From positions 1-5,502 of the IMG/VR virus record IMGVR_UViG_3300045988_051723: a stretch of 5,502 nucleotides of DNA, one strand, 5' to 3'. The notes below the pieces were generated by a model, which worked only from the letters and a program-made list of their open reading frames with translations, was not told the origin of the DNA and ran no database searches. Both the position numbers and the translations under genes were made by a program. The DNA is from a virus. Each line of letters begins with the position of its first letter. Positions within the stretch are counted from its first letter, which is position 1. Positions 1 to 5,502 of the stretch are shown in pieces.

Positions 1-89
1 AGACTAGAGGCCGAAAGACTATATAAACAGATAGAAGCTGGATTCAAGATGATAAAAAAAGTGTCCAGCTCAGAAGACGCAAAAAAAAT
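1..89. repeat. Terminal redundancy (left copy), marking a circular genome with a 5413-nt unit
   Basis: Bases 1-89 (agactagaggccgaaagactatataaacag...gacgcaaaaaaaat) recur exactly at 5414-5502. An ORF starting at 5366 reads through the junction without a stop. Confidence 0.9.
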
Positions 90-198
90 CATTGACCGAA
101 TCTGGATAATGAAGAAATGGGCTAACGACATCGAACTGGAGCTACTCAGAAAGGAGTACACACATGAAGCACAGACAGAAAATGCCGGGACGCACTGA
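1..198 (+). CDS. Hypothetical protein, 3' part of an 81-aa ORF that starts at 5366 and crosses the circular junction
   Basis: Frame 1 is open from base 1 to TGA at 196-198 (65 codons). Position 1 equals 5414, which is in frame with ATG 5366. Joined product: MMHKTWNVRDQTEESLRLEAERLYKQIEAGFKMIKKVSSSEDAKKIIDRIWIMKKWANDIELELLRKEYTHEAQTENAGTH. It looks helical and charged, has no hydrophobic segment, and I recognise no family. Confidence 0.5.
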   Translation, partial: RLEAERLYKQIEAGFKMIKKVSSSEDAKKIIDRIWIMKKWANDIELELLRKEYTHEAQTENAGTH

Positions 199-283
199 CA
201 AACGCATGTTTAACGTAACGGCACGCAAAACCAAGACCATCAATCTCAGCCAGAAACCCATGCGGGGCGGCATCAGACTGTAA
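164..283 (+). CDS. Small arginine/lysine-rich DNA-binding (DNA-condensing) protein, gokushovirus VP8 / phiX J analogue, 39 aa
   Basis: It is too short for the ORF track. ATG 164 lies 7 nt after AAGGAG (151-156); the stop is TAA 281-283. Hand translation: MKHRQKMPGRTDKRMFNVTARKTKTINLSQKPMRGGIRL. It is very basic, and the C-terminal PMRGG(I/F)R(L/M) matches my memory of small DNA-binding proteins of Chlamydia-phage-like and gut gokushoviruses. It overlaps the preceding ORF by 35 nt in another frame. Confidence 0.8.
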   Translation: MKHRQKMPGRTDKRMFNVTARKTKTINLSQKPMRGGIRL

Positions 284-294
284 AGGAGAAAAAC

Positions 295-537
295 ATGATT
301 CACGGATACTATGGCATCTACGACAGAGTAGCAAAATGTTACTGCTACATCGGAGAAAGCAAGAGCGACGAAACCTTTGCACGGATGTGCAGTATCATGG
401 CAAAAGACGAGAAAACATTCCTGGGCCAGTCGCCTGAGGACTACAAGGGCTACCATATCGCAAACTTCAACGATGAAACCGGCAGTTTCGACAGCATCGA
501 ACTGGAAAAGGTCTGGGAGGGCAAGCCGCATGAATAA
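295..537 (+). CDS. Conserved small non-structural microvirus protein (VP5-like), 80 aa
   Basis: ATG 295 lies 6 nt after AGGAG (284-288). The pattern Y.IYD.VA..Y, then F.R, then PEDY....IA.F[ND].ETG matches a small protein I recall being widespread in gokushovirus genomes next to VP3. The assignment is from memory of the motif, not from a search. Confidence 0.75.
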   Translation: MIHGYYGIYDRVAKCYCYIGESKSDETFARMCSIMAKDEKTFLGQSPEDYKGYHIANFNDETGSFDSIELEKVWEGKPHE

Positions 538-925
538 ACGGTACGAGGAAGGGCGACAGCCCTTCTTTTCAAATTCAGGCGAAAAACTGCGTAAACAGTA
601 CGTCTGGGGCAAGGACGAAAAAGGAAATGAAAAGCTGATTGAGACCGAGCCAATCGACATTCAGGCCGAAATTGAAAGCTATGCAGACGAATGCGACATC
701 AAAAACATTGTCCGCAAAGCGAGCTTTGACCCGGAGTTTGCCAAAAGTCTGGTAGACAACGCAAAAACAGACGAAATCGTGGATATCACGGAATGGCCGA
801 CCAGCATTCACGAGTATCACGCAATGATGGCAACCGCACAGGCAAACGCAATGGAACTGCAGAGGATGCAGGAAAAGGCCACGAACGAAACGAAGAAACA
901 GAAGGAAAACAATGAACAGGAATAA
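530..925 (+). CDS. VP3: Internal scaffolding protein VP3, 131 aa
   Basis: The track ORF 377-925 is trimmed to the in-frame ATG at 530, which lies 9 nt after GGGAGG (515-520) and overlaps the upstream stop by 8 nt. The product MNKRYEEGRQPFFSNSGEKLRKQYVWGKDEKGNEKLIETEPIDIQAEIESYADECDIKNIVRKA... resembles gokushovirus VP3 in pattern, size and position directly upstream of VP1. It overlaps the VP1 start by 14 nt. Confidence 0.75.
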   Translation: MNKRYEEGRQPFFSNSGEKLRKQYVWGKDEKGNEKLIETEPIDIQAEIESYADECDIKNIVRKASFDPEFAKSLVDNAKTDEIVDITEWPTSIHEYHAMMATAQANAMELQRMQEKATNETKKQKENNEQE

Positions 926-2564
926 CGAGAGACACTTCAACCAAGTGCCGGAAACACACGTCAGCCGGACACGCTTTAAGCGAGACCAGAACATTCTGAC
1001 AACCTTTGATGCGGGCCGACTGATTCCGTTTTACGTTGACGAAGTACTTCCTGGCGATACATTCAACGTGGATACAGCGGCAATCATACGAATGACCACA
1101 CCGAAATACCCGGTAATGGACGATGCATACATCGATTTCTACTACTTCTTCTGTCCAAACCGCATTTTGTGGGACAACTTCAAGCGGTTCATGGGAGAAG
1201 CAGACGATAAGCCGTGGATGCCAGCAAAAACTTACAAAGTACCGCAAATCATCCTGAAAAAACAGGAAGGTGATAATACGGTACCGTTTGAAGGAAGCAT
1301 CCTGGACTACATGGGAGTGCCAACAAAAATAATCGGAAAAGAAGATAAACTGGTAAAAATCAACGCACTGCCAATCAGAGCATATGTAAAAATCTGGAAC
1401 GAATTTTTCAGAGACCAAAATATTGGGAACCCAGCAACACTCAAAACGGACGATGCAGACGTTGACTATCAAGAGTCAAAAGAAACAGAAACAGAGCAGA
1501 ATCTACAGAAAGCATACACAGGCGGCCGGTGCCTGCCAGTAAGCCGATTCCACGATTACTTCTCAAGCTGTCTGCCGTATCCTCAGCGTGGGCCGGAAGT
1601 TACAATCGCACTAACAGGAAACGCACCTGTTCAGCTATACAGCGACCAGGAACTAACAGACCCATGGTTTGGAAGCCTATACTTTAACAACGAGAACGGC
1701 AAAATGGAAGCAGGAGCAAATGAGCCAACCGAAGTAATGGGAAAAGACATACTCGGAGACAAAACGCTACTGACCTACATGGGAGCAAATTTAACAAACA
1801 TTGAAGCCGCAACCATCAACCAGCTCCGACAGGCCTTTGCAGTTCAGCACTATTACGAAGCGCTGGCACGTGGCGGCAGTCGATACCGCGAGCAGGTAAG
1901 AGCACTGTTTGGAGTAAGCATCAGCGATAAAACCGTACAGGTACCGGAGTATCTGGGTGGTGGACGCTATCATGTGAACATTAACCAAATCGTACAAACC
2001 AGCGGACAGCAGACCGAAACAGACACGCCTATCGGCGAAACCGGTGCAATGTCGGTAACGCCTATCAACGAAAGTTCTTTCACCAAGAGCTTTGAAGAAC
2101 ACGGGTTTGTTATCGGCGTTATGTGCGTTCGACATAATCACAGCTATCAGCAAGGCTTAGAGCGATTCTGGAGCCGCAGCGACAGACTCGACTACTATTT
2201 CCCACAGTTCGCAAATCTGGGCGAACAGCCTGTCAAGAAAAAGGAAATCATGCTCACCGGTACAGAAACCGATGAAGAGACCTTCGGATACCAGGAAGCC
2301 TGGGCCGACTATCGCATGAAGCCAGACCGAGTAAGCGGTAAAATGCGAAGCAATGCGAAAGGCACGCTAGACTTCTGGCACTATGCAGACAACTACGAGA
2401 CCGTGCCGACACTGAGCCAAGAGTGGATGAACGAAGGCAAAACCGAAATTGCAAGAACGTTAATCGTTCAGAATGAACCCCAGTTTTTCGGCGCAATCCG
2501 TGTGATGAACGAAACCACTCGTTGTATGCCGCTGTACAGCGTGCCGGGTCTGGAAAAGCTGTAA
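912..2564 (+). CDS. VP1: Major capsid protein VP1 (Microviridae F-type capsid protein), 550 aa
   Basis: N-terminus: HFNQVPETHVSRTRFKRDQNILTTFDAGRLIPFYVDEVLPGDTF. Internal block: INQLRQAFAVQHYYEALARGGSRYREQVRALFGV. Both are hallmark blocks of the microvirus major capsid family, and the length is typical of gokushoviruses. A weak AAGGA SD (902-906) precedes the start. Confidence 0.97.
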   Translation: MNRNNERHFNQVPETHVSRTRFKRDQNILTTFDAGRLIPFYVDEVLPGDTFNVDTAAIIRMTTPKYPVMDDAYIDFYYFFCPNRILWDNFKRFMGEADDKPWMPAKTYKVPQIILKKQEGDNTVPFEGSILDYMGVPTKIIGKEDKLVKINALPIRAYVKIWNEFFRDQNIGNPATLKTDDADVDYQESKETETEQNLQKAYTGGRCLPVSRFHDYFSSCLPYPQRGPEVTIALTGNAPVQLYSDQELTDPWFGSLYFNNENGKMEAGANEPTEVMGKDILGDKTLLTYMGANLTNIEAATINQLRQAFAVQHYYEALARGGSRYREQVRALFGVSISDKTVQVPEYLGGGRYHVNINQIVQTSGQQTETDTPIGETGAMSVTPINESSFTKSFEEHGFVIGVMCVRHNHSYQQGLERFWSRSDRLDYYFPQFANLGEQPVKKKEIMLTGTETDEETFGYQEAWADYRMKPDRVSGKMRSNAKGTLDFWHYADNYETVPTLSQEWMNEGKTEIARTLIVQNEPQFFGAIRVMNETTRCMPLYSVPGLEKL

Positions 2565-2575
2565 AGAAAGGAGGA

Positions 2576-2595
2576 AGCCCGGAGAAATCCGGGCT
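2576..2595 (+). promoter_or_regulatory. GC-rich stem-loop between VP1 stop and VP2 start (attenuator and/or SD-positioning hairpin)
   Basis: AGCCCGG (2576-2582) pairs perfectly with CCGGGCT (2589-2595) around loop AGAAAT, and is followed by ATTTTATA. It sits between the strong SD AAAGGAGGA (2567-2575) and the VP2 ATG (2604). Confidence 0.55.
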
Positions 2596-2603
2596 ATTTT
2601 ATA

Positions 2604-3431
2604 ATGGCAGGATTAGGAGCAATGCTTGCAAGTGGAGCAGCCAAAGCAGGAACATGGTTAGCACAGAACCCAGCAGTCATAACCGGAGCGATGCAACTGC
2701 TGGGCGGTGGACTATCATCAATGTACGGCCAAAAAAGCGAAAACATCAGCCAAGGAAGCAACGTAAGCACAGGAAAGGGCGGTGGAACATCACAAAGCGT
2801 TGCAGAAGGCGGCACGAATGACGAACAGATAATGAAATATCTCAGTCAGTACTACAACTGGCAAGGAGGACAAAATGCTTTTCAAAGTAAGACAAACCGC
2901 GAAAATATGCTCATGCAGATGGGATACAACACATTGGGCGCAATCCAACAAGGAATATACAACCACATCGAGCAAAACGCAGCCATGTCTTACAACAGCG
3001 CAGAAGCGCTAGCAAACCGCAACTTCCAAGAAAGAATGAGCAACACAGCATATCAAAGAGCCGTAGAAGATATGCGAAAAGCAGGACTTAACCCAATTTT
3101 GGCATACGCACAAGGTGGAGCAAGCACGCCGGGGGGCTCAGGCGCAACAATCACAGGCGCAAGCATGGGAATGCCAGTGTCAAGCGCTCTGGGAGTATCT
3201 GCGCTAAGCGGCAACGTGCCAAACAGCTACTACAATAAAAGCATTGCAAAATCAACGTGGTATCAGCTCTCCGAAGCCGTAGGAAGTCAAATGTCAAAAG
3301 GCTATACAAGCCCATACGAACTAACGAAAGACTTGCTAAAAACATACGAACAAATGGAAGATACAGAAAAAACCATTCCATTCCAAACAGGCGGAGGAAG
3401 TTTCCACACAGGAGGAGGTAGAAAAAAGTGA
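2604..3431 (+). CDS. VP2: DNA pilot / minor capsid protein VP2, 275 aa
   Basis: It has a Gly/Ala-rich hydrophobic N-terminus, a low-complexity G/S/Q region, and the block [33 protein letters not shown], which I recognise as characteristic of gokushovirus VP2. It lies directly after VP1. No alternative start exists between the VP1 stop and ATG 2604. Confidence 0.9.
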
Positions 3432-4447
3432 GTTGTTACAAGCCATTAATAAGGCTGTACAACCCGGACAACAAGGAAATCAGCGGACGGGTGTATTCAC
3501 TCGTCCGCCTTTCTCAGTTAAGCGGGAAACAGCTAAAGTATGAAGATTTGATGTATAATCCAAAAGTTATGTTAATACCATGCGGGCAATGCATCGGATG
3601 CAGAATAAGGCAACGAGAGGACTGGACAACACGAATCGAGCTAGAAGCAAGAGATTACCCAAAAGAACAAGTATGGTTTATCACACTAACTTATGATGAT
3701 AACCATGTACCGGGCATGATAGTAAAGACAGGCGAAATCATGCGAAAAGTACAATACACATGGAAGCCAGGAGAGAAGCGCCCAGACAGCGTACAAACTC
3801 TGCTATATGAGGATATTCAAAAATTTTTAAAACGTCTCAGGAAAGCTTACAGGGGCAAATTACGCTATTTTGTAGCGGGTGAATACGGAGAACAGACAGC
3901 AAGGCCGCACTATCACATGATACTATATGGTTGGGAACCAACAGACCTAAAAAACTTGTACAAAATTCACCACAATGGATACTACACCAGCAAGTGGTTG
4001 GCAGACCTCTGGGGCATGGGTCAAATACAGATAGCACAAGCCGTTCCAGAAACCTATAGATATGTTGCAGGGTATGTAACAAAAAAGATGTACGAAATTA
4101 ACGGCCAGAAATCTAATGCATACTATGAGCTGGGACAAACGAAACCTTTTGCTTGCATGAGCCTAAAACCAGGTCTCGGAGATAAATACTATCAAGAGCA
4201 CAAAGCAGAAATATGGAAACAAGGGTACATTCAATGCACCAACGGAAAACAAGCACAGATTCCAAGATACTATGAAAAGCAAATGGAAGCAGAAAACCCA
4301 CAAAGATTGTGGAGAATAAAACAAAACCGACAGAAAAACGCAATGGAACAAAAAAGATTGCAGCTAGAGAATCAAGACTACAAAACAGTCCTAGAGACAA
4401 AAGAACGTGTCACCAAAAAACAAACGAAAAAACGTGGTATTTTATAA
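3428..4447 (+). CDS. VP4: Rolling-circle replication initiator VP4 (HUH endonuclease superfamily), 339 aa
   Basis: The GTG start at 3428 overlaps the VP2 stop (GTGA) and lies 9 nt after GGAGGAGG (3411-3418). Motifs present: [19 protein letters not shown] motif HYH in [10 protein letters not shown] (3908-3916), and the paired catalytic tyrosines YVAGY in [11 protein letters not shown] (Y-x-x-x-Y, as in phiX174 protein A). Confidence 0.95.
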
Positions 4448-4460
4448 TCGGTGTCACCTA

Positions 4461-4500
4461 GCCCAGTACCTATCAAGTAAGGTACTGGGCATTATTATTC
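4461..4500 (+). terminator. Intrinsic-terminator-like hairpin after VP4
   Basis: GCCCAGTACCT (4461-4471) pairs perfectly with AGGTACTGGGC (4480-4490), giving an 11-bp stem and 8-nt loop. It is followed by ATTATTATTC, an interrupted T tract, and starts 14 nt after the VP4 stop. It could instead be a structural signal in the ssDNA. Confidence 0.6.
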
Positions 4501-4504
4501 TAAT

Positions 4505-4554
4505 CGCGCACACACGTACACGCGAAAAGTACACGCGCACGCGTGCGCACGTAT
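4505..4554. repeat. CpG-rich alternating purine-pyrimidine island with an internal palindrome and direct repeats
   Basis: 4505-4524 (20 nt) and 4529-4554 (26 nt) are each perfectly alternating pyrimidine/purine, separated by AAAA. There is a perfect 14-nt palindrome, GCGCACGCGTGCGC, at 4535-4548. GTACACGCG is repeated at 4516-4524 and 4529-4537. AT-rich flanks are ATTATTATTCTAAT and TATTATAATATAAC. Confidence 0.9.
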
Positions 4555-4599
4555 TATAATATAACTTGTTGTAGTCGTAGTAGTAGGGTATGTGGAAAA

Positions 4600-4755
4600 G
4601 TTGAAAACTACCATTTTATAACGACAGAGCGTAAAAAAAACAGCTAAAAAAGTGTTGAAAGATTTGTTAAAAACTTGTTGAATTGTTGAAACACTCTATT
4701 GTGCTAAAGTTTAACAATGTTGAAATGTTGAAAACTATGTTGAAAATGTTGAAAA
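4600..4755. repeat. Iteron array: nine copies of (A)TGTTGAAA(A)
   Basis: Copies: 4600-4607 (GTTGAAAA), 4653-4660, 4665-4672 (TGTTAAAA), 4676-4683 (TGTTGAAT), 4684-4691, 4718-4725, 4726-4734, 4738-4746, 4747-4755. All are in the same orientation. Within the two clusters the starts are 8-12 nt apart. Confidence 0.9.
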
Positions 4756-4782
4756 CGCCTGCGGCGGGCACCTGCGCAAAAA

Positions 4783-4808
4783 GTCAAGATCGCAAAAGCG
4801 ACCTTGAC
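4783..4808 (+). promoter_or_regulatory. Hairpin that sequesters the -35 box of the downstream promoter
   Basis: GTCAAG (4783-4788) pairs with CTTGAC (4803-4808), and TCGC (4790-4793) pairs with GCGA (4798-4801). There is one A/C mismatch and an AAAA tetraloop. The 3' arm contains TTGAC of the -35 hexamer. Confidence 0.55.
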
Positions 4809-4832
4809 AGTTTGCACAGGCAATGATATAAT
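4804..4832 (+). promoter_or_regulatory. Consensus sigma70-type promoter with extended -10
   Basis: TTGACA (4804-4809), a 17-nt spacer, then TATAAT (4827-4832), with TG at 4824-4825 (TGnTATAAT). It is followed by AGGAG (4849-4853) and ATG 4860. Confidence 0.75.
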
Positions 4833-4859
4833 CCGAAATAGAAAAGAAAGGAGACCACC

Positions 4860-5255
4860 ATGAAAAACATCAAGTTCATCAAAGCAAATTACGGCAAACT
4901 GAGCGAACACTTCAAAGCAAAAGAATTTCAGTGCAAAGACAAGAACGAGTACATGTTGGTCTGCGAAGAACTGATAGCAACACTTGAAACAATCAGGGAA
5001 CACTTCAATGCACCAGTAATAATCAACAGCGGATACAGGACACCAAGCTGGAACTTCGAAGTGAGCGGAGCGCCAGATTCAATGCACTGCAACGGCATGG
5101 CCGCCGATATCGTAGTAAAAGGACACTCAAGTAAAGAAGTTGCAAAGTATGCAAGTGAGCTGATGGACACCTTCGAAAGCAAAGGCGGCGTAATCAGATA
5201 CACGAATTTCACGCATATTGATGTACGTGAAGAAAGATACAGAAAGGGGGTGTAA
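4860..5255 (+). CDS. Peptidase M15 family zinc D-Ala-D-Ala carboxypeptidase-like cell-wall hydrolase (putative endolysin), 131 aa
   Basis: LSEHFKAKEFQC, INSGYRTP, SMHCNGMAADI and FTHIDVR match the Peptidase_M15_3 / LAS-metallopeptidase pattern (SxHxxGxAxD and a distal H). Predicted zinc ligands are H76 (5085-5087), D83 (5106-5108) and H119 (5214-5216). ATG lies 6 nt after AGGAG. There is no N-terminal hydrophobic or signal segment. Confidence 0.92.
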   Translation: MKNIKFIKANYGKLSEHFKAKEFQCKDKNEYMLVCEELIATLETIREHFNAPVIINSGYRTPSWNFEVSGAPDSMHCNGMAADIVVKGHSSKEVAKYASELMDTFESKGGVIRYTNFTHIDVREERYRKGV

Positions 5256-5257
5256 AA

Positions 5258-5362
5258 ATGGCATTGATTAAGGTCAAAGACCTGCGGGAAGCAATCCAGA
5301 TGATCAAATGCGTTCTGGAAAAGCTCGACGAGATCTATCACATCCTGAAGGAAAAGGAGTAA
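5258..5362 (+). CDS. Hypothetical 34-aa protein
   Basis: It is too short for the ORF track. ATG 5258 lies 7 nt after AAAGGGGG (5243-5250) and 2 nt after the peptidase stop. Product: MALIKVKDLREAIQMIKCVLEKLDEIYHILKEKE, an amphipathic helix with no transmembrane segment. Its last codons contain the SD of the next ORF. Confidence 0.45.
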   Translation: MALIKVKDLREAIQMIKCVLEKLDEIYHILKEKE

Positions 5363-5365
5363 AGC

Positions 5366-5502
5366 ATGATGCACAAAACATGGAATGTGCGAGACCAGAC
5401 CGAAGAAAGTCTTAGACTAGAGGCCGAAAGACTATATAAACAGATAGAAGCTGGATTCAAGATGATAAAAAAAGTGTCCAGCTCAGAAGACGCAAAAAAA
5501 AT
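5366..5502 (+). CDS. Hypothetical protein, 5' part of the 81-aa junction-spanning ORF (continues at base 90 after the duplicated 89 nt)
   Basis: ATG 5366 lies 6 nt after AAGGAG (5354-5359). The frame is open to the window end. From 5414 onward it duplicates bases 1-89. Confidence 0.5.
   Translation, partial: MMHKTWNVRDQTEESLRLEAERLYKQIEAGFKMIKKVSSSEDAKK
5414..5502. repeat. Terminal redundancy (right copy)
   Basis: Exact copy of bases 1-89. Confidence 0.9.

Follow-up and report, generated by a model that had tools for sequence, protein, structure and literature searches.

The window, by which we mean the whole 5,502-nt stretch of DNA analysed, holds a circular gokushovirus genome of 5413 nt, with positions 1-89 duplicated at 5414-5502. 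The non-coding interval between its VP4 and peptidase M15 genes contains an array of short repeats. The unit, TGTTGAAA, occurs exactly six times on the + strand, at 4653, 4684, 4718, 4726, 4738 and 4747, and nowhere else on either strand. The expected count was 0.34, and six or more copies were reached in 0 of 200 dinucleotide shuffles. Units with one mismatch were found on the same strand at 4591 (TGTGGAAA), 4599 (AGTTGAAA), 4665 (TGTTAAAA) and 4676 (TGTTGAAT), bringing the total to ten same-strand units within 164 nt (4591-4754). A first-pass annotation had counted nine iterons in one orientation, listing the unit at 4591 separately. It had noticed none in the coding regions, which holds for the exact unit; the only one-mismatch matches beyond the array are four on the - strand, within genes. 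Unit starts lie 12, 11 and 8 nt apart in cluster 1 and 8, 12 and 9 nt apart in cluster 2. This agrees with the 8-12 nt first reported. Such spacings are not helically phased. Tandem Repeats Finder and a repeat finder returned the same arrays. These results confirm that the iteron array is real and confined to a ~205-nt cassette. The features of the region are as follows.

3428-4447: VP4 gene, encoding an HUH Rep (Pfam REP_ORF2-G2P)
4505-4524 and 4531-4554: two perfectly alternating purine-pyrimidine GC-rich tracts, adjoining the AT-rich end of the cassette
4552-4755, + strand: whole oriC-like cassette, ~205 nt, delimited by BLAST boundaries in relatives and by alignments
4552-4564: AT-rich tract TATTATAATATAA, putative duplex-unwinding element 5' of the trios
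4564-4574, + strand: ACTTGTTGTAG, invariant phage-specific 11-mer, candidate VP4 nick/recognition site
4572-4586, + strand: DnaA-trios TAG TCG TAG TAG TAG, the three nearest the box being consensus 5'-TAG-3'
4587-4590, + strand: GGTA, the 4-nt spacer that separates trios and first box
4591-4599, + strand: TGTGGAAAA, predicted DnaA box next to the trios; its complement TTTTCCACA has one mismatch to TTATCCACA
4599-4607, + strand: second tandem box AGTTGAAAA, a predicted DnaA box starting 8 nt past the first
4608-4652: spacer, conserved in length and variable in sequence
4653-4691, + strand: box cluster 1, with TGTTGAAA at 4653, TGTTAAAA at 4665, TGTTGAAT at 4676 and TGTTGAAA at 4684
4692-4717: inter-cluster spacer ACACTCTATTGTGCTAAAGTTTAACA, conserved inside a close clade
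4718-4755, + strand: box cluster 2, with TGTTGAAA at 4718, 4726, 4738 and 4747
4860-5255: peptidase M15 gene

The edges of the cassette fell at 4552/4555 and 4753/4756 in BLAST comparisons with four relatives (L005, L010, L011 and L012), in two of which it was inverted (L011) or both inverted and relocated (L012). The alternating purine-pyrimidine tracts are kept in many relatives and remain in place where the cassette is flipped. A minus-strand hairpin loop, TACTTGATAGG, was noted at 4471-4481. An Rfam 15 scan of 4400-4900 found no RNA family, the best score being 21.7 bits against a cutoff of 100.

The units resemble DnaA boxes. As first reported, the box at 4591-4599 matches the DnaA-box complement at 8/9 positions and the TGTTGAAAA units match TTATCCACA at 7/9. 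Position 6 of TTATCCACA, one of the two that differ in TGTTGAAAA, is normally conserved. The published search rule for a basal unwinding system (BUS), the unwinding module of bacterial origins, takes a box with at most two mismatches to TTATCCACA or to the box of the species concerned, a spacer of 0-16 nt and at least three trios of the form 3'-NAN-5' (PMC6669920; PMC8287927). On the 5'-TAG-3' strand the order is an AT-rich region, at least three trios, a spacer of ~4 nt and tandem boxes TGTGGA.AA (PMC8287927). In B. subtilis (Richardson et al. 2016; PMC6669920; PMC8287927), incC comprises an AT-rich tract, the trios and DnaA-boxes 6 and 7. Its BUS reads AT-rich / TAG TAG AAG TAA TAG TAG / GGCC / TGTGGATT / TGTGGATAA, with boxes 7 and 6 lying 8 nt apart, and the E. 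coli row has the same order but a single box after a 10-nt spacer (PMC8287927). In the window, on the strand whose boxes have the orientation of TGTGGATAA, three TAG trios (4578-4586) and a further TAG (4572-4574) stand 5' of a box with one mismatch (TGTGGAAAA), from which the 4-nt GGTA separates them. The TGTTGAAAA units, with two mismatches, equal the boxes of Ruminococcus albus 7, given as TGTTGAAAA ACC TGTTGAAAA in an oriC/BUS survey (PMC8287927). The trio consensus written here as 5'-TAG-3' is 3'-GAT-5' as written in the literature, and the supplement of PMC8287927 shows it in that orientation for both B. subtilis and E. coli. None of 2000 Markov-simulated genomes contained three consecutive TAGs followed by a box (at most two mismatches) no more than 16 nt away. 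Beyond the trios lies the AT-rich region, with a GC content of 0.27 compared to 0.57-0.63 immediately upstream; it is shorter than the AT-rich unwinding region of B. subtilis, which is a 27-mer. Chromosomal origins usually lie beside dnaA/dnaN. The cassette occupies the VP4-peptidase interval of a phage genome and, because of that location, is an oriC-like element and not an oriC.

The cassette was found in more than 170 distinct gut gokushovirus genomes, across which VP4 identity ranges from 35 to 100%. Among 80 relatives chosen by their VP4, 72 carried it and four more had near variants. Iteron sequence, count (8-9 per genome) and offsets stayed constant over VP4 identity bins from >=78% to <=40%. 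In 130 genomes the box offsets were nearly constant, with modal values of +35 and +89 from the motif start and of +89, +101, +112 and +120 for cluster 1, a minority being shifted by one. The sequence between these boxes varies, and TGTGGAAA and TGTTGAAA swap at equivalent positions among relatives. The best-conserved elements were not the boxes but those of the putative unwinding apparatus: AT-rich side, trios and spacer. The trio string GTAGTAGTAG was invariant in alignments of relatives, the trio-to-box spacer was 4 nt long in 145 of 172 phage cassettes, and the tandem boxes were 8 nt apart in 116 phages and 9 nt apart in 22. Relative to the genes, the cassette had the same orientation in 143 of 174 genomes and was inverted in the other 31; in about one-fifth of the cassette-bearing genomes it was inverted or moved, and in one whole clade it was located between VP2 and VP4. 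Some clades that carry it have no peptidase gene, and the interval between cassette and peptidase varied by hundreds of nt. Such occurrence as a self-contained unit in both orientations is what a function on duplex DNA would lead one to expect. The module is not general to gokushoviruses, since scans of the cultured phiMH2K, SpV4 and Chp2 gave no trio-plus-box signature and no box cluster. Matches to the 23-nt core in three non-microviruses (L038, L081 and L084) were discarded as chance matches because they were low-complexity coding repeats without boxes. BLAST against a plasmid collection returned marginal matches alone, within Acinetobacter coding sequence.

We scanned 185,579 species genomes for three consecutive iterons of which the first was an exact TGTTGAAA, and obtained at least 120 loci. 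About 47 of the matches listed were Oscillospiraceae, Ruminococcaceae, Ruminococcus, Gemmiger or Subdoligranulum by name; dnaA and/or dnaN lay within 15 of the matches listed, and no microvirus genes were seen at the loci among the matches listed. Many of the host contigs are MAGs, and two (L183 and L248) were clearly mis-binned. The dnaA-dnaN spacers of Ruminococcus/Oscillospiraceae genomes had the same grammar as the cassette, with TGTTGAAA as the main box and TGTGGAAA as the secondary one, and a Ruminococcus MAG (L211) carried rnpA, dnaA, the arrays and dnaN in that order, as identified by Pfam. Host oriC loci held 13-29 copies of TGTTGAAA compared to 0-1 of TGTGGATA. At three of the loci (L141, L146 and L172) TGTTGAAA stood 4 nt from (TAG)4-5. 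The host trio-box spacers were GGTA, GGGC, GGGG, GGCC or GTAC, that of B. subtilis being GGCC, and an AT-rich stretch was kept at the matching place in phages and host oriCs. A 31-nt stretch comprising trios, spacer and the box TGTGGAAA was identical between two phages (L010 and L063) and the oriC of the Ruminococcus MAG L211. Window positions 4723-4755 were identical (33/33) to the dnaA-dnaN spacer of an Oscillospiraceae MAG (L176), an identity that is partly by construction, as the iteron itself had been the query of that scan. The 12+9 spacing recurred in many Oscillospiraceae loci, and the full 8, 12, 9 series in Gemmiger formicilis (L212). The DNA-binding helix of DnaA reads GGRDHSTIVY in these hosts compared to GGRDHTTVIH in B. 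subtilis, a difference compatible with an altered box preference.

The grammar of the cassette is thus conserved, independent of VP4 divergence and identical to that of host oriCs. Among the earlier hypotheses, a host-factor array resembling DnaA boxes is supported because the host dnaA-dnaN spacers share this grammar and the R. albus box is TGTTGAAAA; trios and AT-rich tract also lie in oriC order, strand and spacing. Taken as a whole, the first-pass interpretation is partly supported. We consider it likely that the iterons are DnaA boxes of the presumed host lineage and that these boxes, with the sequence on their left side, amount to a ~205-bp imitation of an oriC's unwinding half. Because TGTTGAAA matches host oriC sites, a small rolling-circle phage seems to mimic the origin of its host. 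The resemblance of the phage boxes to Ruminococcus/Oscillospiraceae oriC boxes suggests that the host lineage is Oscillospiraceae/Ruminococcaceae, in the Clostridia (Ruminococcus-type gut bacteria). A host-like origin on a small rolling-circle phage is unexpected, and we know of no DnaA requirement in rolling-circle microviruses. The element was not previously described in the literature found: our full-text search, with most subscription journals outside its coverage, returned no description of the cassette, and a full-text search on origins and DnaA returned no mapped gokushovirus origin. To our knowledge, no origin has been mapped in Gokushovirinae.

We infer DnaA binding, unwinding and a use of the opened DNA. 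On the double-stranded replicative form, host DnaA-ATP would bind the tandem boxes (4591-4607) and the two arrays (4653-4691 and 4718-4755). A DnaA oligomer would grow from the proximal box over the 4-nt spacer onto the + strand TAG trios (4572-4586), and stretching by this oligomer would open the neighbouring AT-rich tract (4552-4564). The opened DNA would serve phage replication in one or both of two ways, which are compatible with each other. Host helicase could be loaded so that the replicative form replicates in a DnaA-dependent way (theta-like or priming), or the invariant ACTTGTTGTAG (4564-4574) could be exposed as a single strand for nicking by VP4.

The 11-mer ACTTGTTGTAG is invariant in alignment A1 except at one T/A position, occurs in 72 of the 80 VP4-selected relatives and is absent from host oriCs. 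A hairpin loop is the usual presentation of a nick site, and phiMH2K and two relatives have a covarying hairpin whose conserved loop contains the 9-mer CTTGTTGTA. In the window, the ACTTGTTGTAG motif is not in a hairpin and sits at the edge of the DnaA-trio array. The CTTGTTGTA core may be the VP4 nick site. Since the invariant 11-mer by the trios resembles HUH nick sites, the phage origin may be located in the cassette region, and to that extent the first-pass proposal of a VP4-dependent origin here may be right. The window has no phiX174-type 30-nt origin (CAACTTGATATTAATAACACTATAGACCAC) within the rep gene; it shares AACTTG alone with that sequence, at 4563-4568, where the bases after it differ from the phiX174 origin and the site is intergenic. 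A more speculative and rather unlikely version is that the cassette is composite, with DnaA melting the duplex and presenting ACTTG/TTGTAG single-stranded to VP4 in place of a phiMH2K-like hairpin or cruciform. If so, the orientation of the cassette and not that of the genes would decide which strand is displaced and packaged, and the phages with an inverted cassette (about one-fifth) would package the non-coding strand. The inverted group includes a whole clade without CTTGTTG on the coding strand. Whichever way the cassette faces, A is in excess on the coding strand (AT skew +0.30 to +0.37), and phiMH2K is A-rich too; this result argues at most weakly against a packaging polarity set by the cassette.

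The same boxes could instead act as a DnaA decoy or sensor, titrating or sensing the host initiator with no unwinding for phage replication, much as E. coli datA or the DnaA-box clusters of B. subtilis do, and in this way block host re-initiation or tie phage gene expression to DnaA status. With ten boxes per genome the multicopy replicative form would offer many sites, and the cassette lies in the accessory-gene region beside a strong promoter. Three-box units also exist outside origins, since many Oscillospiraceae chromosomes bear the same unit (12+9) away from oriC. However, the trios, spacer and AT-rich side would be superfluous for a pure titration site and are the best conserved parts of the cassette, and the 4-nt trio-box spacing is kept in most genomes. 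We regard a decoy as improbable.

The other half of the first-pass origin proposal, that VP4 binds the repeats as Rep binds the iterons at the rolling-circle double-strand origins of pMV158, geminiviruses and circoviruses, is the half that lacks support. The repeats are direct, just downstream of rep and ~100-180 nt from the candidate nick motif ACTTGTTGTAG. In HUH replicons, however, iterons normally covary with their cognate Rep, and the iteron reading is unsupported here because the sequence, number and positions of the repeats are constant while VP4 falls to 35-40% identity. The same repeat occurs in bacterial dnaA-dnaN spacers without neighbouring phage genes, and cultured gokushoviruses with a homologous VP4 have no such repeats, making VP4 iterons very improbable.

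Alternatively, the array might bind another host protein that acts at oriC, such as a Spo0A-like regulator. The 0A box TGTCGAA is one base from TGTTGAAA (TGTTGAA matches TGNCGAA at 6/7), Spo0A boxes overlap DnaA boxes in the B. subtilis oriC, and TGTTGAAA departs from the canonical DnaA box. Against this, TGTTGAAA in host origins sits 4 nt from the trios, the obligatory place of the DnaA box in a BUS, and is freely replaced by TGTGGAAA, a good DnaA box and a poor 0A box; TGTTGAAAA was moreover scored as the R. albus DnaA box in the oriC survey (PMC8287927). A regulator of this kind is extremely improbable.

The two promoter-based hypotheses, phased A-tract curvature activating the promoter at 4804 and reiterated -35-like TTGAAA boxes, can be given almost no weight. 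Every unit contains TTGAAA and an A run, and the array is followed, 50 nt downstream, by a perfect TTGACA-17-TATAAT promoter. Yet a sigma-70 promoter or upstream activator has a fixed position and orientation and -35/-10 pairs, and within the array we found a single weak promoter-like match (9/12), spacings that lack helical phasing, and a cassette that is inverted or relocated in some phages, lies at varying distances from the peptidase gene and persists in clades without it. A single-strand (complementary-strand) origin on the packaged ssDNA, like ssoA, the phiX174 primosome assembly site or G4, would answer the need of microviruses for a host-dependent priming site, of which we know none mapped in gokushoviruses, but such sites require a fixed orientation and extensive folding of the ssDNA; 31 of the 174 genomes have the cassette inverted, and we dropped the idea as negligible because on either strand the cassette folds into less structure than shuffled controls (z = +0.80 and +0.69).

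Read as an imitation of the host origin, the cassette is a precise candidate origin in which host-dependent and phage-specific parts are separate. A rolling-circle ssDNA phage that had a complete DnaA unwinding module of chromosomal type would depend on the host initiator or manipulate it; its replicative form might then persist like a plasmid, or host initiation might be disturbed. As a host signature, the box variant predicts Oscillospiraceae/Ruminococcaceae hosts for a large group of uncultured gokushoviruses, which come from human and animal gut samples. As a possible recruiter of DnaA, the 205-bp element could help vector building in poorly tractable gut Clostridia. A scan of viral contigs for TAGTAGTAG-N4-TGTGGATAA gave 17 matches, on large contigs with BUS-like modules and none of them microvirus-sized; these canonical-box modules suggest that origin mimicry by phages may extend past this group.

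Compared with the B. subtilis BUS, the window has the same elements, order, strand and spacing (AT-rich / trios / GGTA / TGTGGAAA / AGTTGAAAA). It differs in lying on a 5.4-kb rolling-circle ssDNA phage and not by dnaA, in having a distal box weaker than the proximal one, the opposite of the usual case, and in the invariant phage-specific 11-mer that adjoins its trios. The species in which DnaA-trios have been shown to function are B. subtilis and a few others, none of them Oscillospiraceae. With the predicted host oriCs (L141, L146, L158, L176, L211 and R. albus 7) the cassette shares the box variant, the core in which 4 nt separate (TAG)n from tandem boxes, arrays spaced by 8-12 nt, and the 31- and 33-nt identical stretches. 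In contrast, the host origins are longer, contain boxes of either orientation, among them a conserved reverse box ~45 nt away from the trios, space their tandem boxes by 9 nt where the phages mostly have 8 nt, and lack ACTTGTTGTAG; the phage has no reverse-oriented box and an AT-rich tract of just 13 nt. On these grounds the cassette cannot be called a copy of a host oriC. Known HUH double-strand origins include the 30-nt origin of phiX174 (CAACTTG/ATA...), those of the pC194 family (CTTG/ATA) and that of pMV158 (a nick hairpin plus iterons). ACTTGTTGTAG shares the (A)ACTTG core, and VP4 is an HUH Rep, but the nearby phage repeats match host boxes and not a Rep-specific sequence. The DnaA-titrating loci, E. 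coli datA and the B. subtilis DnaA-box clusters, are likewise dense groups of DnaA boxes away from the chromosomal origin, without a trio array or unwinding element. Mobile counterparts are the plasmid and phage-plasmid origins of pSC101, P1 (oriR), F, RK2 and R6K, in which auxiliary DnaA boxes, likewise beside an AT-rich region, recruit the DnaA of the host. These origins have 1-5 DnaA boxes and are opened by their own iteron-binding Rep, and we know of no DnaA-trio array described in any of them. In contrast, the phage, without a plasmid-type initiator gene, carries the full chromosomal unwinding grammar.

The gokushovirus genome in the window is circular and 5413 nt long, with positions 5414-5502 duplicating 1-89, and all of its genes are carried on the + strand.

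295-537, + strand, VP5-like gene
530-925, + strand, VP3 scaffold gene
912-2564, + strand, VP1 capsid gene (Pfam Phage_F, E = 1.8e-137)
2604-3431, + strand, VP2
3428-4447, + strand, VP4, HUH replication protein (Pfam REP_ORF2-G2P, E = 3e-17)
4860-5255, + strand, peptidase M15_3, accessory gene

The repeats sit in the 412-nt non-coding gap between VP4 and the peptidase gene. The first-pass annotation had described them as an iteron array with units 8-12 nt apart within clusters, and a genome-wide count against shuffles confirmed that the array is real. Exact copies of TGTTGAAA were found six times (4653, 4684, 4718, 4726, 4738 and 4747), all on the + strand and nowhere else in the window, against an expected count of 0.34, and none of 200 shuffles attained six. 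One-mismatch units lie at 4591, 4599, 4665 and 4676, on the + strand as well. The start spacings are 12, 11 and 8 in the first cluster and 8, 12 and 9 in the second, as annotated, and repeat-finding tools recovered the same arrays. Elsewhere in the gap, at 4783-4832, the peptidase M15 gene is driven by a TG-extended promoter that matches TTGACA-17-TATAAT perfectly; its -35 box is overlapped by an 11-bp inverted repeat (GTCAAGATCGC AAAA GCGACCTTGAC) that could be an operator or an opposite-strand terminator.

Comparison with the intergenic regions of relatives, which the annotation had proposed as a check, revealed that the repeats, their number and their positions are near-fixed across the gokushovirus genomes that carry them. 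The region was matched by 51 GenBank microvirus records, mainly from faeces of human, pig, monkey and other animals, and the common block, termed the cassette here, was sharply bounded at 4552-4755. The cassette is flipped in place in MG945388 (L011), and inverted and relocated between VP2 and VP4 in KX513864 (L012). In an alignment of 13 copies the most invariant part was not the repeats but TAACTTGTTGTAG-NN-GTAGTAGTAG followed by GTGGAAAAGTTGAAAA (the core). A scan of IMG/VR with ACTTGTTGWAGNNGTAGTAGTAG gave at least 120 matches, and all those listed were 4-6-kb gokushovirus genomes except three, which were rejected as chance matches in low-complexity coding DNA. Among the matches listed, VP4 identity to the window ranged from 95% down to 35%, and the offsets of the repeat units (boxes) from the core were near-constant (modal +27, +35, +89, +101, +112, +120, then the second cluster), with a shift of one in a minority of genomes. 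Between +35 and +89 the length of the gap, 54 nt, was kept, and its sequence was not. In all bins of VP4 identity, from >=78% to <=40%, the most frequent 8-mer was TGTTGAAA, with 8-9 copies per genome. After deduplication, the cassette was oriented as the genes in 143 of the genomes listed and inverted in 31, the inverted group taking in the whole clade (25/25) whose VP4 identity is <=40%.

In an independent set of 80 genomes picked on VP4 similarity alone, the strict core was present in 72 and one-base variants (e.g. TAGTAGCAG) in four. The other four included two contigs that end inside the cassette, the TAG-TAA-TAG variant of L308, and L276, in which the boxes were absent altogether. The cultured gokushoviruses phiMH2K, SpV4 and Chp2 are without the cassette; gut gokushoviruses whose intergenic regions are long therefore appear to have acquired it in a lineage-specific way or to have arrived at it by convergence. 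Two perfect alternating purine-pyrimidine GC-rich tracts, prone to form Z-DNA (4505-4524, 20 nt; 4531-4554, 24 nt), adjoin the AT-rich end of the cassette and are kept in many relatives. They are unmoved in the inverted-cassette genomes L011 and L065, so the cassette has flipped while its flanks stayed fixed. The coding strand is strongly biased towards A rather than T (AT skew between +0.30 and +0.37, reaching +0.59 at VP1 four-fold sites) in all clades (window; L013-L132) and in either cassette orientation; phiMH2K has this bias too, and SpV4 and Chp2 are without it.

Read along the + strand, the cassette has the following order.

+ strand, AT-rich TATTATAATATAA
+ strand, ACTTGTTG
+ strand, TAG TCG TAG TAG TAG
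+ strand, GGTA
+ strand, TGTGGAAAA
+ strand, (A)GTTGAAAA
+ strand, 45-nt spacer
+ strand, four boxes
+ strand, 26-nt spacer
+ strand, four boxes

In the basal unwinding system (BUS) of bacterial oriC, DnaA-trios, repeated 3'-GAT-5' (5'-TAG-3') motifs, lie beside one or two DnaA boxes, separated by a short, usually GC-rich spacer and with an AT-rich region beyond; bound at the boxes, DnaA forms an oligomer that extends along the trios on one of the two strands, and the duplex is opened (PMC8287927, PMC6669920). The B. subtilis element is given 3' to 5' in a supplement as AATAGGTGT / TTAGGTGT / CCGG / GATGATAATGAAGATGAT / AAAAAATAT, which 5' to 3' is AT-rich / TAGTAGAAGTAATAGTAG / GGCC / TGTGGATT / TGTGGATAA (PMC8287927). 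The window agrees with this element in order, strand relation, 4-nt spacer and 8-nt tandem box spacing. The signature of (TAG)3 and a box (<=2 mismatches) within 16 nt arose in 0/2000 first-order Markov simulations of the genome. The cassette has every BUS sequence feature examined and by these criteria would act like the duplex-opening half of a bacterial oriC; it is not itself an oriC, since a phage carries it.

To look for the same boxes in bacteria, we searched 185,579 species, with one genome for each, for runs of three iterons in succession (TGTTGAAA-N0-4-TGTKGAAA-N0-4-TGTKGAAA). This yielded at least 120 loci, on contigs that are mostly MAGs (L183 and L248 are mis-binned). About 47 of the listed loci were named Oscillospiraceae, Ruminococcaceae, Ruminococcus, Gemmiger or Subdoligranulum, about 13 more had other Clostridia or Bacillota names, and none of those listed had VP1 or VP4 genes. 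dnaA and/or dnaN lay within 8 kb in 15 listed loci, where chance would give well under 1%; in the Ruminococcus MAG L211 the gene order is rnpA, dnaA, arrays, dnaN (Pfam). The dnaA-dnaN spacers contain 13-29 TGTTGAAA per locus compared to 0-1 TGTGGATA. The core of trios, spacer and box is as in the phage cassette in four bacterial origins: L146 reads ...ATATAGT TAGTAGTAGTAGTAG GGTA TGTTGAAAC TGTGGAAAAG, L211 reads ...TTATTT TAGTAGTAGTAGTAG GGGC TGTGGAAAAG, and L141 and L158 have trios followed by GGGG TGTTGAAAC TGTTGAAAA. Because host origins share this core of trios, spacer and box, TGTTGAAA holds the position required to be a DnaA box in a BUS. The phages L010 (KT264798) and L063 share 31 identical nt (TAGTAGTAGTAGTAGGGGCTGTGGAAAAGTT) with the L211 origin, and window 4723-4755 recurs without a single change (33/33) in the spacer between dnaA and dnaN of L176, an Oscillospiraceae MAG, an identity partly due to the search pattern. 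A published survey independently gives TGTTGAAAA ACC TGTTGAAAA as the DnaA boxes of Ruminococcus albus 7 (PMC8287927). An Oscillospiraceae/Ruminococcaceae host is suggested by the origin mimicry itself.

The recognition helix of DnaA domain IV is GGRDHSTIVY(S/A) in L211, L146, L158, L141 and L183 and GGRDHTTVIH in B. subtilis, and the Thr to Ser and His to Tyr substitutions coincide with TGTTGAAA-dominated origins. We take the replaced Thr and His to be base-contacting residues in the E. coli DnaA domain IV-DNA structure (1J1V). The changes would fit a shifted box preference, and this helix may identify a lineage whose box specificity has changed. Other Oscillospiraceae loci (L212, L136, L171, L175, L181, L185, L186, L207 and others) have a lone three-box unit with no dnaA nearby and the 12+9 spacing of window 4726-4754; L212 has four boxes with the complete 8, 12, 9 spacing of 4718-4754, and in L184 and L188 the unit adjoins canonical TTATCCAC boxes. 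These units look like DnaA-regulated or DnaA-titrating sites.

Together, these comparisons show at the sequence level that the cassette grammar is conserved, independent of VP4 divergence and equivalent to host oriC grammar. Of the annotation's readings, a DnaA-like host-factor array is the one supported, by the oriC grammar and by the TGTTGAAA boxes that fill Oscillospiraceae/Ruminococcus dnaA-dnaN spacers. Host DnaA-ATP would occupy the boxes of the double-stranded replicative form and reach across the spacer to the + strand TAG trios, and the AT-rich tract would melt as DnaA extends on them. The opened DNA could load helicase, for DnaA-dependent replication or plasmid-like replicative-form maintenance, or could present a nick site. 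The chief alternative, that the cassette serves DnaA titration alone, does not account for conservation being highest in the trios, the spacer and the AT-rich side. The proposal of VP4-binding iterons is disfavoured, as TGTTGAAA is constant across VP4 bins and recurs in bacterial origins. A single-strand origin is disfavoured by the lack of ssDNA structure in the cassette and by the occurrence of both orientations. The suggested promoter roles, as a curved activator or as -35-like boxes, are disfavoured because the cassette flips and relocates relative to genes and promoters, occurs in clades without the peptidase gene and contains a single weak promoter-like match.

Within the DnaA-opened zone proposed here, ACTTGTTGTAG (4564-4574) is near-invariant among phages and was not present in the host origins compared. 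The Bdellovibrio phage phiMH2K has a coding-strand hairpin of 11 bp (z = -3.3) whose 18-nt loop contains CTTGTTGTAA. Two relatives (VP4 54-57% identical) retain the loop motif, and the stems vary by compensatory changes (GGCTAC/GTAGCC, GCGGCTAAT/ATTAGCCGC, GCGGCATAT/ATATGCCGC). In Chp2, CTTGTTGTG is placed where stem and loop of an 8-bp hairpin meet, and a hairpin of SpV4 contains AACTTGATA, the origin core of phiX174. The nick sites of phiX174 and pC194 are CTTG|ATA. These motifs tentatively suggest ACTTG|TTGTAG as a VP4 nick site, placed in the DnaA-opened zone rather than in a hairpin loop, which we regard as possible and rather doubtful; no hairpin was found around 4564-4574. Orientation is a difficulty for this model: CTTGTTG is absent from the coding strand of the clade with VP4 identity <=40%, whose packaged strand would then have to be the non-coding one. 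Base-composition skew is the same in both cassette orientations and phiMH2K is skewed likewise, weakening this polarity test. Outside the cassette, the non-coding strand of genomes of the L048-type clade (VP4 48-59% identical) has a mean of 0.85 extra CTTGTTGTA. Separately, a perfect 11-bp hairpin (4461-4490, z = -6.8) lies directly 3' of the VP4 stop; its loop sequence is ATCAAGTA on the coding strand and TACTTGAT(A) on the other, the latter containing CTTGATA, the phiX174/pC194-type nick core. ATCAAG lies <=200 nt from the cassette in 131/184 genomes and is on the coding strand in the three inspected (L010, L024 and L012), though the L012 cassette is inverted. This hairpin may act as a terminator or as a second element of the origin, or it may contain, on the other strand, the real nick site.

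BUS-like modules with canonical boxes were also seen on large viral contigs of 16-161 kb in IMG/VR (L318, L320, L321, L324, L327-L329, L332 and L333), one example reading AT-rich / CAG TAGTAGTAG GGGC TGTGGATAA TGTGGATAA, then further boxes. No dnaA or dnaN lies beside these modules, and the ORFs flanking that of L321 matched no Pfam family. Origin mimicry may thus reach large dsDNA phages. We found no description in the full-text literature of a complete trio and box module in any virus, and its presence in a rolling-circle ssDNA virus appears not to have been described previously. In the plasmids and phage-plasmids pSC101, P1, F and RK2, DnaA boxes assist the replicons' own initiators, whereas the gokushovirus cassette comprises a complete trio-plus-box module.

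What the first reader, a model, noticed from the sequence alone, without database searches (positions are those of the whole stretch)
4860..5255. Endolysin-type M15 peptidase in a microvirus, first gene behind the strongest promoter, with no holin or signal peptide
Classical Microviridae lyse with a single-gene amurin (phiX174 E blocks MraY), and cultured gokushoviruses have no recognised muralytic enzyme. This genome encodes a clear LAS/M15-type zinc peptidase (SGYR, SMHxxGxAAD, THID). The protein has no signal or SAR-like hydrophobic N-terminus. Reading the other + frames of 4860-5413 and 1-163 by eye, I found no small ORF with a transmembrane segment. How a cytoplasmic peptidase reaches the murein is therefore unexplained. 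Candidates are the Gly/Ala-rich hydrophobic VP2 N-terminus, the two downstream orphans, or a host system. The gene is also promoter-proximal, an odd position for a lysis gene, so timing must be controlled after transcription or by substrate access. As far as I recall, M15-type peptidases have been noted in a minority of metagenome-assembled microviruses, so presence alone may not be new. The holin-less arrangement and the dedicated promoter are the points to check. Together with the 412-nt non-coding region and two orphans, this module accounts for the genome being 5.4 kb, versus about 4.4-4.9 kb in cultured gokushoviruses.
Basis: partly seen in the sequence, partly recalled or inferred. Interest (0 to 1): 0.72.

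Follow-up and report, generated by a model that had tools for sequence, protein, structure and literature searches.

The report
Holin-less M15 cell-wall peptidase in gokushovirus
This small gut ssDNA phage carries a real cell-wall-cutting enzyme copied from tailed phages but none of the membrane-hole proteins that normally let such enzymes out; the gene itself has been known in this virus group since 2012, and how it reaches the wall is still unanswered.

Summary
Window 4860-5255 encodes a 131-aa Peptidase_M15_3 (M15A) enzyme with all catalytic motifs, no signal or SAR sequence, and no credible membrane-protein ORF on the coding strand. It sits 28 nt behind the only perfect sigma-70-type promoter in this 5,413-nt circular gokushovirus genome.

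The presence of the gene is not new. Roux et al. reported M15_3 peptidases in gut Gokushovirinae in 2012, and GenBank relatives are annotated 'peptidase M15'. More than 590 close homologues sit on microvirus-sized contigs.

- The promoter is the genome's main promoter zone, not one dedicated to lysis.
- The 'orphans' are conserved genes under purifying selection that also occur in peptidase-less relatives.
- The one near-hydrophobic ORF (4407-4559) is a covarying DNA/RNA hairpin.

The holin-less state is clade-wide: 60 of 60 assessable relatives have the peptidase and no credible membrane-protein ORF. Six of ten peptidase-less relatives instead carry a conserved 32-38-aa single-TM protein.

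Most likely the peptidase is an endolysin captured without its holin. It would accumulate in the cytoplasm and reach the murein by a holin-independent route that is still unknown. This is a new member of a known kind, of modest interest.

The parts
4860..5255 (+). M15A (Peptidase_M15_3) zinc peptidase, 131 aa, endolysin-type. Zn ligands H76, D83, H119; also R60, F117, D121.
   Evidence: Pfam E=1e-23 and PHROG endolysin E=5e-37. Motif residues invariant. dN/dS 0.08-0.23. 1LBU profile hit E=5.6e-5. BFVD fold matches to viral M15A peptidases, TM 0.72-0.76.
4804..4832 (+). Sigma-70-type promoter TTGACA-17-TG-n-TATAAT, 12/12. Probably the main promoter of the whole + strand operon.
   Evidence: Only 12/12 site in the genome. 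Equivalent sites lie upstream of the peptidase in 46 of 76 relatives, and nearly all strong sites fall in this zone.
4847..4853 (+). Shine-Dalgarno AAAGGAG, 6 nt before the ATG
   Evidence: Sequence.
4783..4808 (.). Imperfect inverted repeat (10 of 11 pairs) whose 3' arm holds the -35 hexamer. Relatives have a hairpin overlapping -35 in the same place.
   Evidence: Function not tested.
4448..4859 (+). 412-nt non-coding region, a conserved DNA-level module: hairpin, alternating Pu/Py block, invariant AACTTGTTGTAG..GTAGTAGTAG, TGTKGAAA repeats, variable spacer, promoter.
   Evidence: Alignment of 15 relatives. Repeats.
4461..4490 (+). 11-bp stem, 8-nt loop hairpin just after VP4. It accounts for the only near-hydrophobic ORF (4407-4559), which is therefore not a gene.
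   Evidence: Compensatory changes at three or more stem positions across relatives. The ORF is frame-shifted or interrupted among relatives.
5258..5362 (+). o34: conserved 34-aa helical, net-neutral protein (..ILEKLDEIYH..). Start is 2 nt after the peptidase stop.
   Evidence: Synteny in all relatives. dN/dS 0.03-0.29. Present in peptidase-less genomes. No family hit.
5366..5502 (+). o81, N-terminal part. This 81-aa ORF runs across the circular junction; 5414-5502 repeats 1-89. Conserved KTWNxRDQ motif.
   Evidence: dN/dS 0.12-0.24.
1..198 (+). o81, C-terminal part up to its stop codon
164..283 (+). o39: small, very basic protein, probably a DNA-binding/packaging protein like phiX J or gokushovirus ORF8. 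Overlaps the end of o81.
   Evidence: PHROG 10695 E=1.7e-10. 74-92% identical in window-type (peptidase-bearing) relatives and 49-62% in peptidase-less ones. The analogy to J is from my own knowledge.

Best explanation
The gene encodes a true zinc-dependent cell-wall peptidase of the M15A type, the same kind of small single-domain endolysin used by many tailed phages. An ancestor of this large gut gokushovirus lineage captured it from a tailed-phage lysis cassette without the neighbouring holin, and it has been kept under purifying selection since.

Expression: it is the first cistron of the genome-length + strand operon, driven by the one strong promoter in the non-coding region. It has a strong ribosome-binding site, so it is probably made from the start of infection and accumulates, folded and harmless, in the cytoplasm, as canonical soluble endolysins do.

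Access to the murein: no phage holin, SAR sequence or signal sequence provides it. The route I consider most likely is that the enzyme reaches the wall only once another viral function has breached the membrane or weakened the wall. That function is unidentified and would be core to the clade. The peptidase would then dissolve the sacculus and speed or complete virion release.

Shown: enzyme family and intact active site; absence of an export signal and of any conserved membrane ORF across the clade; promoter-proximal position; tailed-phage homologues sitting next to membrane proteins.

Inferred: murein-degrading activity (from characterised homologues of the same Pfam family); timing; the existence of a separate primary lesion.
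For: Family and motifs:
-.
- Characterised M15A / Peptidase_M15_3 single-domain endolysins lyse cells only after the outer membrane is permeabilised. They share SxHxxGxAxD, (W/F)xH and the conserved Arg (LysPM1, PMC13461873). Those motifs are all present here.

Absence of signal and membrane partner:
- No signal and no TM ORF in the window.
- The two weak candidates are refuted by comparison.
- 60 of 60 assessable IMG/VR relatives have the peptidase and no credible TM ORF.

Origin from tailed phages:
- Homologues at 42-47% identity sit beside TM proteins or spanins. In MT835826 a 68-aa two-TM ORF directly follows a 146-aa M15A. Vibrio K435 has a 74-aa TM protein nearby. UAB_Phi78 has a spanin.

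Selection and age:
- dN/dS 0.08-0.23.
- Peptidase GC 0.434 against 0.453 for the genome, suggesting an old, ameliorated acquisition.

A peptidase-independent lysis route in this clade:
- Ten relatives lack the peptidase.
- Six of them have a small TM protein instead.
- Four have neither.

Promoter zone.

Literature: the gene class has been interpreted as lysis-related since 2012 (PMC3394797, PMC9239249), and a different microvirus peptidoglycan hydrolase (Ebor Gp7) was shown to be active (PMC11980548).
Against: - No experiment exists on this protein or any close homologue.
- The supposed 'primary lesion' function is not identified.
- Peptidase-bearing genomes lack the small TM protein found in some relatives, so nothing in them is known to breach the membrane.
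- The gene is retained in every assessable close relative, which fits an essential role at least as well as an accessory one.
- The AlphaFold model (pLDDT 76) found no significant PDB match, so fold support rests on sequence profiles and predicted viral structures.
- The host is unknown, so it is unclear whether one or two membranes must be crossed.
Confidence: 0.55

Rival explanations
1. Self-sufficient single-gene lysis. The peptidase crosses the cytoplasmic membrane without any phage partner. This could be through a host pathway (as reported for some Gram-positive phage lysins) or through its own basic termini: a 13-aa N-terminal extension and the C-terminal KYRKGV. Lysis timing would then be set by slow export and accumulation.
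For: - The peptidase is universally retained and no partner is found in 60 of 60 relatives.
- Peptidase-bearing and TM-mini-protein-bearing genomes do not overlap in the genomes examined, as expected if each is a complete lysis device.
- The microvirus enzymes carry an N-terminal extension (MKNIKFIKANYGK) and a KYRKGV tail that tailed-phage homologues lack.
- Holin-independent endolysin export exists in other systems (PMC8541568 abstract; my own knowledge of Oenococcus fOg44, mycobacteriophage Ms6 and pneumococcal phage SV1).
Against: - No hydrophobic or signal-like segment.
- The N-terminal extension is predicted as a short beta-strand and is not hydrophobic.
- Characterised M15A homologues need outer-membrane permeabilisation and are not known to cross membranes (PMC13461873).
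- Constitutive export from the strongest promoter would risk premature lysis.
Confidence: 0.15
2. Hidden partner among the conserved proteins. o34, o81 or the Gly/Ala-rich N-terminus of the pilot protein VP2 permeabilises the membrane or chaperones the peptidase, taking the place of a holin.
For: - The peptidase, o34 and o81 are tightly packed, with 2-3 nt gaps and a Shine-Dalgarno sequence inside each upstream gene end.
- All are under purifying selection.
- The VP2 N-terminus is uncharged and Gly/Ala-rich in the window and in relatives.
- Mycobacteriophage Ms6 uses a small chaperone next to its lysin (my own knowledge).
Against: - o34, o81 and VP2 all occur in relatives without the peptidase, so they have roles independent of it.
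- o34 is net neutral and looks like a coiled coil, and o81 is hydrophilic. The best 19-residue Kyte-Doolittle mean is 0.77 for o34 and 0.12 for o81.
- The VP2 maximum is 1.21.
- They hit no known protein family.
Confidence: 0.12
3. Enzymatic 'amurin'. The enzyme stays in the cytoplasm and destroys peptidoglycan precursors such as the D-Ala-D-Ala end of UDP-MurNAc-pentapeptide or lipid II. This blocks wall synthesis, so growing cells lyse, as with phiX174 E or Q-beta A2, and no export is needed.
For: - The only PDB sequence relative is the Streptomyces albus zinc D-Ala-D-Ala carboxypeptidase 1LBU.
- The Arg said to bind the substrate's terminal carboxylate is conserved (R60; PMC13461873).
- Cytoplasmic M15 enzymes such as VanX exist, and their over-expression is reported to lyse E. 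coli (my own knowledge).
- It would explain the holin-less, promoter-proximal arrangement neatly.
Against: - Homologues of the same Pfam family that have been characterised degrade mature murein from outside (PMC13461873).
- The closest relatives are endolysins in canonical cassettes.
- No match to the VanX or VanY families at E<=0.01.
- Relatives lacking the peptidase show that the clade does not depend on it.
Confidence: 0.08
4. Not a lysis gene. The peptidase would be a virion-associated or entry-phase murein hydrolase, or serve another role such as remodelling the wall of the infected cell.
For: - Tailed phages use the same domain in structural proteins. MT835826 has an M15A domain at the C-terminus of a 680-aa protein.
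- Ebor Gp7 was detected in trace amounts in virions (PMC11980548).
Against: - The protein is small and free-standing, with no capsid-binding region.
- It is most similar to free endolysins.
- Microvirus capsids have little spare room, and the pilot protein is thought to form the DNA conduit (my own knowledge).
- The Ebor signal was only a trace.
Confidence: 0.05

Closest known systems
M15_3 peptidases of human-gut Gokushovirinae and Alpavirinae (Roux et al. 2012, PMC3394797); GenBank 'peptidase M15' in KX513868, KX513877, MG945781 and others
   Same: - Same Pfam family.
- Same virus group and habitat.
- Same position between VP4 and VP5/VP3.
- 42-66% protein identity to GenBank relatives and up to 96% to metagenomic proteins.
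- Already interpreted there as a horizontally acquired, probable endolysin.
   Different: - This exact genome is not in the phage collection. The best DNA match has 77-80% identity over 61% of the genome or less.
- It lacks the extra ORF and the second promoter that many relatives carry upstream of the peptidase.
Single-domain M15A endolysins of tailed phages of Gram-negative hosts (LysPM1 of Proteus phage Homer, phage ST79 peptidase M15A, Spp64; Zindervirus UAB_Phi78 gp53)
   Same: - Same fold family.
- Similar size (114-121 aa in the tailed-phage homologues read here and 116 aa for LysPM1, against 131 aa here).
- Same motifs: SxHxxGxAxD, (W/F)xH and the conserved Arg.
- No signal peptide.
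- 42-47% identity (PMC13461873).
   Different: - Those enzymes work within cassettes that include holins and spanins. Here none exists.
- The microvirus enzyme has a 13-aa N-terminal extension and a KYRKGV tail.
- It lacks the Cys-rich CxCxxC segment seen in the tailed-phage homologues.
Peptidoglycan hydrolase Gp7 of microvirus Ebor ('Tainavirinae'; PMC11980548) and the M15 peptidases of 'Occultatumvirinae' roseophages (PMC11499846)
   Same: An accessory murein hydrolase in a microvirus with an enlarged genome, taken to act in lysis. Ebor Gp7 activity on peptidoglycan was shown experimentally.
   Different: - Different microvirus lineages and hosts (Alphaproteobacteria).
- Ebor Gp7 is reported to match a different structure (6SSC), and Ebor also encodes a predicted 45-aa membrane protein (Gp1).
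- The gene positions differ.
phiX174 protein E and other single-gene lysis proteins (amurins)
   Same: Lysis in a microvirus without a holin-endolysin-spanin set, and a lysis gene in a heavily transcribed region with no temporal transcription programme (my own knowledge).
   Different: - E is a small membrane protein that inhibits MraY and has no enzymatic activity on murein.
- Here there is a soluble hydrolase and no membrane protein.
- An E-like small TM protein is seen only in peptidase-less relatives.
Streptomyces albus G zinc D-Ala-D-Ala carboxypeptidase (PDB 1LBU), type enzyme of M15A
   Same: The only solved structure found by sequence (E=5.6e-5 with the profile). The NSGYR / xxHxxGxAAD segment aligns.
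   Different: It is a secreted 213-aa two-domain bacterial enzyme. Only about 45 residues align, and its activity is carboxypeptidase rather than lytic endopeptidase.

Membership tests
Peptidase M15A / Pfam PF08291 Peptidase_M15_3 | Significant full-length match to the family profile above the curated cut-off | tested here: met
   83.9 bits against a cut-off of 23.2, E=1e-23, profile positions 2-108 of 108. PHROG 894 endolysin E=5e-37.
Peptidase M15A / Pfam PF08291 Peptidase_M15_3 | Zinc-binding motif SxHxxGxAxD plus the third ligand His in (W/F)xH (motifs as given in PMC13461873) | tested here: met
   S74-M-H76-C-N-G79-M-A81-A-D83 and F117-T-H119. All are invariant in 21 homologues.
Peptidase M15A / Pfam PF08291 Peptidase_M15_3 | Conserved Arg equivalent to R138 of 1LBU and an acidic residue near the site (D106 of LysPM1) | tested here: met
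   R60 in SGYR aligns with GFRS of 1LBU. D121 is invariant.
Peptidase M15A / Pfam PF08291 Peptidase_M15_3 | LAS / Hedgehog-type fold | tested here: inconclusive
   The AlphaFold2 model has pLDDT 76. There is no significant Foldseek match in the PDB (best E=0.064, unrelated proteins). There are clear matches to predicted viral M15A peptidases in BFVD (E down to 2e-15, TM 0.72-0.76), but these share sequence with the query.
Peptidase M15A / Pfam PF08291 Peptidase_M15_3 | Zinc-dependent hydrolysis of murein peptides | not testable with these tools
   Needs purified protein, sacculi or muropeptides, and EDTA/Zn and active-site mutant controls.
Canonical holin-endolysin(-spanin) lysis cassette | A small protein with one or more transmembrane segments (holin) encoded in the genome | tested here: not met
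   No + strand ORF of 20 aa or more has a 19-residue Kyte-Doolittle mean of 1.6 or above. The candidates 4407-4559 and 2092-2160 are refuted. No credible candidate in 60 of 60 relatives.
Canonical holin-endolysin(-spanin) lysis cassette | Spanin or other outer-membrane disruptor (lipoprotein signal or TM anchor) | tested here: not met
   The same hydrophobicity scans found no signal-like segment in any + strand ORF. No dedicated lipobox predictor was available.
SAR or signal-peptide endolysins | N-terminal hydrophobic signal or signal-anchor-release segment | tested here: not met
   The N-terminus MKNIKFIKANYGKLSEHFKAKEF is basic and hydrophilic, and the protein-wide Kyte-Doolittle maximum is 0.61. 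An in-frame TAG lies 6 codons upstream. The longer gene calls in databases have hydrophilic extensions.
Single-gene lysis proteins of phiX174 E type | Small membrane protein, often overprinted in another gene | tested here: not met
   All three + frames were scanned stop-to-stop. The alternative-frame ORF in VP1 is not conserved. A candidate of this kind exists only in peptidase-less relatives.
Cytoplasmic M15 precursor peptidases (VanX / VanY type) | Match to the VanY (PF02557) or VanX-type families | tested here: not met
   At E<=0.01 only PF08291 matched, plus a sub-threshold match to PF05951 (M15_2, 22.1 bits against a cut-off of 27). NCBIfam gave only a weak MepK match far below its cut-off.

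The most novel reading that the evidence does not exclude
Within one gut gokushovirus clade there would be two interchangeable, complete lysis devices: a 32-38-aa single-TM protein in some lineages and, in the lineage of this window, a soluble M15A peptidase that lyses the cell with no membrane partner at all. The peptidase would act either by unassisted or host-assisted passage across the membrane, or by destroying wall precursors in the cytoplasm. Either would be a kind of phage lysis not yet described for endolysin-type enzymes in ssDNA phages.
Probability: 0.2. Interest if true: 0.65.

Novelty: new member of a known kind. Interest (0 to 1): 0.3.

Why it matters
Gokushoviruses are among the commonest phages of the mammalian gut, yet how any of them lyses its host is unknown. 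This lineage is a clean natural case of an endolysin kept for a long time without holin, SAR or signal sequence. A sister lineage uses a small membrane protein instead.

If the peptidase alone proves sufficient for lysis, that would add a new route to phage lysis and a very compact lysis cassette for biotechnology. If it is not sufficient, the comparison points to where the missing function must lie, namely the conserved small proteins or the structural proteins. As a gene discovery it adds little, because the peptidase has been reported and annotated in this virus group since 2012.

Tried and rejected
1. GTG ORF 4407-4559 (Kyte-Doolittle 1.56, the only near-TM ORF). Rejected. Its 'AQYLSSKVLG' segment is the hairpin 4461-4490, which shows compensatory changes. 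Its C-terminus changes frame among relatives, and insertions interrupt it.
2. Alternative-frame hydrophobic ORF inside VP1 (2092-2160), as an E-like overprinted gene. Rejected. Stops break it at varying places in most relatives.
3. Longer N-terminus carrying a signal peptide. Rejected. There is an in-frame stop upstream, and database variants with extensions are hydrophilic.
4. o34 and o81 as peptidase-specific partners. Weakened. Both occur in peptidase-less genomes.
5. Foldseek of the AlphaFold model against the PDB. Uninformative.
6. Host identification:
   - A VP1 scan of 185,579 species genomes found nothing.
   - The peptidase scan found two microvirus-sized contigs binned into Bacteroides and Prevotella MAGs, and distant (37-38%) homologues in Faecousia.
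   - The binning conflicts with the strong Shine-Dalgarno sites and the TTGACA/TATAAT promoter.
   - The host remains unresolved.
7. Rfam scan of the window: no family found.
8. PHROG and NCBIfam searches for o34, o81 and the TM mini-protein: no informative hit.
9. Recent transfer. Not supported. The peptidase GC content matches the genome.
Full report
**What the window is.** The 5,502-base window is a complete circular microvirus genome of 5,413 nt with an 89-nt terminal redundancy: 1-89 equals 5414-5502. All recognisable genes are on the + strand:
- o39, 164-283, small and basic, PHROG 10695
- VP5, 295-537
- VP3 scaffold, from about 530 to 925
- VP1 capsid, 912-2564, Phage_F E=1.8e-137
- VP2 pilot, 2604-3431
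- VP4 replication initiator, 3428-4447
- a 412-nt non-coding region, 4448-4859
- the peptidase, 4860-5255
- o34, 5258-5362
- o81, from 5366 across the junction to 198

The nearest GenBank records are human, pig and monkey gut gokushoviruses at 75-82% nucleotide identity over at most 61% of the genome.

**Checking the observation.** The ORF is a clear Peptidase_M15_3 (M15A) domain.
- Pfam gives E=1e-23 across the entire profile, and PHROG 'endolysin' gives E=5e-37.
- S57-G-Y-R60, S74-x-H76-x-x-G79-x-A81-x-D83 and F117-x-H119-x-D121 are present and invariant among 21 aligned homologues.
- They correspond to the zinc triad, the carboxylate-binding Arg and the (W/F)xH motif described for characterised M15A endolysins (PMC13461873).
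- The only solved structure found by sequence is the M15A type enzyme 1LBU: E=0.009 with the single sequence and 5.6e-5 with the profile.
- An AlphaFold2 model (pLDDT 76) gave no meaningful match in the PDB. It did match predicted viral M15A peptidases, including those of other microviruses, with TM 0.72-0.76. I count the fold test as inconclusive and rest family membership on profile and motifs.

**No export signal.** The protein has no hydrophobic N-terminus; its best 19-residue Kyte-Doolittle mean is 0.61. An in-frame stop 6 codons upstream rules out a longer form. Longer database gene calls are hydrophilic read-throughs.

**Is there a membrane partner?** Every + strand ORF of 20 aa or more in the circularised genome, and every stop-to-stop frame, was scanned for hydrophobic windows. 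Two weak candidates appeared, and both fail on comparison.
- The GTG ORF 4407-4559 (Kyte-Doolittle 1.56) looked conserved in several relatives. However, its hydrophobic core is the translation of a hairpin (4461-4490). That hairpin is almost invariant in all relatives and shows compensatory double changes at three or more stem positions. The C-terminal part changes reading frame among relatives while the nucleotides stay conserved, and insertions interrupt it in others. It is a DNA or RNA element, not a gene.
- The alternative-frame ORF inside VP1 (2092-2160) is cut by stops at varying positions in most relatives.

In 60 of 60 IMG/VR relatives where the region could be assessed, the peptidase is present and no credible TM ORF exists. 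The two hits flagged in that scan were the repeat-expanded hairpin region and one ORF on an odd 8.8-kb contig. The holin-less state is therefore real and clade-wide.

**The promoter.** TTGACA-17-TATAAT with a TG extension at 4804-4832 is the only 12/12 site in the genome, and nothing else exceeds 9/12.
- Across 76 distinct peptidase-bearing relatives, 46 have a site of 10/12 or better within 120 nt upstream of the peptidase.
- 82 of 108 such sites fall in the interval from the non-coding region to the peptidase.
- Almost none lie elsewhere.
- Many relatives have two such promoters, one before an additional small ORF and one before the peptidase.

All genes follow on the same strand. The only terminator-like + strand hairpins sit after VP1 (2576-2595) and after VP4 (4461-4490). 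The simplest reading is that this zone starts transcription of the whole genome and that the peptidase is its first cistron. It is not a dedicated lysis promoter. Microviruses are not known to programme transcription in time, and phiX174 E lies within the heavily transcribed D gene (my own knowledge).

**The 'orphans'.** The order VP4, non-coding region, (optional ORF), peptidase, o34, o81, o39, VP5, VP3, VP1, VP2 is conserved in all relatives examined.
- dN/dS against relatives is 0.03-0.29 for o34, 0.12-0.24 for o81 and 0.07-0.16 for o39, similar to VP5 and the peptidase. They are real genes.
- tblastn finds o81 in only 27 records of the phage collection, all gokushovirus-like records from gut or faecal samples. 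It has a conserved KTWNxRDQ motif.
- None hits Pfam or NCBIfam. o34 has no PHROG hit, and o81 (tested as its C-terminal 49 aa) only a weak one to a family of unknown function.
- o34 and o81 also occur in relatives that lack the peptidase. They are therefore not peptidase-specific helpers.

**Peptidase-less relatives.** Ten GenBank genomes of the same clade (VP1 53-59% identical) lack the peptidase.
- Six of them carry a conserved 32-38-aa protein between o39 and VP5. It has one strongly hydrophobic segment (Kyte-Doolittle 2.0-2.45) and a basic tail, for example MNIMIAVGTGATIIAMCSAAFALIAMGIDIIKNWRKSK. These are MG945657, MG945382, PV067914, KT264788, KT264789 and KT264790.
- Four have neither the peptidase nor such a protein: MG945381, MG945780, MG945423 and MT135259.
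- No peptidase-bearing genome has the small TM protein.

With so few peptidase-less genomes this is a lead, not a result. It suggests two things. The small TM protein and the peptidase may be alternative lysis devices, and the clade also has some lysis capacity that depends on neither.

**Origin.** Tailed-phage homologues at 42-47% identity are free single-domain endolysins lying beside membrane proteins.
- In the human-gut phage scaffold MT835826, a 146-aa M15A is followed directly by a 68-aa two-TM ORF. The same domain also ends a 680-aa protein, probably structural.
- Vibrio phage K435 has a 74-aa TM protein two genes downstream.
- UAB_Phi78 has a spanin.
- The closest cellular homologues found are only 37-38% identical, in Faecousia.
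- The peptidase GC content (0.434) matches the genome (0.453).

The gene was therefore most likely taken from a tailed-phage cassette, without the holin, long ago. Two diverged peptidase lineages (41-45% identical to each other) share the microvirus-specific N-terminal extension and the KYRKGV tail.

**Mechanism.**
- Best supported: a genuine murein peptidase that accumulates in the cytoplasm and acts at release, with access to the wall by a route that is not holin, SAR or Sec-signal. I favour dependence on a separate, unidentified membrane or wall lesion, because relatives lacking both the peptidase and the TM protein exist.
- Rivals: self-sufficient export or lysis; a hidden partner (o34, o81 or VP2); cytoplasmic destruction of wall precursors; and a non-lysis role. 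The rival-explanations section gives the evidence and refutation tests for each.
- None of the export steps is shown.

**Host.** The host is unresolved.
- Strong AAAGGAG-type ribosome-binding sites lie before eight of nine genes.
- There is a consensus extended -10 promoter.
- Both argue against Bacteroidota (my own knowledge of their promoters and translation signals).
- Against this, two relatives are binned into Bacteroides and Prevotella MAGs as microvirus-sized contigs, which is weak evidence.
- Whether one or two membranes must be crossed is therefore unknown.

**Comparison with what is known, and novelty.**
- M15_3 peptidases in human-gut Gokushovirinae and Alpavirinae were described in 2012. 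They were interpreted as horizontally acquired endolysins, and the authors noted that the association with holin-endolysin cassettes in dsDNA phages was surprising for microviruses (PMC3394797).
- Peptidases are listed among the few accessory genes of microviruses (PMC9239249).
- They occur in most 'Occultatumvirinae' (PMC11499846).
- A different microvirus murein hydrolase has been shown to be active (Ebor Gp7, PMC11980548).
- GenBank relatives are annotated 'peptidase M15', and more than 590 close homologues exist, nearly all on 5.2-6.0-kb contigs.

This window is thus a new member of a known kind. What remains open, and is sharpened here, is the clade-wide absence of any membrane partner and the possible alternation with a small TM protein.

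**Verdict.** Interest is modest (0.3). The most novel reading not excluded, a self-sufficient holin-free peptidase as a lysis device, has a probability of about 0.2.

Noticed in passing
window 4461-4490: An 11-bp stem, 8-nt loop hairpin directly after VP4. It is nearly invariant across about 90 related loci, with compensatory double changes at three or more stem positions. It could be a terminator, or a replication or packaging signal on the ssDNA.
   Followed up: partly
window 4559-4588: TATAACTTGTTGTAGTCGTAGTAGTAG is almost invariant in all aligned relatives. Its AACTTG core resembles the phiX174 origin nick context (CAACTTG/ATATT, from memory), so it may be the VP4 nicking site or origin. 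AACTTGTTG recurs at 4672-4680.
   Followed up: no
window 4591-4754: Seven + strand copies of TGTKGAAA in 164 nt, against 0.55 expected in the whole genome. They are conserved in position in the relatives. The TGTGGAAAA variant fits the DnaA-box consensus as I recall it. They may be iterons or binding sites for a host or phage protein.
   Followed up: partly
window 4503-4553: A CG-rich block of alternating purine and pyrimidine (CGCGCACACACGTACACGCG...CGCGCACGCGTGCGCACG), forming an imperfect palindrome. Relatives keep the character of this block but not its exact sequence.
   Followed up: no
L127 4545-4661; L125 4756-4872; L126 5148-5264; L124 4769-4885; L022 2265-2363; L027 2290-2391: Peptidase-less relatives carry a conserved 32-38-aa single-TM protein (..IDIIKNWRK) between o39 and VP5. 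Its start overlaps the o39 stop. It is unannotated in GenBank and is a candidate lysis (amurin- or holin-like) protein. It is absent from all peptidase-bearing genomes examined.
   Followed up: partly
L023, L024, L026, L128 (MG945381, MG945780, MG945423, MT135259): These clade members have neither the peptidase nor the small TM protein, so how they lyse their host is unknown. They carry other small ORFs between VP4 and o34.
   Followed up: no
window 5366-5502 and 1-198 (o81); 5258-5362 (o34): Two small helical proteins found only in this gokushovirus clade, under purifying selection, with no informative family match. o81 has an invariant K-x-W-N-x-R-D-Q motif and o34 has ILEKLDxIYH. Their function is unknown.
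   Followed up: partly
L005-L007, L009, L012 (about 250 nt upstream of the peptidase); L001, L010, L015: Many relatives have an extra small ORF (for example MKHTYELRKFNDDESLTTVLK...) with its own consensus promoter between the non-coding region and the peptidase. A second promoter follows whose -35 lies in the loop of a terminator-like hairpin. The interval from the non-coding region to o34 looks like the clade's hot-spot for accessory genes.
   Followed up: partly
window 2576-2595: A GC-rich 8-bp hairpin followed by ATTTTATAAT between VP1 and VP2. It may be an attenuator lowering VP2 and VP4 expression. VP2 is the only gene without a clear Shine-Dalgarno sequence.
   Followed up: no
window 1-89 = 5414-5502: An 89-nt terminal direct repeat from assembly of a circular genome. 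ORF o81 is split by the linearisation and is missed by ORF lists that do not wrap.
   Followed up: yes
L013 / L045 about 2104-2283: In one relative the ATTATTCTA stretch after the hairpin is tandemly expanded. This turns the spurious ORF into an apparently perfect TM protein (Kyte-Doolittle 2.95) and could trap automated holin prediction.
   Followed up: yes
L129 (MT835826) 399-2441, 2453-2893, 2890-3096: A 17-kb human-gut phage scaffold carries the M15A domain twice: at the C-terminus of a 680-aa protein, probably structural, and as a free 146-aa endolysin followed by a two-TM holin-like ORF. It is among the closest non-microvirus relatives (47% identity).
   Followed up: partly
L031, L032 (CAVKUS010000079.1, CALBJK010000280.1): Microvirus-sized contigs (5.7-5.8 kb) with this peptidase are binned into Bacteroides sp. 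CAG:545 and Prevotella MAGs. The phage's strong Shine-Dalgarno sites and TTGACA/TATAAT promoter argue against a Bacteroidota host, so these are probably binning artefacts.
   Followed up: partly
L025 (MT135277): In this record the peptidase is split by frameshifts and o81 is truncated. The record is marked UNVERIFIED, so this may be sequencing error or real decay.
   Followed up: no
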